Source of the DNA: Candidatus Hydrothermarchaeota archaeon
Lineage (GTDB): Archaea > Hydrothermarchaeota > Hydrothermarchaeia > Hydrothermarchaeales > BMS3B
Assembly: GCA_964501105.1 (NCBI GenBank)
Contig: CAZCRG010000001.1
Coordinates: 1-60,397, forward strand
Length of the DNA: 60,397 bases
Reading direction: 5' to 3'
Shown here: positions 1 through 60,397 of the stretch, in pieces
Position numbering within the stretch: position 1 is the first letter of the stretch
Layout of the letters: each line of letters opens with the position of its first letter
Made by a program: the position numbers and the translations under genes
Notes under the pieces: model-generated
What the model saw: only the letters and a program-made list of their open reading frames with translations
Databases searched by the model: none
Told to the model about the DNA's origin: nothing

Positions 1-232
1 AGAGAACGCAAAATAAACTATATAAAAAGTTATACTACCTTATAGGATTGTCTTCTTTTATGATGATAATTGGAATCTGGATAATCACACTACTATAAGA
101 GATCTGGATGCTAATAAAAGGATGAAAAAATGGAATAACTTCCTGAGGTTGCATAGCATGTATCTTAGCTGCTGGAGGTACCTTGGCTGGTGTTTGCTTG
201 CCATGTTGCTGCGAATTAACAGGGGATGAGAC

Positions 233-601
233 ATGCTGCAATCCACCATAAATGGCAACCACCATTCTCAAAGAAGGATTGGCAATAAAGGTTTTCTTAT
301 AACCTTTGTTGCCTCTTTTATTTTTATTGTATTAGGTGCAAGATATTATATTACCGGGTATTCTAACGGATTAATTACCATGTTTTTTGGCTTAGCTATT
401 CTTTTACGTGCTGCTGATATGTATAGTGGTGAAAAGTTCCCAATACTCTCGGTTTTGGCTGGCATCAATGCCGCTATTGGTCTCTATTTCCAAGATATAT
501 ACTCGCATAGATTCTTATTTTTTTATAGTTTTGTAATTATTGTACTGATTTTTATGTCGATATGGTATTTTTATTCTAAATACGTCAAGAATATTGGGTG
601 A
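233..601 (+). CDS. Small multi-pass membrane protein, hypothetical
   Basis: 122-aa ORF with about 4 hydrophobic helices. No recognisable family motif. Confidence 0.45.
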   Translation: MLQSTINGNHHSQRRIGNKGFLITFVASFIFIVLGARYYITGYSNGLITMFFGLAILLRAADMYSGEKFPILSVLAGINAAIGLYFQDIYSHRFLFFYSFVIIVLIFMSIWYFYSKYVKNIG

Positions 602-606
602 TTTAA

Positions 607-1032
607 ATGGCAAATCTCAAAAACAACAAACTCAAAGACAACAAAAAAGATTTTAGATATATTTTACTTAAACGCAGAAAAATAATATTTATAGGGTCGG
701 CTGCTACATTGATATTATCTTTCATATTTTTGACGCAAATTTTTGGGAAAAATTACTTAGAATCTGTAATCTGGGCTCTGCTATATTCAGTCGGTGCCAT
801 TGGTGTGTATTACTTTATAATTAACCCTTCAAGAGTATCGAGGATCTGGTTCAAGACAGTTTTTACGATTGCCATGGGGTCAATAGGTTTTATGCTGACC
901 CTACTTATGCTGCCAAGGTCTGGTAATCGGACTCATCATGTCTTGATGCTCATCATAAGCTTTATAATATCCGCATATCTTGGAAATTTAATAATAAGAC
1001 GGACGCGTATTAGTCTATTGATTGAAAGCTAA
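607..1032 (+). CDS. Small multi-pass membrane protein, hypothetical
   Basis: 141-aa ORF with a basic N-terminus (KKDFRYILLKRRK) followed by about 4 TM helices. It starts 5 nt after the previous ORF. Confidence 0.45.
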   Translation: MANLKNNKLKDNKKDFRYILLKRRKIIFIGSAATLILSFIFLTQIFGKNYLESVIWALLYSVGAIGVYYFIINPSRVSRIWFKTVFTIAMGSIGFMLTLLMLPRSGNRTHHVLMLIISFIISAYLGNLIIRRTRISLLIES

Positions 1033-1477
1033 AGGTGGAGGCATACTTGGAAGTGTTGGCGCCATGCCTTCGAACGATAAAGCAGCTGCGATAGTAGGAG
1101 GACTAATTGGACTTATATTGTTTTATGCTTGGATATTTTTTACTCAGACCATAATGTTTTCATTTTTTGGCCAAAGAGAAATCGTTCGTGGTGTAGAAAT
1201 TGTAAAAGTTCAAGCTCCAGTCCAAATTTTTAGTTGGTTGATGATAGGTCTTCTTCCTTTTTTCATTACTGGTGGTCATTTTTTAATATGTACTGAGAAA
1301 AAAGCAAAGAGTTATGATACCAAAATGATGAAAAGTTCATTTTTAGGTTTTGCTATTTGGTTAATTGTCATTACAGGTGCATATTTCTTTAAAATCGGCA
1401 TATCTTACCATGAAAATATTGCCGGAGGGTTTATTACTATATTGATTGTTTGGCCTTTAAGTAAATCAAAATTCTAA
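1022..1477 (+). CDS. Small multi-pass membrane protein, hypothetical
   Basis: 151-aa ORF with a TTG start that overlaps the previous gene. It has about 4 TM helices, and its stop overlaps the start of the UbiA-family gene (TAATG). Confidence 0.4.
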   Translation: MKAKGGGILGSVGAMPSNDKAAAIVGGLIGLILFYAWIFFTQTIMFSFFGQREIVRGVEIVKVQAPVQIFSWLMIGLLPFFITGGHFLICTEKKAKSYDTKMMKSSFLGFAIWLIVITGAYFFKIGISYHENIAGGFITILIVWPLSKSKF

Positions 1478-2508
1478 TGGGGTTGAAATATATGATCGAT
1501 GCACAACGTCGTATATTCAATGAGAAGGATGTTTATTTTTATTTTTCCAAGCTTTATACTCTTTTATGTTTATCTCATATGCTCTTCAAGCTCAATCGAC
1601 CATTCCACGGCACCTGGTTGACTGTGCCTTCGGTACTTGCTGGTGCTTTACAGGCATCCGAAAGCACGCTCGTGAGATCGATTTCTATTCTTTTATTTAC
1701 ACTTTTTGCATGGCTTGCTACGTGTGTTGGCAATTTTATAAACGACTATTATGATGTGGAGATCGACAGAATTTGCAGACCGAAAGCACCACTTGCAACG
1801 GAGACTATTAGCAGGGAAAGAGCATGGAAAATGCTTATGGGCGAATACATTATATCGATTTTCATCCTGCTGGCAGTATCGATAATTGCTCAATCTGCCA
1901 TTGCTTTAGCTCTCGGCACGATTTCACTGATATGCACTTACATATATTCCGCTCCACCTATCAGAATGAAGAAGAGGGGGATACTGGGACCAATTACCAT
2001 CTCCATCGCCTATGTAGCAGTGGTACTCGGAGGATGGGCGATTGTTTCCAGGTTATACATAGAAGCTATAAAGTTTGCTGGCTTTTTCGGCTTGCTGATG
2101 CTTGGCATAGGATTCTCGAAGGATTTCATGCATTTTGAGGCAGATAAAAGATTCTGCAACACCCCGCCTGTGGCTTATGGAGTTAGAGCTACAGCAGTAA
2201 TAGCCTCACTTTCTCTTATTTTTCCTATCATGTTCGTCTCATATTTTGTTAAATTGTCCGGTATTGTTCTCTTATTGTTTAAAATTCCGCTGATATTTGC
2301 ACTTGTCTCAACATTTTTCATGTTTACAAATCCAGAGGCGGAGAATCGCAATATTGTGATGTCAGCGTTTTTGGCTTATATTAATTCAGCATTTATTATA
2401 ATTTTTAGCAAATTTTTTGATTATAACAAAATCTTTGTACTTCTGGCCATTTTTAATAGTCTTTTCATAATAAAGGCTATAATAGATTATTATACCTCTC
2501 AATTTTAA
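1477..2508 (+). CDS. UbiA-superfamily aromatic/isoprenoid prenyltransferase (integral membrane)
   Basis: First Asp-rich motif NFINDYYDVEIDR (NDxxDxxxD) and a second acidic patch KDFMHFEADKR. The protein has 8-9 TM helices and about 60 extra N-terminal residues compared with typical family members. Confidence 0.75.
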   Translation: MGLKYMIDAQRRIFNEKDVYFYFSKLYTLLCLSHMLFKLNRPFHGTWLTVPSVLAGALQASESTLVRSISILLFTLFAWLATCVGNFINDYYDVEIDRICRPKAPLATETISRERAWKMLMGEYIISIFILLAVSIIAQSAIALALGTISLICTYIYSAPPIRMKKRGILGPITISIAYVAVVLGGWAIVSRLYIEAIKFAGFFGLLMLGIGFSKDFMHFEADKRFCNTPPVAYGVRATAVIASLSLIFPIMFVSYFVKLSGIVLLLFKIPLIFALVSTFFMFTNPEAENRNIVMSAFLAYINSAFIIIFSKFFDYNKIFVLLAIFNSLFIIKAIIDYYTSQF

Positions 2509-2566
2509 AAGAAATCTCGTTGCTTCATAACTCATCAAGCAGAATAGCGCGGCATGGCTACATTTA

Positions 2567-3205
2567 TTAAATACTTTTTGCAATCTCAATAAACTTCTTC
2601 AGCTTCTCTGGATCCTTTTTTCCTGGCTTTGACTCTACTCCGGAGGAAACATCCACTGCAAAGGGCTTTACCACTTCTATAGCTTCTTTTACATTCTCTG
2701 GAGTTAAGCCACCTGCAAGAATTACAGGCTTATCCAGAACCTCAACTATCTCTCTAGCCAGCTCCCAGTCATGGGTTTTTCCAGAGCCGCCTCCAGCCTT
2801 GGAAGGAGTGTCGAGGAGTATAGCATCTGCCCAGCGCTGGTGCCTCTTAGCCTCCTTAATACTGCTCTCATCCTCAACATGGATAGTTTTAATAACATTG
2901 CAGGGCACACTGGTTTTGAGCTGGTGGATGAACTTTGGCTCAACATTGTTGTGAATCTGGAGAAACTCGGGGCGAAGGGCAACATAAAGGTCTATGGCTT
3001 CTTTAAGGCTCTCTGGCATTATAACTGCCACACCACCCACCTTGAAGGGAAGCTCGTCGAAGATTTCAGCAGCCTTCTCAGAGCTCAACTTTCTCGGGGT
3101 TTCTACTGGCACCTCTACAATAACTCCAACATAGTCAGCACCAAGTTCTGAAGCCAGCTCTATGTCCTCAATATTTGTGTTTCCACATATCTTAACTCTG
3201 ACCAT
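2567..3205 (-). CDS. trpF: Phosphoribosylanthranilate isomerase
   Basis: MVRVKICGNT, GGSGKTHDW, ILAGGLTPENV and VDVSSGVESKPGKKD are the classic TrpF TIM-barrel motifs. No other trp genes lie nearby. Confidence 0.85.
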   Translation of the reverse strand: MVRVKICGNTNIEDIELASELGADYVGVIVEVPVETPRKLSSEKAAEIFDELPFKVGGVAVIMPESLKEAIDLYVALRPEFLQIHNNVEPKFIHQLKTSVPCNVIKTIHVEDESSIKEAKRHQRWADAILLDTPSKAGGGSGKTHDWELAREIVEVLDKPVILAGGLTPENVKEAIEVVKPFAVDVSSGVESKPGKKDPEKLKKFIEIAKSI

Positions 3206-3218
3206 GAATAAGCCTCTC

Positions 3219-5666
3219 TCAAGGCTGAGAAGTTAGCATAGTAAAAGGGGTTGTAATTTTTCCCATCATCTCCTTTATTAGCCTCCTCACCTCTTCAGCC
3301 TTTCTGCTTCTCCTGAGCTTCATTATCTCCAGAAGTCCTTCTGCCTTTCTTACAATAGTATCAAGATAGTTGAATATATCTCCCGAGAAGGTTTCCATAT
3401 AGTAGGCTGAGAGGCTTCTTGATAACTCTTTTATACTCTTTCCCTGCCTTCTTAGCTGAATTATCTTTCGCGAGAGCTCCTCCTGGGCATGCTGACAGTA
3501 GGGAAATTCTTCACAGGAGCACCTCAGAAACTCTTCCCTTACCAGTTCAACAATATCCATAAACTCTTCCCTGGGCTCCTGAAAGATTATGCCCAGGCCG
3601 TCGAAGTAGCGCAGGGGCACAGCTACTTTATAGCTTCTCTGAATTTTTGAAGCCAGGCTCCTTGAGAGGTAGGCGTTGGTGAAGGGAAACAATTTAGAGA
3701 GAATTCTCTCCGGGCTTTCGCTGCTTGAGTACATGACTTTAGCCTCGTAGGGCTTCAGAAAGTGTCTTGAGGCTATCCTCCCGAGCTGGGTTATTTTCTC
3801 TCCTCTAATCATACCCTGTTCTTCAAGCTTTTTCAGAGCTTTCTCTATGTTCACAGGGAAGAGCATATCCCTGGCAACTCTAACTCCTTCCCTAATGCTT
3901 CCAGCACTGACTATGCAGGCTAAAAGCTGCTCTTCCTCTTCGTCCTCCTCTCCAGGAATATCAATATCCTCAGGCTTACCTGAAAGAAGCTTCACAGCAA
4001 TCTCGTCCTCACTCTCTTTTGAGGAGAAGGAAGTTTTAGCTCCAGGTGTAGCCAGAATTACCACCTTACCCCTATCGTGATAACTTGGCCTTCCAGCCCT
4101 GCCCTGCATCTGAAGAAAATCTCTCACCCCAAGCTCCTTATTTCCCATGGTGAGACTCTCAAAGATCACCTGGGAGGCTGGAAAGTCTATCCCTGCCCCC
4201 AAAGCTGAGGTGGTAACCACACAGTTCAGCTTCTGCTCAATAAAATTATTCTCTATCCTTTTTCTCCTGGAATAACTCAGACCGGCGTGGTATTCACTTG
4301 CTTTAACTCCTCTGCTGGATAGAAATCTTGCTATTGAAGAAGCCTTTCTTCTTGAGTTGGTAAATACAAGGCTCTGGCCATAGAAGCCCTTACTGGATTT
4401 TATGGCAGCTTCTCTCTTCACAAGCTTTAAAATTGCAGAAAGCTTCTCTTCTTCACTTTTTGTGAAAACAAGGTGTCTTTCCAGAGGAATGGGTCTTGAA
4501 TCACTCTTCACAAGCCTGAGGGAGTAATGCTCAGCAATCTCCTCTGGATTTCCAACTGTTGCAGTTAAAGCAATTATTCTCGCCTTTGGGAAGGCATGCC
4601 TCAATCTTGAAAGAAAGCCATCCAGCTCAATTCCCCTTTCCTCCTGGCTCAGAGTGTGAACCTCATCCACTGCCACAACCCCAATCTTTCCAAGGCTTTC
4701 TTTCTTCCCTGACCTTAGAAGGTGGTCTATTCCCTCGTAGGTTCCCACTATTATATCAGAGCCTTCAAGCTTTGAGTCCTCCATCAGAGGCTCATCCTCG
4801 TCAACTATCCTGCTCCTTCCCACCCTTATTGCCACTCTTAGCCCCAGGCTTGAATAAACCTTAAATTCTTCATACTTCTGGTTTGCAAGAGCAACAAGAG
4901 GCACAAGAAAGAGAAATTTCTCCCCCCTTAGGGCAGCTTCAATACCTGCAAGCTCAGCAATTAGAGTTTTCCCTGATGCAGTGGAACTTGCCACAAGAAG
5001 AGAGCTTCCTTCAAGCAGTCCTGCACCTAAAGCCAGCTTTTGAATTGATGTGAGCTCTTCTATATTCCTTTCCTTCAAGATTTCCCTGAATTCTCTATTT
5101 ATTGGCAGTTCCTCTAGCTTTATTCCTTTCTCCACCTCTGCCTTAACTTTATCAAAAAGGGTGTGACTTTCCTCAAGACTCTGACTTTGAAGGAGCTTTG
5201 AAACTCTATCGAAATCTCTGAATCTCTCCAGGAGCTTTGAGAAGTGCTCAAAGCTTGCAGTGGAAAAACCTCTAAATTTAAGCTCTCTCTTCAGTTCTTC
5301 CTCAGCACAGCTTCTGCACACCTTTCTGCCATAGAGAAGATAGAAATTTTTCTTAACAGGTTTTACTCTACCTTTATTTAAGCAGGGTGTGCATAGTTCA
5401 ACACTCTGATAGCTCAGCTTCTCCTTTCTCATTAGAGGCTCCAGAACATGGCTATGCTCCCTGGAAAAAAGAATTTTCTGCTCTTTTAAAAGTTTCAGAA
5501 GTTCTTTTCTGGCCACAGGGGCAGAGAACCTTTTAGAATTGAGACTCCAGAGTTTCCCATCCCTTATACTCACTGTGCCTTCCAGATGAAGCTTCTCAAA
5601 ATTAAGACTGTAGAGCTTCAAAGTTAGAGTTCTTCTACCTCTTGGTATAAAAAGGGCATATCCCAT
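3219..5666 (-). CDS. Ski2-like SF2 RNA/DNA helicase with an N-terminal C4 zinc-finger region (ASH-Ski2-like)
   Basis: Walker A SSTASGKT, motif II DEVH, motif VI QMQGRAGR. The N-terminal region carries CTPC...CRSC, and there is a C-terminal acidic patch plus a Cys-containing tail. Confidence 0.75.
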   Translation of the reverse strand: MGYALFIPRGRRTLTLKLYSLNFEKLHLEGTVSIRDGKLWSLNSKRFSAPVARKELLKLLKEQKILFSREHSHVLEPLMRKEKLSYQSVELCTPCLNKGRVKPVKKNFYLLYGRKVCRSCAEEELKRELKFRGFSTASFEHFSKLLERFRDFDRVSKLLQSQSLEESHTLFDKVKAEVEKGIKLEELPINREFREILKERNIEELTSIQKLALGAGLLEGSSLLVASSTASGKTLIAELAGIEAALRGEKFLFLVPLVALANQKYEEFKVYSSLGLRVAIRVGRSRIVDEDEPLMEDSKLEGSDIIVGTYEGIDHLLRSGKKESLGKIGVVAVDEVHTLSQEERGIELDGFLSRLRHAFPKARIIALTATVGNPEEIAEHYSLRLVKSDSRPIPLERHLVFTKSEEEKLSAILKLVKREAAIKSSKGFYGQSLVFTNSRRKASSIARFLSSRGVKASEYHAGLSYSRRKRIENNFIEQKLNCVVTTSALGAGIDFPASQVIFESLTMGNKELGVRDFLQMQGRAGRPSYHDRGKVVILATPGAKTSFSSKESEDEIAVKLLSGKPEDIDIPGEEDEEEEQLLACIVSAGSIREGVRVARDMLFPVNIEKALKKLEEQGMIRGEKITQLGRIASRHFLKPYEAKVMYSSSESPERILSKLFPFTNAYLSRSLASKIQRSYKVAVPLRYFDGLGIIFQEPREEFMDIVELVREEFLRCSCEEFPYCQHAQEELSRKIIQLRRQGKSIKELSRSLSAYYMETFSGDIFNYLDTIVRKAEGLLEIMKLRRSRKAEEVRRLIKEMMGKITTPFTMLTSQP

Positions 5667-5667
5667 C

Positions 5668-6501
5668 CTATCTCAGTTCTTTAATGGTTGCGCTCTTTTC
5701 GTCTATAACCTCAAAGTTGAAAAGGGGTTCCTTAGCCCTGCAGGAGGCGGAGATTTTAGCATTATCAGGTAGAAATGAGAATTTTTTGCCGCTCCTTTCG
5801 AGGATCTCCCTAACCACATCTCTTGCACTCTTTGGTGCTTCACAGGCTTTATAGAGAACTTCAGCCTCCTCCTCTTCTGTAAGATAGCTGTAGGTTTTTG
5901 CACTCAGAGAAGATTCAAGAATATCAAGGATATCCTCAATTTTTACCTCCTCTTCTCCAGGGGTTTCTACAGTGAGCCTTGCCTTTGCTCTCTGGGTGCA
6001 CACACTCTTATCTGCTGCATAATGGAGAATTATACCCTCAATTTCTGCACCCACTTCTTTCAGCACTTTAATCTCTTCTTCTCTGAAAGCTCTTGCTCTG
6101 GCAAAAAGTGTAACAAAGTTCTGCTGGGGATTGTTTTTTGGACTTTTGGAATGGACCATGAGTCTGCTTTCCATACTCACCTCGCTGTAGCTGGCATAGT
6201 CGTGGCGCTTTAGCACCTCCACCACAATATCCCTGCACAGATCCTCAATTCTGTAGACTGCAATACCTGAGATGTCATCTATTATCTCATTTATTGCCTC
6301 TATATTTCTTGACATATGGGTGCCCTTCTGGAAGGCAGGTAAGTCAACATAACATTCAAAGTTTGCCAGAAGTACAATATCTCTCTTGCCACCCTCTCTC
6401 TTCACTCTCACCATTTTCCTTACATTATTTACCCCCACTCTCGTAAGAGGTATTTTAATTTCAGGTTCTCTCTGCTGTACATCTGGGAGTATTGGGAGCA
6501 T
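5668..6501 (-). CDS. mptA: GTP cyclohydrolase MptA/FolE2 type (GCYH-IB family)
   Basis: The N-terminus LPDVQQREPEIKIPLTRVGVNNVRK and QKGTHMSRN match my recollection of the archaeal MptA/FolE2 pattern. Length is 277 aa. Confidence 0.8.
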   Translation of the reverse strand: MLPILPDVQQREPEIKIPLTRVGVNNVRKMVRVKREGGKRDIVLLANFECYVDLPAFQKGTHMSRNIEAINEIIDDISGIAVYRIEDLCRDIVVEVLKRHDYASYSEVSMESRLMVHSKSPKNNPQQNFVTLFARARAFREEEIKVLKEVGAEIEGIILHYAADKSVCTQRAKARLTVETPGEEEVKIEDILDILESSLSAKTYSYLTEEEEAEVLYKACEAPKSARDVVREILERSGKKFSFLPDNAKISASCRAKEPLFNFEVIDEKSATIKELR

Positions 6502-6580
6502 TTTTACACCTTAAATATTTTATATCAGTAAGTAGAATTTTCCCTAGGAATAAAAGCTTAACGTAAGCAAGGTAGATTCT

Positions 6581-7246
6581 ATGAGAGTTCAGGAAGTGAG
6601 GAAACTATTTTTGAGTTTCACTCTTGTTGCCTCAGTAATGTATATTACAGATGGCTTTTCCATTATGGGCATTTACTTTAGCGATATTTTTAGAGTTGAG
6701 GGTTCTTTTCTCAGAGAGTACTCTGGGAAGCTCTATCTTCTCTTCCTCTTCTCTCTATTTCTTGGCATGTCTTTTGGTAGAATATTCTGCGGCTGGATAT
6801 GTCCTATAACTGCAATAATGAATATAACAACAGTCTTTGCCAGAGAAAAACCTAAAATCAGTCTGAAAACAAAGTATGTTTTTCTTGTTTTGACAGCAGT
6901 AGCTCTCTACCTTGACTATAGTGGCTGGCTGTCTTTCTCAAAGGAAGTCCTGAAGGTGGGCTTCGTAGTACTTATTGTAGCTATTGTTGCTTTCTCCTTC
7001 CTTTATTCTCGAGTTTTCTGCACTCACATCTGTCCTGTGGGTGCCTTTTTCAGTCTCCTTGGGCATCTGAGCATTTTCAGGCTTAGAGTTGGAGAGGACT
7101 GCAGGAGATGTGAGAAGTGCAACTCAGTCTGTGAGATGAGTATAGATGTTATGAATTCAAAGCCCATGAATGAATGCTCTCTCTGCTGGAACTGCGTGGA
7201 GGAGTGCCCCTACAAGTCAATTAAGCTCAAGTTTGTTCTTTCCTGA
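6581..7246 (+). CDS. Membrane-bound 4Fe-4S protein (NapH/MauN/YccM-like)
   Basis: Two TM-proximal CxxCP motifs (CGWICPITA, CTHICPVGA) plus two ferredoxin motifs (CRRCEKCNSVCE, CSLCWNCVEECP). Confidence 0.65.
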   Translation: MRVQEVRKLFLSFTLVASVMYITDGFSIMGIYFSDIFRVEGSFLREYSGKLYLLFLFSLFLGMSFGRIFCGWICPITAIMNITTVFAREKPKISLKTKYVFLVLTAVALYLDYSGWLSFSKEVLKVGFVVLIVAIVAFSFLYSRVFCTHICPVGAFFSLLGHLSIFRLRVGEDCRRCEKCNSVCEMSIDVMNSKPMNECSLCWNCVEECPYKSIKLKFVLS

Positions 7247-8336
7247 ATTCCTTCAGGTATATAACAAGTCCCAGGGCTGTAGCGAGGGCTGCGAAGTACA
7301 TTGTTGCCTTGAAATTGTAGGCCTGAGATATTGTTCCTCCAATCAGGGGGCCAAAGGCTATAGCAAGGCTTGTGAAGGAGTTTAATATTCCCACACTTGT
7401 TGCCTTCTCTCTATTGTTTTCAGCCAGATAGCGCAGTGAACCAACGTAGATTAAAGAGTAGGAAGCTGCGAGGGCAATCTGCACGGGGAGGAGTAACAGG
7501 AAATTGGAGACCAGTGTATAGGTTAGGAATACAAGGATACTCAGAGTTAGCCCAGAGGTTACAAGCTTCTCAGCCCTGCCAGAATCCAGCTTATTCATTA
7601 TTAAAAACTGGGAACCTGCATTCATAAGGTATATAACTCCAATCCAACCAGGATTTGCTCCAAGGGTTACAAGGTAAAGGGGGAAGATTATCCATATGGC
7701 GTTGGCTCCCAAATGGCGGAGGAAGTTGGCTATATAGAGGTGAAAGTTTTTTCTCACCACATCTCTCGGGAAAAGAGGTACTTTTACTGCTTTGAATTTA
7801 ATATCTGGAAGATTAAGAGAAATAAAAAAGGCTATAAAAAAGAGCAGAGAGCTGGTGATAAAGACAAGCTTGTAGGCTATTTCTTCATGGAAATAACTCT
7901 TTCCCAGCTGGGCAACTGTGCCAGAGATTAAGCTCCCGAAAGCCCAGCCTAAGGAGCCGTAGGAAGAGAAGTTGCCCAGTTTTCCCCCTGAGTCGTAGGT
8001 ATAGGCGATGAGTGCTGGAAGGAAAGTTCCCATGGCAAATCCTGCCAGAAAGCGGACTGCAAAGAGGCTTAGGGCAGAGTGAGCAAAAATCTGGAGAAGG
8101 TAAAAGAGAGTTGCCAGGGCTAAGCCCAGCGACACTACTCTTTTTCTGCTGCTGTAGTCTGAGACTCTGCCGAAGTGATAGGAGGAGAGGAAAATTGCTA
8201 TGCCGTAGACGAAGCCTATTGTGCCTATGCCCAGGTTGCTTATATTCATTAGCTGAGAATAATTGGGCATAAATATGGCTGAGGCCATAGCTCCAGAAAA
8301 GGCAAGGAATATTATTATGCTCGTTCTTTTAGGCAT
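7227..8336 (-). CDS. MFS transporter
   Basis: 369 aa with about 11-12 TM helices. The loop GRVSDYSSRKR between TM2 and TM3 is typical of the major facilitator superfamily. Confidence 0.7.
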   Translation of the reverse strand: MPKRTSIIIFLAFSGAMASAIFMPNYSQLMNISNLGIGTIGFVYGIAIFLSSYHFGRVSDYSSRKRVVSLGLALATLFYLLQIFAHSALSLFAVRFLAGFAMGTFLPALIAYTYDSGGKLGNFSSYGSLGWAFGSLISGTVAQLGKSYFHEEIAYKLVFITSSLLFFIAFFISLNLPDIKFKAVKVPLFPRDVVRKNFHLYIANFLRHLGANAIWIIFPLYLVTLGANPGWIGVIYLMNAGSQFLIMNKLDSGRAEKLVTSGLTLSILVFLTYTLVSNFLLLLPVQIALAASYSLIYVGSLRYLAENNREKATSVGILNSFTSLAIAFGPLIGGTISQAYNFKATMYFAALATALGLVIYLKEFRKEQT

Positions 8337-8452
8337 TAATCAGGCGTAAGAAAAGTTAACCTTGAGAAACTCTACAGCCTTTGGTTAAAAACAGCAGGCT
8401 TTTACTATAGGGTGGCGATACTAAAATATAAAGAGTGGGCGGGAGATTCCCA

Positions 8453-9625
8453 TTAAAGCTTCTCTCTCAGCTCCACAGCTTCCCTGAAGGCTTCAAGAAC
8501 TTTATCAATCTCCTCCTGGCTTAAGCCATAGACACTTAGCTTGATGTGCTTGCTCAGCCCTTTGTGAAGGCCAACAATATTGCGCTTAATCATGTGCTCA
8601 GCCAGGAAGAAGCCCCTGCGCTTGTGCTTCTTGGAAATTTCCCAGAAAACAGGAGTCTCAAAGTGCAGCAGGTGATGCTTCTTGGGGCGCTCGCCGAGAA
8701 GCATTATGTCGCCTTCGCCAATCTCTTCCAGCCTATCCACAAAGTCGTTAATCTTCTTCAGCTCTTCATCCCAGCGCTTCACCCTCTCCTTAACATAATC
8801 AAAGGTTAGCATTGAGCTTATCACCGGGATGCCACCAATACTACAACCGAAGAGGTTGGGAAGCTTCTTTCCAAAGACTCTGCCTGTCCACTCTGCCTTG
8901 GACTTTGAGGTGGCAAAGATCTTCTTGCTCCACTCGTAGGTTGTAACAACATAGCCCAGAGGTCCCAGGGAGGCCATGGACTTGTGAGCACTGACAGTAA
9001 GAAACTGGGCCCTCATCTTTTTAAGATTCACTGGTGCCACACCAGCAGTGTAAGCAGCATTAACCATGTAAGGTATATCCTTCTCCTCACAGAGCTTTCC
9101 TATCTCTTCCACAGGGGCCAAATTGCCGAAGTAAGGGTCTGCATGGGTAACCACCACAAGGGCAGGCCTACCAACCTCTTCAATTTTCTCCTCAAAGGCT
9201 TCAACAGTAACCCTGTACTCCGGGTAGCCTGTGTGGGGTGGCTCAACAACCTTCAAGCCTGCCATCTCAGCAGCTATATTTGTGGAGTAGTGAGAATTGG
9301 GATCAACAACAATAACAGGCTCGATACCTTCTTCCTTGCAGTAGTCAGCAATTGTCTTCATCACTGCAAACTGGGCACCTCTGCAGCCGAAGGTGTGCTC
9401 TGCCTCATCTCCACCAAAGAATTCAGCCACCTGACCTAAGAAACTTGTAACTGGGGGCTTGGAAACAAGACTGCTCCTGCCCTGAAGGCAGTCGTGGCAT
9501 AGAGAATAGCCTACCTCAAGCCAGCCCTCTTCACATAACTTTGCCTGAACCTCCTCAGGCACAATTCCTCCCCTCATGAGAGGGTTAATAATTATGTGGT
9601 CCTTATATCTGTTAACAAACTTCAC
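8453..9625 (-). CDS. pscS: O-phosphoseryl-tRNA(Cys):Cys-tRNA synthase (SepCysS)
   Basis: INPLMRGG, CxDC near the N-terminus, PLP-lysine region SAHKSMAS, KRWDEE and LSVYGLSQEEIDKVLEAF align along the whole length with my recollection of the M. jannaschii MJ1678 family. The GTG start overlaps the upstream stop (GTGA). Confidence 0.88.
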   Translation of the reverse strand: MKFVNRYKDHIIINPLMRGGIVPEEVQAKLCEEGWLEVGYSLCHDCLQGRSSLVSKPPVTSFLGQVAEFFGGDEAEHTFGCRGAQFAVMKTIADYCKEEGIEPVIVVDPNSHYSTNIAAEMAGLKVVEPPHTGYPEYRVTVEAFEEKIEEVGRPALVVVTHADPYFGNLAPVEEIGKLCEEKDIPYMVNAAYTAGVAPVNLKKMRAQFLTVSAHKSMASLGPLGYVVTTYEWSKKIFATSKSKAEWTGRVFGKKLPNLFGCSIGGIPVISSMLTFDYVKERVKRWDEELKKINDFVDRLEEIGEGDIMLLGERPKKHHLLHFETPVFWEISKKHKRRGFFLAEHMIKRNIVGLHKGLSKHIKLSVYGLSQEEIDKVLEAFREAVELREKL

Positions 9626-10524
9626 ACTTTCACCTTCGCCACAAGGTCTTCAATTATTTCCCTGATACCCTTTCCAGTATTTAAATCTATACCTTCACCG
9701 TCCCTCAGGGTGGCAAAGACATCGCTCCAGGGACCTCGTGTTTTTACTTCCAGGGGCTTCTCCACCTTAACTTCACCCCTTATGGGCAGGTGAATTGTAA
9801 TATAGCTCACCCTTCCGGTGTTGTCTTTATTGAGATAAATCCTCACACTTCTGCCATTAATTCTACCAAAGAAGTAGTCTATTCCCTTTTCAAAGCCCAG
9901 ACTCTCAAGGGCATTCACTATTCTTGGAGGTAGGTCACTGGTTCTGCAGCCGCAGAGAGCACCGCAGCTCTTCTGCATGGCTTTAACCTTAACCTCCAGC
10001 TCCTTAAAGAACTCTGGAGGCGCTCCCAGAATTACCTCGCCATCCTTGTAATCTGCAAACATCCTTGCGCCACCGCAGAGAAAGCTGAGATTTGCCCTTC
10101 CTTCCTTTATAGGTAAGGCAGTTACCTCACCACAAACTGCTATTCCGCCCTTAAAATGGGCCTCAAGGCCATCAACCAGGGCTGCTATCTCCATAGCCTG
10201 CCTGGGATTGAGAATCATTAACACCACATCAGGGTTGGGGAGCTTCTCCAGAGGGGCAATGAGAACTGCCTTTGTTTTTGCAGGCTGAAGTCTGGGCTGG
10301 AGGTCAATAAAGCTAGGCTCCTGAAAGCCCAGGGCTATAAGCGATTCTGGGCATTCCTCATCATCCTCCAGCATCAGCAAGGTCTCTCCAAGAGCAGCCC
10401 TCTTTACAAACTCGCAGTACCTGCCTGGCCTCTCAGGCCGTGGGTAACCCTGGGGCAACTGCTCAAAAATCTTAATTCCAACAAGACTGTACCTACTTCC
10501 AAAGTATTCTCTTATTGCCTTCAT
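9622..10524 (-). CDS. DUF169 (COG2043)-like Cys-rich protein with a C-terminal extension of about 70 aa
   Basis: The N-terminal two thirds resemble DUF169 (YCEFVKRA, ECPESLIALGF, SFLCGGARMF, CGALCGC). There are 8 Cys in total. The stop overlaps the SepCysS start. Confidence 0.55.
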   Translation of the reverse strand: MKAIREYFGSRYSLVGIKIFEQLPQGYPRPERPGRYCEFVKRAALGETLLMLEDDEECPESLIALGFQEPSFIDLQPRLQPAKTKAVLIAPLEKLPNPDVVLMILNPRQAMEIAALVDGLEAHFKGGIAVCGEVTALPIKEGRANLSFLCGGARMFADYKDGEVILGAPPEFFKELEVKVKAMQKSCGALCGCRTSDLPPRIVNALESLGFEKGIDYFFGRINGRSVRIYLNKDNTGRVSYITIHLPIRGEVKVEKPLEVKTRGPWSDVFATLRDGEGIDLNTGKGIREIIEDLVAKVKV

Positions 10525-10531
10525 AAAATTC

Positions 10532-10783
10532 TTACTCCAGAGCCGGGATTTCTATATAAATCTCGTAGGTCATATCTCCAACTTTTTTAACCTCTGTTAC
10601 CTTGTAACCCTTGTTCTCCTGCTGAAGGCTTCTCGGTATACTTTCCACTGCTGGTGGGTAGTCCACTATAACCTTGAGCTTTCCTCCACCTGAGTAGCCT
10701 ATCTCCTCGGCCTTGATCTTTGTGTAAACAAAGGTGTCGGGGCAGCGCTCTCCCCTTAAATCAAGAGTCTCATAGTCGCTCAT
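10532..10783 (-). CDS. TusA/SirA-like sulfur carrier protein
   Basis: 83 aa. LDLRGERCPDTF matches the TusA D-x-R/K-G-x-x-CP active-site Cys motif. The ATGA junction overlaps the E1 gene's stop. Confidence 0.7.
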   Translation of the reverse strand: MSDYETLDLRGERCPDTFVYTKIKAEEIGYSGGGKLKVIVDYPPAVESIPRSLQQENKGYKVTEVKKVGDMTYEIYIEIPALE

Positions 10784-11568
10784 TCACCCACCTCACACAC
10801 ATCTTCAACTGGCTTAGGTATGAACTCAGCGCCACAGGCAGAACAGTTGTCTCTCCTCCTTATATTCACCACATCGAAGCTCATAATGTCGGCATTTATA
10901 ATCAGAAGCTTATTTTTCAGCCCTATCTCTAAACCTGCAAGGTAGCGGATTGCCTCTGTTGCCTGAATGGCTCCAACTATTCCAGTAACACTTCCAAGGA
11001 TTCCTGCCTCCCTGCAGGTGGGTATAGTACCCTGAGGTGGTGCCTCAGGAAAGACACACCTGAAGCAGGCTGTCTCCTTAGGAATAATACTCATAACCCT
11101 GCCTTCATACATCAGAGCAGCGCCGTGAAAGAGGGGAATGTTATTAACTACAGCAGCATCGTTGACAGCATAGCGCACAGCAAAGTTGTCTGTGCCGTCG
11201 ACTATTGCATCGTAGCCCTTCAGAAGATCAAAGGCATTGTCGTAGGTTATCTTCTCAGTTATCCCCTCAACTTTAATCTCAGGGTTGACCTCCTGAAGTC
11301 TCCTTGCTGCAAGCTTTGCCTTGGGCTTACCTACATCTTCAGGTGTGTAGAGAAACTGGCGATTTAAATTGCTCAGCTCCACATTGTCCATGTCAAAGAT
11401 GTGGATTTCTCCCACACCTGCAAGAGTTAAGTAAGTGGAAACTGGCGAGCCCAGGCCGCCTGCACCAGTAACTGCCACCTTTGCTGCTTTGAGTTTTGCC
11501 TGCTCCTTTGTTCCAAAATCCTGAAGAATCAACTGCCTTGAGTAGCGTTTAATCTCATTTAAATTCAC
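10780..11568 (-). CDS. ThiF/MoeB/UbaA-type E1-like adenylyltransferase
   Basis: RYSRQ, nucleotide loop GAGGLGS, catalytic region PTCREAGILG, and zinc pairs CFRC and CSAC. There is no rhodanese domain. The GTG start overlaps the upstream stop. Confidence 0.85.
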   Translation of the reverse strand: MNLNEIKRYSRQLILQDFGTKEQAKLKAAKVAVTGAGGLGSPVSTYLTLAGVGEIHIFDMDNVELSNLNRQFLYTPEDVGKPKAKLAARRLQEVNPEIKVEGITEKITYDNAFDLLKGYDAIVDGTDNFAVRYAVNDAAVVNNIPLFHGAALMYEGRVMSIIPKETACFRCVFPEAPPQGTIPTCREAGILGSVTGIVGAIQATEAIRYLAGLEIGLKNKLLIINADIMSFDVVNIRRRDNCSACGAEFIPKPVEDVCEVGE

Positions 11569-12032
11569 TTTTTCTCCTCCCTGATATACTCCTCAATCTC
11601 TCTTACGAATTTGTTGCCAAGGGCTTCAATTCTTAGCTCAAAGTCCTCATCAACATCTTCTCCAATGCCTATGCCGGGGCATTCCTCGGCTGCCCCCACC
11701 TTGAGAACAATCTCATCAGAGTAGATAACTCCATCGAAGAGGAAGGGATACATCTGGCAGGAGAGAGGTTTGGCATCAAGGTTGTGAAGAGAGCAGGAAA
11801 AGTCATCTTTGAGAAATATGCATCTGTCCTGCTTTCCCTTAAGTCTGAAGAGTCCCTTTCCTGCCTCGCTCTCAATGAACTCCTCTGGCTTAAGTCCTGT
11901 TACTTCTGAGATTCTCTCCTTTCCTCTGGAGGTTATAACTCTCCCGGGAGTGCAGCACTTTGCTCTGCATTCCTTGTAAAGACAGGTGAAGCGCTCAATT
12001 CTGTAGGGTGTATATACAATCAAAAAACTCAA
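11565..12032 (-). CDS. YkgJ/UPF0153-type cysteine-cluster protein (putative Fe-S or Zn protein)
   Basis: CLYKECRAKCC near the N-terminus and further Cys (CIF, CSLH, CQMYPF, ECPG) are typical of the CxxCxxCC family. The TTG start overlaps the MoaD-like gene's stop. Confidence 0.55.
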   Translation of the reverse strand: MSFLIVYTPYRIERFTCLYKECRAKCCTPGRVITSRGKERISEVTGLKPEEFIESEAGKGLFRLKGKQDRCIFLKDDFSCSLHNLDAKPLSCQMYPFLFDGVIYSDEIVLKVGAAEECPGIGIGEDVDEDFELRIEALGNKFVREIEEYIREEKK

Positions 12033-12298
12033 CCTCCAGAAACTGCTGGAAGAATTGAGAGCACATCATCAGGGTTAAGCTCAGTATCTAAACCCTTTTT
12101 GAACCTTACATCCTCATTGTTGTGGAAAATATTTATAAACTGCTTTATATCGCCGCCATCAAGGATTTTCTCTGCAAAGCCAGGGCTCTTTGCTTCTATC
12201 TTTTCAATTACCTCTCTGACAGTACTTCCTTCCACTTCAATCTCTGGTTTTCCTCCTGAAAACTTCCTGAGTGGTGTAGCAAGCCTTACAACTACCAT
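12029..12298 (-). CDS. MoaD/ThiS-family ubiquitin-like sulfur carrier (SAMP-like) ending in Gly-Gly
   Basis: 89 aa ending ILPAVSGG followed directly by the stop codon. The pattern is beta-grasp-like. The start overlaps the ThrC-like gene's stop by 7 nt (ATGGTAG). Confidence 0.75.
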   Translation of the reverse strand: MVVVRLATPLRKFSGGKPEIEVEGSTVREVIEKIEAKSPGFAEKILDGGDIKQFINIFHNNEDVRFKKGLDTELNPDDVLSILPAVSGG

Positions 12299-13527
12299 AT
12301 CACAGCCTCCTTTTTGAGAAGTTTATTAAATTCATCCAGATCAGGTGAAATTTGCTGGGGCTCTTTAAGTCTGTTAATAAGAACATCTTGAGTTTTAAGT
12401 CCATTTCCTGTGATATAGGCCACAACTTTCTCATCTTTATCAATTTCTCCAGCTTCCACCAGATTTTTAAGAGTTCCTATAACAACGCCGCCTGCTGTCT
12501 CTGTGAAGATCCCTTCAGTTCTGGCGAGAAGCTTTATCCCCTCTATTATCTCATCATCATTAGCTGCACCTGCTGTACCTCCTGTTTCTTTGATAAGCTT
12601 CACAGCATAGAAGCCGTCGGCAGGGTTGCCAATGGCGAGGCTCTGCTCTATTGTATTGGGCTTCACTGGCCTTATGGGTTCCCCAGTCCTGAAGGCAGTT
12701 GTTACAGGAGAGCATCCAGAGCTCTGGGCAGCAGTCACTTTTGTGTTAACCTCATCTATCAATCCAGTTACTTCAAGCTCCTTCAGCCCCTTGTGGATTT
12801 TTGTCAGCAGAGAGCCTGAACCCACAGGCGCTATATAGCGCTCTGGAGCCTCCCAGCCCAGCTGCTCTGCAACCTCAAAACCGAGAGTTTTTGAACCCTC
12901 GCTGTAGTAGGGCCTTATATTTATATTCACAAAGGCCCACTCATAGTAGCTGGCTATCTCTGTGCACAGCCTGTTGACATCATCATAGTTCCCATCAACA
13001 GCCACAAGGTTGGGGTCATAGGCTAAAGTGGGTATAATCTTTCCCAGGCTGAGATTTTTTGGTATGAAGATGTAGCAGTTGAGCTTTGCCTTGGCTGCAT
13101 GGGCAGCAACACTGTTGGCAAGATTTCCTGTTGAAGCACAGGCTACTGTGTCAAAGCCGAACTCTATAGCCTTGCTAACTGCTACTGAAACCACTCTATC
13201 CTTGAAGGAGAAGGTCGGGTTGACACTGTCATTTTTGATGTACAATTCCCTGAGGCCAAGAGCTTCAGCAAGGTTGTCAGCCTTATGAAGAGGTGTGAAG
13301 CCTGCCCTCAAATCCACAACTTTTTTTCTGTCCTCAACAGGGAGAAAGTCTATATAGCGCCACAGTGTTGGCTCACCCTTCTCTATTTTCTCTCTGGATA
13401 CCCTTTCTTTAATCACTTCATAATCATACTCAACTTCAAGAGGTCCAAAGCATTCTTCACAGATATTTACAGGTTGAACCTCATATTCTGCTCCGCAGTT
13501 TCTGCATTTTAATCCAATTACCTTCAT
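12292..13527 (-). CDS. Threonine-synthase-family PLP enzyme (fold type II) with an N-terminal zinc ribbon
   Basis: CRNCG...CEEC ribbon, PLP-lysine motif SFKDR, and a Gly-rich loop GSGSL. AGGTGAT lies upstream of the ATG. It may be authentic ThrC or a thiocarboxylate-dependent sulfhydrylase (see findings). Confidence 0.8.
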   Translation of the reverse strand: MKVIGLKCRNCGAEYEVQPVNICEECFGPLEVEYDYEVIKERVSREKIEKGEPTLWRYIDFLPVEDRKKVVDLRAGFTPLHKADNLAEALGLRELYIKNDSVNPTFSFKDRVVSVAVSKAIEFGFDTVACASTGNLANSVAAHAAKAKLNCYIFIPKNLSLGKIIPTLAYDPNLVAVDGNYDDVNRLCTEIASYYEWAFVNINIRPYYSEGSKTLGFEVAEQLGWEAPERYIAPVGSGSLLTKIHKGLKELEVTGLIDEVNTKVTAAQSSGCSPVTTAFRTGEPIRPVKPNTIEQSLAIGNPADGFYAVKLIKETGGTAGAANDDEIIEGIKLLARTEGIFTETAGGVVIGTLKNLVEAGEIDKDEKVVAYITGNGLKTQDVLINRLKEPQQISPDLDEFNKLLKKEAVIW

Positions 13528-13580
13528 GGCATCACCTAAGATAGTAGATATTATTACTACTATATATATTTTTTGGTGAT

Positions 13581-13601
13581 ATAATTACTATTAGTAATTA
13601 T
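13581..13601. promoter_or_regulatory. Perfect 21-bp palindrome in the divergent promoter region (candidate operator)
   Basis: ATAATTACTA-T-TAGTAATTAT has 10-nt arms. It lies between the TATA-like elements serving the sulfur operon (minus strand) and PHI (plus strand). A related element TAGTAG-N9-CTACTA sits at 13542-13562 and shares the ATTACTA half-site. Confidence 0.4.
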
Positions 13602-13642
13602 TGTGCTAAGCCTTAAATATTATCAGATTTTAAGATATACCT

Positions 13643-14230
13643 ATGGAGATTCTGAGAGATGCAATTCAGAGCATTACAGAGCATGTCAATAATGTTGCTA
13701 AAGAACTAAATGAAGAAGAGGTGGAGAGTCTAATTCAGGCTATTATCAACTCAAGGAAAATCTTTGTTTATGGTGCCGGGAGAAGTGGCCTGGTAGCTAA
13801 AGCCTTTGCCATGCGTCTCATGCACCTCGGCATAAATGTCTATGTGGTGGGAGAGATTGTTACTCCATCCATAGAGAAGGAAGACCTTCTTATTACCATC
13901 TCAGGCTCAGGAGAGACCACCAGCATAGTCACAGCAGGCAAGATAGCCAAGAGTTCAGGAGCAAAGCTTGCAGTTATAACCACTTATCCTGCTTCATCTC
14001 TCGGAAAGATGGCAGATATTATTGTTGCCATTAAAGGTAGAACAAAGCTGGAAGGGGAGAAGGACTTCTTTGTGCGCCAGATTAAGGGAGAGCACTATCC
14101 CCTTGCCCCACTGGGCACCCTCTTTGAGATTGCAGTCTTGATCTTCCTTGACGCTCTTATAGTAGAACTTATGGTGAGACTGGGCAAGAGCGAGGAAGAG
14201 ATGAGGCACAGACATACCCAGCTGGAGTAG
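13643..14230 (+). CDS. hxlB: 6-phospho-3-hexuloisomerase (SIS domain)
   Basis: KIFVYGAGRSGLVAKAFAMRLMHLG and ISGSGETTS are SIS/PHI signatures. The 195-aa length fits a stand-alone PHI. Confidence 0.78.
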   Translation: MEILRDAIQSITEHVNNVAKELNEEEVESLIQAIINSRKIFVYGAGRSGLVAKAFAMRLMHLGINVYVVGEIVTPSIEKEDLLITISGSGETTSIVTAGKIAKSSGAKLAVITTYPASSLGKMADIIVAIKGRTKLEGEKDFFVRQIKGEHYPLAPLGTLFEIAVLIFLDALIVELMVRLGKSEEEMRHRHTQLE

Positions 14231-14479
14231 TATCTGAGTATAAGAGGGAGATTTCAAATTGACAGAGGTCTAAGTTTGTAAGAGCAGTGATTGAAGATGT
14301 GGTGAAGTATTTATTCCCTTTGACTTAAAAAAAGACTGCAATTGTCCCTCTTATATGGATTCTGAGAGCAACATTATAGAAGCTATTTCGCCTGCCTCAG
14401 TGATACTCTTTAAGCATTTTCTCTTAGCCTTTTTATTTCATCATCTACTCCAGGCGAAAGCTTTATATGCTATTGCAAA

Positions 14480-14500
14480 GTACTTTATAATATAAAGTAC
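14480..14500. promoter_or_regulatory. Perfect 21-bp palindrome overlapping a TATA-like box (candidate autoregulatory operator)
   Basis: GTACTTTATA-A-TATAAAGTAC ends 11 nt before the ATG at 14512. The operon it precedes encodes a winged-helix regulator. Confidence 0.45.
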
Positions 14501-14511
14501 ATGGTAAAAGT

Positions 14512-15057
14512 ATGGATGAACTTGAGGAACTCCGGGAGATGATTGAGAGGAGTATGAGGGAGCACGACATACCCTACCAAAGAAGGCAGGCTCTGATCTG
14601 GGGCACTGCAACTGCTGCTGGCTTTCTGGTAACCCAATGGCTTTATAACCTTGCTATGGCAGGCAGAATTACAGGCTATGAGATACTGGTCTTCTGGCTT
14701 TTTCTTGTAACCGCAACCCACCTTATCTCCAGGAGACTCCTTGGCTTACCCGAGATGGAATCCTACTTTTCCAGACTTTACAACCAGTTCTGGAAGTTAG
14801 CCTTCTACACCATAATTGTGGCTATAGCAGTGGGAATGCTAACACAGCCGAGATATACTGGAGCCATAATAGCCCTCATAGTCGGGCTGATGATTGCCAT
14901 CGCCGGATCTATGTTCAGGAGCAGATATACACTATTGGCAGGTCTGTTCTACTCCAGTGCAAGTATTGCCATGGTATTCCTCTGGCAGTATCAGTTTGTA
15001 CTTTTTGCACTGCTTCAGTTTGCAACTCTTATAATACCCAATATAAAGCGAGAGTGA
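14512..15057 (+). CDS. Multi-pass membrane protein, hypothetical
   Basis: 181 aa with a charged N-terminus followed by 4-5 TM helices. The HTH gene follows after 3 nt. Confidence 0.5.
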   Translation: MDELEELREMIERSMREHDIPYQRRQALIWGTATAAGFLVTQWLYNLAMAGRITGYEILVFWLFLVTATHLISRRLLGLPEMESYFSRLYNQFWKLAFYTIIVAIAVGMLTQPRYTGAIIALIVGLMIAIAGSMFRSRYTLLAGLFYSSASIAMVFLWQYQFVLFALLQFATLIIPNIKRE

Positions 15058-15060
15058 AAA

Positions 15061-15330
15061 ATGGGAGTTCTTGACTCAAGAATAAGAGTTTTTGCCCTAG
15101 CAATCCTCTCAGGAGTAGAGAAGGCAAGCTTTAGTTATCTTAAGGACAGGCTAAAGACCACCGACGGAAATCTGAGTGTACATATGCAAAAATTAAGCGA
15201 TGCTGGCTATGTGGTGATGGAGAAGGTTTTTGAAGGTAAGAAACCAAGAACTTACTATTCAATAACATATAAGGGCAGAAAAGCATTGATGGAATATGTT
15301 GAAGAGCTTCACAAAAGTATGGAGGTATAG
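15061..15330 (+). CDS. Winged-helix transcriptional regulator (HTH_34/ArsR-like)
   Basis: SFSYLKDRLKTTDGNLSVHMQKLSDAGYVVMEKVFEGKKPRTYYSITYKGRKAL matches the TdGNLs.Hl.kLe.aGYv pattern of the small wHTH family. Confidence 0.72.
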   Translation: MGVLDSRIRVFALAILSGVEKASFSYLKDRLKTTDGNLSVHMQKLSDAGYVVMEKVFEGKKPRTYYSITYKGRKALMEYVEELHKSMEV

Positions 15331-15411
15331 GCTATAATTGTAGCTTCCAATATAAACGGCTGGAACGGCTGGAGTAGAAACCTTTATATCATTTAAGTTA
15401 GCAATAAAAAT

Positions 15412-15975
15412 ATGGGGAATAGGCTTCAGAGGTTGCTGGTTTTGTTTATTTTGCCTTCAAGTCTTGTTCTCTGCTATTTTATAATTTCCCAGGGGCTTGA
15501 GACAGGCGAGGTAGGCATGAAGGCTGTAGAAGACTACTTCTCCTTTTATACTGAACCCTACTACAATATGAGATTTATGGCAGCTCTTTCTGTTGCTTCC
15601 ACCAGAGGTAATGCAGCAGTGGAGGAGCTCAACTCCGCCATGGAGAATTTCAATAGTGGCAATATTGCCATGGCTTCTAAGAATATTGAGAATGCCCAGT
15701 TCTATATCTCAGAATTTGAGAAGGCCCTACCGAAAGTTGAAGAAGAGGTCTACAACAAAGAAAGCAGGCTGGCATACAACTCCCTTAAAGGAATGCTCGA
15801 AGCTCAAAAAGACATGCTATTTTATCTCAAGGAGGGATTGGACAAAGCTGCCCTTGGTGAAGATTACAATGAAGAGATGAATATGTACAACAGGGCAGCC
15901 ATGCGCTACGATGCTCATGCAAGAGCTCTATTTGAATTTCAGAAGAAGACCACTGGTGTAGTTGCTGCCGGGTAG
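15412..15975 (+). CDS. N-terminally membrane-anchored helical protein, hypothetical
   Basis: 187 aa. A signal or anchor helix LLVLFILPSSLVLCYFII is followed by a predicted all-helical polar domain. Confidence 0.45.
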   Translation: MGNRLQRLLVLFILPSSLVLCYFIISQGLETGEVGMKAVEDYFSFYTEPYYNMRFMAALSVASTRGNAAVEELNSAMENFNSGNIAMASKNIENAQFYISEFEKALPKVEEEVYNKESRLAYNSLKGMLEAQKDMLFYLKEGLDKAALGEDYNEEMNMYNRAAMRYDAHARALFEFQKKTTGVVAAG

Positions 15976-16019
15976 TATAGGTAGTATTTATTTATAATGG
16001 GAAAGCGCCACTATAAAAT

Positions 16020-17348
16020 ATGGCCTTAGACAAGCTGGGAGAGAGTTTAAGCGGTGTTCTCAGAAAGATTTCGAGAGCTGGAATAGTTGATGAAAGACTT
16101 GTTAAGGAGATAGTCAAGGATATCCAGAGAGCCCTCCTCAGCGCTGACGTAAATGTCAAGCTGGTAATGCAGATTTCAAAAAGAATACAGGAGAGGGCAC
16201 TTAAAGAGAAGCCCAAGCCGGGGCTCGGGAGGAAGGAACATGTAATAACCATTCTTTATGAAGAGCTTTCAAATCTTCTTGGGCCAAGTGGAAGATACTC
16301 CCTGCCCAATAAAGCGAGAATACTCATGGTAGGTCTTCAGGGTTCAGGTAAGACCACAACAACTGTAAAACTTGCCAGGTATTTTTCAAAGCGAGGATTA
16401 AGCACCTCCATAATAGCTGCCGATACTTACAGGCCAGCGGCCTATGAGCAGCTTGTTCAGCTGGCAGAGCCCTTTAAAATAAAGGTTTATGGAGAGCCTG
16501 AAAATAAGAATGCTCTCGAAATTGTGAAGCACGGCCTTGAAGAGCTCAAGACAAGTATTGTTATCCTGGACACTGCAGGAAGGCACAGAAGCGAGGAGGA
16601 GCTCTTTGAGGAAATGAGGGCCATCAATGAGATCTTTAAACCCGACGAGAAGTTTCTTGTTATAGACTCCAATATAGGACAGCAGGCAGGTGCCCAGGCT
16701 AAAGCCTTTCATGAAGCTATAGGCATAACTGGTGTTATTCTTACAAAACTTGACGGTTCAGCAAAAGGTGGAGGAGCACTGAGTGCTGTGGCAGAGACTG
16801 GAGCACCTGTGCGCTTCATAGGCGTCGGGGAGAGAGTTGACGACCTGGAAGAGTTCAATCCAGAGCGCTTTATTTCAAGGCTTCTGGGCATGGGAGACCT
16901 TCAGACTCTGCTGGAGAGAGCAAAGGAAGCCATGGACGAGAAGAAAGCCAGAGATATCCTCAAGGGAGATTTTACTCTTGACGACCTCTACGACCAGCTT
17001 CTCAGTATAAGGAAGATGGGGCCTTTAAGCTCTGTGCTCAGCATGATCCCGGGCCTGGGAATGTCTCTGCCCAAGGAAACCTCAAGTATGACAGAGGAGA
17101 AGTTCAAGAGGTTCTTAATTATTATGGACTCCATGACAAAACAGGAGAGGCTCCAGCCAAAGATTATCAACGCCTCAAGAATGAAGAGAATTGCTCGAGG
17201 CTCTGGCTCAAGGCTTGAGGATGTGAAGGAACTCATGAACTACTACAACCTGATGCAGAAAGCCTTCAAGGGCTTCAAAAAGGGAAGGCTGAAGAGGGGC
17301 TTCTCTCCAGGAGCTCTTGCTAAGATGATGAGAGGTATGAAGTTCTGA
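16020..17348 (+). CDS. srp54: Signal recognition particle protein SRP54
   Basis: GLQGSGKTTT, DTAGR and TKLD GTPase motifs, plus a Met-rich M domain (LSMIPGLGMSLP). Confidence 0.95.
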   Translation: MALDKLGESLSGVLRKISRAGIVDERLVKEIVKDIQRALLSADVNVKLVMQISKRIQERALKEKPKPGLGRKEHVITILYEELSNLLGPSGRYSLPNKARILMVGLQGSGKTTTTVKLARYFSKRGLSTSIIAADTYRPAAYEQLVQLAEPFKIKVYGEPENKNALEIVKHGLEELKTSIVILDTAGRHRSEEELFEEMRAINEIFKPDEKFLVIDSNIGQQAGAQAKAFHEAIGITGVILTKLDGSAKGGGALSAVAETGAPVRFIGVGERVDDLEEFNPERFISRLLGMGDLQTLLERAKEAMDEKKARDILKGDFTLDDLYDQLLSIRKMGPLSSVLSMIPGLGMSLPKETSSMTEEKFKRFLIIMDSMTKQERLQPKIINASRMKRIARGSGSRLEDVKELMNYYNLMQKAFKGFKKGRLKRGFSPGALAKMMRGMKF

Positions 17349-17379
17349 GGGATATAATTTTACTCTATGGAGTTATAAA

Positions 17380-17622
17380 ATGCGCCACTATAGAAAAGGT
17401 TTCTGGATGCAACCCGGAAAGGACTACCAGTGTGCCTTCTGCGGTGTCAAGTTTGGAACAAGTTATGTTAAATTTATAAGAAGCTGCCCCTCCTGCCATA
17501 AGGAATTTTTTTCATTTATTGAATTGGATAAGGAGATTGCCTGCTTCCACAGGAATGAAATGGTTAATGAGGAGCTCTGCCACTTCTGCAAACTTCGCTT
17601 AGAAGGACTCTGCGAAGAGTAA
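17380..17622 (+). CDS. Small Cys-rich zinc-ribbon protein, hypothetical
   Basis: 80 aa with CAFC...CPSC and CHFC pairs. Confidence 0.4.
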   Translation: MRHYRKGFWMQPGKDYQCAFCGVKFGTSYVKFIRSCPSCHKEFFSFIELDKEIACFHRNEMVNEELCHFCKLRLEGLCEE

Positions 17623-17657
17623 GTTTTCTTTAGTTAGGTAAAGTTTTATTTAGTGCT

Positions 17658-18404
17658 ATGAAACCTGCTGGTACCAAATTCAGAGTACTTGCTGAGATTG
17701 CACTAAGGCAGCCCAAGGTTAAGCAGGCAGAGGTTGCTGAAGCTCTGAGCATAACTCCCCAGGCGGCCTCAGATTTCTTCAGAAAACTCTCTGAAGAAGG
17801 ATTAATAAAAGGCTCTCAGGGCAGCTACAGTGTGACAGAGGAGGGTCTTGAGCTCCTTATTTCTGGTGCCAGAGAGCTTCTTGCCCTTTCAAGAGAACTT
17901 CTTGAGGAGGTCGAGAGTAGAGTCAAAGTAATTACAGCCATAGCAGAGGAAAGAGTTGAAAAAGGACAGAGAGTAGCTATTGAGATGAGAAAGGGACTCC
18001 TTTATGCCAGAAGAGAAGATGGGGCTTCTGGAATTGCAGTTATAAATGCAGAGAAAGGAGAAGACCTGGGAGTAAAGCTCCTGGAGGGTAAGCTCTCCCC
18101 CGGCAGAGGGAAGATAAGGATAGTGAGAGTTCCCCCCATAGAAAGGGGTGGGAGCAGAAAAGCAGATCTTGAGCTGTTAAAGCAGCTCGCCAAAAAAAGT
18201 GATTTTGTTGCTGCTCTTGGCATAGAAGCTCTTGTCGCTCTGAAAAAAGCGGAAATTAAAGCAGAAGCTTTCTTTGGCTCCGCCTGCGCAGCCCTTGAAG
18301 CTGCTCAGCATGGATGCAGTGTGCTCATTGCTGCTGTTGAGGATGAGCTTTTTCTCCTTATGGAAAAAGTTGAGAGGAGTAATGTAGAGTACAGGATTTA
18401 CTGA
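17658..18404 (+). CDS. Putative transcriptional regulator with an N-terminal wHTH domain
   Basis: The N-terminus has the pattern KVKQAEVAEALSITPQAASDFFRKLSEEGLI. The C-terminal domain of about 170 aa is unassigned. Confidence 0.5.
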   Translation: MKPAGTKFRVLAEIALRQPKVKQAEVAEALSITPQAASDFFRKLSEEGLIKGSQGSYSVTEEGLELLISGARELLALSRELLEEVESRVKVITAIAEERVEKGQRVAIEMRKGLLYARREDGASGIAVINAEKGEDLGVKLLEGKLSPGRGKIRIVRVPPIERGGSRKADLELLKQLAKKSDFVAALGIEALVALKKAEIKAEAFFGSACAALEAAQHGCSVLIAAVEDELFLLMEKVERSNVEYRIY

Positions 18405-18419
18405 TTTGGATAATCGATA

Positions 18420-19241
18420 TTAAAGCCCCAGAACATCAAAGGTGGAGTAAATCCTGCCCTTCTCTGCCTTCACCACAAAAAGAGCAGCCTTGAGAGCACC
18501 ATTCACAAAAGCCTGCCTGGAATGGGCACGGTGAACAAGCTCAATCCTCTCACCATCGCCAGCAAAAATTACAATATGGTCGCCAACCACATCTCCAGCT
18601 CTCACAGCATGAAAACCTATCTCCTCTCTGCTTCTCTCCCCTGGCCTTCCCTGTCTTCCAAAGATGCTAACTTCATTTAAATCCCTGCCCAGAGCTTTTG
18701 CTATTAGCTCTCCAGCTTTAAGTGCAGTACCGGATGGCGCATCCTTCTTGTGCCTGTGGTGAATCTCAATAATCTCGACATCATAGCTCTCGCCAAGAGT
18801 CTTTGCTATATCCTGGGCTATTTTGAAGAAGACATTGACGCCTGTGGCCATATTTGGAGAAAGCACAAGGGCAATTTCACCACTTTCAACAGCTTTCTCA
18901 ATTTCTTTTAGCTGCTCTTTTGAAAAGCCGGTGGTGCCAATAACAAGGTCAACCTTAGCAGTAGCACAGGCTTCCACTGCTTTTACGCTTGCTTCCGGGG
19001 CTGTAAAATCTATCAGCACTTCAGCTTTGCTCTCCCTGAGTACTTTCTCCATATCCTCAGAGGAGCTTAATGCAACCCCAAGCTTACCAGCACCAAGAAC
19101 TTCGCCCACATCCCTGCCTATCTCACTCCTGCCAGGGGCCTCAAAGGCTGCAACCACATCAAAATCATCACTTTCCAGAGCAGTTTTTAATATTCCTGAG
19201 CCCATTCTTCCCAGGGCGCCTGAAACAGCCAGCCTCACCAT
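18420..19241 (-). CDS. dapB: 4-hydroxy-tetrahydrodipicolinate reductase
   Basis: N-terminal GALGRMG Rossmann motif and EIIEIHHRHKKDAPSGTA signature. Confidence 0.9.
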   Translation of the reverse strand: MVRLAVSGALGRMGSGILKTALESDDFDVVAAFEAPGRSEIGRDVGEVLGAGKLGVALSSSEDMEKVLRESKAEVLIDFTAPEASVKAVEACATAKVDLVIGTTGFSKEQLKEIEKAVESGEIALVLSPNMATGVNVFFKIAQDIAKTLGESYDVEIIEIHHRHKKDAPSGTALKAGELIAKALGRDLNEVSIFGRQGRPGERSREEIGFHAVRAGDVVGDHIVIFAGDGERIELVHRAHSRQAFVNGALKAALFVVKAEKGRIYSTFDVLGL

Positions 19242-19245
19242 ACTA

Positions 19246-20130
19246 TCACAGCAGACTCAATTTCTCAAGCATCTCTTTAATTCTTTCCCTCTTCTCCGCT
19301 GTTGTCTCACAGAGAGGTAAGCGAAAGCCGCCTGCTGGCATACCCAGGAGGTTCATGGCCTCCTTCACAGGCACAGGGTTGGTATCTATAAAGAGCACTT
19401 TGAAGAAGTCTTCAAGAGCCTTATGCTCCTTTTCCATGGCCTCAAAGTTATTATTCAATCCCAGCTCAACAAACTTCTGCATCCTCCCGGGTATAACATT
19501 GGAGGCTACACTAACAACTCCCTTTGCATTGTAGCTCTTCATCATTTCATAGGTGTCTGAATCATTACCTGAGAGGAGTATAAAATCACTGCCACAGAGT
19601 TCTCTAATCTTCTCCCAGACCTCAGGTTTTCCTGTTGCTTCCTTAACTCCAACAATGTGAGAATACTCTTCACTCAACCTTGCCATAGTCTCAGGAGAAA
19701 TCTCAAGGGCACTCCTGCCCGGGATATTGTAGAGGATAATGGGAATTTCCACAGCCTCAGCTATGGCAGAGAAATGCCTGAATAGCCCCTCCTGGGAAGG
19801 CTTATTGTAGTAGGGGCATACCTGAAGGCTTGCATGAGCACCAGCATCTTCGGCATGCTTTGTCATCTCAATTGCTTCCCAGGTGGAGTTGGAACCTGTG
19901 CCTGCAATAACCTTACTTTCTGCCTTCTCTATGGTAACCTCAATTACCCTGTTGTGCTCCTCATGGCTCAGAACAGGGCTCTCGCCTGTGGTGCCGCAGG
20001 CAACTATTCCAGCCACTCTGCCAGAGTTCTGAATCTCAATAAGCCTGGAATAAGCTTCATAGTCTACTTCAGGCTTAATACCAGAGCTCTTAAAGGGGGT
20101 AACAATTGCAGTAAAGCAGCCTTCAAACAT
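19246..20130 (-). CDS. dapA: 4-hydroxy-tetrahydrodipicolinate synthase
   Basis: GTTGES, YNIPGRS and the overall DapA pattern. It sits directly upstream of dapB. Confidence 0.9.
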   Translation of the reverse strand: MFEGCFTAIVTPFKSSGIKPEVDYEAYSRLIEIQNSGRVAGIVACGTTGESPVLSHEEHNRVIEVTIEKAESKVIAGTGSNSTWEAIEMTKHAEDAGAHASLQVCPYYNKPSQEGLFRHFSAIAEAVEIPIILYNIPGRSALEISPETMARLSEEYSHIVGVKEATGKPEVWEKIRELCGSDFILLSGNDSDTYEMMKSYNAKGVVSVASNVIPGRMQKFVELGLNNNFEAMEKEHKALEDFFKVLFIDTNPVPVKEAMNLLGMPAGGFRLPLCETTAEKRERIKEMLEKLSLL

Positions 20131-20131
20131 A

Positions 20132-20332
20132 CTATCCTGCCACGTAAGACTTCTTCTTCACAAGCCTTGTTACATAGCCAGCAATCCTATTCCTAACAAT
20201 ATTGCCCTCTACATCAAGGACCTTCTCTATAAACTCTCTATTCTTCTTAAAGTCATCTGTGAGGTACTTTGAGTACTTCTTCACAATGGCAATGGATGCT
20301 CGCTTTATATCCTTCTGTCTTATTCTTCCTAT
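20132..20332 (-). CDS. rps17e: 30S ribosomal protein S17e (absent from the ORF track; apparent ATA start)
   Basis: The minus-strand translation is (M)GRIRQKDIKRASIAIVKKYSKYLTDDFKKNREFIEKVLDVEGNIVRNRIAGYVTRLVKKKSYVAG. The GRIRQ...IKR...F..DF..NK...RNRIAGY pattern is S17e. GGAGGTGA lies 4 nt upstream of the ATA. The stop is 1 nt from the dapA start. Confidence 0.8.
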   Translation of the reverse strand: MGRIRQKDIKRASIAIVKKYSKYLTDDFKKNREFIEKVLDVEGNIVRNRIAGYVTRLVKKKSYVAG

Positions 20333-20426
20333 ATTCTCACCTCCTGAACCTTCTCTAAACTACATGAGGTTAACTTTAAAAACCATAACATCTGCTTATA
20401 TTTAAATTTTCTTATGGAGGTGCCCT

Positions 20427-21332
20427 ATGAGAAAAGTTGTAGTTGTCGGTCTGGCCGTGTTCGTCTTTGTAGTAGTTATCTCTCTAATTGGAGCCTTTCT
20501 CATCTCCAGCAAAGCCTCCTCTATAGGTGGAGGCAATAAAGTTGCAGTAATAAGTATAGAGGGCACAATACAGATGTCTTCGCCTGACGGAAGCTTCGTT
20601 TCAACTGAAGCCACAACTCCCAAAGATTTTAAGAATAAAATTGAACAGGCTTTAAAAGACGACTCTGTTAAAGCTATAGTATTATATATCAACTCCCCCG
20701 GGGGCAGTGTGGTTGCCAGTGAGGAGATAAGTGCTGCCATTAAAAAGGCAAAAAAGGAGAAGCCTGTCGTAGCCTGGTTAGGCGAAATTGCAACCTCTGG
20801 CGGCTACTTTGTTGCCAGTGCCTCTGACTACATTGTAGCAGACCCTGCAAGCATCACTGGTAGTATTGGTGTAATTTCAATATTCCCAGAGTATTCAAGG
20901 CTTTTTGAGAAGATTGGGTTGAATATGACAGTTATCAAAGCTGGGAAGTATAAGGATTTCAGCACAGGCTTCAGACCTCTCACTGAGGAGGAGAAGGCAA
21001 TGATGGAGGAGCTTATCTATGAAACCTATGAGCTCTTTATAAAGGAAGTCTCAGAGAACAGAAATCTCAGCGAGGACTATGTTAAAAGTGTGGCTGAAGG
21101 AAGAATCTACTCAGGAAACAAGGCTGTGGAGCTAAAGCTTGCCGATGAAGTGGGCAGCTTTGACGACGCTGTGAAGAAGGCTGCTGAGATGGCTGGTATA
21201 GAGGGCGAACCTCAGATTGTAACCTACGAAAGGCCAAGCTTCCTCAGGGAAATCCTCTGGGGCTCCTTTGAAAGCTTTGGCTACGGTCTTGCGAGAGGCA
21301 TGGTAGAGACAAAGGGAGAGGTAAGGTTCTGA
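20427..21332 (+). CDS. sppA: Signal peptide peptidase SppA (S49 family, 36K type)
   Basis: N-terminal TM anchor, INSPGGSV, nucleophile region ATSGGY, and GGAGGTG ahead of the ATG. Confidence 0.85.
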   Translation: MRKVVVVGLAVFVFVVVISLIGAFLISSKASSIGGGNKVAVISIEGTIQMSSPDGSFVSTEATTPKDFKNKIEQALKDDSVKAIVLYINSPGGSVVASEEISAAIKKAKKEKPVVAWLGEIATSGGYFVASASDYIVADPASITGSIGVISIFPEYSRLFEKIGLNMTVIKAGKYKDFSTGFRPLTEEEKAMMEELIYETYELFIKEVSENRNLSEDYVKSVAEGRIYSGNKAVELKLADEVGSFDDAVKKAAEMAGIEGEPQIVTYERPSFLREILWGSFESFGYGLARGMVETKGEVRF

Positions 21333-21333
21333 T

Positions 21334-22320
21334 ATGCTAATGTATGCCCTCCCAAAGGATGAAGCTCTTGAGAAGATTAAAGGTTATTTTTCTCTTGATA
21401 GAGAGTTTCTAGAGGAGCTATTTCTCGCCACTGCCCAGGATGTGGTAATGGAGATTCCAGAAGAGGCTCTGGAAGAGCTGAAGAGAAATGTGGAACTCTG
21501 GCTTCAGGGTTATGCTGTTCCCCTTGAGGTTCTTGAAGAAGCCAAGAGAATTAAAGAGGGAAACCCCTTTATATCTGAACTTAAGGATGCCTTTAAAGTT
21601 GTAATCCCCGGAGAGGATCTGACAGCTGAGCCAGATGCCAACTACAACTTTTCAAAGCACTTCTCTGAGCTTGTGGAAGGCAATGTTGTGCTTGACCTTG
21701 CTTCAGGCTTCGGCTGGATTCCAGTTTTTCTGAGTAGAAAAAAGAGAGTCCTTGCTCTCGACTATTCCTACAACAACAGAATAATCTACGAAGAGGACAG
21801 GATTTATATAGAGGGCACCACCATTGAGCTCTTCCCTGGCTATCCTGAGGGGAGAGCCTTCCTGAGGGAGAAAAAACTTGAGATTTATGCAGATTTTGCT
21901 GAGCTTTTCTGGGAAGCTCAGGATGCAAAGCTTGAGAATATTGTTATACTTCAGGGAGATGCCAAGAATCTTAAAGAAGCTCTAAGTATTAAAGAGAATA
22001 AGAAAATTCCCCTCAGGGAAGAAGAAATAAAGGCAGTAACCTGCTTCTTTGGATTAAACCACATAGGCAGAGGCTGGGAGAAGGTTGTTAAGGAGGTTTA
22101 CTCACTCCTGAAGGAAGGTGGAAAAGCCTACTTTGCCCTCTATTCTGAGCACCTTGAGAAATTTCCCCTGAAGGGCTTTTACGACTGGACTGAAGCTCTT
22201 GAAATAGAGATTATTCCTCTGAAGAACTTCCTTTCAGAAGCAGAGAGAGCTGGCTTTTCAGCAGAAGTTGTTGAGCATCCCAGAGAGGATCTCTACAGTA
22301 TTGTGGTGCTGGAGAAATAG
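21334..22320 (+). CDS. Class I SAM-dependent methyltransferase with an N-terminal helical domain
   Basis: Motif I VLDLASGFGW and a post-motif region LKEGGKAYF. The start is 1 nt after the sppA stop. Confidence 0.6.
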   Translation: MLMYALPKDEALEKIKGYFSLDREFLEELFLATAQDVVMEIPEEALEELKRNVELWLQGYAVPLEVLEEAKRIKEGNPFISELKDAFKVVIPGEDLTAEPDANYNFSKHFSELVEGNVVLDLASGFGWIPVFLSRKKRVLALDYSYNNRIIYEEDRIYIEGTTIELFPGYPEGRAFLREKKLEIYADFAELFWEAQDAKLENIVILQGDAKNLKEALSIKENKKIPLREEEIKAVTCFFGLNHIGRGWEKVVKEVYSLLKEGGKAYFALYSEHLEKFPLKGFYDWTEALEIEIIPLKNFLSEAERAGFSAEVVEHPREDLYSIVVLEK

Positions 22321-22462
22321 AATAAACTTCTCATTTACAGAGTGGGTGCTGAGACAATAGCGAGAAGCATGAAGATAGAACAGTCGGAAGCACATAATAG
22401 AAAAATATTTTATGTTGTTGATAGCCTGAAATAAGAAGGACGGCTTTTGAGAGGTATCAAAA

Positions 22463-24178
22463 TTGAAGAGGATAAAAATAACCGACACAACCTTCAGAGA
22501 TGCTCACCAGAGCCTTGCTGCAACTAGAATGCGCACAAGGCATATGATACCAATTATTGAGAAGATGGACGAGGTGGGCTTCTTTTCCCTCGAGGTATGG
22601 GGTGGTGCAACTTTTGATGCCTGCATAAGATATCTCAATGAAGATCCCTGGGAGAGAATAAGAATTTTCAAAAAGTACCTGAAGAATACACCAACCCAGA
22701 TGCTTCTCCGAGGCCAGAATCTTGTGGGTTATAAGCACTACAGCGATGATATTGTTGAAAAGTTTATTGAGAAGTCCTTTGAAAATGGTGTTGATATCTT
22801 CAGAATCTTTGATGCTCTCAATGATATAAGAAATATGGAATTTTCCATAAAGGTTGCCAAGCGCATTGGTGCTCATGTTCAGGGCACAATCTGCTACACC
22901 ATATCACCTGTTCATACTATTGACAAGTTTGTGGAGATGGCAAAGCAGCTGGAGCAGCTTGAATGCGACTCTCTCTGTATAAAGGATATGGCTGGTTTAA
23001 TCACGCCAAATGCTGCCTATGAGCTTGTAAAGGCTCTGAAAAAAGAGATTTCCATACCAATAGACCTACATTCTCACTGCACCTCTGGCATGGCGCCCAT
23101 CTCCTACTATGCTGCCGTTGAAGCTGGTGTTGATATACTTGATACTGCCATGTCACCCTTCTCCTGGGGAACCTCACAACCACCAACTGAGAGTATAGTT
23201 GCAGCTCTCGAAGGAACACCCTACGACACAGGCATAAAGCAGGAGAGTTTCAAGGGCATAACTGAGTTCTTCAGAGATGTGAGGAAGAAGTATTCTGCCA
23301 TAATAGATGAGATCTCCCAGATGATTGACACCAATGTTCTACTCTATCAAATTCCTGGCGGTATGCTCTCCAACCTGATATCCCAGCTCAAGGAGCAGAA
23401 TGCTCTTGACAAATTTGAGGAAGTGCTCAATGAGGTTCCCAGGGTAAGAGAAGAGCTGGGCTATCCACCTCTTGTTACTCCAACCTCTCAAATAGTGGGC
23501 ACCCAGGCTGTTATGAATGTTCTCATTGAAGAGCGCTATAAGGTGGTGTCCCAGGAGGTAAAGGACTATGTTAAAGGTCTCTATGGCAGACCTCCAGCAC
23601 CAATAAAGGATGATATTAAGGCAAAGATTATTGGCGATGAAGAACCAATAACCACAAGGCCTGCTGACTTACTCCAGCCCACGCTTCACCTCATGGAAGA
23701 AGAGGCAAGGAAGCTGGGAATTGTTAAGAAAGAGGAGGATATTTTAACCTATGCCCTTTACCCCTCTATAGCTCCAAGATTTCTGAAGGGTGAGCTCATA
23801 GAGGAGCCCCTGAAGCCTCCCAAAGAGGAAGAAAAGGAAGAGAAGGGCATACCCACTGAGTTCAAAGTTGAGGTTGACGGCGAAGAGTTCTTTGTCAAGG
23901 TCGAACCTCTTGGCGGTTTTGTTGATATAAGCGAGGCCAAGCCAAAGGAGAAGCCTAAAGAAGTTGAGGGAGGAATAGCCTCGCCCATGCAGGGTATGAT
24001 TGTCAAGCTCAAGGTGAAGGAAGGAGACAAAGTTAATAAGGGAGATGTAGTTGCTGTGCTTGAGGCAATGAAAATGCAGAATGATATAGTTGCCACTCAC
24101 GGGGGCGAGGTTAAGGAGATTTTTGTTTCTGAAGGGGACAATGTTGCTGCCGGCGATATTATAATGGCTGTGCAGTAA
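22463..24178 (+). CDS. pycB: Pyruvate carboxylase subunit B / oxaloacetate decarboxylase alpha-like (carboxyltransferase plus biotinyl domain)
   Basis: ITDTTFRDAHQSL HMGL-like barrel and the C-terminal biotin attachment motif EAMKMQN. TTG start. Confidence 0.85.
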   Translation: MKRIKITDTTFRDAHQSLAATRMRTRHMIPIIEKMDEVGFFSLEVWGGATFDACIRYLNEDPWERIRIFKKYLKNTPTQMLLRGQNLVGYKHYSDDIVEKFIEKSFENGVDIFRIFDALNDIRNMEFSIKVAKRIGAHVQGTICYTISPVHTIDKFVEMAKQLEQLECDSLCIKDMAGLITPNAAYELVKALKKEISIPIDLHSHCTSGMAPISYYAAVEAGVDILDTAMSPFSWGTSQPPTESIVAALEGTPYDTGIKQESFKGITEFFRDVRKKYSAIIDEISQMIDTNVLLYQIPGGMLSNLISQLKEQNALDKFEEVLNEVPRVREELGYPPLVTPTSQIVGTQAVMNVLIEERYKVVSQEVKDYVKGLYGRPPAPIKDDIKAKIIGDEEPITTRPADLLQPTLHLMEEEARKLGIVKKEEDILTYALYPSIAPRFLKGELIEEPLKPPKEEEKEEKGIPTEFKVEVDGEEFFVKVEPLGGFVDISEAKPKEKPKEVEGGIASPMQGMIVKLKVKEGDKVNKGDVVAVLEAMKMQNDIVATHGGEVKEIFVSEGDNVAAGDIIMAVQ

Positions 24179-24199
24179 GCATTACAAAGAGCTAAAAAC

Positions 24200-25123
24200 T
24201 CATATATAATGCTCAAGGCTGCGCTGCATCTTGCTCAGCCTCCTCTGCCTGAGCACAACAAACTTCTGAAAGGCTTCGAGATTTCTGAATTTTAGATTTT
24301 TAATTGCAGAGAAGCTCCAGTCGCTGGCATTTATACTTGCCACGCTGTTTGCTATATTTGCAGCCTTCAAAGCATTTTCAGTAAGCATATAGCAGGTAAT
24401 AAAACTCCCAGCGTAAGCATCACCACAGCCAGTTAAATCAACAACATGCTGCTGAATCACAGATGGTGAGAAGTTTATCTCCCCTCTATCTATAACAACA
24501 CTTCCATAAACTCCCATGGTGATGACAACTATATTTGCATCAAGCTTTTTAAAGGCATTAATGGCCTGTTCAATACTTCTGGTCTTTGTTAGTAGCATAG
24601 CTTCCTCGTCATTTATGGTGAAGACATCCACCATGGAAATAAGTTCAAGAAGTTCCTTCCTGTATCTTGCAAAGTAGGCTGCATGGGTGTTAAGAGAAAT
24701 CAAGCCGTAGGTGTTCTCCCTTAGAAATTCAACAAAACTCTTCTGCTTGCTGGCTGCCATGGGAGCAATGTGGAAAGCCTTGGCTGTGAGATACTTCTTT
24801 GGAAGGTCTTCAGGTCGTATATGTACGCCCACACCGAGAGAGTAAGCATTATAAACAGCCTGAGCATTTTCAGTGTAGGTTATATCAAAGAAGGTGCTTT
24901 TTCCAGAGACCTGTTTTATGCCAGTGGTGTCTATACCGAGGGATTCAAGAGTGCTGAAAAAGTCTGCAGGAAAGTCTCTGCCAACTCTTGATACTATGCC
25001 CGAGTCAGCAAAGATGTTGGCAGCTATGGCAGAGTAAACACTTGCTCCTCCAAGCTGCTTCCTCCTCCTGCCGTTGATTTCAACTCTGTCAACACTCGCA
25101 TGGCCTATAGCAACGACTTCCAT
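24200..25123 (-). CDS. PfkB-family carbohydrate/nucleoside kinase
   Basis: GGASVY near the N-terminus and the C-terminal DLTGCGDAYAGSF anion-hole motif. Confidence 0.75.
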   Translation of the reverse strand: MEVVAIGHASVDRVEINGRRRKQLGGASVYSAIAANIFADSGIVSRVGRDFPADFFSTLESLGIDTTGIKQVSGKSTFFDITYTENAQAVYNAYSLGVGVHIRPEDLPKKYLTAKAFHIAPMAASKQKSFVEFLRENTYGLISLNTHAAYFARYRKELLELISMVDVFTINDEEAMLLTKTRSIEQAINAFKKLDANIVVITMGVYGSVVIDRGEINFSPSVIQQHVVDLTGCGDAYAGSFITCYMLTENALKAANIANSVASINASDWSFSAIKNLKFRNLEAFQKFVVLRQRRLSKMQRSLEHYI

Positions 25124-25153
25124 ACTTTCAGAACTCCTGAAGAAAATAAAATT

Positions 25154-25696
25154 TTAACTCTCACCCTCTTCACTGTAGGTCATAATGTAGCCCAGCACAA
25201 AGCCAATCATCAGGCCCAGAAGGTGGGACATAAAGCCAGTGGTTACAGCAATTATAAAGAAAATTACCCCGTATAGCAGAGAAGTTGCAATGCCGTGGGA
25301 ATAGTCTCTTCGCTGGGCCACAAGAACACTGCCAAGAACACCAAAAATTGCCCCAGAAGCACCAGCAAGAGCACTACCCTGTGGATAGAAGATGACTGAA
25401 AGAGAAGAGAAAATTCCTGAAATGAAGTAAATCAATAGAAATCTGAAGCTGCCAAAGATTTTCTCACACTTACTTCCAAAAATTATAAGAAAAACCATAT
25501 TGTACCCCAGATGAGGCAAATCAAAGTGGAAAAATAAGTTGGTTATCAGCCTTATAATTTCTCCACGCTGGAGAGATTCCATAGTTAAGGCCATGAGAGG
25601 AGAAAATTCACTGATACTCAGGAAATAGGAGTTTTTGTACGCAAAATACAGGTAAACTCCAGTGTTTATAAGCACAAGAGCTATTGTGGCAAGCAT
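25154..25696 (-). CDS. Rhomboid-family intramembrane serine protease
   Basis: 6 TM helices, catalytic GASGAIFG, and a downstream His in MSHLLG. Confidence 0.75.
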   Translation of the reverse strand: MLATIALVLINTGVYLYFAYKNSYFLSISEFSPLMALTMESLQRGEIIRLITNLFFHFDLPHLGYNMVFLIIFGSKCEKIFGSFRFLLIYFISGIFSSLSVIFYPQGSALAGASGAIFGVLGSVLVAQRRDYSHGIATSLLYGVIFFIIAVTTGFMSHLLGLMIGFVLGYIMTYSEEGES

Positions 25697-25806
25697 AGTT
25701 ATGCTATTGAGTTTGAGCTATTTCTATTTATTGGAAAGAAGACCAGCTTTATTGTAAGGAAGCCTCAGAAAAGTTTAAGCTGTATGCCGAAGAAAATAGT
25801 GTTACT

Positions 25807-26034
25807 ATGGGAGTAAGGGAGATGAGCTATGAAGAGCTTGAGGGGAAAGCCTTGGAGTATGTGGTGGAGTATCCAGAGAGCCCCATTGCCTGGTTTCTCT
25901 ACTCTCACTGCCTGCTGGAGCTAGAGAAGTATAAGGAAGCTCTTACAGCTCTGGATATGCTGGAGACTGTAGCCAGAAGTAGCTCAAAAATTGATGAGAT
26001 GAGAAAAAAGGCCCTAGAAGGGGCAGTAGTCTAG
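25807..26034 (+). CDS. Small helical (TPR-like) hypothetical protein
   Basis: 75-aa ORF. The only support is its codon usage, which is similar to its neighbours. Its 3' end overlaps the convergent Lrp gene. Confidence 0.3.
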   Translation: MGVREMSYEELEGKALEYVVEYPESPIAWFLYSHCLLELEKYKEALTALDMLETVARSSSKIDEMRKKALEGAVV

Positions 26035-26589
26035 TCCAAGCCAGAACTCTGTAGCAGGACAGCCCTCGCATTTCTTTTCATAGAGGTAGCACTCTATACA
26101 AGGCTTTGTTCCACAGGGAGGTTTATCCTGCTTCTCCGGTATGTCTACATCAAGAAACTCGGGCACCACTGGTGCATCGCCTATAGAAACTTCCATTTTC
26201 TTTATCCCGGGCATTGGTCTTATATCGTTTTCTATAGTGTTCTTAAGCAAAGTTGTGGTTCTGGCAGCTATAATTAGAAGAAGGTTGTAGCTCCCTGTCA
26301 TTGTCATGGCAAAGACCACTCTGGGACACTTTCTAAAGGTATCCGCAAGCCACATGGCCTCCTCCATATTTTTTGCCTCTATGTTGCAAACAGCCAGCTT
26401 CCATTCCCTTTCCTTTACATTCAGCAGGGCTCTTACCTTAACATCCCCTCTAGCCAAAAGCTTATCCAGTCTCTCTTTTGTGGAAGAAGGGGAGAGGTTA
26501 AGTTCCTTAGCCAGCTCTGTAAGTTTAACTCTGCCATCCTTTCTGAGCATTCTGTATATCATGCAGTCCTTTCTATCCATGGCAATCAC
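26014..26589 (-). CDS. Lrp/AsnC-family regulator fused to a C-terminal Cys-rich domain
   Basis: The HTH LRKDGRVKLTELAKELNLSPSSTKERLDKL and a RAM-like domain are followed by a tail CGTKPCIECYLYEKKCEGCP...YCPF. Confidence 0.7.
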   Translation of the reverse strand: MIAMDRKDCMIYRMLRKDGRVKLTELAKELNLSPSSTKERLDKLLARGDVKVRALLNVKEREWKLAVCNIEAKNMEEAMWLADTFRKCPRVVFAMTMTGSYNLLLIIAARTTTLLKNTIENDIRPMPGIKKMEVSIGDAPVVPEFLDVDIPEKQDKPPCGTKPCIECYLYEKKCEGCPATEFWLGLDYCPF

Positions 26590-26903
26590 CGAAAATTTTT
26601 CTGTTTAAGGCTCAACTATCAGGGATAAATTTTATATTATTTAAATTTTACCATTAGAAATAATATGGTGGCATGATTAAAGTGAAAAATTTAATTGTAT
26701 CTGCTCTCACAGTATATTTACTTCCTTCGGCTGGCTGCACTTCAAAGGAGAATCTGGAGGCTTCCCGGATATTCTCTACACACATTTTTCCATGAGTTTA
26801 CCACACATCTAATGCCCCAACCTTATTTTTTTCGGTAGATCATGGAATTTTCACGGGAAAATTTTATATACATCGCATTTATTCTAAAAATTTGTAAAAT
26901 TTA

Positions 26904-27587
26904 ATGGAGGTATTCGAAGTGAATGCGGTAAGTTTTATAGGTGGCTTTCTCCCCTATGTAGCTTTTGTTGTCTTTTCTCTTGGAATACTCTACAGAGTTT
27001 ATAGATGGGTTTCTTCACCCCAACCAACACCCTGGCCTCTGTACCCCCTGAGGAGCAGGTTATCTGCCATGGCTGAGGTTCTGATTATGAAACCTCACTT
27101 TAAAAGTGATAAGTCTCTTTGGGCTGTGGCCATAGTATTTCACCTGGCCTTTCTTGTGAGTTCTCTTCTTCACCTTAAAGATTTCACAGCAGGCGAGGTG
27201 GCTGCCTTTGAGGGCACAGCCTTTTACCTGGGAATTTTCGCTGGCGTTGGAGCAGTGGTTACCACAATCCTCTTCTGGCTGAGGAGGTTCACAATCCCCA
27301 GAGTCAGAGTAGTAACTATGTTTGAAGACCACTTCGCCCTTGCTCTTCTTCTGGCAACTCTAATGCTGGGCACCTATCTGAGAGTCACCCATGCTGTTGA
27401 GCCGCAGGAAGTGCAGAGCTACATTTACAGCCTTGCCGCTCTGAAGCCAGCCAATATACCTTCCAACCCTGTTTTTCTTGCTCACCTTTTCCTGGCTGAG
27501 ATATATCTCATGTACTTCCCCTTCTCAAAGCCCATGCATGCCTTCTCTTCTATGATAAATAGCTTTATTACTACTGAGGTGAGGTAA
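26904..27587 (+). CDS. NarI/DsrM/HdrE-like membrane di-heme cytochrome b subunit
   Basis: 227 aa with 5 TM helices and conserved His in the helices (VFHLAF, LLHLKDF, LAHLF). Its stop abuts the start of the DsrK/HdrD-like gene (TAAATG). Confidence 0.7.
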   Translation: MEVFEVNAVSFIGGFLPYVAFVVFSLGILYRVYRWVSSPQPTPWPLYPLRSRLSAMAEVLIMKPHFKSDKSLWAVAIVFHLAFLVSSLLHLKDFTAGEVAAFEGTAFYLGIFAGVGAVVTTILFWLRRFTIPRVRVVTMFEDHFALALLLATLMLGTYLRVTHAVEPQEVQSYIYSLAALKPANIPSNPVFLAHLFLAEIYLMYFPFSKPMHAFSSMINSFITTEVR

Positions 27588-28904
27588 ATGGATGCTTACA
27601 GAGCTATAAAAGCAGAGGTTGATTACTCAGCCCTCGCAAAAGAAGTTGACAGCGCTGTGGCAGGAATTAAAGCACCAAGGCTTCTTTTAACCAGTCTGGA
27701 AACCTGCTCAAAATGTGGAGCCTGTGCTGAGCAGTGCCATGTTTACCTGGGCTCTGGAAAAAAGGAGATTTACAACCCTGCCTACAGAGCCAACCTTCTG
27801 AGGAAGCTCTACAAGAGGCACCACAGCATTACAGGGAAGCTAATGAAAGCACTGAATATGAGCAATGGTATAAATGCAGAGTACATTGAGAAGCTTGTGG
27901 AGAGTAGCTACAGGTGCACCCTCTGCAGGCGCTGCTCAAGTTTCTGCACCTTCAAAATAGACAACACTCTAATAACCAGAACAGCCAGAGCCCTGGTCTC
28001 AAAGCACGGTATAGCGCCGAGAAATCTAAAGGTCAGTGTTGAAGCTCATCTCAATACAGGCAATGTCTCAAAGATGCCAAAGGCAGCTTTCATCAACACC
28101 ATTGAGTTTCTTGAGGAAGAGCTGAAAGAGGAGACTGGTGAAGACATAAAGATACCCATAGACAAGAAGAAAGCTGATGTGTTCTTCCTGGCTCCAGTGG
28201 TCGACTTTATATCCCATGCCGAGAATATCATGAATATTGCCAAGCTCTTTCACTATGCTGGCGTTGACTGGACAATAAGCAGCGAGTACTACGATGCCGT
28301 TAACTTTGGAGCCTTTTTCAACGATGAAGCTCTCAAGCTAATAATCAAGATGATGGTCTCAAAGGTTAAGGCCCTCCAACCCAGGAATCTCGTTATAGGG
28401 GAGTGCGGCCATGCTACAAGAGTGGCCAAGTTCTTCGCCGGACCTCTCTCTGGCGAAACCCTCCCCTTCAGAGTGAAAAGTATTATGGAAGTCCTCGACG
28501 AACTCCTGAAGCAGGAAAAGCTCGCCCTCGACCCCAATAAGAACAAGCAGAAGGTAACCTATCACGACCCCTGCAATCTGGCAAGGATGAGTGGAGTAAT
28601 AGAGGAGCCCAGAAATATTCTCAAAGCCAGTGTGAAGCACTTTGTTGAAATGACACCCAGAGGCGAGGAGAACTTCTGCTGCGGCGGCGGCGGTGGCGTT
28701 GTTGTGATAGATGAGCTGGAAGACTTCAGAAATGAAGTCTCAGGCAGGGTTAAGGCTCAGCAGATTCGTGATACCAAGGCAGAGATAGTAGCTACTGCCT
28801 GCGCCAACTGCAAGAAGCAGCTTCATGGAATAAGTGAACACTACAAACTTGGCGTAGAGGTTCTCGGCGTCAGCGACCTTGCAGCCCAGGCGCTGATAAA
28901 ATAA
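27588..28904 (+). CDS. DsrK/HdrD-like Fe-S oxidoreductase with CCG domains
   Basis: Two ferredoxin motifs (CSKCGACAEQC, CTLCRRCSSFC) and two CCG-type Cys clusters (ECGHATR/DPCNLAR and NFCCGGGGG/CANCK). Confidence 0.85.
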   Translation: MDAYRAIKAEVDYSALAKEVDSAVAGIKAPRLLLTSLETCSKCGACAEQCHVYLGSGKKEIYNPAYRANLLRKLYKRHHSITGKLMKALNMSNGINAEYIEKLVESSYRCTLCRRCSSFCTFKIDNTLITRTARALVSKHGIAPRNLKVSVEAHLNTGNVSKMPKAAFINTIEFLEEELKEETGEDIKIPIDKKKADVFFLAPVVDFISHAENIMNIAKLFHYAGVDWTISSEYYDAVNFGAFFNDEALKLIIKMMVSKVKALQPRNLVIGECGHATRVAKFFAGPLSGETLPFRVKSIMEVLDELLKQEKLALDPNKNKQKVTYHDPCNLARMSGVIEEPRNILKASVKHFVEMTPRGEENFCCGGGGGVVVIDELEDFRNEVSGRVKAQQIRDTKAEIVATACANCKKQLHGISEHYKLGVEVLGVSDLAAQALIK

Positions 28905-28921
28905 CTTCTGTCTTACCACCG

Positions 28922-28953
28922 GGGAGCTACGCTCCCATCACCTCCCTTTTTTT
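28922..28953 (+). terminator. Hairpin plus T7 tract downstream of the DsrK-like gene
   Basis: GGGAGC-TAC-GCTCCC at 28922-28936, followed by TTTTTTT at 28947-28953. Oligo-T is the archaeal termination signal. Confidence 0.35.
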
Positions 28954-28999
28954 ATGTAATTCTTTTTATAACATCAACGTTAAAATTCTTATTTTCAAC

Positions 29000-29590
29000 A
29001 TGCTCAAGTATATTCTTCTACCTCTTGTGGGTGCTTTCATAGGCTACACCACAAATTTAATAGCTGTGAAAATGCTCTTCAGGCCCAGAAAGAAGATTAA
29101 TATTCTGGGGATAAAAATCCAGGGGCTCCTTCCAAAGAGAAAAGAAGAGCTTGCTTTAGCTATTGGAGAGGTGGTAGAGAAAGAGCTTTTGAACTCTGGC
29201 GACGTGAGCAGTGTCTTCAAAGGCAGGAATATAGAAAGGAAGATTGCTGAGGTGGTGGAAAATTCCTTTTCAAATCTCCGACTCAATATAAATTTACCTC
29301 TCTTTGGAGATATTTCCTTCTTACTCAGGGATAAACTCAGAGAATTTCTTAAAGAGTTCCTGCTCACCAACAGCCACATAATCTCGAGAGAGCTCAGCAG
29401 TATGGTGGATGAGAACCTCAAGATAAAGGAGCTGGTTACAGAGAAGATAATAAATCTAAACCTTGACAAACTGGAAAAAATTATTCTCAAGGTGGCTGGT
29501 AAAGAGCTGAAATATATAACCTACTTTGGCGGTGTCTTAGGATTTATTATTGGAGTTTTTCAGGCAATTTTTCTCTTTTTTATATCCTGA
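29000..29590 (+). CDS. DUF445-family membrane protein
   Basis: GYTTNLIAVKMLFRP is the hallmark N-terminus of DUF445. A C-terminal TM helix is present. Confidence 0.65.
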   Translation: MLKYILLPLVGAFIGYTTNLIAVKMLFRPRKKINILGIKIQGLLPKRKEELALAIGEVVEKELLNSGDVSSVFKGRNIERKIAEVVENSFSNLRLNINLPLFGDISFLLRDKLREFLKEFLLTNSHIISRELSSMVDENLKIKELVTEKIINLNLDKLEKIILKVAGKELKYITYFGGVLGFIIGVFQAIFLFFIS

Positions 29591-30051
29591 ACAGCCATAA
29601 TTCGCCCACTGCTTTCCCAGAGCTGGGGGTTGACATAGATCTTCTTGTCCAGCCTCAGAGCAATAATAATTGCATCACTTGGTCTTGAATCAAGCTTGAG
29701 ATTCCCCTCAAAATGCAGAGTGGCATAGTAGATGTCAGCCTCAAGCCTGTCTATTGTAACATAGGCAAGTTTAATACCTTTAGCCAGAGAAAGCTGGATT
29801 AAAAGCTGGGCAGCATCAGGTCTTTCGGGCTCCTTTCCATTAAGAGCCAATATTATCCTCTCTCCCTGCTCTCTGGAGGTGACCATTGTTAGAGTTTTCC
29901 CAGTTTCAGAGCCCACAAGGGTAATAAAAGCTGCTTCCTGCCCTATCTGAAGATCCCCCACCTCAGCAGCTTCATAGCCTTCAGGCTCGTCCATTGAGAC
30001 GCAGGCTGAGAAAAGAAGTAAAGGAATTAAAATTTTATACCAGCTTTCCAC
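29560..30051 (-). CDS. Bifunctional-nuclease (BFN/DUF151) domain protein with a lipoprotein-like signal
   Basis: The DSRPSDAIIIALR motif of the BFN domain is present. The longest ORF runs to 30156, but I prefer the GTG at 30051, which gives (M)ESWYKILIPLLLFSAC, a lipobox-like signal. Either start overlaps the dcd 3' end. Confidence 0.6.
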   Translation of the reverse strand: MESWYKILIPLLLFSACVSMDEPEGYEAAEVGDLQIGQEAAFITLVGSETGKTLTMVTSREQGERIILALNGKEPERPDAAQLLIQLSLAKGIKLAYVTIDRLEADIYYATLHFEGNLKLDSRPSDAIIIALRLDKKIYVNPQLWESSGRIMAVQDIKKRKIA

Positions 30052-30523
30052 CCTGATACTTCCCCCTGTAACCCCTTGCTCTCCCATCAACCTTTGAAAA
30101 AACAATCTGAGCAATCCTTGCACCCCTTTCGAGGGTGAATTTTTTCCTTGTTTCATTGACTATGCCTATGGTGAGCTTTCCTCTGTAGCCAGGGTCCACA
30201 ACTGCTGTCCTCAAGGTGACGCCGCTCCTGAAGAGAGTTGAGCGCTGGAAGATGAAGGCCACTAAATCTTCAGGCATATTCACCTCCTCTGCTGTGAGGC
30301 AAAGGTAGTACTCACCAGCCTCAAGGGTGAAAACCTCTCCCTCAATCTCCTCCACCTCTGGAAGTCTTCTCTCCTTTACTCCAAGATAAGCCTCAGAGGA
30401 GATTTTGTAAAGCTTATCTATGCGAAGGTCAACACCAGCCCCCTGCACATTCTCCTCCTGAGCGTTTATTAGTAGCTTCTCCTGCTCTATCCTTCTCAGA
30501 ATCTCACTGTGCCCCAGGTACAT
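30035..30523 (-). CDS. dcd: dCTP deaminase / dUTPase-family protein
   Basis: GAGVDLRI and VDPGYRGKLTIGIVN trimeric dUTPase-fold motifs. 162 aa. Confidence 0.8.
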   Translation of the reverse strand: MYLGHSEILRRIEQEKLLINAQEENVQGAGVDLRIDKLYKISSEAYLGVKERRLPEVEEIEGEVFTLEAGEYYLCLTAEEVNMPEDLVAFIFQRSTLFRSGVTLRTAVVDPGYRGKLTIGIVNETRKKFTLERGARIAQIVFSKVDGRARGYRGKYQGGKLV

Positions 30524-30867
30524 AGTTTTAATTTCTCCAGAAGTAAGATAAACTTTTGGAAAAATTAACTGTAATCAAATGCAAAGCTGGTGATGAAATT
30601 ATTGTGGCAGGAAGTGGTAATTATTACCCATAAATAGAAAGGCCGTAATTATTGACAAAGACTCTATTAAACCAGTGTATTCAAGGAACGTGCCGGGTAA
30701 TTCTACACCTGAAGGATTTAAAGTGAAAGGGATGCCCTTCGGTGAATTTATCGCAGTTTCCTTGTAGGATGACGGGGAATGAAGGGTAGAGGATTGTGTA
30801 GATTTCTGGCTTTGCTGGAATTTCAGAGTTGCTGGAGTTTCTACAACCCTCTCCCTGAAATTTTGTA

Positions 30868-30951
30868 CGTCGGGGGTGGGATTCGAACCCACGAGGGCAT
30901 AAGCCCATCAGCTTAGCAGGCTGACGCCATACCGGGCTTGGCTACCCCGAC
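30868..30951 (-). tRNA. tRNA-Ser (anticodon GCU)
   Basis: The minus strand reads GTCGGGG-TA-GCCAAGCCCGGTATGGC-G-TCAGC-CTGCTAA-GCTGA-[15-nt variable arm]-GTGGGTTCGAATCCCAC-CCCCGAC-G. The cloverleaf is complete with a long variable arm, and no CCA is encoded. Confidence 0.9.
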
Positions 30952-31034
30952 AGGACTATAATAAGCTCATGAAAATTATCATTGGACAAGTTTTCAGAAA
31001 GGTATAAAAGGGTAGCAGTAAAAACTTTATTCAG

Positions 31035-34000
31035 ATGGTTTACATCTCCAGAATAAGCCTGAGGAACTTCAAGTCCTTCAGGAGGGCCAGCCTTCCAATA
31101 CCCAGGGGCTTTACCTGTATAGTCGGCCCCAACGGCTCTGGGAAGAGCAACATAGTTGATGCTATCTGCTTTGTTCTGGGAAGAAGCAGTGCCAAAAGCC
31201 TTCGAGCAGAGCGCTTCTCTGATTTAATTTTCAATGGCGGCAAAAAGGGAACACCTGCCAAGGAAGCTGAGGTTTCCATCTATTTTGACAACTCTGCAAG
31301 GGAACTTCCCTTAAACACAAGAGAGGTGAAAATCTCCAGGAGGGTGGATGCCAGCGGGAGCAGTGTATATCTCCTTAACGACAAGAGAACAACAAGAAAT
31401 GAGATTCTTGATATCCTCAGTATGGTTAATATTAATCCAGATGGCCACAATATTGTGCTTCAGGGAGATATTACAAGAATAATAGAGATGAACCCCATTG
31501 AAAGGCGTAAGATAATAGATGAAATAGCTGGAATTGCTGAATACGACGAGAGAAAAAATAAGGCACTCAGGGAACTGGAAAAGGTTCAGGACAACCTTTC
31601 AAGAGCGAAGGATGTTTTTAAAGAGATCTCCTACCAGCTCAGAAAGCTTGAAAAGGAAAAGCAGGATGCCCAGCGTTATGAGTATCTCACCAGGGAAATC
31701 AAGAGAAATAAGGCTATAGTACTCCAGTCTAAGTATTTAGAAGCTAAAGAGGACCTTGAGGAGCTTGAAAAGAATATTAAAAAATCTGAGAAAAAAATTG
31801 AAAAATTTTCTAAACATATTGAGATTCTTTCCTTAAAAAATAAAATAAAAAAGGAGCAGATTGAGAAAATCAACAGAGAAATTGTTGTAAGGGAAGAAAC
31901 TGAGCACATTGAGATTTTTAAAAAGGTTGAGAGTTTAAGAGGTCAGTTTAATCTATTGAAACATGATGTCGAAACTCTGAAGGCCGAGATTGAATCAAAA
32001 GCTTCAAGGCTCAAGGCTATAGATGAGGAGAGCTCAAAGCTACTTGAAGAGAAGAGTAAAAATGAGGAAGAAATAGAAAAGCTGAAGAGGAAAAGAACTG
32101 AAATCTCCTCGAGAGTTTCTTCTCTCAGGAAAGAGATAAGAAGTGATTACACAAGGCTCACTGAAGCTGATGAAAAAACAAGGGACAGAAGACTTGCTCT
32201 GGCTGAGGTATCAAAGAAACTGGAGGAGAAGAACTCCAGCTTTAATGAGCTTCACAGAGAGCTGGCTCTACTGAGAGATAAGGCTGAGGCAAAAGAGAAA
32301 GCTTCTGAAGAGCTCAGCAATGAAATTGAGGATAGAAAAAGGAAGCTTGCTAATGAGAGGGAGAGTTTGAGGATTCTTCAGGAGAATATTAAAAAAGCTG
32401 AAGATAGAGTTTCAGAACTCCATGCAAGAGGGCAGATTTCAAAAGACAGAGTTAAAACCCTTAAAGAGAAGCTTTTAAATATATCATCAAAGCTGGATTT
32501 TTATATTAAGGAGTACGCAAAGCTGGAGGCTGAGTACAGGGCTATTGAAAGAATTAAGAAGGGGAAGGGAAGCTTAAACAGGGCTGTGGCTGAGATTTTG
32601 AGGCTAAGGGACGAGAATATAATCTCTGGCATTTATGGCACTATAGCAGAGCTGGGAAAAGTTGAGAAGCGATATTCTAAGGCTCTGGAGGTGGCAGCAG
32701 GAGGTGGAATGCTCAATATTGTTGTGGAGAGCGACGAAGTGGCAAAGCGCTGTATTGAACACCTGAAAAAGAATAAAATAGGCAGGGCAACCTTCCTGCC
32801 TCTTAATAAGCTGAGAGGTGTGAAGAAAAGGCCAGAGGCAGAGTTTGTGGCGAGAGAAGGTATAGGCTTTGCCATAGACTTAGTACGCTTCAACAGGAAG
32901 TTCAAAAAGGCCTTTGAGCAGGTTTTCAAAAGTACTGTTGTGGTGGATGATATAGACTTTGCAAGGCAGTATATTGGCGAGGCGAGAATGGTTACTCTTG
33001 ATGGCGACCTGGTTGAAGAGAGCGGTAGGATGACAGGAGGTTACTACTATCCCTCAAGTGCTGCAAGTTTTGAGACTGTGGATGAGGAAAAGGAGAAGAT
33101 TGAGAGACTTGCATCTCAGATTAAGTCTTTAACTCATGAAAAAGAGAAACTCGAGAAAGAGCTTGAAAGAGCCAGGGAGGAGCTTGAAAGGCTGGAAGCT
33201 GAGGAGAGGAGTCTTGAGTCCGAAGTGGAGATTGGCAGGGAGAAGATAAAAGTAAAGAAAAAGGAGATTGAGGAGATTGAGACAACTCTTGCAAAAAGGG
33301 AGGCAGAACTTGTAGAGTTAAAAAAGGAGATTTTAGAGATAACAGGCAGGATAAAAGAGATTGAGCCTGAGTGGGAAAAACTCAGGAATGAAATGGAAAC
33401 GCTTCAGCAGGAGAAGGCAAAGCTGGAGGAAGAGCTTTCTTCCAGTGGAGTTGAGAGCTTTCTGGAGGAGATTAAGAAAAAGGAGGAAGAGCTCAGGAAG
33501 CTTGAAAGGGAAGCTGAAGCTGCAGGCTCAAAAATTGAAGTGATTGAAGCCAAGAATAAGGAGATTGTACAGAAGAGAGTCAGAGAGCTTGCTCTGGAGA
33601 AGGAGTCTCTTAAAGCTGAGGTTGTTGAGGGCGAGGCTGAACTGGAGAAAAGGAGTAAAGAGCTTATAGAGCTTGAGTCGAGGCTCAGGGAGGAGGAGAA
33701 CAGGGAGAGGATAATAAAGAGGGAAATTGAGAGGCTGAAAAAGAGGCGGGATTTTCTATCAAAAGGTATAAATTTGATAACAAAAAAGATTGAGGAGCTT
33801 CGGGAGAACAGGGATAAAACTCTCAGAAAGGTGGAGAAGTTCAGAATTGAAAAGGCCAGAGTGGAGGTAAATCTTGAGAACCTCATCTTATCCCTGAAGG
33901 AGTTCTCTGAGCTTGAGATTGAGCTTATTGCTCCAATAGAGACAGAAGAGATTGAAAAAGAGATAGCCAGGATGGAGGCTGAGAAGAAATCACTGGAACC

Positions 34001-34589
34001 TATAAATATGCGCGCTATAGAAGATTATGAAGTAGTGAAGGAGAAGTACGACAGGTTTGATATAAGAATAGAGAGGCTTGAAAGGGAGAAAAAAGCTATA
34101 GAGGAGCTAATGGATGAGATAGAGCACAGAAAGAAGGCAGTATTTATGGTAGTATTTGAAAATGTAGCAAAGAACTTCAGAAGTATCTTCAGGAGGCTCT
34201 CAGGCGGTGAGGCAGAGCTTTTACTTGATGAGGAGAGACCTCTCGAAGGAGGTCTGAGAATTCAAGCCAAGCCCCCTGGCAAGAACCCCCAGTATATTGA
34301 GCTCCTCTCAGGCGGCGAGAGAACTCTAACTGCCCTTTCCTTTATCTTTGCAATTCAGCGCTACCAGCCTGCACCCTTCTATGTGCTGGACGAGATAGAT
34401 ATGTTTCTCGACGACCACAATGTGAAGAAAATTTCAGAGCTTATAAAAGAGGCTTCAAAGGAGGCCCAGTTTATAGTGGTCTCTCTAAGGGACAATATGA
34501 TGCTCAATGCCGACCAGCTCTTTGGAGTTAGTAATGAGGCTGGAGTATCCAAGATATTAGGAGTGGAGCTGGAAGATGTTGGAGTATGA
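31035..34589 (+). CDS. smc: Chromosome segregation protein SMC
   Basis: Walker A GPNGSGKSN, long coiled coils, a hinge region, signature LSGGERTL and Walker B FYVLDEIDMFLD. Confidence 0.95.
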   Translation: MVYISRISLRNFKSFRRASLPIPRGFTCIVGPNGSGKSNIVDAICFVLGRSSAKSLRAERFSDLIFNGGKKGTPAKEAEVSIYFDNSARELPLNTREVKISRRVDASGSSVYLLNDKRTTRNEILDILSMVNINPDGHNIVLQGDITRIIEMNPIERRKIIDEIAGIAEYDERKNKALRELEKVQDNLSRAKDVFKEISYQLRKLEKEKQDAQRYEYLTREIKRNKAIVLQSKYLEAKEDLEELEKNIKKSEKKIEKFSKHIEILSLKNKIKKEQIEKINREIVVREETEHIEIFKKVESLRGQFNLLKHDVETLKAEIESKASRLKAIDEESSKLLEEKSKNEEEIEKLKRKRTEISSRVSSLRKEIRSDYTRLTEADEKTRDRRLALAEVSKKLEEKNSSFNELHRELALLRDKAEAKEKASEELSNEIEDRKRKLANERESLRILQENIKKAEDRVSELHARGQISKDRVKTLKEKLLNISSKLDFYIKEYAKLEAEYRAIERIKKGKGSLNRAVAEILRLRDENIISGIYGTIAELGKVEKRYSKALEVAAGGGMLNIVVESDEVAKRCIEHLKKNKIGRATFLPLNKLRGVKKRPEAEFVAREGIGFAIDLVRFNRKFKKAFEQVFKSTVVVDDIDFARQYIGEARMVTLDGDLVEESGRMTGGYYYPSSAASFETVDEEKEKIERLASQIKSLTHEKEKLEKELERAREELERLEAEERSLESEVEIGREKIKVKKKEIEEIETTLAKREAELVELKKEILEITGRIKEIEPEWEKLRNEMETLQQEKAKLEEELSSSGVESFLEEIKKKEEELRKLEREAEAAGSKIEVIEAKNKEIVQKRVRELALEKESLKAEVVEGEAELEKRSKELIELESRLREEENRERIIKREIERLKKRRDFLSKGINLITKKIEELRENRDKTLRKVEKFRIEKARVEVNLENLILSLKEFSELEIELIAPIETEEIEKEIARMEAEKKSLEPINMRAIEDYEVVKEKYDRFDIRIERLEREKKAIEELMDEIEHRKKAVFMVVFENVAKNFRSIFRRLSGGEAELLLDEERPLEGGLRIQAKPPGKNPQYIELLSGGERTLTALSFIFAIQRYQPAPFYVLDEIDMFLDDHNVKKISELIKEASKEAQFIVVSLRDNMMLNADQLFGVSNEAGVSKILGVELEDVGV

Positions 34590-35253
34590 GTTTTATCCTG
34601 AGCTTCATCCTGTGGATATGCTCGTTGATCTTGTTATCTCGGAGGAGGTTGACCCCTGGGATATTGACCTGGAGGAAATCACAAGGAAGTTTATTGAGAA
34701 TGTAAGGCAGATGGTGAAGCTCAACCTCAGGCTCTCTGGAAGAACACTTCTTGCCGCTTCTGTACTTCTCAGAATAAAGTCAGAAAGGCTTCTTGAGCCA
34801 GCTACGAGGGAGGAAGAGTTTTTTGAGGCTGTAGAGGATTCTTACGAGGAGCCAAGCTATGTTGAAGTACCGCCCATAAGGGAGCCTCTGAGGAGAAGGG
34901 AGGAGAGAAAAACAAGCCTCTTTGAGCTGGTTGAGGCTCTCCAGCAGGCACTGCAGGAGGAGCTAGTAAAGAAGAACTTTCCCAGAAAGAGGAGAAGGAA
35001 GCCCAAGCTTGTTATTGAGGTGGACGAGGAGAGCATAAAGGAGAAGATCGAGAAGGTTTACCTGAAGGTTAAGAACCTCGGGAGCTATGAGCGCATAATA
35101 CGCTTCAGGGAGCTTGTTGAGAATGAGAGCAAGCTTGAAATAATTGAGACTTTGCTCTCTCTGCTCTACCTGGACTATGAAGGTAAGCTCAGGGTGTGGC
35201 AGGAGGAGATTTTTGGGGAGATATTTATCTCTCTCTTTCAGGATGGAAGTTGA
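34576..35253 (+). CDS. scpA: Segregation and condensation protein A (kleisin)
   Basis: The DPWDIDL...AASVLLRIKSERLL pattern is typical of ScpA. The start overlaps the smc 3' end by 14 nt. Confidence 0.8.
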   Translation: MLEYEFYPELHPVDMLVDLVISEEVDPWDIDLEEITRKFIENVRQMVKLNLRLSGRTLLAASVLLRIKSERLLEPATREEEFFEAVEDSYEEPSYVEVPPIREPLRRREERKTSLFELVEALQQALQEELVKKNFPRKRRRKPKLVIEVDEESIKEKIEKVYLKVKNLGSYERIIRFRELVENESKLEIIETLLSLLYLDYEGKLRVWQEEIFGEIFISLFQDGS

Positions 35254-35271
35254 TGGGATTAACTCTTTGCC

Positions 35272-35760
35272 ATGTTAATAATTTCCCAGCCTCCCATGAG
35301 CAGTAGAGCATTTTCTGCCAGCGACAGAAAGTTACTTCAGGACTACAGAGAATTTACTTTAAAGATAAAGGGGCTTCTCAGTGAAGTAGGTAGAACCCTT
35401 AACAGAAATTTTAGATTTATCTCCAGCTCAGAAGTAGCTTCTGGAGATGGATATTTCTATATCAGCCTCCTTTCAGGTGATATTGATATAAGCCCCGGGG
35501 TTAAGGTTGGTGAAGAGTATATTATAAAGCCTGTGCTCTGGCTCTCAGCAAATGCACAGGGTGAGCTTGAAAGTCTTGGCTATTATCAGGATGAGGAATT
35601 TCCGGAATACTATATCAAGGAGCTTGAGCTCTCCAACAGCTTCTTTGATAAGAGCTTTGAAGAGCAGCTTAAGGAAGTGGAGGAGCTTTACCTCAGCGAA
35701 ATTAGAAGGCTGAAGCTTCTTGGAGTAATAAGCGAGTTTTCACCTACCTTTATGGGGTAG
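35272..35760 (+). CDS. Hypothetical protein in the position where scpB is often found
   Basis: 162-aa ORF with no ScpB-like winged-helix pattern that I can recognise. Confidence 0.4.
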   Translation: MLIISQPPMSSRAFSASDRKLLQDYREFTLKIKGLLSEVGRTLNRNFRFISSSEVASGDGYFYISLLSGDIDISPGVKVGEEYIIKPVLWLSANAQGELESLGYYQDEEFPEYYIKELELSNSFFDKSFEEQLKEVEELYLSEIRRLKLLGVISEFSPTFMG

Positions 35761-36312
35761 GGGTATTAAAAAGGGCACCCTTTTCTTGTACTCCTTATAT
35801 CCCCTAAGCTCTTCTTCCAGCTTTTTTTCTTCAAGGAATGCGCCAACAATAAGATAAAGTGTTAATAGAATATAACTTTCAAAATCATGAAAGGTTATAA
35901 CAGGTGAAGCCCAGATAAATATAATACCACCAAGATACTGGGGATGTCTTACAATACCATATAACCCTCTGTCTATAAGTTTTCCTTTTGTGAATTTAAG
36001 TCCAAAAAACTCCTTCACACCAGACTGAATGAAAGCTATCCCGAAGATTACCACTCCTGTAATTTTTAGTATTATTACTAATACGAATAAAATCCCTTCA
36101 AATTTTACAATTATTGGTGATTCAGCTCGATGAATAAACCAGTATAGTGAAAAAGGAAGGAAAGAAACAAAGCTGAGAATATTATAGCTGAACCTGTAGG
36201 TTTTGTAAGGGAGTTTTAGTGTTGATAGAAAAACACACTTAAAGCATCTTGCTGCTGTTATACTATGGATTAAAGCAAAGGATGAAAATAAAAGTAAGGT
36301 CTCGACGTACAT
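35740..36312 (-). CDS. ICMT/PEMT-family membrane methyltransferase
   Basis: The GLYGIVRHPQYLGG motif and a 4-5 TM topology. Confidence 0.7.
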   Translation of the reverse strand: MYVETLLLFSSFALIHSITAARCFKCVFLSTLKLPYKTYRFSYNILSFVSFLPFSLYWFIHRAESPIIVKFEGILFVLVIILKITGVVIFGIAFIQSGVKEFFGLKFTKGKLIDRGLYGIVRHPQYLGGIIFIWASPVITFHDFESYILLTLYLIVGAFLEEKKLEEELRGYKEYKKRVPFLIPLPHKGR

Positions 36313-36370
36313 ATAATAACCTCAACTTCATAGTAAAAAAGTTTTTCTTTCCCACAGCTTTATTAAATGC

Positions 36371-37003
36371 ATGCGCTATCTTGACAATCTTGATACTGAA
36401 TTTGAGATAAAAATTGTTGATGCAGAGCTTAAGGGAGTGAAGGTTCAGCCCTCCAGTAGTGAGTTCAGGGGCTTCAGAGAGGAGAAGTTCGAGGAGATAA
36501 GGCAGAGTTATGACATTAAAACCATAAAGGACCATCCCATTATCAGAGCCTACAGAGACTTCTACTGGAGAGTTGGAATAGACCCCACAAAGATCAGGCC
36601 CAGCAGTGAGGCATTGATAAGAAGGGTGCTCCAGGGCAGGAGTATTCCTGAAATTAATAATGTGGTGGATGCCTATAACCTTGCTTCTATGCTCACCTTT
36701 ATTTCTATTGGTGCCTATGATAGAGAAAAGCTGGAGGGAGAACTTACCCTGAGAAGGTCTCACGGCGAGAGCTTCACAGGCATAGGGGGGAAGAAGTTAA
36801 TTACTAAAGGTGAGATTGTGGTGAGCGATGAGGAAAAGATTATAAACATCTTCCCCTATAGAGATGCCGAGGCTACCAAGGTTACTGAGGATACTTCTGA
36901 AGTGCTCTTTCTCTTTTCAGGAGTTAAGGGGATAGAGAAGAGCTACCTTGAAGAAGCAGCTGAGAAAACCCTTGAAATTGTGAGGCGCTTCTGTGTGGTG
37001 TGA
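36371..37003 (+). CDS. B3/B4 tRNA-binding-domain protein (PheT B3_4-like)
   Basis: The pattern SSEALIRRVLQGRSIPEINNVVDAYNLASMLTFISIGAYD is characteristic of stand-alone B3/4 domain proteins. Confidence 0.65.
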   Translation: MRYLDNLDTEFEIKIVDAELKGVKVQPSSSEFRGFREEKFEEIRQSYDIKTIKDHPIIRAYRDFYWRVGIDPTKIRPSSEALIRRVLQGRSIPEINNVVDAYNLASMLTFISIGAYDREKLEGELTLRRSHGESFTGIGGKKLITKGEIVVSDEEKIINIFPYRDAEATKVTEDTSEVLFLFSGVKGIEKSYLEEAAEKTLEIVRRFCVV

Positions 37004-38176
37004 ATGTACTACTCCTGCGGCTTAAAGCAGGCCAGAGCAAGGCTTGATAGTAAACTGATAGTGGCCTTCAATGCCTGCCTGGATCTTGTAAAGTACATTA
37101 AAGCTGGGGAGCTTGAAGCTCTGGAGCTCTCAGGAGAGCTTTCCCCCCTTAAAGAATGTATTGCCAGAGAGGAGCAGAGCGAGATAGCTGTGTCTCAATC
37201 AACTCTGGATTATCTTATCAAAAGCTTGGGTTATGATGAGAAGAGGGCGGGGGGTTTAGTTGGGCAGGCTGCCAGAGAGGTACCAAATCTCGGGGTTGAG
37301 GTTTATTCTCATATTGCAGCAAAGTGCAGGGAGCTTACTGGACTTTTTTCTGATAGGGTTTTAATCTCCACCAGCCATGGCTTTAGACCAGCTCCTGATT
37401 TCAGTGAAGACTGCATTCCTCCCAGCCACTTTGTCATGGAGTTTGAAAAGGGCCTTGAGGTCTTTGGAAAAGAGCTCAAAAGTTCAACAAGATTTATTGC
37501 CACCCATGACAGTTATGCCTTTGATTTTATTCTTGACGAGCAGTTCTTTGAGAGCATTAAGGAAGAAGTGGGAAAGATAAACAAGGCTGTGCTCTCTGGA
37601 TTTCATCTTGTTCTTGAAGCACAGGCCTCTAAAATTAGAAGGGTTGAGAAAATTATTGAGGAGTGGAGGGAGATTAACCCCCATATTTTTATTCATCTTG
37701 AGCTGGGGCAGTTTCAGAGTGAGAAGGCATTAAAGGAGACTGAGAAGCTTTTTCCTCTTGTGGATTCTCTTGGATTGAATGAGGAGGAGCTGAGGTATAT
37801 AACAGGAGAGGAAGGGCTTGAAGAAGGTCTTTCTTTTCTTGCAGAGAAGACAGAGAGGGTGCTCTTTCACAGCCAGCACTGCTCTGCCCTTATCACCTCT
37901 CAGGATAACCTGAAGGAGGCAAAGGCTGCTCTGCAGTTTGCCTCCCTATGCTCTGCCTATAAAGTTCTCCACGGGAGGGTTCCCTCTATCAGGGAGATGG
38001 AGAGCTTTTCTCCTCCAAGACCGAGTAGGCATGGGATTAAGATTAGTCAGAGGCTTAGGAGGCTTGAGCTGGATGGAAAAAAGACAGTAGCTGTTCCTTC
38101 TCTCTATGTTGAGAAGCCCAGAAGCCTCGTTGGGGCTGGCGACACCTTTGCTGTTGCCTATGCCCTGGTGATTTAG
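37004..38176 (+). CDS. ADP-dependent sugar-kinase family (ADP-PFK/GK-like), short variant
   Basis: AFNACLDLVKYI (compare the aYN.NiDa motif), HLELGQF, VDSLGLNEEEL and the C-terminal GAGDTFA resemble ADP-PFK/GK signatures. At 390 aa it is shorter than characterised members, which are around 450 aa. Confidence 0.5.
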   Translation: MYYSCGLKQARARLDSKLIVAFNACLDLVKYIKAGELEALELSGELSPLKECIAREEQSEIAVSQSTLDYLIKSLGYDEKRAGGLVGQAAREVPNLGVEVYSHIAAKCRELTGLFSDRVLISTSHGFRPAPDFSEDCIPPSHFVMEFEKGLEVFGKELKSSTRFIATHDSYAFDFILDEQFFESIKEEVGKINKAVLSGFHLVLEAQASKIRRVEKIIEEWREINPHIFIHLELGQFQSEKALKETEKLFPLVDSLGLNEEELRYITGEEGLEEGLSFLAEKTERVLFHSQHCSALITSQDNLKEAKAALQFASLCSAYKVLHGRVPSIREMESFSPPRPSRHGIKISQRLRRLELDGKKTVAVPSLYVEKPRSLVGAGDTFAVAYALVI

Positions 38177-38238
38177 AATTTTTAAAGCTTAACTCACTCC
38201 AGCATTAATTACCAACGATAACCTCCAGCGAAAGGGTA

Positions 38239-39315
38239 ATGATAGATAAATTTGAGCCTCGCTGGATTGCCTGGGAAATTTCCCAGAGATGTAATTTAAG
38301 CTGTGTCCATTGCAGGGCAGAGGGGGCCATGGATAAGGAGAAAGGTCCCAGCACTGAGATGGCAAAGAAGATTATTGATGACATAGCCAGCTATGCCAAG
38401 CCTGTGCTTGTTTTAAGTGGAGGGGAACCCCTTCTGAGAGAGGACATCTTTGAACTTGCAGAATATGGTACTAAAAGGGGCCTCAGGATGGCCATGGCTA
38501 CCAATGGTCTTCTTGTAAATGACAATGTGGCAGAGAAAATAAAGGAGAGCGGCATAAAAATAGTATCATTGAGCCTGGATGGCGCCAGCGAGGAGGTTCA
38601 CGACAACTTCAGACAGGTGAAAGGAGCCTTTAAGGGGGCCATAAGGGCTGCTAAAATCCTGAAAAAGCATGGTATCCCCTTTATTATTAATTCCTCCTTC
38701 ACAAAGCGCAATCAGGAGGAGATTCCCAAGGTTTATAAGCTTGCAAAAGAGCTTGGCGCAACAGCCTGGTATATGTTTATGATTGTCCCCACTGGCAGGG
38801 GAAAGGAGATAATGGAGGAGCTTATAAGCAAAGAGGATTACGAGAAGATTTTGAACTGGCACTATGAGATGGAAAAGGAGGAGAAGGAGCTTTTAGTCAG
38901 ACCTACCTGCGCCCCCATGTACTACAGAATATTCATGCAGCGAGCCAAGGAGGAGGGGATAAAATTTGAGAGGCGCAACCTGAGTTTCTCCACAGGAGGA
39001 AGCAAAGGCTGTATTGCCGGACAGCTCATAGCTCTGATAAATCACAAGGGCGATGTTTACCCCTGCTCTTACTTCCCTCTCAGCGCTGGCAATATTTATG
39101 AGAAGAGCTTCAAAGAAATATGGGAGGAGAGCGAACTCTTCAAAAAGCTGAGGGACTTCAAAAGCTATAAGGGCAAGTGTGGTGCCTGCGAGTATATCAA
39201 TGTCTGTGGCGGCTGCAGGGCAAGAGCCTACGCCATGACAGGTGATTATCTCGATGAGGAGCCCTTCTGCAGCTATGTGCCCGGGAAGTTGAGAAAGGCT
39301 GGCAGTCAGCTTTAA
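38239..39315 (+). CDS. Radical SAM / SPASM-domain protein (AhbC/AhbD/NirJ-like)
   Basis: CNLSCVHC (CxxxCxxC) cluster motif, GGEPLL, and the C-terminal SPASM cysteines [13 protein letters not shown]. Confidence 0.8.
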
Positions 39316-39345
39316 TTTACATGGTTACCTCTTTTTTATTAATCT

Positions 39346-39534
39346 ATGATACCTGTTGTGGATCAGAGAGCCTGCATTGGCTGCGGGGCCTGCGAGAGGC
39401 TATGCCCCGAGGTTTTCAGGTTAATAAATCATAAAAGCAATGTTGTTGACGCTGAGGCATGTGATACCTGCGACTGTGAAAAGGTTTTAGAGGAATGTAA
39501 ACCAAGAGCTATTACACTTTATGACGACTTCTAA
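39346..39534 (+). CDS. Small 4Fe-4S ferredoxin
   Basis: 62 aa with CIGCGACERLCP plus distal Cys residues. Confidence 0.7.
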   Translation: MIPVVDQRACIGCGACERLCPEVFRLINHKSNVVDAEACDTCDCEKVLEECKPRAITLYDDF

Positions 39535-40234
39535 AGATGTGCTGGAGCCCTACAGGGGGAGAAAAGAGTCCTGGAAGATACCCTTAAACTGTAGCTTAGA
39601 TGATATCCTCTCTGGAGGAATAGAGGCAGGTGTTATAACCCAGATTTATGGCCCTCCCGGCGTGGGGAAGACCAACCTCTGCATAGTCACAACTGTAAAT
39701 ACTGTAAGGCTTGATAAGAGAGTTGTTTTTATTGATACTGAGGGCAGCCACAGCTTTGAGAGACTCCTCCAGGTGGCAGGCAGGGACTACGAGAGGGTTC
39801 TTGATGCACTCCACTTTTATGAGGCCCATACATTTGAGGAGCAGGAGTTTATTATAGAAAATCTGAATCACATTCTGGATGAAAGCTTTGGCTTGATTGT
39901 TCTGGACAGTGCAGTTGCTCTGTACAGAGTTCTCAGGGACGACGACTCAGCTCATGATTTAAACAGGAGGCTGAGCAGGCAAATGGCAAAGCTTTTAGAG
40001 CTGGCCAAGCGCTACAATCTTGCAGTGGTGGTAACAAATCAGGTCTACTCTTCTCTCGGCAATCCTGCCAAGGAGCCTGTGGCTGGTGATGTTCTCAGGT
40101 ACTGGAGCAAGGCAATAATAGAGCTTAAGAAGAATGGAAAGGAGAGGGAGGCTGTGCTTAAAAGACACCGCTCCATGCCTGAAGATTTGAGTGTGAGGTT
40201 CAGAATTTCAGAAGGAGGGATAGAGGGTGTCTGA
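39521..40234 (+). CDS. radB: DNA repair and recombination protein RadB
   Basis: Short RecA-fold protein without an N-terminal HhH domain. Walker A YGPPGVGKTN and Walker B LIVLDS. Confidence 0.8.
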   Translation: MTTSKDVLEPYRGRKESWKIPLNCSLDDILSGGIEAGVITQIYGPPGVGKTNLCIVTTVNTVRLDKRVVFIDTEGSHSFERLLQVAGRDYERVLDALHFYEAHTFEEQEFIIENLNHILDESFGLIVLDSAVALYRVLRDDDSAHDLNRRLSRQMAKLLELAKRYNLAVVVTNQVYSSLGNPAKEPVAGDVLRYWSKAIIELKKNGKEREAVLKRHRSMPEDLSVRFRISEGGIEGV

Positions 40235-41312
40235 AGTTTACCTCCTGGACTCAAGAGTGCCTGTGAAAAGCTTTGAGCACTGGAGCAACCACAAGCTGAG
40301 TCTTGCCTACAGGCTTGAGGAGCTTTCAAGAAGAAGCGGCTTTTCTGGCTTTATAGAGGAGGGCGATTTAGTTGCCATTAAAGTTCACTTTGGTGACCAC
40401 GGCACTACAAGAACATTAAGGAGTCTTTATATTCGTAAGATTGTGGAGATAGTTAAGTCTCTGGGAGGAGAACCCTTTGTAACTGAAACTACAGGTCTGG
40501 GAATGCTTTACGACAGGAACAAAGCTACAGGGAGGCTTAAAATTGCTCAGGAGAACGGCTACACCTTTGAAACTCTGGGGGCACCCATTATAATTGCCGA
40601 TGGGCTTAAAGGCTTTGACTATGTGGAAGTTGAGGCACCAGAGCCTCTGGGCAAAGTTGCTGTGGCAAGGGCTATTTATGAGGCAGATAAGGTGGTAGCT
40701 CTCACCCATGTTACAGCTCATATGGGCTCTGGCTTTGGAGGTGCTTTAAAAAATATAGGCGTGGGATGCACAGCCAAGCCTACAAAGTTTGACCTTCACC
40801 ACAATAATATGCCCAGGATTATAGAAGAGAAGTGCACTCTCTGCAGAGCCTGTGAAAAGGTTTGTCCTTCTGGAGCAATAAAGGCGCCTGAGATTGATAA
40901 GAATAAATGCATAAAGTGCGACGGCTGCAGTGAAGCTTGCAGAGAGTATGCCATTGAAGTGGAGTGGACTACTGGTGAGGAGCTTAGCCATAGAATTGCC
41001 AAGGCAGCCAAGGCAGTGCTTGATTCCAAGGGCAGGGAGAATTTCTTCTATTTCAACTTTATGCTTGAAGTTACCCCTCACTGCGACTGCTTTTCCTTCA
41101 GCGACTCTCCTTTATCCAAGGATGCCGGGATTCTTGCCGGCAGCGACATTCTCGCAATTGATAGAGCCAGTGTTGATATTATTAACAGCGGCGAAGATAA
41201 GTTTCTCAACCTTTATCCTGAGACAGACTACAGGGTTCAGTTTGATACTGCTGAAGCTCTTGGTCTTGGAAGCCCAGAGTATGAGATTGTAAGGCTTGAG
41301 AGTAAGGTTTAG
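40227..41312 (+). CDS. DUF362-domain Fe-S protein (COG2768-like)
   Basis: A DUF362-like N-terminal half is followed by two ferredoxin motifs (CTLCRACEKVCP, CIKCDGCSEAC) and a C-terminal CDC motif. Confidence 0.7.
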   Translation: MSEVYLLDSRVPVKSFEHWSNHKLSLAYRLEELSRRSGFSGFIEEGDLVAIKVHFGDHGTTRTLRSLYIRKIVEIVKSLGGEPFVTETTGLGMLYDRNKATGRLKIAQENGYTFETLGAPIIIADGLKGFDYVEVEAPEPLGKVAVARAIYEADKVVALTHVTAHMGSGFGGALKNIGVGCTAKPTKFDLHHNNMPRIIEEKCTLCRACEKVCPSGAIKAPEIDKNKCIKCDGCSEACREYAIEVEWTTGEELSHRIAKAAKAVLDSKGRENFFYFNFMLEVTPHCDCFSFSDSPLSKDAGILAGSDILAIDRASVDIINSGEDKFLNLYPETDYRVQFDTAEALGLGSPEYEIVRLESKV

Positions 41313-41441
41313 TTGAGGATTTTTATCAATTCCCACATGGAATACTCAGGTTCTTTATAGGCATTAGTAAAGAAAAGCTACCCCCTTTCTCCCCATACAC
41401 AATTTTAAAAAATAAGATTTTTGACAGATTAAAAAAGAGAA

Positions 41442-41747
41442 TTATCTTTTCAGCTCTATCTCAATATTTACTCCATCAGGCACACGAACACGCATTATCT
41501 GGCGCATTGTACGCTCATCGGCATCGATCTCGAGAAGCCTCTTGTGAATTCTCATTTCCCACCTTTCCCAGGTGGCAGTGCCATTGCCTGATGGTGACTT
41601 TCTCACTGGTACCCTCAGCCTCCTTGTTGGTAGAGGTATAGGTCCTGAAACACTTACACCTGCCTTGGTTGCAATTTCTTTAAGCTGAGTGCAGACATTC
41701 TCAAGTTTTCTGTGGTCTGTACCGCTGAGCCTTATTCGAGCAAGCAT
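41442..41747 (-). CDS. rps10: 30S ribosomal protein S10
   Basis: [16 protein letters not shown]...[11 protein letters not shown]...HKRLLEI is the conserved S10 pattern. It follows tuf, as in the archaeal str cluster. Confidence 0.95.
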
Positions 41748-41787
41748 TCTTGGTTAGCCTCCAAACTAAAAAGAAAAAAGAAAGCCT

Positions 41788-43074
41788 TTACCTGGCTTTC
41801 TCTATATCCACAACCATACCGGCAGCCACTGTTGAGCCCATGTCTCTTATGGCAAATCTACCTAACTGGGGTATTTCTTTTACCTTCTCTATGACCAGTG
41901 GCTTTGTTGGCTGAACTCTAACCACGCCTGCATCTCCTGTTTTAAGGAACTGTGGACTCTTTTCCAGTACATTACCAGTCCTGGGATCAAGCTTGCTAAT
42001 AAGCTCTACAATCTTGCAGGCGACCTGAGCGGTATGTGCATGGAACACTGGAGTATAGCCGACTGTTATTGCACTGGGATGCTGGAGAACAACTATCTGA
42101 GCAGTGAAGGTCTTTGCCACTGTTGGTGGGTTATCAACATGTCCGCATACATCGCCTCTCTTGATATCATTCTTTCCAATACCTCTTACATTGAAGCCTA
42201 TGTTGTCACCAGGCTCAGCCTTGTCTATCTGCTCATGGTGCATCTCAATAGTCTTGACCTCTCCGCTCTTATTTGCAGGCTCAAAGATAACCTTATCGCC
42301 AGGCTTCATAACACCAGTCTCTACCCTGCCCACTGGCACAGTACCAATACCTGTGATGGAGTAAACATCCTGAATTGGAACTCTCAGGGGCAGATGAGTT
42401 GGCTTTTCTGGTGGCTTGAGGTTGTCAATAGCCTCTATCAGTATTGGACCATTATACCAGGGCATATTCTCTGACTTGCTCACCACATTGTCGCCCTTGA
42501 GAGCTGAAATGGGTACAAACTGGATCTGGTCAGGCTTGTAGCCAACCATCTGGAAAAGCTTTGAAACAAGCCCCTTCATCTCTTCAAATTTCTTCTCATC
42601 ATAGTTCACAGCATCCATTTTATTTATTGCAACTATGAACTGCTGTATACCCAGAGTCCTTGCCAGGAAGACGTGCTCTTTTGTCTGGGGCATAAGGCCT
42701 CCTGTCTCATCTCTCTGAGCAACGTCAACCACAAGCACTGCAGCATCTGCCTGACTTGCACCGGTTATCATATTCTTGATAAAGTCTCTGTGCCCGGGTG
42801 CGTCAATAATTGTAAAGAAGTACTTGTCTGTCTCCATCTTCTGATGAGAGATGTCTATAGTGACGCCTCTCTCTCTTTCCTCTTTAAGTCTATCCATAAC
42901 CCAGGCAAACTCGAAGGTAGCTTTACCCTTCTTCTCAGCCTCATCACGGTACTGCTTTATAATATGCTCTCCAATTACACCTTTTTCGAAGAGCAGTCTT
43001 CCTACAGTTGTAGACTTACCATGGTCTACGTGTCCAATAAACACCAGGTTCAGGTGTGGCTTATCTGTTGCCAT
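41788..43074 (-). CDS. tuf: Translation elongation factor 1-alpha
   Basis: [14 protein letters not shown] and NKMD motifs, with full-length aEF1A similarity. Confidence 0.97.
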
Positions 43075-43110
43075 TTATTCAACCTCCTTTTTGCTTTGTA
43101 TTGTATTACC

Positions 43111-45270
43111 TTAATTTAAACCTTTTCTTTCTCTAATCTTTCTTATTACATCTTCCTGAAGCTCTCCAGGAAGGCGCTCATAGCCTGAGAACTCTGTGCT
43201 CCACAGTGCTCTGCCTTCTGTGGCAGACCTTATACTTCCAGCAAAGCCGAACATCTCGCTCACTGGACACTTGGCTTCTATCACTATCATGTCTCCTTCC
43301 TGGCGCATGTCTATAATCTGACCTCTTCTGCTCTGAATTTCCCTGGTAGCTCCACCCATGTAGTCCTGAGGCACATGGATGAAAACCTTCACCTTTGGCT
43401 CCAGAAGGAGAGCCTTTGCCTGAAGCATAGCCTCTCTGATTGCATCTCTTACAGCCGGAATAACCTGAGCTGGACCTCTGTGAATGGAATCTTCGTGGAG
43501 CTTTGCATCCACCAGCTTAACCTTAACGCCAAGTACCTTCTCTCTTGCCAAGGGCCCATTGTCCATAGCTTCATGGAAGCCTTCCTGAATGAGCTGAATT
43601 ACTTCATTGAGATACTGAACACCCTTCGTAACATCTGTAAGTATATTCTTTTCATAAACCTCAACTACACCCTTGGCCTCTACCTTGTCCATGCCTACAT
43701 TTTCAAGAGCCTTACCCAGTTCTTTTCCTTTATATCTGGCAGGATTTACCTCGCCATCAAGAAGAGCTTTCATAACAGGTTCATCTATTGGTTCAACTAC
43801 AAAGTAGAAGCGATTGTGCTTATTTGGTGACTTTCCTTCAATCACAGGGGAAGTTGAAGAAACACTCTCTCTGTAAACTACAATTGGAGGAGATACTTCA
43901 ACATCTACACCCCTCTCCTTAATTCTGAAGATTGTAACTTCGAGGTGGAGTTCACCCATACCTGAGAGGAGATGCTCTCCAGTCTCTTCGTTAATCTTTA
44001 CATTGAGAGTTGGGTCTTCCCTCGCCATTATATTGAGAACTTCAATAAGCTTGGGTAAGTCCTTGGAATGCTTGGCTTCAACAGCAACAGTCACCACAGG
44101 CTCTGAGTAGTGCCTGATCTCCTCAAAGGGCTCAATTGGGTTATCAACACCTGTGACTGTCTCGCCAGCTCTTACATTCCTCAAGCCTGTTATCATGGCA
44201 ATATTGCCAGCCATGACATAATCTGTGGCCATTCGCTCAGGACCGAAGTATACACCCACCTGCTGAGCTCTTGTCTTTGTCTTGGCGTTGGAGAGATAAA
44301 CCTCCTGGCTTCTCTTCAAAGTCCCTGAGTATATTCTTCCTGTGGCAACCTCACCTGCCTGGGGATCTATCCTCAGGTCTGTAATCATAATTGCAAGCTT
44401 GCCCTTGGGATCACAGTTGAGCATAGCTTTGCCGTCCTCACTTTCAATGTCACCAGGCCATATTTTTGGAACTCTGTACTTCTGGGCAGTAACAGGATCA
44501 GGCAGGTGCTTTACCACCATATCAAGAATTACCTCATGAACCTTAGCCTTCTGGGCAAGCTCCTTAACCCTACCCTCCTGATTCATCTCAATTATATCCT
44601 TGAAGGTAATTCCAGTTTCCTTCATGAGGGGCACATTTATTGCCCAGTTGTTGTAGGCAGAGCCGAAGGCTACACTACCATCTTCAACCTTGACCTGCCA
44701 CTCTTTCTTGAACTCCTTGGGAGCCATATTCTTTACAATCTTGTTAAACTCAGATATAATCTCAATAAAGCGCTTCTGCATCTCTTCAGGATTGAGCTTC
44801 AGCTCATTTATAAGCCTATCAACCTTATTTATGAAAAGAATTGGTTTAACTTTTTCTTTGAGAGCCTGCCTGAGCACTGTTTCAGTCTGAGGCATGGCAC
44901 CTTCTACAGCGCACACCACAACAATAACCCCATCAACGGCTCGCATGGCTCTTGTCACATTTCCACCGAAGTCCACGTGCCCAGGAGTATCAATCATATT
45001 AATAAGGTAGCTCTTATCTTTGTACTTGTGAACCATACTCACGTTGGCTGCATCTATTGTTATCCCCCTCTGCTGCTCCTGGACATCGCTGTCAAGCACG
45101 AGCTGTTTTCCTGCAAGGTCGAAGCTCATCATGCCAGCTCCAGCCAGAAGGTTGTCACTCAGTGTTGTTTTGCCGTGGTCTATATGGGCAACTATACCCA
45201 TATTTCTGATTCTCTCTGGCTTGTCCATAAGCTCAGTTATCTTTTTAACCATCTCTTCCTTTCTGCCCAT
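43111..45270 (-). CDS. fusA: Translation elongation factor 2
   Basis: [21 protein letters not shown] and the diphthamide region HEDSIHRG. I prefer the ATG at 45270 (MGRKEEM) on homology. The GTG at 45279 used by the ORF track is the alternative. Confidence 0.96.
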
Positions 45271-45275
45271 CCTCT

Positions 45276-45875
45276 TCACCTTGCCGCCTTGGCTACTCTC
45301 TCAATCTCTTCCTTCTTTGATATGGAGAAACACTTCATATCATAATTGGCTGCTGCAATAATCTCCTCCGCAAGAGCCTGCGGGAAGGACTTCTTTGTCT
45401 TGAAGGCCTGCTTGGCAGCACCCAGAGCGATATAGCGGAGAGCCTCATCAAGCCTGCGCTGGGGACTCACATCTACGCTCTGGTGGTAGGCTATACCGCC
45501 ATACTTCAGCCTTGTGGTCTCCTCCCTGGGACCTGCATTGATAACAGCATCCACAAGCACCTGCACTGGATTCTTCTTTGTTTTCTTCTCCACAATCATC
45601 AAAGCTTCTCTAACCATCTTTGCTGCAAGATTCTTCTTGCCTGTGTTTCTGCCAGAGGTGCGCTTGTGCTTCTTGCCCTCATGTCCAGTGACCATTACCT
45701 TATTTGTTAGTCTCTCAACTATACTCACATCACTCTTGCCAAAGGGCTTCACATGCCTGCCGCAGGTGTGGGGTACAAGAACTGGCTTGAGATTGATATA
45801 ACCCTTTAAGCTAGGGTCGCTAACTTCAACTTCACTGGGGTCCCAGATTCCAAAGATTTTAAACATGAGCATCAC
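45276..45875 (-). CDS. rps7: 30S ribosomal protein S7
   Basis: Conserved S7 pattern (KIFGIWD...GYINL...RLTNKVM...). The start may be the internal ATG at 45866 (MFKIFG). Confidence 0.95.
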
Positions 45876-46309
45876 CTAACTGGCTTTTCTTTTCTCCCTC
45901 TCACCAGTTCTTTCAGGGAGACATTATTTACAGCAATTACCTTGAATCTTACTCCAGGGATATCACCCATGGAGCCACCCTTTCTTCCACCTATACCGTC
46001 AATGAGCACCTCATCGTGCTCATCTATAAAGTTTATAGCACCATCGCCCGGGGCAAAGGCTGTTACCTGCCTTCCAGACTTGATAAGCTGAACCTTTACA
46101 CACTTTCTTATAGCAGAGTTGGGCTGCTTGGCTTCAATACCTACCTTCTCTATAACTATGCCCCTTGCCATGGGTGCCAAGCCTAGAGGGTTGGTCTTCT
46201 CCTTTAACCTCAGTACCCTCCTCTTATAACTGGGATCACTCCACCTGAACTGCTGCCTTCTTCTGGCAAGCTTTCTTGCAGTAAATTCTCCTGTGGGTTT
46301 TTTGGCCAT
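45872..46309 (-). CDS. rps12: 30S ribosomal protein S12
   Basis: The [15 protein letters not shown] signature. Confidence 0.96.
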
Positions 46310-46318
46310 ATTATCACC

Positions 46319-46750
46319 TTAAATAATCACTACATCATCAATGCCATGATGCCTTGATAGAAGCATTTTAACCTTCTCAAGATTTTTTCCCTTTCTTCCT
46401 ATAACCTGGGCCTTGTCTCTGGGGTCAACCTTAACCTTTACCATCTTTTTACCATTGTTATCTTCCACGACCACTTCCTTAATACGGTATGAATGCAATA
46501 TGTTTTTTACAAAATCTTCTGGATCATCACTATGTTCAATTATTTCAACTTTTTTACCTATAGTCTGCCTGACTCTGGCAACATTTCCACCCTTTTTACC
46601 AATAGCCAGACCCATATCGCCCTTCTTCACCACAAATATTACCTTGTTTTCATTATTATCTACTATACAATCCTTGGTAACTGCACCAGTCGTGCTCTCA
46701 AAAAGGGCGATATAGCTGATTTCATTGGCGGAAAGCTTCAGAGTTTCCAT
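46319..46750 (-). CDS. nusA: NusA-like KH-domain transcription factor
   Basis: Two KH motifs (GKKGGNV, GRKGKNL). It occupies the conserved position between rpl30e and rps12. Confidence 0.85.
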   Translation of the reverse strand: METLKLSANEISYIALFESTTGAVTKDCIVDNNENKVIFVVKKGDMGLAIGKKGGNVARVRQTIGKKVEIIEHSDDPEDFVKNILHSYRIKEVVVEDNNGKKMVKVKVDPRDKAQVIGRKGKNLEKVKMLLSRHHGIDDVVII

Positions 46751-47055
46751 CTAATCTTTCCTCCTACCAAGCTCAAAAATATCTGAATCCCCAGCCTCAA
46801 CAACACCAAGCATTGCCACAACATGAGGCCGTCCACATACAGCCCCAAGCTCCATACTTGTGCCTTCAAACTCATACACAGGTATTCCACTGAGCTTGGC
46901 AAACTTTTTTAAGTCAGCTTTCCTTTCTGGTGGGCAATTTTCTGCAACTATAACAAGCTTTACTTCTTTATTTATTACGGCATTTATAGTCTCTTCACTA
47001 CCCATATAAATTTTACCTGTATCAATAGCTACCCTTATAGCCTTATTTACATCCA

Positions 47056-47056
<1 letters not shown>
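46751..47056 (-). CDS. rpl30e: 50S ribosomal protein L30e
   Basis: L30e/L7Ae-fold pattern and the conserved position after rpoA2. Confidence 0.9.
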
Positions 47057-48240
<1,184 letters not shown>

Positions 48241-50901
48241 CTACTCTTCCCCCCTCAAGCTTGCATAGCGCCTTACAATCTTGCCCACATCTACAATTCT
48301 GCCCCAGTCAGTTCTTGCAGTATCAGCACCATCTTCACCATGTCTGAACTCAACTATCACTCCTCGTGTATCTCTGACAGTACCGTCGTACTCAACCTTC
48401 AGGTCCTGCAGAGCATTCACAAGTCTCCTCTGCATATAACCGCTCTGAGAAGTTCTAACCGCAGTATCTACAAGACCTTCTCTTCCACCCATATTGTGGA
48501 AGAAGAATTCAATGGGTGAGAGTCCACTCTTATAGCTGGACTTCACAAAGCCCTTGGCTGCAGCACCAATATCGCCTACCTTAAAGTGGGGCAGTGTTCT
48601 TCCTGCATAACCTCTCTTAATTCTCTCACCTCTAACAGCCTGCTGTCCCACACAGGCAGTCATCTGAGTTAAATTGAGAAGACTTCCTCTTGCTCCTGAA
48701 ATTGCCATAACTCTGGCGCTGTTCTCTCTACCTCGCTTTTTCTCCTCCCTTTCAAGGTATTCATTGGCTATCATACCTGTCTTATCTCTGGCCTCGCTGA
48801 GCACCTGCATAATGCGCATCTCAAGAGTTTCCTCAAGACTCCTTCCAGGTAGAGCTTCCAGTAATTTATCATTAAATGCTTTTATTAACTCCTGTACTCT
48901 ATTATAGGCATTGTCAAGGACATCCTCAATTCTTTCCTTGGCTTCCTCTGGCAGGTCTTCATCATCTATACCTGTGCTGAAGCCTCTTCTTGAGATGGCA
49001 TTTATAACAAGCTTTGTTGCTGAGTCAAGGAACCTTCTGGCTTCATCAGTCCCGTAGTCTTTAACTATTCTATCCAGGAGTTCACCAGCAAAAGCACCAA
49101 AGCTCTTCTCATCCATAACGCCCTTGAGAAGCTTTCCATCCCTTATCACAACATAGGCATCATATTCACAGTCCTCTTCAGTACACACCTCGCACTTCTT
49201 GCACACTTTGGCTTTGTAGCTGAGGTTCAAATCCTCAGGAAGAAGTAAGGAGAAGAGCTGCTTTCCAGTATAGTATTCTACGCCATTTTCAACAATCTCA
49301 GGCTCAGGTAAGGGCTTTTTTATTCCACTGGCATATATGAGCTGGAAGGCCTGAGCCTTTGTGAACTTTGTGTCCTTCTGGGTAAAGAGATAGGCTCCTG
49401 AAATATGGTCGTGGATTCCTCCAATTATAGGCCCACCAAATCTCGGGGAGAGTATCTGCTCCTGAACACGCATCAAAACCCTTGCTTCTGCCCTTGCTTC
49501 CTGCCCCTGAATAGCATGCAAATTCATCTCGTCGCCATCGAAATCAGCATTGTAGGGCGGACAGACGCAGAGGTTAAGTCTAAAGGTTTTATAGGGCAGT
49601 ACTCTTACCTCATGAGCCATAATGCTCATTCTGTGCAAACTCGGCTGGCGGTTGAAGAGAACCACATCGCCATCCATAAGATGCCTGTGAACCTTCCAGC
49701 CTGGCTCTATCTTCTCAAGAAGCTCCTCCAGGTTTTTAACTCTTGCCAGACTTATTCTGTTGCCATCAGGCCTTTCAACATAGTTGGCTCCCGGGTAGTT
49801 GTAGGGACCATTTCTTATGACTTCCTTCAGGTGGTCTATGTTTAAGGGAGTAACCACCACAGGAACAGTTAACTCTCTTGCAATCACTTCGGGTACGCCA
49901 ACTTCATTTATACTTATACTCGGGTCGGGAGAGATAACAGTTCTGGCCGAGAAGTTCACTCTCTTACCTGAAAGGTTGCTCCTGAATCTTCCCTCTTTGC
50001 CCTTGAGCCTCTGGGCCAGAGTTTTAAGAGGCCTTCCAGAGCGATGTCTTGCAGGTGGCACACCTGCAACCTCATTGTTGAAGTAGGTGGTAACATGGTA
50101 CTGGAGAAGCTCCCAGAGGTCTTCAATAATAAGCTGGGGAGCACCTGCCTCAATATTCTCCTCGAGGCGCTGGTTGATTCTTATTATATCCACCAGCTTA
50201 TGAGTCAGGTCATCTTCGCTCCTCTCACCAGACTCAAGAGTAATAGAAGGTCTGGCTGTAACAGGAGGCACAGGGAGAACTGTAAGTACCATCCACTCAG
50301 GTCTTGCCACTTCAAGGTCAAAGCCCATAACCTCAGCATCGCTGTCAGTAATCTTTTCAAGGCGCTCTCTCACATCAGCTGGCGAAAGTCTCTGGCCGTC
50401 TTCAATATAGGTTGCAGGTTTGTCAAACTTTATATCAGGTATTTCCGCACCACAGTGGGGGCATTTTTTAGGAGTTTTTGCCTCCTTAAAAAGATCCTCA
50501 ATTATCGGGTCTATATTTTTTCCAATCTTTCTTGCAGTTTTAATCTCCTGTCTGTACTTATCAATTCTGTCTTCTGGCAGTTTTATTCTGCCGCAGCTTC
50601 CACAAATTGATTTAAGAATCTTATATATTCGCTTTGCATAGCCAACGTGGATTACAGGTCTTGCAAGTTCAATTCTTCCAAAGTGCCCAGGGCAGTCACC
50701 AACTCTTGAATTGCAGGTTCCGCACCTCAAGCCAGGGTCCACAATACCAAGGCGCTTGTCCATTAAACCTCCTTCAATTGGATAACCATCTTCATCGTAA
50801 GTTTCGGCGGTTATTATTTTGAGTACTGAGAATTTCCTGATATATTCTGGAGACAACAGTCCAAACTTAATTCCATCTATTTTTTTTGGTATTATTCTCA
50901 T
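48241..50901 (-). CDS. rpoA1: DNA-directed RNA polymerase subunit A'
   Basis: Zinc motifs CGTC...CPGHFG and the catalytic motif NADFDGDEMN. Confidence 0.97.
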   Translation of the reverse strand: MRIIPKKIDGIKFGLLSPEYIRKFSVLKIITAETYDEDGYPIEGGLMDKRLGIVDPGLRCGTCNSRVGDCPGHFGRIELARPVIHVGYAKRIYKILKSICGSCGRIKLPEDRIDKYRQEIKTARKIGKNIDPIIEDLFKEAKTPKKCPHCGAEIPDIKFDKPATYIEDGQRLSPADVRERLEKITDSDAEVMGFDLEVARPEWMVLTVLPVPPVTARPSITLESGERSEDDLTHKLVDIIRINQRLEENIEAGAPQLIIEDLWELLQYHVTTYFNNEVAGVPPARHRSGRPLKTLAQRLKGKEGRFRSNLSGKRVNFSARTVISPDPSISINEVGVPEVIARELTVPVVVTPLNIDHLKEVIRNGPYNYPGANYVERPDGNRISLARVKNLEELLEKIEPGWKVHRHLMDGDVVLFNRQPSLHRMSIMAHEVRVLPYKTFRLNLCVCPPYNADFDGDEMNLHAIQGQEARAEARVLMRVQEQILSPRFGGPIIGGIHDHISGAYLFTQKDTKFTKAQAFQLIYASGIKKPLPEPEIVENGVEYYTGKQLFSLLLPEDLNLSYKAKVCKKCEVCTEEDCEYDAYVVIRDGKLLKGVMDEKSFGAFAGELLDRIVKDYGTDEARRFLDSATKLVINAISRRGFSTGIDDEDLPEEAKERIEDVLDNAYNRVQELIKAFNDKLLEALPGRSLEETLEMRIMQVLSEARDKTGMIANEYLEREEKKRGRENSARVMAISGARGSLLNLTQMTACVGQQAVRGERIKRGYAGRTLPHFKVGDIGAAAKGFVKSSYKSGLSPIEFFFHNMGGREGLVDTAVRTSQSGYMQRRLVNALQDLKVEYDGTVRDTRGVIVEFRHGEDGADTARTDWGRIVDVGKIVRRYASLRGEE

Positions 50902-50909
50902 GCCATCAC

Positions 50910-52721
50910 CTACGCCTTATCTCCAAGAATGAGTTTTGGATTTATTCCGAGGGACTTGAGCTCGTCCAATAGAAGCTTAAAGGCATAGCTTACCTCAACT
51001 TCTGCTGCCTCACTTTCTGTCCCACACACAGGACAATAGATCAGGCTTTTTATACTATCATATACTGCAACACTTCCACAGCTTTCGCATACAAGCATTG
51101 TATGCCTGTCGCTTTCATCAAGAAGCCTTTCTTTAAGAAGTAAGGCGGCACCATAGCCTATGAGGCAATCTCTCTCCATTTCACCAAATCTCAAACCACC
51201 TTCTCTTGCCCTTCCTTCTGTTGGCTGTCTTGTCAATACCTGCACAGGACCTCTTGAACGGGCATGAATCTTTCCAGCCACCATATGGTGGAGTTTCTGG
51301 TAATATGCAACGCCAATAAAGATTTCAGCCTCAAACTTCTCTCCAGTTATTCCATTGTACATTACCTCTCTACCGCTGGACTTGAAGCCATTCTTAATAA
51401 GAAGCTCTCTGAGGTACTCCTCACTATCACTTGAAAAGGCTGTAGCATTACTTCTTCTACCCTCAAGGCTTGCAACCTTTCCAGCAATCATCTCAAGAAC
51501 CTGTCCAACTGTCATTCTTGAAGGCACAGCATGGGGGTTTATAATGAGGTCTGGAATAATTCCATCCTCTGTGAAGGGCATATCCTCCTGGGGCACTATT
51601 AAACCTACTACACCCTTCTGCCCGTGCCTGGAGGCAAACTTATCTCCGAGCTCTGGAATTCTCTGGTCACGGCAGCGCACCTTCACCAGGCGGTTGCCAT
51701 TGGTGTTTTCAGTAAGCATAACCATATCAACCACGCCATCTTCGCCATGGCGCACAGTGACAGAGGTTTCCCTCCTCTTTTCCTTGGCTAAGCCATACTC
51801 AGTGATTTCCTCAAGGAATCTTGGTGGTGAAGTCTTGCCAATAAGCACATGCCCTGCCCTGACTTCTGACTCTGGCTCCACTATACCATCTTCGCCAAGG
51901 TAAGCATAGTCTGCCTCACTTCTAAAGCCCCTGATATCCTGCTCTGGAAGTTCAAATTTATCCATCTGTCCTCCAGGGTAACGTCTCTCCTCAGCCTCGT
52001 AGGTTCTGAAGAAGGTACTCCTTGCTAAACCTCGCTCTATAGAAGCCTTGTTCATTATGAAGGCATCTTCCATATTGTAGCCCCTGTAGCTAAGTATAGC
52101 CACGACAAAGTTCTGGCCTGCTGCCCTCTCATCATAGCCTATAGTTCGCATTATCTCTGTTTCCACAAGAGATATCTGTGGATAATGTAGCAGGTGTGCC
52201 CTGGTATCTGTCCTTATGTGAAAATTGGAAGCAAAGAAGCCAAGGCTCTGCTTGCTCATTCCAGCGCCCATGGTGTTTCTGGGTGAAGAGTTGTGTTCAG
52301 GAAATGGAAGAATGGAGGTACATACTCCAAGCATTAACATCGGGTCAATTTCAAGATGGGTATGTTCATCAGTAAGATCCTCTACATTCATTGCAATATA
52401 TGCATTCTCCTCCTCTTCTGAATCAAGATACTCAACCTTACCCTGAGCAATAAGATCGTCAAAACCAATTTCTCCTTTCTTTAATGCCTCAATATCCTTG
52501 TCTGTAACAGCAGGCTTTCCGTCATTTACCACAATTAAAGGCCTTCTTGATCTCCCCGCATCTGTATTTATATAAACTTCATGGGTATCTGCATAGTAAG
52601 CTACATTCACCTGACTTGAAATCTTTCCCTTTCTTCTTGATTCTTTTATCTCTTCAACAAGAGTAAGGGGATCATCATGCTTCCCGATGAGCTTTCCATT
52701 GATATAAACGCTGGCTTCCAT
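50910..52721 (-). CDS. rpoB1: DNA-directed RNA polymerase subunit B' (C-terminal part of split RpoB)
   Basis: [13 protein letters not shown] and the C-terminal zinc ribbon CESCG...CPVCG. Confidence 0.97.
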
Positions 52722-54212
52722 TTATACACCCCCTTCTTTTTCAATTTTTTTCACTCCCATATGAAACAGTACTTTCTCAAGTTCTTCTTCTGGAAATCCT
52801 GTCGAAAATTCACAGGCTAAAGCGAGGTTCTTCACAAGACCGCAGTTTGGTCCTTCTGGAGTCTCACTGGGGCAGATTCTTCCAAACTGAGTTGGATGTA
52901 GGTCTCTGGCTTCAAAGTGTGGCTGAGACCTCGAAAGAGGAGAAACTACTCTTCTGAGGTGGGAGACTACGCTGAGATAATTTGTCCTGTCTAAAAGCTG
53001 GCTTACTCCAGCCCTTCCTCCCACCCAGTTGCCAGTAGCAAGAGCATGTCTTATGCGCTCTGTGAGAACATCACTTCTTACAGCAGTTTTAACAAAAGGC
53101 TCCTTCCCTCTCACCACAGCCCTTTCAAGCTGATATTTTATGTCTCTTAAAAGATTGTAGAAAGCAACCCTGAAGAGATCCTCCATGAGGTCACCTGCCA
53201 AGCGCAGCCTCTTATTTGCATAATGGTCCTTGTCATCCTCCTCACGTTTTCCAACAGAAAGCTCAAGAAGTCTCACTACCATTCTTCCAAGGTAGTGAGC
53301 CTTTTTTAGCCTGTCATCTTTGTCCACGCCAATATGTGGTAAAAGATATCTATCGAGAGCATCCTCAGCCCTCTTCAGCCTGTAATCTCTTGTTTGACCG
53401 GGAGCTACCTTTTTTCCTATATACTCCATAGCTGCATCTCTGTCTGTAATATTGGCATACTCTTCAATGTTTATTAAAATATCATCCATAAGCTCTGGAT
53501 CATCAGTTATTGTGTTAATAATCTCTTGATGGCTTCCAAGGCCAAGAGCGTACATTAAAATAATTAAGGGGATATCACCCGGAACAGAAGGAAAACTAAC
53601 ACCTATTAAACCATCCCTGTCACGTTGCACAGTTACAAGAGCTCTGAAGCCACCCCTCTTGGAGAAGACCTTGGAAACATCAGTTATCTTTGAAGAGCGG
53701 TCATTCTTTTCCAGCATTATCTTATTCGGTGCAAGATCCTCAATTGTAACAAGAACACGCTCAGAACCGTTAACTATAAAGTAGCCACCTGGATCAAGGG
53801 GATCCTCACCTATCTCCAAAAGCTCCTCAGTGCTCTTGCCATAAAGATTACATATTTTGGATTTTATCATTGTGGGTAGCATACCTATCTTTAATTCCTC
53901 AAACTCACCTTCCCTATCAGGTCTCTTGAGTTTCATCTCAAGAAAAACTGGAGAAAAGTAGCTTAGATTTCTAAGTCTTGCCTCATTTGGAGTTATTCTG
54001 TTCCTTGAACCATCAGCCTCTATAACCTCCGCCGGTTCTACTCTAATTTTACCAAGCTCAACCTCAATACCAACATCTGTTTCTATTATCTTATTCTCGT
54101 CGACTATTTGCTGTAATCTATTTTCAATAAAGTCATTGTAAGAATCTATGTGCTGCCTTACAAGCTCTCGCTTTTTCAAAAGAGACCTCAAAATTGGCTT
54201 TCTGTCCAGCAA
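52722..54212 (-). CDS. rpoB2: DNA-directed RNA polymerase subunit B'' (N-terminal part of split RpoB)
   Basis: Rpb2 N-terminal (protrusion/lobe/fork) homology. The stop abuts the rpoB1 start. Confidence 0.97.
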   Translation of the reverse strand: MLDRKPILRSLLKKRELVRQHIDSYNDFIENRLQQIVDENKIIETDVGIEVELGKIRVEPAEVIEADGSRNRITPNEARLRNLSYFSPVFLEMKLKRPDREGEFEELKIGMLPTMIKSKICNLYGKSTEELLEIGEDPLDPGGYFIVNGSERVLVTIEDLAPNKIMLEKNDRSSKITDVSKVFSKRGGFRALVTVQRDRDGLIGVSFPSVPGDIPLIILMYALGLGSHQEIINTITDDPELMDDILINIEEYANITDRDAAMEYIGKKVAPGQTRDYRLKRAEDALDRYLLPHIGVDKDDRLKKAHYLGRMVVRLLELSVGKREEDDKDHYANKRLRLAGDLMEDLFRVAFYNLLRDIKYQLERAVVRGKEPFVKTAVRSDVLTERIRHALATGNWVGGRAGVSQLLDRTNYLSVVSHLRRVVSPLSRSQPHFEARDLHPTQFGRICPSETPEGPNCGLVKNLALACEFSTGFPEEELEKVLFHMGVKKIEKEGGV

Positions 54213-54223
54213 AATCTCACCTC

Positions 54224-54466
54224 TTAAGGTTCAATAACCACTCTATAATATTTGCTCTCTCCAGCTGTTTTGCTTTTCCTTGTTATACATATAATATCCC
54301 CAACACTTGCCTTAATCTTCTTGACCATAGGATCATTTTTATATATCTTTGGAAGTTGCCCTCGGCTTATATTGAGCTTATCCAGCAGTTCCTTAGCCTC
54401 TTCTTCTGAAAGTACCTCATGCTTCGGAACAAGTTCATGTTTCGAAATATCCAATCTTCTTGCCAT
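54224..54466 (-). CDS. rpoH: DNA-directed RNA polymerase subunit H
   Basis: The HELVPKHEVL motif. I prefer the ATG at 54466 (MARRLDISKHE), which is preceded by GGAGGGT at 5 nt. The ORF-track start at 54508 would run to within 5 nt of the tRNA-Lys 3' end. Confidence 0.9.
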   Translation of the reverse strand: MARRLDISKHELVPKHEVLSEEEAKELLDKLNISRGQLPKIYKNDPMVKKIKASVGDIICITRKSKTAGESKYYRVVIEP

Positions 54467-54512
54467 GAATACCCTCCTGGGCTTTAATAATCTATCCTCC
54501 CTGAGCATTTAG

Positions 54513-54587
54513 CGGGCCCGACGGGATTCGAACCCGCGACACCCGGCTTAAAAGGCCGGTGCTCTAGCCAGACTGAGCTACGGGCCC
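54513..54587 (-). tRNA. tRNA-Lys (anticodon UUU)
   Basis: The minus strand reads GGGCCCG-TA-GCTCAGTCTGGCTAGAGC-A-CCGGC-CTTTTAA-GCCGG-GTGTC-GCGGGTTCGAATCCCGT-CGGGCCC-G. The cloverleaf is complete and no CCA is encoded. Confidence 0.9.
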
Positions 54588-54740
54588 ATACACAACCTGC
54601 GCTAGAAGAAAGAAAGCCCCGACTACTTCTGAACAAATATTTATAAAATGACGAAGCTACTTTAGAATAACTTAAACTGGTCATCACGGGGCTACCTCTC
54701 TTCTCAGGGGGGATTTTCATATTTTCTATAATTCTGGAGA

Positions 54741-54815
54741 CGCCCTGGTCGGGATTTGAACCCGAGTCGCAGGAGTGACAGTCCTGCATGATAGGCCGGT
54801 CTACACTACCAGGGC
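54741..54815 (-). tRNA. tRNA-Asp (anticodon GUC)
   Basis: The minus strand reads GCCCTGG-TA-GTGTAGACCGGCCTATCAT-GCAGG-ACTGTCAC-TCCTGC-GAC-TCGGGTTCAAATCCCGA-CCAGGGC-G. This is a typical archaeal tRNA-Asp. Confidence 0.9.
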
Positions 54816-54873
54816 AACATCCAGAGATGATAGGATTTAACCATCTTCTAAAATCTTCAATAATTATGAGGGG

Positions 54874-54991
54874 GCTGGCAGCGTCCTCGCCTTCCCGCGA
54901 GCTCGCGCATCGCAGTACAAGCGAGATCGCTGGAGGGCTTAACTTCCGTGTTCTAATGGGAACGGGTGTGGCCCCTCCGCTGTGGCCGCCA
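54874..54991 (-). rRNA. rrf: 5S ribosomal RNA (ends approximate, about +/-4 nt)
   Basis: The minus strand reads TGGCGGCCACAGCGGAGGGGCCACACCCGTTCCCATTAGAACACGGAAGTTAAGCCCTCCAGCGAT...GCTGCCAG. Helix I pairs GGCGGC with GCTGCC, and the loop C/helix III consensus CCGTTCCCAT..GAACACGGAAGTTAAGC is present. Confidence 0.85.
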
Positions 54992-55111
54992 TACCCTTCA
55001 AGTGACCTTTGCATACTAAATTCTTGCTTACTCTTTGCATTTTGCTTTTGGGCTCTTGCATAAAAGTTGGTGTAACTATTGCAAATATTATCGTAACAGG
55101 TACTGCGCAGG

Positions 55112-55915
55112 TTACCCGAAATTTATATTGTTTGGACAGATTCTGAATTCACAGGCTTTGCAGTTCCTTGGTGGTACCCTGAGTGGAGGCTCCCCCTTTA
55201 TGTTCCTTACAAAATCGAAAGCTTCAGTTACACTGCTCTCCTCCCCTTCCAGAATAAAAGTTACTGCATGAGCTCTTCCAAGACTTCCTGCAGATATGGC
55301 ATAGGCTCTGACCCCAAAGAGTATATCAAAAGCTTTCTCCTCTGTGATAATCTCTCCCGCCACAGGGAAAATCCCAACTGGTACTCCTGTTGAAAGTCTG
55401 ACTTTTTCTATTCCCATTTTCTTTGAGAGTTCAGATATACTCCAGAGTACTGACTTTTCTATACCTGCAGGCACAATAATATCAACTCCCCTTGCCTTTG
55501 CAATGCCATAAACCTTTGCTATTGTGCCTCCAACATCACTCGCAAGCATAACACCTGCAGTTCCATCTCTATCAATGGCATTTGCTCCTTTTATAATCAC
55601 ATCTCCAGAATGCATTTTAGATATAATATCACCAACACTGGCATCCACAAGCCTCCCCTTCTCAAGAACCACCTCCTTTAATCTGAGTTTTGAAGGAAGA
55701 ACACAACTCCCCTTTTCATCAAGATAACCGGCTATATACCTTGATTTATCAAGAGATTCTCCCAGAAGTTCTTCAGCAATGTAGGCATTAGTTGAACCAA
55801 GACCTATAGCCACAATTCCATCTTTTAAAGCCCTCTTAACTTTATTGTGTTCTACCACGGCTTTAGCTATAAGCCTCTTGGATTCTGTTGAAGATAGTGT
55901 TATTTGAGCAAGCAT
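55112..55915 (-). CDS. Conserved hypothetical protein, possibly with a NagB/RpiA/LUD-like fold
   Basis: 267 aa. GIVAIGLGSTNAY and IIKGANAIDRDGTAGVMLASDVGGT weakly recall RpiA/eIF2B/LUD-type sugar-phosphate or CoA-transferase folds. The C-terminus carries CKACEFRICP. It is the last gene of the roadblock operon. Confidence 0.4.
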   Translation of the reverse strand: MLAQITLSSTESKRLIAKAVVEHNKVKRALKDGIVAIGLGSTNAYIAEELLGESLDKSRYIAGYLDEKGSCVLPSKLRLKEVVLEKGRLVDASVGDIISKMHSGDVIIKGANAIDRDGTAGVMLASDVGGTIAKVYGIAKARGVDIIVPAGIEKSVLWSISELSKKMGIEKVRLSTGVPVGIFPVAGEIITEEKAFDILFGVRAYAISAGSLGRAHAVTFILEGEESSVTEAFDFVRNIKGEPPLRVPPRNCKACEFRICPNNINFG

Positions 55916-55917
55916 GT

Positions 55918-56286
55918 TTAAAGAGAACTTTTTATTTTTTCTACAGTCTTCTTTGCCTGTACTCTTATATATCCAAGATTTATACTCGGCTCAGTGAAAA
56001 ATCCGAAAAACACATCGCCAGCATTCATTATGAAAAGTTTACCATTCTCAGCCTCAGTCATTACATTGTAAACCTCACCAAAGCCAGCAGTCGAAGAAAC
56101 CTCCTTGGCTGCATTTAGTAGCTGTGTCATAAGTCCACCGGCAGCCTCCTGCTCTTCCATAGACATATTTGGAGCATGAGATGCTATAAGCAGGCCATCA
56201 GCATCCATAATGCCGGCAGCAATTACTCCTGAATTTTTAACAAAATCCACAATTATTCGCTCTAAAATCTCCTGCATAACAACCAC
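55918..56286 (-). CDS. Roadblock/LC7 (MglB-like) domain protein
   Basis: 122 aa. GVIAAGIMDADGLLIAS...LFIMNAGDVFFGFFT is the typical Robl/LC7 pattern. Confidence 0.7.
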   Translation of the reverse strand: MVVMQEILERIIVDFVKNSGVIAAGIMDADGLLIASHAPNMSMEEQEAAGGLMTQLLNAAKEVSSTAGFGEVYNVMTEAENGKLFIMNAGDVFFGFFTEPSINLGYIRVQAKKTVEKIKSSL

Positions 56287-56289
56287 TCC

Positions 56290-56727
56290 TCAATATTTAA
56301 TTCCAGCTCCTTTTGCCTTATTAATATTATCTATATACTCCCTTAAAAGTTTTTCCAGATTCCTGTAAAAATTATCCACATCAGCAATCCTGTTTACAAC
56401 CACAATCAGATAACCATTATCCAAAAAAGCAACTACTACTGTAGCTTTATCAGTGTCCACCATAACTGTATTTATATTTCCATAGTTTATCATGGAGGAG
56501 GTTTCAAGAGAAAATATACGTATCTCATTGAGCTTCCTCAACACCTCAGAACAATCTTTTGAACTCCTTTCAGGATAAATCATATTACTGTCTCTGTCTA
56601 TAAAATAAACTTTCCCAACTCCATCAATTTTCCCTATTTCCAGAGAAAGAAGCCTTATAGCCCCTTCAGCATCAATTTTACCTTCTCTTATCTCCTTTAA
56701 TCTAACTTTCCATCTGAGAGGAAGCAT
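56290..56727 (-). CDS. Divergent roadblock/LC7-like protein
   Basis: 145 aa. VGKVYFIDRDSNMIY...ATVVVAFLDNGYLIVVV has the same alpha-beta-beta...beta-beta-alpha spacing as Robl domains. The similarity is weak. Confidence 0.4.
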   Translation of the reverse strand: MLPLRWKVRLKEIREGKIDAEGAIRLLSLEIGKIDGVGKVYFIDRDSNMIYPERSSKDCSEVLRKLNEIRIFSLETSSMINYGNINTVMVDTDKATVVVAFLDNGYLIVVVNRIADVDNFYRNLEKLLREYIDNINKAKGAGIKY

Positions 56728-56729
56728 CC

Positions 56730-57008
56730 CTACATTCTCTCCTTTATATACTCTATTTTACAACCAGTCTTCTCAGCAACCTTTTTAACAGTATCAACAG
56801 CCACCTCCCTATCCTCTTTACTGCCAACAAGATAAAAGCGCATAATTGAAGGCATCCTCTCTTCAACACCAGCCTTAAGAGCAGCAAAACTTACCTCCAC
56901 ATGCATTACTTCTACATCCAGGTCTCTTATTGCCTTTTCAAGTTCAAATATAACACCTTTCTCAAGTATATGCCCGACCATCCTTATCTCAGTCTTGGGT
57001 TCTAACAA
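56730..57008 (-). CDS. Small hypothetical protein (ACT/ferredoxin-like fold suspected)
   Basis: 92-aa ORF, the first gene of the 4-gene minus-strand operon (intergenic gaps of 2-3 nt). Confidence 0.4.
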   Translation of the reverse strand: MLEPKTEIRMVGHILEKGVIFELEKAIRDLDVEVMHVEVSFAALKAGVEERMPSIMRFYLVGSKEDREVAVDTVKKVAEKTGCKIEYIKERM

Positions 57009-57286
57009 ACAATCACCTCAAAGCTATTATGTAAAGGTAACAATATAATTTTTACTTAACTGTAATCTCCAGCATGTAATATTCTGGAGATAATTTTTTA
57101 TACTTATCCGAGATATTAAAAATTAGAAATGATAGCCTCTGAATATGATAGTAACCTGGAATATATATGTTGTAATATATTGCCGGGGTGGGAGAGGTAT
57201 TTACATAAAGAAATGTTATGGGAAATATTTAATAGAACAGAAAACAATATATATTTTCGTGCCCTGCTCGGCAGTGTGGTGTACCC

Positions 57287-58048
57287 ATGATTGATAAAGT
57301 TGAAACAGGAATATATGGTCTGGATGAGATGCTTGAAGGAGGGTTTCCCGGAGGTTATACTATCCTGATATCGGGTGGTCCAGGTACTGGAAAGTCAACC
57401 CTTGCAATGCAATTCCTGATAAATGGTATTGAGAGGGGAGAAGAGGGCATATATATAACTTTTGAAGAGAGACCAAAAGATATAATAAGAAACTTTTCCC
57501 AGTACGGCTGGGACCTGAGTAATATATATATTATAGGGGTTGTAACTAAAAAATCAAGTTTTGTGCCTCCTGTTGATTATGTCACTGATGTTGAGGGTGA
57601 AGAGAAAAACTACAGAGAATATACTCCCAAGAACTTTTCAGTTGACCTTCTCAGAGATATTATAATAGAGGAAGTTAAAAAAAGAAATGCCAAGAGGCTT
57701 GTTATTGACTCGCTACCTGCCCTTGCGTTGCATTTTGATAGTGAAACAAAGATAAGAGAGGAAATCTTAGGGCTTGTCAACCTCCTGGCAGAGCTTGAGT
57801 GTACCTCCCTTATTCTTACAGAGATGCCAATGGATGGTAAGGGTATAAGCAGATATGGTATTGAGGAATTTCTTGTGCATGGTGTTATAGCACTTTACAA
57901 TATCAGAAAAGGTAGTGAGAGAGTAAGGGGACTTGAGATTCTTAAAATGAGAGGTACTAGGCATAGTAAGAAAATCTGCCTCATGGAGATAGGAGCCTCA
58001 GGAATAGAAGTATATCCCAGTGAAAGTCTCTACAGCGAGGAATATTAA
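57287..58048 (+). CDS. Single-domain KaiC/RadA-like ATPase (ArlH/FlaH-like architecture)
   Basis: TGIYGLDEMLEGGFPGG, Walker A GGPGTGKST, Walker B RLVIDS, and the C-terminal LKMRGTRHS typical of KaiC-like proteins. Confidence 0.8.
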   Translation: MIDKVETGIYGLDEMLEGGFPGGYTILISGGPGTGKSTLAMQFLINGIERGEEGIYITFEERPKDIIRNFSQYGWDLSNIYIIGVVTKKSSFVPPVDYVTDVEGEEKNYREYTPKNFSVDLLRDIIIEEVKKRNAKRLVIDSLPALALHFDSETKIREEILGLVNLLAELECTSLILTEMPMDGKGISRYGIEEFLVHGVIALYNIRKGSERVRGLEILKMRGTRHSKKICLMEIGASGIEVYPSESLYSEEY

Positions 58049-58303
58049 TGGCAAGGTTTTCGTTCTTATCCACAGTATTACTGAGAAGTAGAAGGTCAGA
58101 ATCAAAGGTGCATTCCTGAAGCAAACTGGATTATTCTTTACAGACAGAACTGCTATATTGCCTGGCTGTATAATCCACACAGAATTAGAGTGGTCAAAGT
58201 TATCACATCTCAAGTCATACAGGATTTTAACAGGTCTAACCAGTATTGCCCATACAACATATTTCTCAAAGTGGCAGATTAAATTAATTCCTGCCCTATA
58301 CAC
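57998..58303 (-). CDS. Hypothetical protein
   Basis: 101-aa ORF starting 2 nt after the stop of the upstream ORF. Its 3' end overlaps the convergent KaiC-like gene by 51 nt. No motif was recognised. Confidence 0.3.
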   Translation of the reverse strand: MYRAGINLICHFEKYVVWAILVRPVKILYDLRCDNFDHSNSVWIIQPGNIAVLSVKNNPVCFRNAPLILTFYFSVILWIRTKTLPLIFLAVETFTGIYFYS

Positions 58304-58305
58304 TT

Positions 58306-58785
58306 TCAGTATTGTTGTGCATTCCCTCCAGTAACTGGCCTGGGGCTAAAGGCAAAAGGCGGAATTGGTGGAGGGAGCCTCGCCTTTTCAGCAATAATTC
58401 CTATGACTGGCAGCACAGCCAGAGATATATTTGTCTCTATAGCCACTCTAACGTCAAGAGGCAGCATATTATATTCCTGGTAGCTCCAGATGTCAAAAAT
58501 TTTCTGTATTTCATCAGTACTTTCATGGCTGACAAGCACCATAATACTGCAGTCGATAGTCCCTATCTCCTTTCTTCTGCCACCCTCCTCCTCATAGTAT
58601 CCAATAGAAATTCTATGTCTACTGCGAATTGAGTTAAGATTGTAAAGTTCAGGTGGCTGAGTTGTATGGTTAATGTCGATTCTGATATCACGCATTGTAG
58701 TTCTAATATCAGGAATTTCAATACTGGTACTTATTTCAAGCTTTTTTACAAGTATCTCTATACGCATTCTCACAACTCCCTGCAC
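58306..58785 (-). CDS. Hypothetical protein downstream of the type IV ATPase
   Basis: 159-aa ORF with one hydrophobic segment (ISLAVLPVIGIIA) and a Pro-rich C-terminus. The start may be the internal Met at 58767. Confidence 0.4.
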   Translation of the reverse strand: MQGVVRMRIEILVKKLEISTSIEIPDIRTTMRDIRIDINHTTQPPELYNLNSIRSRHRISIGYYEEEGGRRKEIGTIDCSIMVLVSHESTDEIQKIFDIWSYQEYNMLPLDVRVAIETNISLAVLPVIGIIAEKARLPPPIPPFAFSPRPVTGGNAQQY

Positions 58786-58917
58786 GACCCATAACTCTAT
58801 CCAGTATCAATTTTATTTTTCCTGCTGTAAAGATTCTTATGTAAAAGCTGCAAACACAACCTATTTCCATGGTTTCCTCTCAGACAATAACAATCAATGC
58901 TAAATATCCCAATTTAC

Positions 58918-60384
58918 TTAACCCTTTAGTAATCTCTCCACTTCACCCATAGTTTCATCAGGATTTCTGTAATATTTTTTAATCCATTGATAAACTTCTT
59001 CAAACTTGTATATATCCTTGTATATCAGGAAATCAAGAAGAAGTTTTCTTCTTTCCTTCTCATTTATTAACTCTGAAGAAGGCATTGCAGTCTTTTCTGA
59101 AAGTTTTCTGTACAACACAGGTGGAGTTCCTGTCGGTACAACCTCATCCCTCTCTGGATCATACTCATAAATTTTATTCAGGAGTACTCTGTCCATCTCA
59201 ATACCTGCTACCTCTGCCACTTCACTTATCCTTCTCAGAGTTTTTCCTTTCATAGTTATTCTATTTTGCATTACAATAATATCGAGGGCTGGAATCATAA
59301 TATAGGGAACATTCATTGGTGGGTTTGTTAGTCTTGTTATGGTCTCCATGGCAGTATTGGCATGTAATGTGCCCATACAACCTTCATGTCCTGTATTCAT
59401 GGCAGTGAAAAGAGTGCTTGCCTCTTCACCTCTAACCTCACCCAGGATTATCCTGTCTGGACGCATCCTCAGGGTATTAATAAGAAGTTGATTAAAATCA
59501 ACTCCACCTTTTCCTTCTGGATTTGGTAGCCTTGTCTCAAGCCTTACCTTATGTTTAACTGGAAGCTGAAGCTCTGCAGTATCCTCAATTGTAATTACTC
59601 TATCTTCCGGAGGAATAAAAGAGCACAGCACATTTAGTGTGGTGGTCTTACCCGAGCCTGTGCCACCGGCAATAAGTACATTTGCTGCTTTTGTTCCAAG
59701 TCCATCAACAGCCAGCCATAAAAAGGCTGCCAGCTCTGAGCTAAGAGTCCTGAATTTTAAAAGATTTACTATTGAAAAAGCTTCTTTTTTAAATTTTCTT
59801 ATAGTTATTGTGGGGCCATCAAGGGATGGGGGAGTAAGTGTGGCATTTACTCTTGAACCATCACTGAGCCTTGCATCAAGAAGAGGATTTGCCATATCAA
59901 TTGTTCTACCACAACTTCTGGCAATCCTCTCAATAACCTTCACAATCTCTTCCCTGTTTCTATAGACCAGGTTGCTCTCACACATCCCATATTTCCTGTG
60001 AACCACAAAAACTGGTAATTTTTCACCAATAACCATTATCTCTTCAAGATCATCATTCTCAAGAAGAAGGTCAAGATAACCATAACCATGCATCTCCCTG
60101 AGGATATAATCCACTATTACCTCTGCCTTTTCTTTATCTATATTAACATTGTATCTGCCAAGCTCAAGTTCATCTACAATTAAACTTAAAATTATATTTC
60201 TTTCTTCCTCACCGCCAATCCTTCCATTCAACTCTGAAGAAAACTGCTTTATTGCTTTATTTTTAATAATATCTATAAAAATTTCCTCTTCTTTTGAAAA
60301 ATCTGGTATATCTATGAGTAACTTCTTACCTTCCTCATCTTCAACTACTTTGTAACCCTGAGCCTCATAGAGTATATTCATCAA
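58918..60384 (-). CDS. Type II/IV secretion-family ATPase (FlaI/ArlI/PilB-like)
   Basis: Walker A GGTGSGKTTTLN, Asp box ITIEDTAEL, Walker B RPDRIILGEVRG and His box GTLHANT. Confidence 0.9.
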   Translation of the reverse strand: MMNILYEAQGYKVVEDEEGKKLLIDIPDFSKEEEIFIDIIKNKAIKQFSSELNGRIGGEEERNIILSLIVDELELGRYNVNIDKEKAEVIVDYILREMHGYGYLDLLLENDDLEEIMVIGEKLPVFVVHRKYGMCESNLVYRNREEIVKVIERIARSCGRTIDMANPLLDARLSDGSRVNATLTPPSLDGPTITIRKFKKEAFSIVNLLKFRTLSSELAAFLWLAVDGLGTKAANVLIAGGTGSGKTTTLNVLCSFIPPEDRVITIEDTAELQLPVKHKVRLETRLPNPEGKGGVDFNQLLINTLRMRPDRIILGEVRGEEASTLFTAMNTGHEGCMGTLHANTAMETITRLTNPPMNVPYIMIPALDIIVMQNRITMKGKTLRRISEVAEVAGIEMDRVLLNKIYEYDPERDEVVPTGTPPVLYRKLSEKTAMPSSELINEKERRKLLLDFLIYKDIYKFEEVYQWIKKYYRNPDETMGEVERLLKG

Positions 60385-60397
60385 GTTAATATTATAA

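Follow-up and report, generated by a model that had tools for sequence, protein, structure and literature searches.

Which protein hands sulfur to SepCysS (Sep-tRNA:Cys-tRNA synthase), and might a single operon provide sulfur for both sulfur amino acids? These questions are raised by seven ORFs on the minus strand (8453-13527) of a 60,397-nucleotide stretch of DNA from a Candidatus Hydrothermarchaeota archaeon (hereafter the window). The ORF listing and a reading of the minus strand recovered, exactly as claimed in a preliminary description of this DNA, the junctions given below and consecutive genes for a ThrC-like PLP enzyme (12292-13527, 411 aa), a ThiS/MoaD-type beta-grasp sulfur carrier with a C-terminal Gly-Gly (12029-12298, 89 aa), a Cys-rich protein of the CxxCxxCC/YkgJ superfamily (11565-12032, 155 aa), a ThiF/MoeB-type E1-like adenylyltransferase (10780-11568, 262 aa), a TusA-like sulfurtransferase (10532-10783, 83 aa), a two-domain DUF169 protein (9622-10524, 300 aa) and SepCysS (8453-9625, 390 aa).

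Organization of the operon

Five of the six junctions are overlaps, namely ATGGTAG (7 nt, 12292-12298) between the ThrC-like and ThiS genes, TTGA (12029-12032) between ThiS and the CxxCxxCC gene, GTGA (11565-11568) between the latter and ThiF, ATGA (10780-10783) at the ThiF stop and TusA start, and GTGA (9622-9625) between DUF169 and SepCysS; the sixth, between TusA and DUF169, is a 7-nt gap (GAATTTT, 10525-10531). A Shine-Dalgarno-like motif (GGAGG- or GGTG-like) lies 4-10 nt before each of the seven starts, and the three non-ATG starts (TTG, GTG and GTG), each the first start after a stop, fit the N-termini of homologues. Across the window 13 of 49 same-strand junctions overlap, five of them within the cluster; by our own arithmetic, the probability of at least five overlaps in six junctions is ~0.001, given the background of 8/43 for window junctions outside the cluster. 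The overlaps, the short gap and the start-proximal motifs bear out the earlier proposal of one tightly coupled unit.

The AT-rich intergenic region at 13528-13642 (minus strand), which is common to a divergent SIS-domain gene, is a putative promoter and leader. It contains a TATA-like A/T-rich run (aaaatatatata) ~30-45 nt upstream of the ThrC-like ATG and AGGTGAT 5 nt before that start, and a search of this region for Rfam riboswitches found none. On the other side, a 116-nt spacer with T-rich runs (8337-8452, minus strand) follows the SepCysS stop and likely marks the end of the operon, where it may serve as a terminator; the gene beyond it encodes an MFS transporter here and is different in every homologous locus. 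The operon encodes no JAMM/Mec protease, the cluster has no Moco or tRNA-thiolation genes, and SepRS is absent from both the operon and the 60-kb window.

The ThrC-like enzyme, its carrier and the E1

Profile searches upheld the identities assigned in the preliminary description, with one qualification: the YkgJ call failed on the window's own copy, which falls below every Pfam threshold, and was recovered through its orthologues, 11 of 14 of which match PF03692 (CxxCxxCC; best 4e-9). Eight cysteines (17, 22, 26, 27, 71, 80, 92 and 118) and H83 are invariant in the 14 orthologues, and the gene is confined to loci that also have the ThrC-like, ThiS and ThiF genes. The protein may serve the carrier/E1 arm as a redox partner binding a metal or an Fe-S centre. 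The carrier matches PF02597 (5.7e-15) and retains the C-terminal GG in all 34 collected orthologues. The ThiF protein (PF00899, 5.5e-84) falls under the equivalog cut-offs of MoeB, UbaA and ThiF, has GAGGLGS at 35, CxxC motifs at 168/171 and 242/245 and a loop Cys185, and is devoid of a rhodanese domain.

The ThrC-like protein (PALP, 6.7e-71) has an N-terminal Cys4 zinc ribbon and the PLP lysine K109. It shows 35-39% identity to solved threonine synthases as against 58-62% to bacterial ThiS-linked homologues, and its signature residues are common to those encoded in bacterial TusA-ThrC-like-ThiS-ThiF-NIL clusters. It belongs to a separate clade with a conserved Cys272, in which 22 positions otherwise invariant, including the PLP-phosphate loop, are fixed differently from characterised ThrCs. 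Judged by these residues, the subfamily is distinct from characterised threonine synthases. In most loci with a ThrC-like gene it lies directly upstream of ThiS, and this adjacency, often with overlapping frames, is kept from archaea to Nitrospirota and Omnitrophota. We accordingly regard it as a candidate thiocarboxylate-dependent homocysteine synthase comparable to MetM (see below).

It could be argued instead that these are housekeeping genes brought together by chance, the ThrC-like enzyme being a threonine synthase and ThiS/ThiF a SAMP/UbaA-type pair for molybdopterin, tRNA thiolation or protein conjugation. The ThrC-like protein is above the TIGR00260 thrC cut-off (296 bits vs 167) with threonine synthases as its best PDB relatives, and the carrier marginally passes the SAMP1 model NF041918 (61.2 vs 60 bits). 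We nevertheless consider this highly improbable in light of the 22 divergent positions, the conserved ThrC-like-ThiS pairing, the position of ThiF far under the UbaA and MoeB cut-offs, the presence of a second, separate ThiS gene in a related locus (L001) and the lack of Moco or tRNA-thiolation genes in the cluster.

TusA, the two-domain DUF169 protein and SepCysS

The TusA-like protein (PF01206, 1.7e-15) has a single Cys14 within a D-L-R-G-E-x-C-P motif that is kept in orthologues, and its gene lies next to ThiF, DUF169 or both in loci of archaea and bacteria. In its neighbor, the Pfam DUF169 match (PF02596, 6e-31) covers only residues 4-177: an N-terminal DUF169 domain with four conserved cysteines is joined by a CGC-motif linker to a C-terminal domain of ~100 aa, the invariant cysteines being C37, C58, C131, C150, C191 and C193. 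In an AlphaFold2 model (pLDDT 84.8) the C-terminal domain alone finds a predicted fold match in the PDB, to type III secretion chaperones (E 7e-4, TM ~0.5). The CGC motif and the C-terminal domain are restricted to this long form, which is rare (only ~20-25 clusters among 1.84 billion representatives) and therefore not a universal partner of SepCysS. Short DUF169 proteins without the C-terminal domain never adjoin SepCysS, and five of six lie beside TusA and/or ThiF.

SepCysS exceeds the cut-off of the subfamily model NF006810 (384 bits vs 301), is slightly below that of TIGR02539 (354.8 vs 365.25) and aligns to M. jannaschii SepCysS (3wkr) with E 4e-84; its PLP lysine K215 and catalytic/cluster cysteines C43, C46 and C261 are invariant in 15 homologues. 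Thus, all the expected functional residues are present across the operon: the ThiS GG, TusA Cys14, the ThiF nucleotide loop and Zn cysteines, ThrC K109 and K215/C43/C46/C261 of SepCysS.

Conservation of the linkage and possible sulfur donors to SepCysS

Over 130 related loci (labelled L001 onwards) were compared. The whole operon recurs with differing flanks across Hydrothermarchaeota (L001, L004, L006/L017 from Ca. Hydrothermarchaeum profundi, L016, L018, L021, L024, L026, L059 and L067), and the genes are linked in altered orders in Bathyarchaeia, Altiarchaeota, Caldisericota and bacterial MAGs without classification. Among the gene orders are ThiS-ThiF-DUF169-SepCysS-TusA-ThrC-like (L035, L114, L124), PALP-ThiS-ThiF-TusA-ThiI-like-Trx-DUF169-SepCysS (L058), ThrC-like-ThiS-x-DUF169-SepCysS-Trx-NadA (L044, L045, L057) and ThrC-like-CxxC-ThiS-ThiF...TusA-DUF169-SepCysS (L029, L052). 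In relatives, sulfite-reductase-like and ATP-sulfurylase genes flank the cluster, in keeping with a supply of inorganic sulfur. The linkage of SepCysS to the E1, carrier and TusA genes is therefore kept among related genomes and in distant ones, with the gene order either unchanged or rearranged in several ways; its lack of conservation, which the preliminary description had held to be fatal to its proposal, was looked for and not found.

Within these loci SepCysS is most tightly tied to the two-domain DUF169 gene, often with TusA, rather than to the E1 or the GG carrier. Of 36 species-level genome loci that could be assessed, 31 have DUF169 next to SepCysS; of 61 assessable metagenome loci anchored on SepCysS of this subfamily, 38 do and 23 do not. 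The break in the L007 cluster falls precisely at the TusA/DUF169 junction, and the core in Bathyarchaeia is [TusA]-DUF169-SepCysS with no adjacent ThiF. These two arrangements favor persulfide delivery by TusA/DUF169 over a thiocarboxylate as the direct donor to SepCysS. Hence, of the sulfur module feeding SepCysS proposed earlier, the linkage stands, whereas direct thiocarboxylate donation, its strongest reading, is the less favored route, since SepCysS keeps DUF169 and not the E1/carrier pair.

Such direct donation would have the ThiF-made ThiS thiocarboxylate attack PLP-bound dehydroalanyl-tRNA, much as CysO-COSH attacks the CysM aminoacrylate, with TusA and DUF169 only loading the carrier upstream. 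At least five gene orders across phyla link ThiS and ThiF to DUF169-SepCysS, in contig L072 ThrC-like-ThiS-CxxC-ThiF is directly followed by SepCysS with neither TusA nor DUF169, and the cysteine arm of the bacterial counterparts is a thiocarboxylate-using CysO/CysM-like pair. We still find it distinctly unlikely: broken clusters (L007 and the Bathyarchaeia loci L033, L036, L039-L043 and L074-L077, where SepCysS is parted from ThiS and ThiF) keep DUF169, often with TusA, beside SepCysS; a thioester on the aminoacyl-tRNA would risk an S-to-N acyl shift yielding N-acylated Cys-tRNA; the operon lacks a JAMM-type hydrolase; and SepCysS retains the three cysteines implicated in persulfide/Fe-S chemistry.

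The two arms might also be mechanistically separate, the genes being placed together and co-regulated because all serve sulfur assimilation; DUF169 would then work alongside TusA, ThiF and ThiS, perhaps loading or reducing the carrier, and SepCysS would independently use sulfide or another donor. SepCysS of the Ca. Pyrohabitans lineage lies beside AspRS, away from the block of six genes (ThrC-like to DUF169) that remain together, so that DUF169 is able to travel with the E1/TusA arm. The SepCysS gene of L008, L070 and L071 faces the remaining six convergently and hence does not share a transcript with them, the short DUF169 of Chloroflexi occurs with TusA, ThiF, JAMM and NifU in the absence of SepCysS, and simple sulfur donors suffice for SepCysS in vitro. 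Against this, the C-terminal domain and CGC motif mark exactly those DUF169 forms that adjoin SepCysS, the [TusA]-DUF169-SepCysS core is kept without adjacent ThiF or ThiS in Bathyarchaeia, Altiarchaeota and Promethearchaeota, and DUF169 was independently reported in SepRS operons (PMC8762117), so that we deem this reading unlikely. Gene context thus makes the two-domain DUF169 protein a candidate for delivering sulfur to SepCysS or acting as its adaptor.

A proposed two-armed sulfur relay

We prefer, with moderate confidence, to read the seven genes as a single operon, coupled in translation, that would make both sulfur amino acids, dispense with a cysteine desulfurase and have TusA persulfide feed two arms. 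Gene identities, catalytic residues, coupled reading frames and conserved linkage are observations; how sulfur would pass from protein to protein, what the ThrC-like enzyme would act on and what DUF169 would do are inferred from gene context, as follows. Reduced inorganic sulfur would be loaded onto TusA, and the resulting persulfide would be the common currency. In the first arm, ThiF would adenylate the Gly-Gly terminus of the ThiS-like carrier, which TusA sulfur would turn into a thiocarboxylate, the reducing step probably coming from the CxxCxxCC protein; the ThrC-like enzyme could then use ThiS-COSH and O-phosphohomoserine to form homocysteine, by analogy to MetM/MetO in Streptomyces. The Thi4 inserted in some relatives is probably served by the same carrier. 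In the second arm, DUF169 would accept TusA sulfur via its conserved cysteines or a metal site and, docking by its chaperone-like C-terminal domain, hand it to SepCysS, which would convert Sep-tRNA(Cys) to Cys-tRNA(Cys) by the known persulfide/PLP chemistry.

Relationship to known systems

The preliminary description had held the seven-gene combination to be new. Our literature search found no paper describing it, nor one tying SepCysS to TusA, ThiF or DUF169; the ThrC-like-ThiS (plus E1) part, however, is not new in kind and belongs to a TusA/ThrC-like/ThiS/ThiF module widespread in anaerobes, with copies in Nitrospirota and Omnitrophota. Going by its published description, the MetM/MetO pathway of Streptomyces albulus (Hasebe et al. 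2024, as related in GapMind 2026 and PMC12172450), in which a thiocarboxylate provides the sulfur to make homocysteine from O-phosphohomoserine, is the best match to this module; MetM is typically misannotated as threonine synthase. Both pair a threonine-synthase homologue with an adjoining ThiS/MoaD-type carrier and an E1 for its thiocarboxylation, with O-phosphohomoserine as the expected substrate. Here, in contrast to MetM/MetO, the E1 has no rhodanese domain, TusA is a separate gene product, the carrier is translated with GG already at its C-terminus, neither a Mec/JAMM gene nor a SAM riboswitch is present, and the module is joined in one operon with the CxxCxxCC, DUF169 and SepCysS genes.

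E1-activated GG carriers likewise provide thiocarboxylates to PLP sulfhydrylases from sulfur-assimilation operons in CysO/CysM/MoeZ/Mec, which makes cysteine in Mycobacterium tuberculosis, and HcyS/HcyF/MetY of Wolinella succinogenes. Their PLP enzyme is CysM or MetY rather than ThrC-like, their operons include a JAMM protease, and they are not tied to tRNA-dependent cysteine formation or DUF169; CysO/CysM-type and HcyS/HcyF neighborhoods have been catalogued (PMC1779556). The SepRS-SepCysS-SepCysE transsulfursome of class I methanogens (PMC5688128; PMC5424206; PMC8762117) shares a SepCysS with the same PLP lysine and three cysteines and an accessory protein genetically coupled to it; there the accessory is the helical SepCysE or SepCysSn, whereas here it is a Cys-rich two-domain DUF169 protein, TusA, ThiF and ThiS accompany SepCysS, and SepRS lies outside the operon and window. 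In methanogens, COG1900 with NIL-ferredoxin (for homocysteine) and COG2122 co-occur with SepCysS (Rauch and Perona, as cited in PMC5424206), again combining, in strict anaerobes, SepCysS and a homocysteine pathway that needs no cysteine desulfurase, but as a phylogenetic co-occurrence of unrelated enzymes, in contrast to the physical one-operon link to a ThrC-like/ThiS pair seen here.

A parallel layout is found in Nitrospirota and Omnitrophota loci, where TusA-ThrC-like-ThiS-ThiF-NIL clusters come with a small sulfite-reductase-like gene and with ThiS and PALP genes that form a CysO/CysM-like pair; we know of no publication naming these clusters. They encode orthologous ThrC-like (58-62% identity), ThiS, ThiF and TusA proteins and would likewise place a cysteine and a homocysteine arm on a shared relay, but their cysteine arm is a free-amino-acid synthase where the archaeal operon has DUF169-SepCysS acting on tRNA, and CxxCxxCC takes the place of the bacterial NIL domain.

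Thus, in an uncultured hydrothermal archaeon, one operon appears to serve both sulfur amino acids. It makes the question of the SepCysS sulfur donor testable, with the two-domain DUF169 protein as a candidate for the long-sought delivery partner.

Organization and genomic setting of the operon

The operon on the minus strand (8453-13527) successively encodes a ThrC-like PLP enzyme (12292-13527), a ThiS-like carrier (12029-12298), a protein of the CxxCxxCC/YkgJ type (11565-12032), a ThiF-like E1 (10780-11568), TusA (10532-10783), a DUF169 protein (9622-10524) and SepCysS (8453-9625). All seven minus-strand ORFs were recovered in the ORF listing of the window at the coordinates of the preliminary description, and its account of five overlapping junctions and one 7-nt gap was borne out exactly when the minus strand was read. 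The overlaps are ATGGTAG (7 nt, 12292-12298) between the ThrC-like and ThiS genes, TTGA (12029-12032) between the ThiS and CxxCxxCC genes, GTGA (11565-11568) between the CxxCxxCC and ThiF genes, ATGA (10780-10783) between the ThiF and TusA genes and GTGA (9622-9625) between the DUF169 and SepCysS genes; the TusA and DUF169 genes are separated by GAATTTT (10525-10531). A GGAGG- or GGTG-like motif is present 4-10 nt 5' of all seven starts, and the intergenic spaces are all too small for an internal promoter. Overlap is itself frequent in this genome, being seen at 13 of the 49 same-strand junctions in the window, five of which belong to the operon. A 115-bp AT-rich spacer, common to a divergent SIS-domain gene, lies 5' of the operon, and a 116-nt T-rich spacer followed by an MFS transporter gene lies 3' of it.

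The remaining window is an ordinary archaeal chromosome, with genes for split RNA polymerase B and A subunits, EF-2, EF-1alpha, S7/S12/NusA, SMC/ScpA, DapA/DapB and SRP54, and the closest relatives of its proteins come from Hydrothermarchaeota MAGs (Ca. Pyrohabitans and Ca. Hydrothermarchaeum). Genes for SepRS, CysRS, ATP sulfurylase and sulfite reductase were not found in the remainder of the 60-kb window. A membrane cytochrome-b-like (Nitrate_red_gam) gene adjoining one for a CCG/4Fe-4S protein (26904-28904) forms a DsrMK- or HdrDE-like pair, a hint that the energy metabolism of this organism is linked to sulfur or heterodisulfide. Another gene (36371-37003) encodes a 210-aa stand-alone B3/4-domain protein, the domain being known from the PheRS beta subunit and from tRNA-editing contexts; a membrane methyltransferase-like gene lies on one side of it and a gene for an ADP-dependent kinase on the other. 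GC skew (0.395) and AT skew (0.272) are both very high at 32001-34000, inside the 1184-aa SMC gene, and presumably stem from its purine-rich coiled-coil coding sequence. A 176-aa ORF at 54484-55014 was rejected as spurious, this stretch being occupied by 5S rRNA (54873-54993), tRNA-Lys and tRNA-Asp directly upstream of the minus-strand RNA polymerase B genes at higher window coordinates.

Components of the proposed sulfur relay and SepCysS

Profile searches upheld six of the seven family assignments of the preliminary description on the window proteins themselves, while the YkgJ/CxxCxxCC assignment was recovered only through orthologs of the window copy. This 155-aa protein possesses eight invariant cysteines in an alignment of 14 orthologs, with the motif here taking the form Cx4Cx3CC, and at E-values up to 0.01 it matched no family except, weakly, DUF3109 and FliB; 11 of the 14 orthologs reach PF03692 (CxxCxxCC/YkgJ, UPF0153; best E 4e-9). 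A sequence search of the PDB with it recovered no meaningful match. The idea that CxxCxxCC proteins and thioredoxins are mutually exclusive, interchangeable reductants was discarded, as the homologous locus L052 carries both.

The carrier belongs to PF02597 (5.7e-15), slightly exceeds the SAMP1 model NF041918 (61.2 versus 60) and ends in VSGG, the C-terminal GG being conserved in 34 of 34 orthologs. The E1 (PF00899, 5.5e-84) displays the nucleotide-binding loop GAGGLGS at residue 35 and two CxxC zinc motifs, C168/C171 and C242/C245, has no rhodanese domain, and scores under every equivalog cut-off (MoeB, 273.9 versus 449; UbaA, 264.6 versus 450; ThiF, 249.1 versus 275). By domain and motifs it is an E1-like adenylyltransferase of the ThiF/MoeB/UbaA kind, not assignable to a specific equivalog. 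TusA (PF01206, 1.7e-15) has a single cysteine, Cys14, at the active-site position of the N-terminal C-P motif, in a DLRGERCPDT sequence whose motif is retained in its orthologs. In four Hydrothermarchaeales loci (L004:3409-4194, L007:154-963, L024:1207-2007 and L034) a gene for the thiazole synthase Thi4 is inserted between the ThiS and CxxCxxCC genes, which fits the reported clustering of Thi4 with ThiS and ThiF (preprint 10.1101/2025.09.23.678117) and suggests that the carrier serves several clients.

SepCysS exceeds the subfamily model NF006810 (384.4 bits versus 301), falls just under the equivalog TIGR02539 (354.8 versus 365.25) and aligns with the M. jannaschii SepCysS 3wkr with an E-value of 4e-84. 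The PLP lysine K215 (SAHKSMA) and the three cysteines implicated in persulfide/Fe-S chemistry, C43 and C46 (GYSLCHDC) and C261 (FGCSIGG), all have their counterparts in the M. jannaschii enzyme and do not vary among 15 homologs. The published mechanism has a persulfide attack dehydroalanyl-tRNA and specifies no more than this (PMC5424206). The same source records SepRS, at the level of the lineage only, in MBG-E (Hydrothermarchaeota) from the Juan de Fuca crust.

The ThrC-like protein and its bacterial counterparts

The ThrC-like protein (PALP, 6.7e-71) possesses an N-terminal Cys4 ribbon and the PLP lysine K109. Cysteate synthase could be rejected as its identity (TIGR03844, 75 bits versus a cut-off of 325). 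The protein passes the threonine synthase model TIGR00260 (thrC, 296 bits versus a cut-off of 167) and lies just under PRK08197 (297.9 versus 303), and a housekeeping reading, with a genuine threonine synthase among ordinary neighbors, would draw on this score; we regard that reading as highly improbable. Identity to four solved threonine synthases is 35-39%, versus 58-62% to proteins from Nitrospirota and Omnitrophota, and a neighbor-joining tree (no bootstrap) sets all ThiS-linked ThrC-like proteins, bacterial and archaeal, apart from the solved enzymes. At 22 positions invariant in the four solved enzymes the ThiS-linked proteins carry replacements, including the PLP-phosphate loop (GNAGN to GSGSL) and NPYRxEGQKT to RPYYxEGSKT, and they further differ by an insertion of 6-8 residues bearing a conserved cysteine.

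According to secondary citations of Hasebe et al. 2024 (GapMind 2026; PMC12172450), MetM of Streptomyces albulus, a threonine-synthase homolog, uses the thiocarboxylate of the ThiS-like MetO to convert O-phosphohomoserine to homocysteine, and is routinely misannotated as threonine synthase. The features that mark this type, an E1 and a GG-terminated carrier, are both found here: the ThiS gene is adjacent to and overlaps the ThrC-like gene, an adjacency kept in archaea and bacteria, and ThiF follows two genes further downstream. Judged from these residues and neighbors, the ThrC-like/ThiS/ThiF/TusA part would constitute a homocysteine arm of the MetM/MetO type, a reading to which the clade apart from the solved threonine synthases and its 22 signature positions lend indirect support. 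In Streptomyces a Mec/JAMM hydrolase accompanies the system and a SAM riboswitch precedes it, whereas the window operon encodes no JAMM domain and no Rfam element or riboswitch was found upstream of it. As its carrier gene product already ends in GG, processing is not needed, and the hydrolase and riboswitch may characterize the lineage and not the type of system.

The bacterial ThrC-like homologs sit in a conserved cluster, observed in Nitrospirota and Omnitrophota loci and a JGI metagenome contig, the latter being L140 (L139:2690-10045, L140:4753-9592 and L141:4705-9739). Here a CysO/CysM-like ThiS+PALP pair, fused in L140 and L141 (378-379 aa), and a small sulfite-reductase-like gene (287-296 aa) precede the genes for TusA, the ThrC-like protein, ThiS, ThiF and a NIL-domain protein (79-85 aa); in L139 an Aminotran_5 gene and a second TusA gene intervene between the sulfite-reductase-like gene and TusA. 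From its composition the cluster would appear to make both cysteine and homocysteine by way of thiocarboxylates. In the bacterial clusters the putative homocysteine arm is paired with a thiocarboxylate-dependent synthase of free cysteine, whereas in the archaeal operon it is paired with DUF169-SepCysS. Where named, the ThrC-like proteins of the three clusters are all annotated as threonine synthase. A search initiated with a bacterial ThiS-linked ThrC-like protein yielded at least 8000 homologs at E-values up to 1e-30, and the matches listed were solely from uncultured anaerobes and bore the name "threonine synthase". Together with the conserved bacterial clusters, these numbers indicate that the TusA/ThrC-like/ThiS/ThiF module is old and widespread.

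The two-domain DUF169 protein

The match of the window protein to DUF169 (PF02596, COG2043; 6e-31) covers residues 4-177 only. This N-terminal domain contains C37, C58, C131 and C150, which are common to DUF169 proteins generally. The Pfam model does not extend to residues 178-300, where a CGC motif (C191/C193) is followed by a C-terminal domain (about 100 residues); both are restricted to the long form, a rare subfamily: a DUF169 profile run against 1.84 billion representative proteins recovered 827 relatives, with about 20-25 clusters spanning both domains. A PDB sequence search with the profile gave no meaningful match. An AlphaFold2 model (pLDDT 84.8) is confident except in two Cys-bearing loops, and in a Foldseek comparison of this model with the PDB the C-terminal domain alone matched, weakly, type III secretion chaperones, the N-terminal domain being without a match. 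This match is taken as a hint of a protein-binding role, not of homology. Mukai et al. independently noted DUF169 as an occasional member of SepRS operons (PMC8762117), and "a few sulfur metabolism genes" as accompanying clade VII SepCysS.

In a DUF169-profile scan using one genome per species, 47 loci were obtained. The two-domain form is found in 39 of these, with SepCysS adjacent in 31, not adjacent in five (the Pyrohabitans group) and the contig ending in the remaining three; the short single-domain form is found in six, none with SepCysS adjacent, and in two the protein is cut by the contig end such that neither form nor adjacency is assessable. The adjacent cases include Altiarchaeota, Caldisericum, Bathyarchaeia, one Promethearchaeota MAG and unclassified bacteria. 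As the short forms are encoded beside TusA, ThiF, JAMM and NifU and never beside SepCysS, the N-terminal domain tracks the TusA/E1 relay and the C-terminal domain SepCysS. On a Bathyarchaeia contig (L033:3345-6880) TusA lies between two DUF169 paralogs (241 and 345 aa), and next come SepCysS and a thioredoxin-like gene.

Conservation of the linkage

The proposed connection of SepCysS with the E1 and carrier genes holds in related genomes. The same seven genes recur in the same order amid unrelated flanks in L001, whose SepCysS is 87% identical to that of the window, in L006/L017 (the 1.9-Mb contig MTMF02000009.1 of Ca. Hydrothermarchaeum profundi) and in L004, with Thi4 inserted after ThiS. 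The set is split in L007 into ThiS-Thi4-CxxC-ThiF-TusA and, 6.5 kb away, DUF169-SepCysS; in Ca. Pyrohabitans the six genes from ThrC-like to DUF169 remain together, with SepCysS elsewhere, adjoining AspRS. Further afield, the E1, carrier and ThrC-like genes recur with DUF169-SepCysS in at least five gene orders: ThiS-ThiF-DUF169-SepCysS-TusA-ThrC-like in bacterial MAGs, PALP-ThiS-ThiF-TusA-ThiI-like-Trx-DUF169-SepCysS in L058, ThrC-like-ThiS-x-DUF169-SepCysS-Trx-NadA in Bathyarchaeia, ThrC-like-CxxC-ThiS-ThiF...TusA-DUF169-SepCysS in L029 and L052, and ThiF-TusA-SepCysS-DUF169-Trx in L037 and L038. Genes that stay linked in different phyla despite being reordered are, as a rule, functionally coupled.

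Several neighborhoods display additional genes. In seven Bathyarchaeia-type loci (L041, L043, L044, L045, L048, L056 and L057) a small thioredoxin-like gene and/or the quinolinate synthase gene NadA follows SepCysS, an arrangement that holds even where DUF169 is absent (L056). The Pyrohabitans lineage has two NIR_SIR sulfite-reductase-like genes before the six-gene cluster (L011:3870-6165 and L015:3942-6237) and an HdrA-like FAD/4Fe-4S protein of about 675 aa after it (L010:2112-4148, L012:3807-5837 and L015:11028-13055). An altiarchaeotal locus (L028:695-7047) and a related one from an uncultured archaeon (L052:9435-15783) combine TusA-thioredoxin-DUF169-SepCysS with genes, located about 1.5 kb beyond it, for ATP sulfurylase, another TusA and a sulfite-reductase-like protein of 283 aa, so that assimilatory sulfate reduction sits beside the SepCysS module.

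Potential functional mechanism

What is directly established here is the coupling of the reading frames, the presence of the residues needed for each role and the conservation of the linkage. We lean modestly towards a two-armed flow of sulfur. TusA would carry a persulfide derived from reduced inorganic sulfur, for which the sulfite-reductase-like and ATP-sulfurylase genes adjoining the cluster in relatives provide a context. ThiF would adenylate ThiS, and sulfur from TusA would convert it to ThiS-COSH, a step in which the CxxCxxCC protein might act as reductant; homocysteine would then be made by the ThrC-like enzyme. In the second arm TusA would supply sulfur to DUF169, which would dock through its C-terminal domain and transfer the sulfur to SepCysS.

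Certain arrangements run counter to this model. The DUF169 gene of Pyrohabitans remains with the E1 arm, and SepCysS is convergent to the other six genes in L008, L070 and L071. Such separations might be expected if the arms were mechanistically independent, an alternative that we consider unlikely. A SepCysS-anchored scan of metagenomes (80 loci) showed DUF169 adjacent in 38, with 19 too short to judge; the 23 in which it is not adjacent also run counter to the two-armed model. So does one metagenome contig (L072:158-4038), which has neither TusA nor DUF169 and in which ThrC-like-ThiS-CxxC-ThiF is followed after 19 nt directly by SepCysS. Either TusA and DUF169 were lost here in a natural deletion, or the contig speaks for a direct connection of SepCysS with the E1/carrier. 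It would be accommodated if SepCysS used ThiS-COSH directly, which we judge decidedly unlikely.

Returning to the two-armed flow, we tentatively propose, at somewhat short of even confidence, that tRNA-dependent cysteine biosynthesis has an unrecognized third component, the two-domain DUF169 protein. For one SepCysS subfamily this protein would be the physiological partner in docking and sulfur delivery, receiving sulfur from TusA and ultimately from sulfide or sulfite reduction, and hence a functional counterpart of SepCysE/SepCysSn that also carries sulfur.

Implications

Every component family is already known, as are thiocarboxylate-fed PLP sulfhydrylases; the novelty lies in their being joined to tRNA-dependent cysteine synthesis and in the conserved pairing of DUF169 with SepCysS. 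The combination had been put forward as one without prior description as a system, and full-text searches of the literature, incomplete in coverage, returned no such paper and none linking SepCysS with TusA, ThiF, ThiS or DUF169.

The newly described MetM/MetO-type route would thereby extend to archaea and to many anaerobic bacteria in which the enzymes are annotated as threonine synthase, which affects metabolic reconstruction of uncultured subsurface lineages. Our observations suggest that cysteine-desulfurase-independent sulfur assimilation in strict anaerobes is a single relay whose cysteine arm can be exchanged, being CysO/CysM-like in the bacteria and formed by DUF169/SepCysS in the archaea considered here. 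On the in vivo sulfur source of SepCysS, a question as old as the discovery of the enzyme, the operon and its relatives provide defined candidates that can be cloned, namely a donor chain from TusA to two-domain DUF169 to SepCysS, with ThiF/ThiS as an alternative route, thereby reducing the question to a few in vitro reconstitutions. If true, the proposed role of DUF169 would identify the sulfur donor of SepCysS in Hydrothermarchaeota, Bathyarchaeia, Altiarchaeota, some Asgard archaea and a few bacteria.

Follow-up and report, generated by a model that had tools for sequence, protein, structure and literature searches.

A probable MetM/MetO-type homocysteine synthase and sulfur carrier at the head of an operon in a Hydrothermarchaeota archaeon

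What does a homolog of threonine synthase (ThrC) make when its gene runs into that of a sulfur carrier? The question is raised by two genes on the minus strand of a 60,397-nucleotide stretch of DNA from a Hydrothermarchaeota archaeon, which we analysed as a whole and refer to as the window. The upstream gene (12292..13527, minus strand) encodes a ThrC-like, pyridoxal phosphate (PLP)-dependent enzyme of 411 residues, and the downstream gene (12029..12298, minus strand) a putative ubiquitin-fold sulfur carrier of 89 residues with the C-terminus ...SILPAVSGG. An earlier note on this DNA had described a ThrC-family reading frame overlapping a MoaD/ThiS-like frame ending in Gly-Gly by 7 nt, and we find both frames and their junction exactly so. 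The junction reads ...AAGGAGGCTGTGATATGGTAG, with the 7 nt ATGGTAG common to the carrier start codon ATG (12298-12296) and the stop codon TAG of the ThrC-like gene (12294-12292), and GGAGG is found 7 nt upstream of the carrier ATG. Chance can be ruled out as an issue, as each of the 13 related archaeal loci has this gene pair: in 12 the two genes overlap by 1-10 nt, and in the remaining one they are 5 nt apart. In a search of sequencing runs, the stretch was matched in DNA metagenome runs only.

The ThrC-like gene heads a seven-gene operon, all of it on the minus strand. The carrier gene is followed by one for a Cys-rich protein of 155 residues (11565..12032), kept between carrier and E1 in related archaea, by the gene for a ThiF/MoeB/UbaA-type E1 adenylyltransferase of 262 residues (10780..11568), by that for a TusA-family sulfurtransferase of 83 residues with an RGERCP motif (10532..10783), and by that for a DUF169/COG2043 protein of 300 residues, the C-terminal extension of which has no family match (9622..10524). 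[quoted passage not shown] The E1, TusA and SepCysS genes of the operon are each the sole copy found in the genome.

Is the enzyme simply a threonine synthase? It matches Pfam PALP (6.7e-71) and the NCBIfam thrC model TIGR00260 (296 bits, cut-off 167); its SFKDR motif at residues 107-111 places the PLP lysine at K109, and its N-terminus carries a ribbon of four cysteines (C8, C11, C23 and C26). The N-terminal zinc ribbon to which the earlier note had pointed is thus present, but it is not special to this paralog, as the canonical ThrC of the same genome has one too. The genome encodes three members of the ThrC family, namely the window protein, a cysteate synthase on contig C44 (TIGR03844, 504 bits) and the canonical ThrC on contig C73, which scores 374 bits, above the window protein, so that the window gene is not the sole thrC. 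The canonical gene adjoins that of HomK (TIGR02535, 553 bits, cut-off 446), and a supply of O-phosphohomoserine is therefore encoded. In phylogenies under two models, the 44-45 window-like proteins form a single clade with an SH-aLRT support of 100 and a stem length of 0.66 and 0.96, respectively, whereas 33 other ThrC paralogs encoded by the 23 genomes concerned fall outside it, as do four ThrCs of known crystal structure; the window protein does not group with canonical archaeal ThrC. Among Hydrothermarchaeota, identities to the window protein have a bimodal distribution, being either at least 66% or at most 42%, and bacterial members of the clade are 51-62% identical to it. Also inside the clade is a ThrC-like protein of the actinomycete Nonomuraea gerenzanensis (50.7% identity), which as a query returned only Streptosporangiales proteins.

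Within the PDB, the closest relatives of the window protein are canonical ThrCs, with none closer; those of Thermus thermophilus (1UIM), Aquifex aeolicus (2ZSJ), Bacillus subtilis (6CGQ) and Mycobacterium tuberculosis (2D1F) are 38-41% identical to it. They share its fold, its PLP lysine motif and presumably its substrate, but they have no carrier partner and differ in the active site. At fifteen positions of the alignment, the clade (45 of 45 sequences) and canonical ThrC (18 of 18) each have a fixed but different residue, giving, in T. thermophilus numbering, G64V, M65V, T88L, S155N, N157R and R160Y among others; T88, S155 and R160, which correspond to L136, N203 and Y208 of the window protein, we take to be ligands of the substrate phosphate. 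The ThrC-specific residues at these six positions are thus replaced invariantly across the clade despite the TIGR00260 score above cut-off, and the clade has motifs of its own (TFSFKDRVV, STGNL and VNINIRPYY). It is therefore decidedly unlikely that the protein is just another isozyme of threonine synthase, or one with both synthase and deaminase activity, and that the carrier is next to it by coincidence, although the model score favours this, all sources name the protein threonine synthase, and a cyanobacterial relative, 51.6% identical to MetM, reportedly acted in vitro as a weak threonine synthase and deaminase but did not serve as MetM in cells (PMC12172450). The canonical ThrC with its HomK speaks against this reading, as do the fifteen invariant substitutions, and the regulation of the orthologs described below would be senseless for threonine synthesis.

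If the product is not threonine, what is the carrier for? It matches Pfam ThiS (5.7e-15) and, just above the cut-off of 60, NCBIfam SAMP1 (61.2 bits), with 47.8 bits for moaD_arch. The possibility that it is the housekeeping MoaD was dropped, because the canonical MoaD of the genome (TIGR01682, above cut-off) lies on contig C15. With this MoaD the carrier shares 26% identity, with the Nonomuraea carrier 45% (E 1e-27). A MoaD-like gene is found within 2 kb downstream of the ThrC-like gene in 65 of 80 loci, including the 13 archaeal ones, and is absent beside it in eleven loci of Aquificaceae and Dehalococcoidia. These eleven loci are one argument for a homocysteine synthase that uses free sulfide in vivo, with carrier and E1 serving tRNA thiolation, molybdopterin or protein modification instead. 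Others are the sulfidic vent fluid in which the organism lives, the mimicking of MetM activity with Na2S in a follow-up paper (PMC12172450, citing Hasebe et al.), and the single E1 of the genome, which must serve several carriers. However, the carrier is translationally coupled to the enzyme in every archaeal locus, it is a dedicated paralog in a genome that separately encodes MoaD, two ThiS-like proteins and another SAMP-like one, and carrier and enzyme vary together between domains of life, as the similarity of the archaeal and actinomycete carriers illustrates. We thus consider free sulfide as the substrate unlikely and favour a thiocarboxylated carrier.

Which amino acid would receive the sulfur is best seen from the bacterial orthologs. 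Of the 22 bacterial loci scanned, 13 have a same-strand SAM riboswitch (RF00162, 69-96 bits) upstream, usually in the order riboswitch, E1, ThrC-like gene and carrier; the Nonomuraea gerenzanensis locus is among them, with riboswitch, ThrC-like gene and carrier. The placement of orthologs under SAM riboswitches together with E1 and carrier therefore indicates homocysteine and methionine, rather than threonine or cysteine. The window itself has no SAM riboswitch, and near the operon an Rfam scan returned neither a riboswitch of any kind nor another Rfam family. The promoter region of its first gene (13528..13642) instead contains a palindrome with the core TTACT-N3-AGTAA (13581-13601) upstream of a BRE/TATA-like box, which is conserved before the MetM-like gene across Hydrothermarchaeota. 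As a genome-wide search for the palindrome yielded no convincing second site, no regulon can be defined for it.

Cysteine as the product has a precedent of its own. In the CysM/CysO system of Mycobacterium tuberculosis, which includes Mec+ and MoeZ, the CysK-family enzyme CysM makes cysteine from O-phosphoserine by beta-replacement. Like the proposed system, it relies on a PLP enzyme of fold type II, whose substrates are a phosphorylated hydroxy-amino acid and the thiocarboxylate of an E1-activated carrier protein, but the window enzyme belongs to the ThrC family. A beta-replacement on O-phosphoserine with a thiocarboxylate, yielding cysteine or another thiol amino acid, could draw on the O-phosphoserine that the organism makes for SepRS, and the operon ends in SepCysS; the cysteate synthase of the genome is, moreover, derived from ThrC and uses O-phosphoserine, and some bacteria have a CysK/CysM-like gene next to the pair. 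Yet the riboswitches of the orthologs respond to SAM and not to a cysteine signal, the window protein reaches only 75 bits with the cysteate synthase model (TIGR03844, cut-off 325), and the characterised family member uses O-phosphohomoserine (GapMind 2026), which leaves this as the least probable of the readings weighed here.

Our analysis agrees best with the ThrC paralog being a MetM-type homocysteine synthase and the product of the overlapping gene its MetO-type carrier, an assignment that we consider probable from comparative genomics and the chemistry known from Streptomyces. It is based on family assignment, gene order, paralogy, SAM-riboswitch control of orthologs and altered active-site residues. 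The Streptomyces precedent to which the earlier note had pointed is real: according to the accounts of it in GapMind 2026 and PMC12172450, MetM and MetO of Streptomyces albulus, with Mec and MoeZ, convert O-phosphohomoserine to homocysteine (Hasebe et al. 2024, Appl Environ Microbiol 90:e01247-24). Most likely, the window pair is the Hydrothermarchaeota member of this MetM/MetO family, judging from the published identity figures and from the riboswitch-controlled Nonomuraea pair, which shares a clade with the window enzyme and served us as a proxy for S. albulus. The suggestion in the earlier note of a homocysteine-forming sulfhydrylase rather than, or as well as, a threonine synthase gains support from the separate clade, the separate ThrC and HomK and the riboswitches of the orthologs. 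Both systems pair a ThrC-homologous PLP enzyme with an adjacent Gly-Gly carrier whose activation needs an E1, and both coexist with a separate true ThrC. In contrast to S. albulus, the host is an archaeon, a promoter palindrome takes the place of the riboswitch, the carrier is made ready with its terminal Gly-Gly, the E1 is without the rhodanese domain that MoeZ has, and the operon is without mec and has additional genes for the Cys-rich protein, TusA, DUF169 and SepCysS.

By analogy, a reaction sequence can be proposed. The E1 of the operon would adenylate the C-terminal Gly-Gly of the carrier, and sulfur would then be delivered to form the carrier thiocarboxylate, with TusA as the possible donor, perhaps along with the Cys-rich and DUF169 proteins, or with sulfide entering directly. 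The PLP enzyme would eliminate phosphate from O-phosphohomoserine, the product of the HomK encoded beside the true thrC, and the thiocarboxylate would attack the gamma carbon, in place of the water addition that gives threonine. Homocysteine would result, perhaps after release of the carrier adduct by the single JAMM hydrolase of the genome. The corresponding gene lies outside the operon, in which no Mec/JAMM gene was found, and its product scores 110 bits as desampylase-like, under the cut-off of 130 bits. A protein thiocarboxylate reportedly also donates the sulfur for homocysteine in the HcyS/HcyF/HcyD/MetY system of Wolinella succinogenes, but the enzyme of that system is an O-acetylhomoserine sulfhydrylase of fold type I (PF01053), a family absent from the window genome.

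New here is the accessory set, that is, the Cys-rich protein, the E1 without a rhodanese domain, TusA, DUF169 and SepCysS. The Cys-rich protein has eight invariant cysteines and one invariant histidine; it gave no significant Pfam match (weakly DUF3109, E 0.0013) and no sequence match in the PDB, and a Foldseek search of the PDB with its AlphaFold model, a confident one (pLDDT 85.7), found no match. For DUF169, a literature search returned no reported function. Of the 31 Hydrothermarchaeota genomes with a MetM-like gene, 9, from at least five families, encode SepCysS 2.7-3 kb further downstream in the same orientation, and variant arrangements occur in two further genomes of the phylum. From this gene linkage one may tentatively, though with considerable doubt, picture the operon as one sulfur-relay hub: E1, TusA, the Cys-rich protein and DUF169 would load sulfur from sulfide, with neither a cysteine desulfurase nor a rhodanese, and pass it as carrier thiocarboxylate or persulfide both to MetM, which would make homocysteine with it, and to SepCysS, which would use it in forming Cys-tRNA.

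What, then, does the pair contribute to the methionine supply of its host? The earlier note had it filling a poorly understood methionine-sulfur step of anaerobic archaea. In the window genome there is no such gap, as the COG1900/NIL-ferredoxin route is also encoded (C4:1447-3353), and MetM would be redundant in this organism. This route of methanogens, with COG1900 (HcyBio, MA1821-type) and a NIL-ferredoxin, is said to form homocysteine from aspartate semialdehyde; it is an anaerobic archaeal answer to the same step with the same product, but its proteins are unrelated to MetM, its substrate is a different one and no protein thiocarboxylate is involved. A search for MetE (PF01717) in the genome found no clear candidate, the weak match being a URO-D/MtaA-like protein. 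Together with the redundancy, the missing rhodanese domain of the E1, the operon without mec and the activities reported for the cyanobacterial relative, this weighs against the MetM assignment. Across the phylum, the MetM-like gene is the only recognisable homocysteine route in 28 of the 38 Hydrothermarchaeota genomes. Altogether 31 of the 38 carry it, while PF01053 classical sulfhydrylases occur in a single genome and the COG1900 route in six, including the window genome; with a Fisher p of 0.063, these data no more than suggest that HcyBio and the MetM-like gene are complementary in their occurrence. Given these frequencies, the MetM/MetO-like pair is probably the main methionine route of this uncultured vent phylum.

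As databases uniformly label these genes "threonine synthase", metabolic reconstructions of Hydrothermarchaeota, Thaumarchaeota, Nitrospinota, Aquificota and others would contain both a false homocysteine gap and a false second thrC. To our knowledge, the physiological sulfur donor of SepCysS has long been unknown, and the sulfur-relay hub, if true, would identify it. The archaeal accessory set offers tractable proteins for studying thiocarboxylate loading in anaerobes without rhodanese-E1 fusions, and for asking whether SepCysS shares the sulfur supply of MetM and MetO.

Which reaction is carried out by the ThrC-like protein and its small neighbor? The 411-residue protein (ORF 13527..12292, minus strand) bears the threonine synthase hallmarks ascribed to it in an earlier note, the SFKDR motif (residues 107-111) and four N-terminal cysteines (Cys8/11/23/26), and matches the profiles Pfam PALP (6.7e-71) and thrC TIGR00260 (296 bits); by sequence it is classed as a fold-type II PLP enzyme. 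The ORF 3' of it (12298..12029, minus strand) encodes an 89-residue sulfur carrier, of ThiS/MoaD fold by profile (Pfam ThiS, 5.7e-15; SAMP1, 61 bits, barely above the cut-off) and ending in SGG. The overlap of the enzyme's stop with the start of this GG-ended gene, also described in that note, is read directly at the junction, AAGGAGGCTGTGATATGGTAG, where the carrier's start and the enzyme's stop, ATG and TAG, fall within 7 shared nt; GGAGG lies 7 nt 5' of the ATG.

The protein does not appear to be the organism's threonine synthase. Among three ThrC-family genes in the assembly (1.75 Mb, 98% complete), the best ThrC scorer (374 bits) lies on contig C73 of the same genome and directly adjoins a HomK gene, so the window copy is not the sole thrC. 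This neighbor scores 553 bits with TIGR02535 (cut-off 446), the model for HomK, a proposed homoserine kinase; HomK is a validated supplier of O-phosphohomoserine (GapMind 2026). The window protein shares 41% identity with the C73 ThrC. The third paralog, a cysteate synthase homolog (C44:11642-12895, locus L003:1405-2658, minus strand), reaches 504 bits with TIGR03844 (cut-off 325); coenzyme M and sulfolipid are conceivable uses of cysteate, and the window's lineage is not known as methanogenic.

A scan of species-representative genomes yielded 294 relatives, the best 80 of which were analyzed further and range from 89% identity in Hydrothermarchaeota-type archaea down to 56-65% in Aquificota, Armatimonadota, Nitrospinota, Chloroflexota, Myxococcota, Binatota, Verrucomicrobiota, Latescibacterota, Cyanobacteriota, Actinomycetota and ammonia-oxidising Nitrososphaerota. 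In maximum-likelihood trees (LG+G4 and site-mixture model), the window-like proteins form a single clade on a long stem (SH-aLRT 100), placing the window protein outside canonical ThrC, although their sampling by similarity makes monophyly by itself weak evidence. Outside it fall the remaining paralogs, 33 in number, and the four threonine synthases with crystal structures. The grouping is nevertheless strengthened by two points: these paralogs come from the same genomes as the clade members, at least one additional ThrC-family gene being present in all 23 source genomes tested, and within the phylum, identity to the window protein is cleanly bimodal, at least 66% or at most 42%. One ThrC-like gene on a contig labelled Geoglobus sp. 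(JALUWC010000087.1, locus L005) is almost the same as the one in Candidatus Pyrohabitans (L006), the tree branches measuring about 0.005; the contig probably belongs to Hydrothermarchaeota and was mis-binned, so that the gene would not be an Archaeoglobaceae one.

Three lines, namely riboswitches, the carrier partner and an altered active site, point to homocysteine as the product. Streptomyces MetM is reported to be a ThrC homolog which forms homocysteine from O-phosphohomoserine and MetO thiocarboxylate; a SAM riboswitch precedes its gene, which is commonly misannotated as threonine synthase (GapMind 2026; PMC12172450). This published description is matched by the bacterial orthologs of the window protein: 13 of the 22 scanned bacterial loci have a same-strand SAM riboswitch upstream (RF00162, 69-96 bits), the order being riboswitch-E1-ThrC-like-carrier in Myxococcota, Binatota and Verrucomicrobiota, with the riboswitch directly 5' of the ThrC-like gene in Latescibacterota, one Dehalococcoidia locus and the cultured actinomycete Nonomuraea gerenzanensis. 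A MoaD-like gene follows within 2 kb in 65 of the best 80 loci, and the window carrier shares 45% full-length identity with that of Nonomuraea, compared with only 26% with the genome's own canonical MoaD on contig C15. Finally, 15 alignment columns are fixed differently in 45/45 clade members and 18/18 canonical ThrCs, including G64V, M65V, T88L, S155N, N157R and R160Y (T. thermophilus numbering, verified by counting along the PDB alignment); in ThrC, T88, S155 and R160 bind the phosphate of substrate or product, which directs the addition of water. Some clade members may be promiscuous, as a cyanobacterial homolog is reported to act in vitro as a threonine synthase and deaminase but not to be MetM-like in cells (PMC12172450). 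For the window pair, a thiocarboxylate-dependent homocysteine synthase of the MetM/MetO type is the likely assignment, and the homocysteine sulfhydrylase proposed in the earlier note is well supported by comparative genomics. The pair would be a new, archaeal member of a class described in 2024 rather than a class of its own.

The pair heads a seven-gene operon, joined by overlaps of 4-7 nt with a single 7-nt gap as the sole exception. The carrier is followed, on the same minus strand, by a 155-residue Cys-rich protein (11565-12032), a 262-residue ThiF/UbaA-type E1 without rhodanese domain (gene 4), TusA (gene 5), DUF169 (gene 6) and, as the final gene, SepCysS (8453-9625); the last four are the sole copies in the genome, which also encodes SepRS. 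The order up to DUF169 is kept among relatives. The Cys-rich protein, with eight Cys and one His invariant, occupies the same position in 11 of 13 related archaeal loci (12/14 including the window); AlphaFold models it confidently (pLDDT 85.7), and neither Pfam nor PDB sequence searches nor Foldseek with this model gave a significant match. Nine of the 31 phylum genomes with a MetM-like gene, from several families (besides the window's, G024, G036, G037, G038, G040, G043, G044 and G048), carry SepCysS 2.7-3 kb downstream in the same orientation. Two more, G045 and G046, show variants: in G045 a diverged, 39%-identical gene, its sole SepCysS-like one, stands in this place directly after E1, and in the other SepCysS adjoins on the opposite strand. 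What merits follow-up is the accessory set together with its repeated linkage to SepCysS.

With its single E1, the genome encodes five GG-ended carriers, the four additional ubiquitin-fold ones (C3:1873-2169, C11:~24530-24730, C15:~3866-4114, C88:6679-6885) comprising one canonical MoaD, two ThiS-like and one SAMP-like protein. The only clear JAMM protein is encoded outside the operon. GG is the very C-terminus of all 13 archaeal carriers, which need no trimming; most bacterial ones (about 45, L017-L083) carry 1-6 residues past Gly-Gly and therefore need proteolytic maturation. In some bacterial loci further PLP-enzyme genes lie close by: a PALP (CysK-like) gene immediately preceding the MetM-like one in Nitrospinota, a CysK/CysM-like gene 3' of the carrier in L062, and canonical ThrC 3' of the pair in L034.

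No riboswitch was found upstream of the window operon. Its promoter region (13528-13642) contains a palindrome with the core TTACT-N3-AGTAA (13581-13601), followed after about 10 nt by a BRE/TATA-like box, CCGAAAA-TATATATA. Of 11 other Hydrothermarchaeota loci (L004-L011, L013, L014, L016), 10 share this arrangement ahead of their MetM-like gene. When the whole genome was scanned, the palindrome had no further convincing copy. The palindrome is probably the operator of a regulator, placed where bacteria have the SAM riboswitch. Elsewhere, the window holds an ordinary 5S rRNA gene with two adjacent tRNA genes (54513-54993, minus strand) and another ordinary tRNA gene (30868-30951, minus strand).

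Does the pair fill a gap in methionine sulfur supply, as the earlier note had suggested? For the window's genome it does not: an HcyBio-CBS (COG1900) gene overlapping one for a NIL-like 2x[4Fe-4S] ferredoxin (C4:1447-3353, locus L114) by sequence constitutes the methanogen-type homocysteine route, coexisting with the MetM-like route and rendering it redundant. A PF01717 search found no clear MetE methionine synthase in this genome. Across the 38 genomes of the phylum, 31 carry a MetM-like gene, six the HcyBio route and one, a 57%-complete bin, a PF01053 sulfhydrylase/transsulfuration family member; the MetM-like route stands alone in 28 and HcyBio in three, three genomes including the window's have both, and four, all incomplete bins, have neither. 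The MetM-like route is thus probably the main homocysteine route in the phylum.
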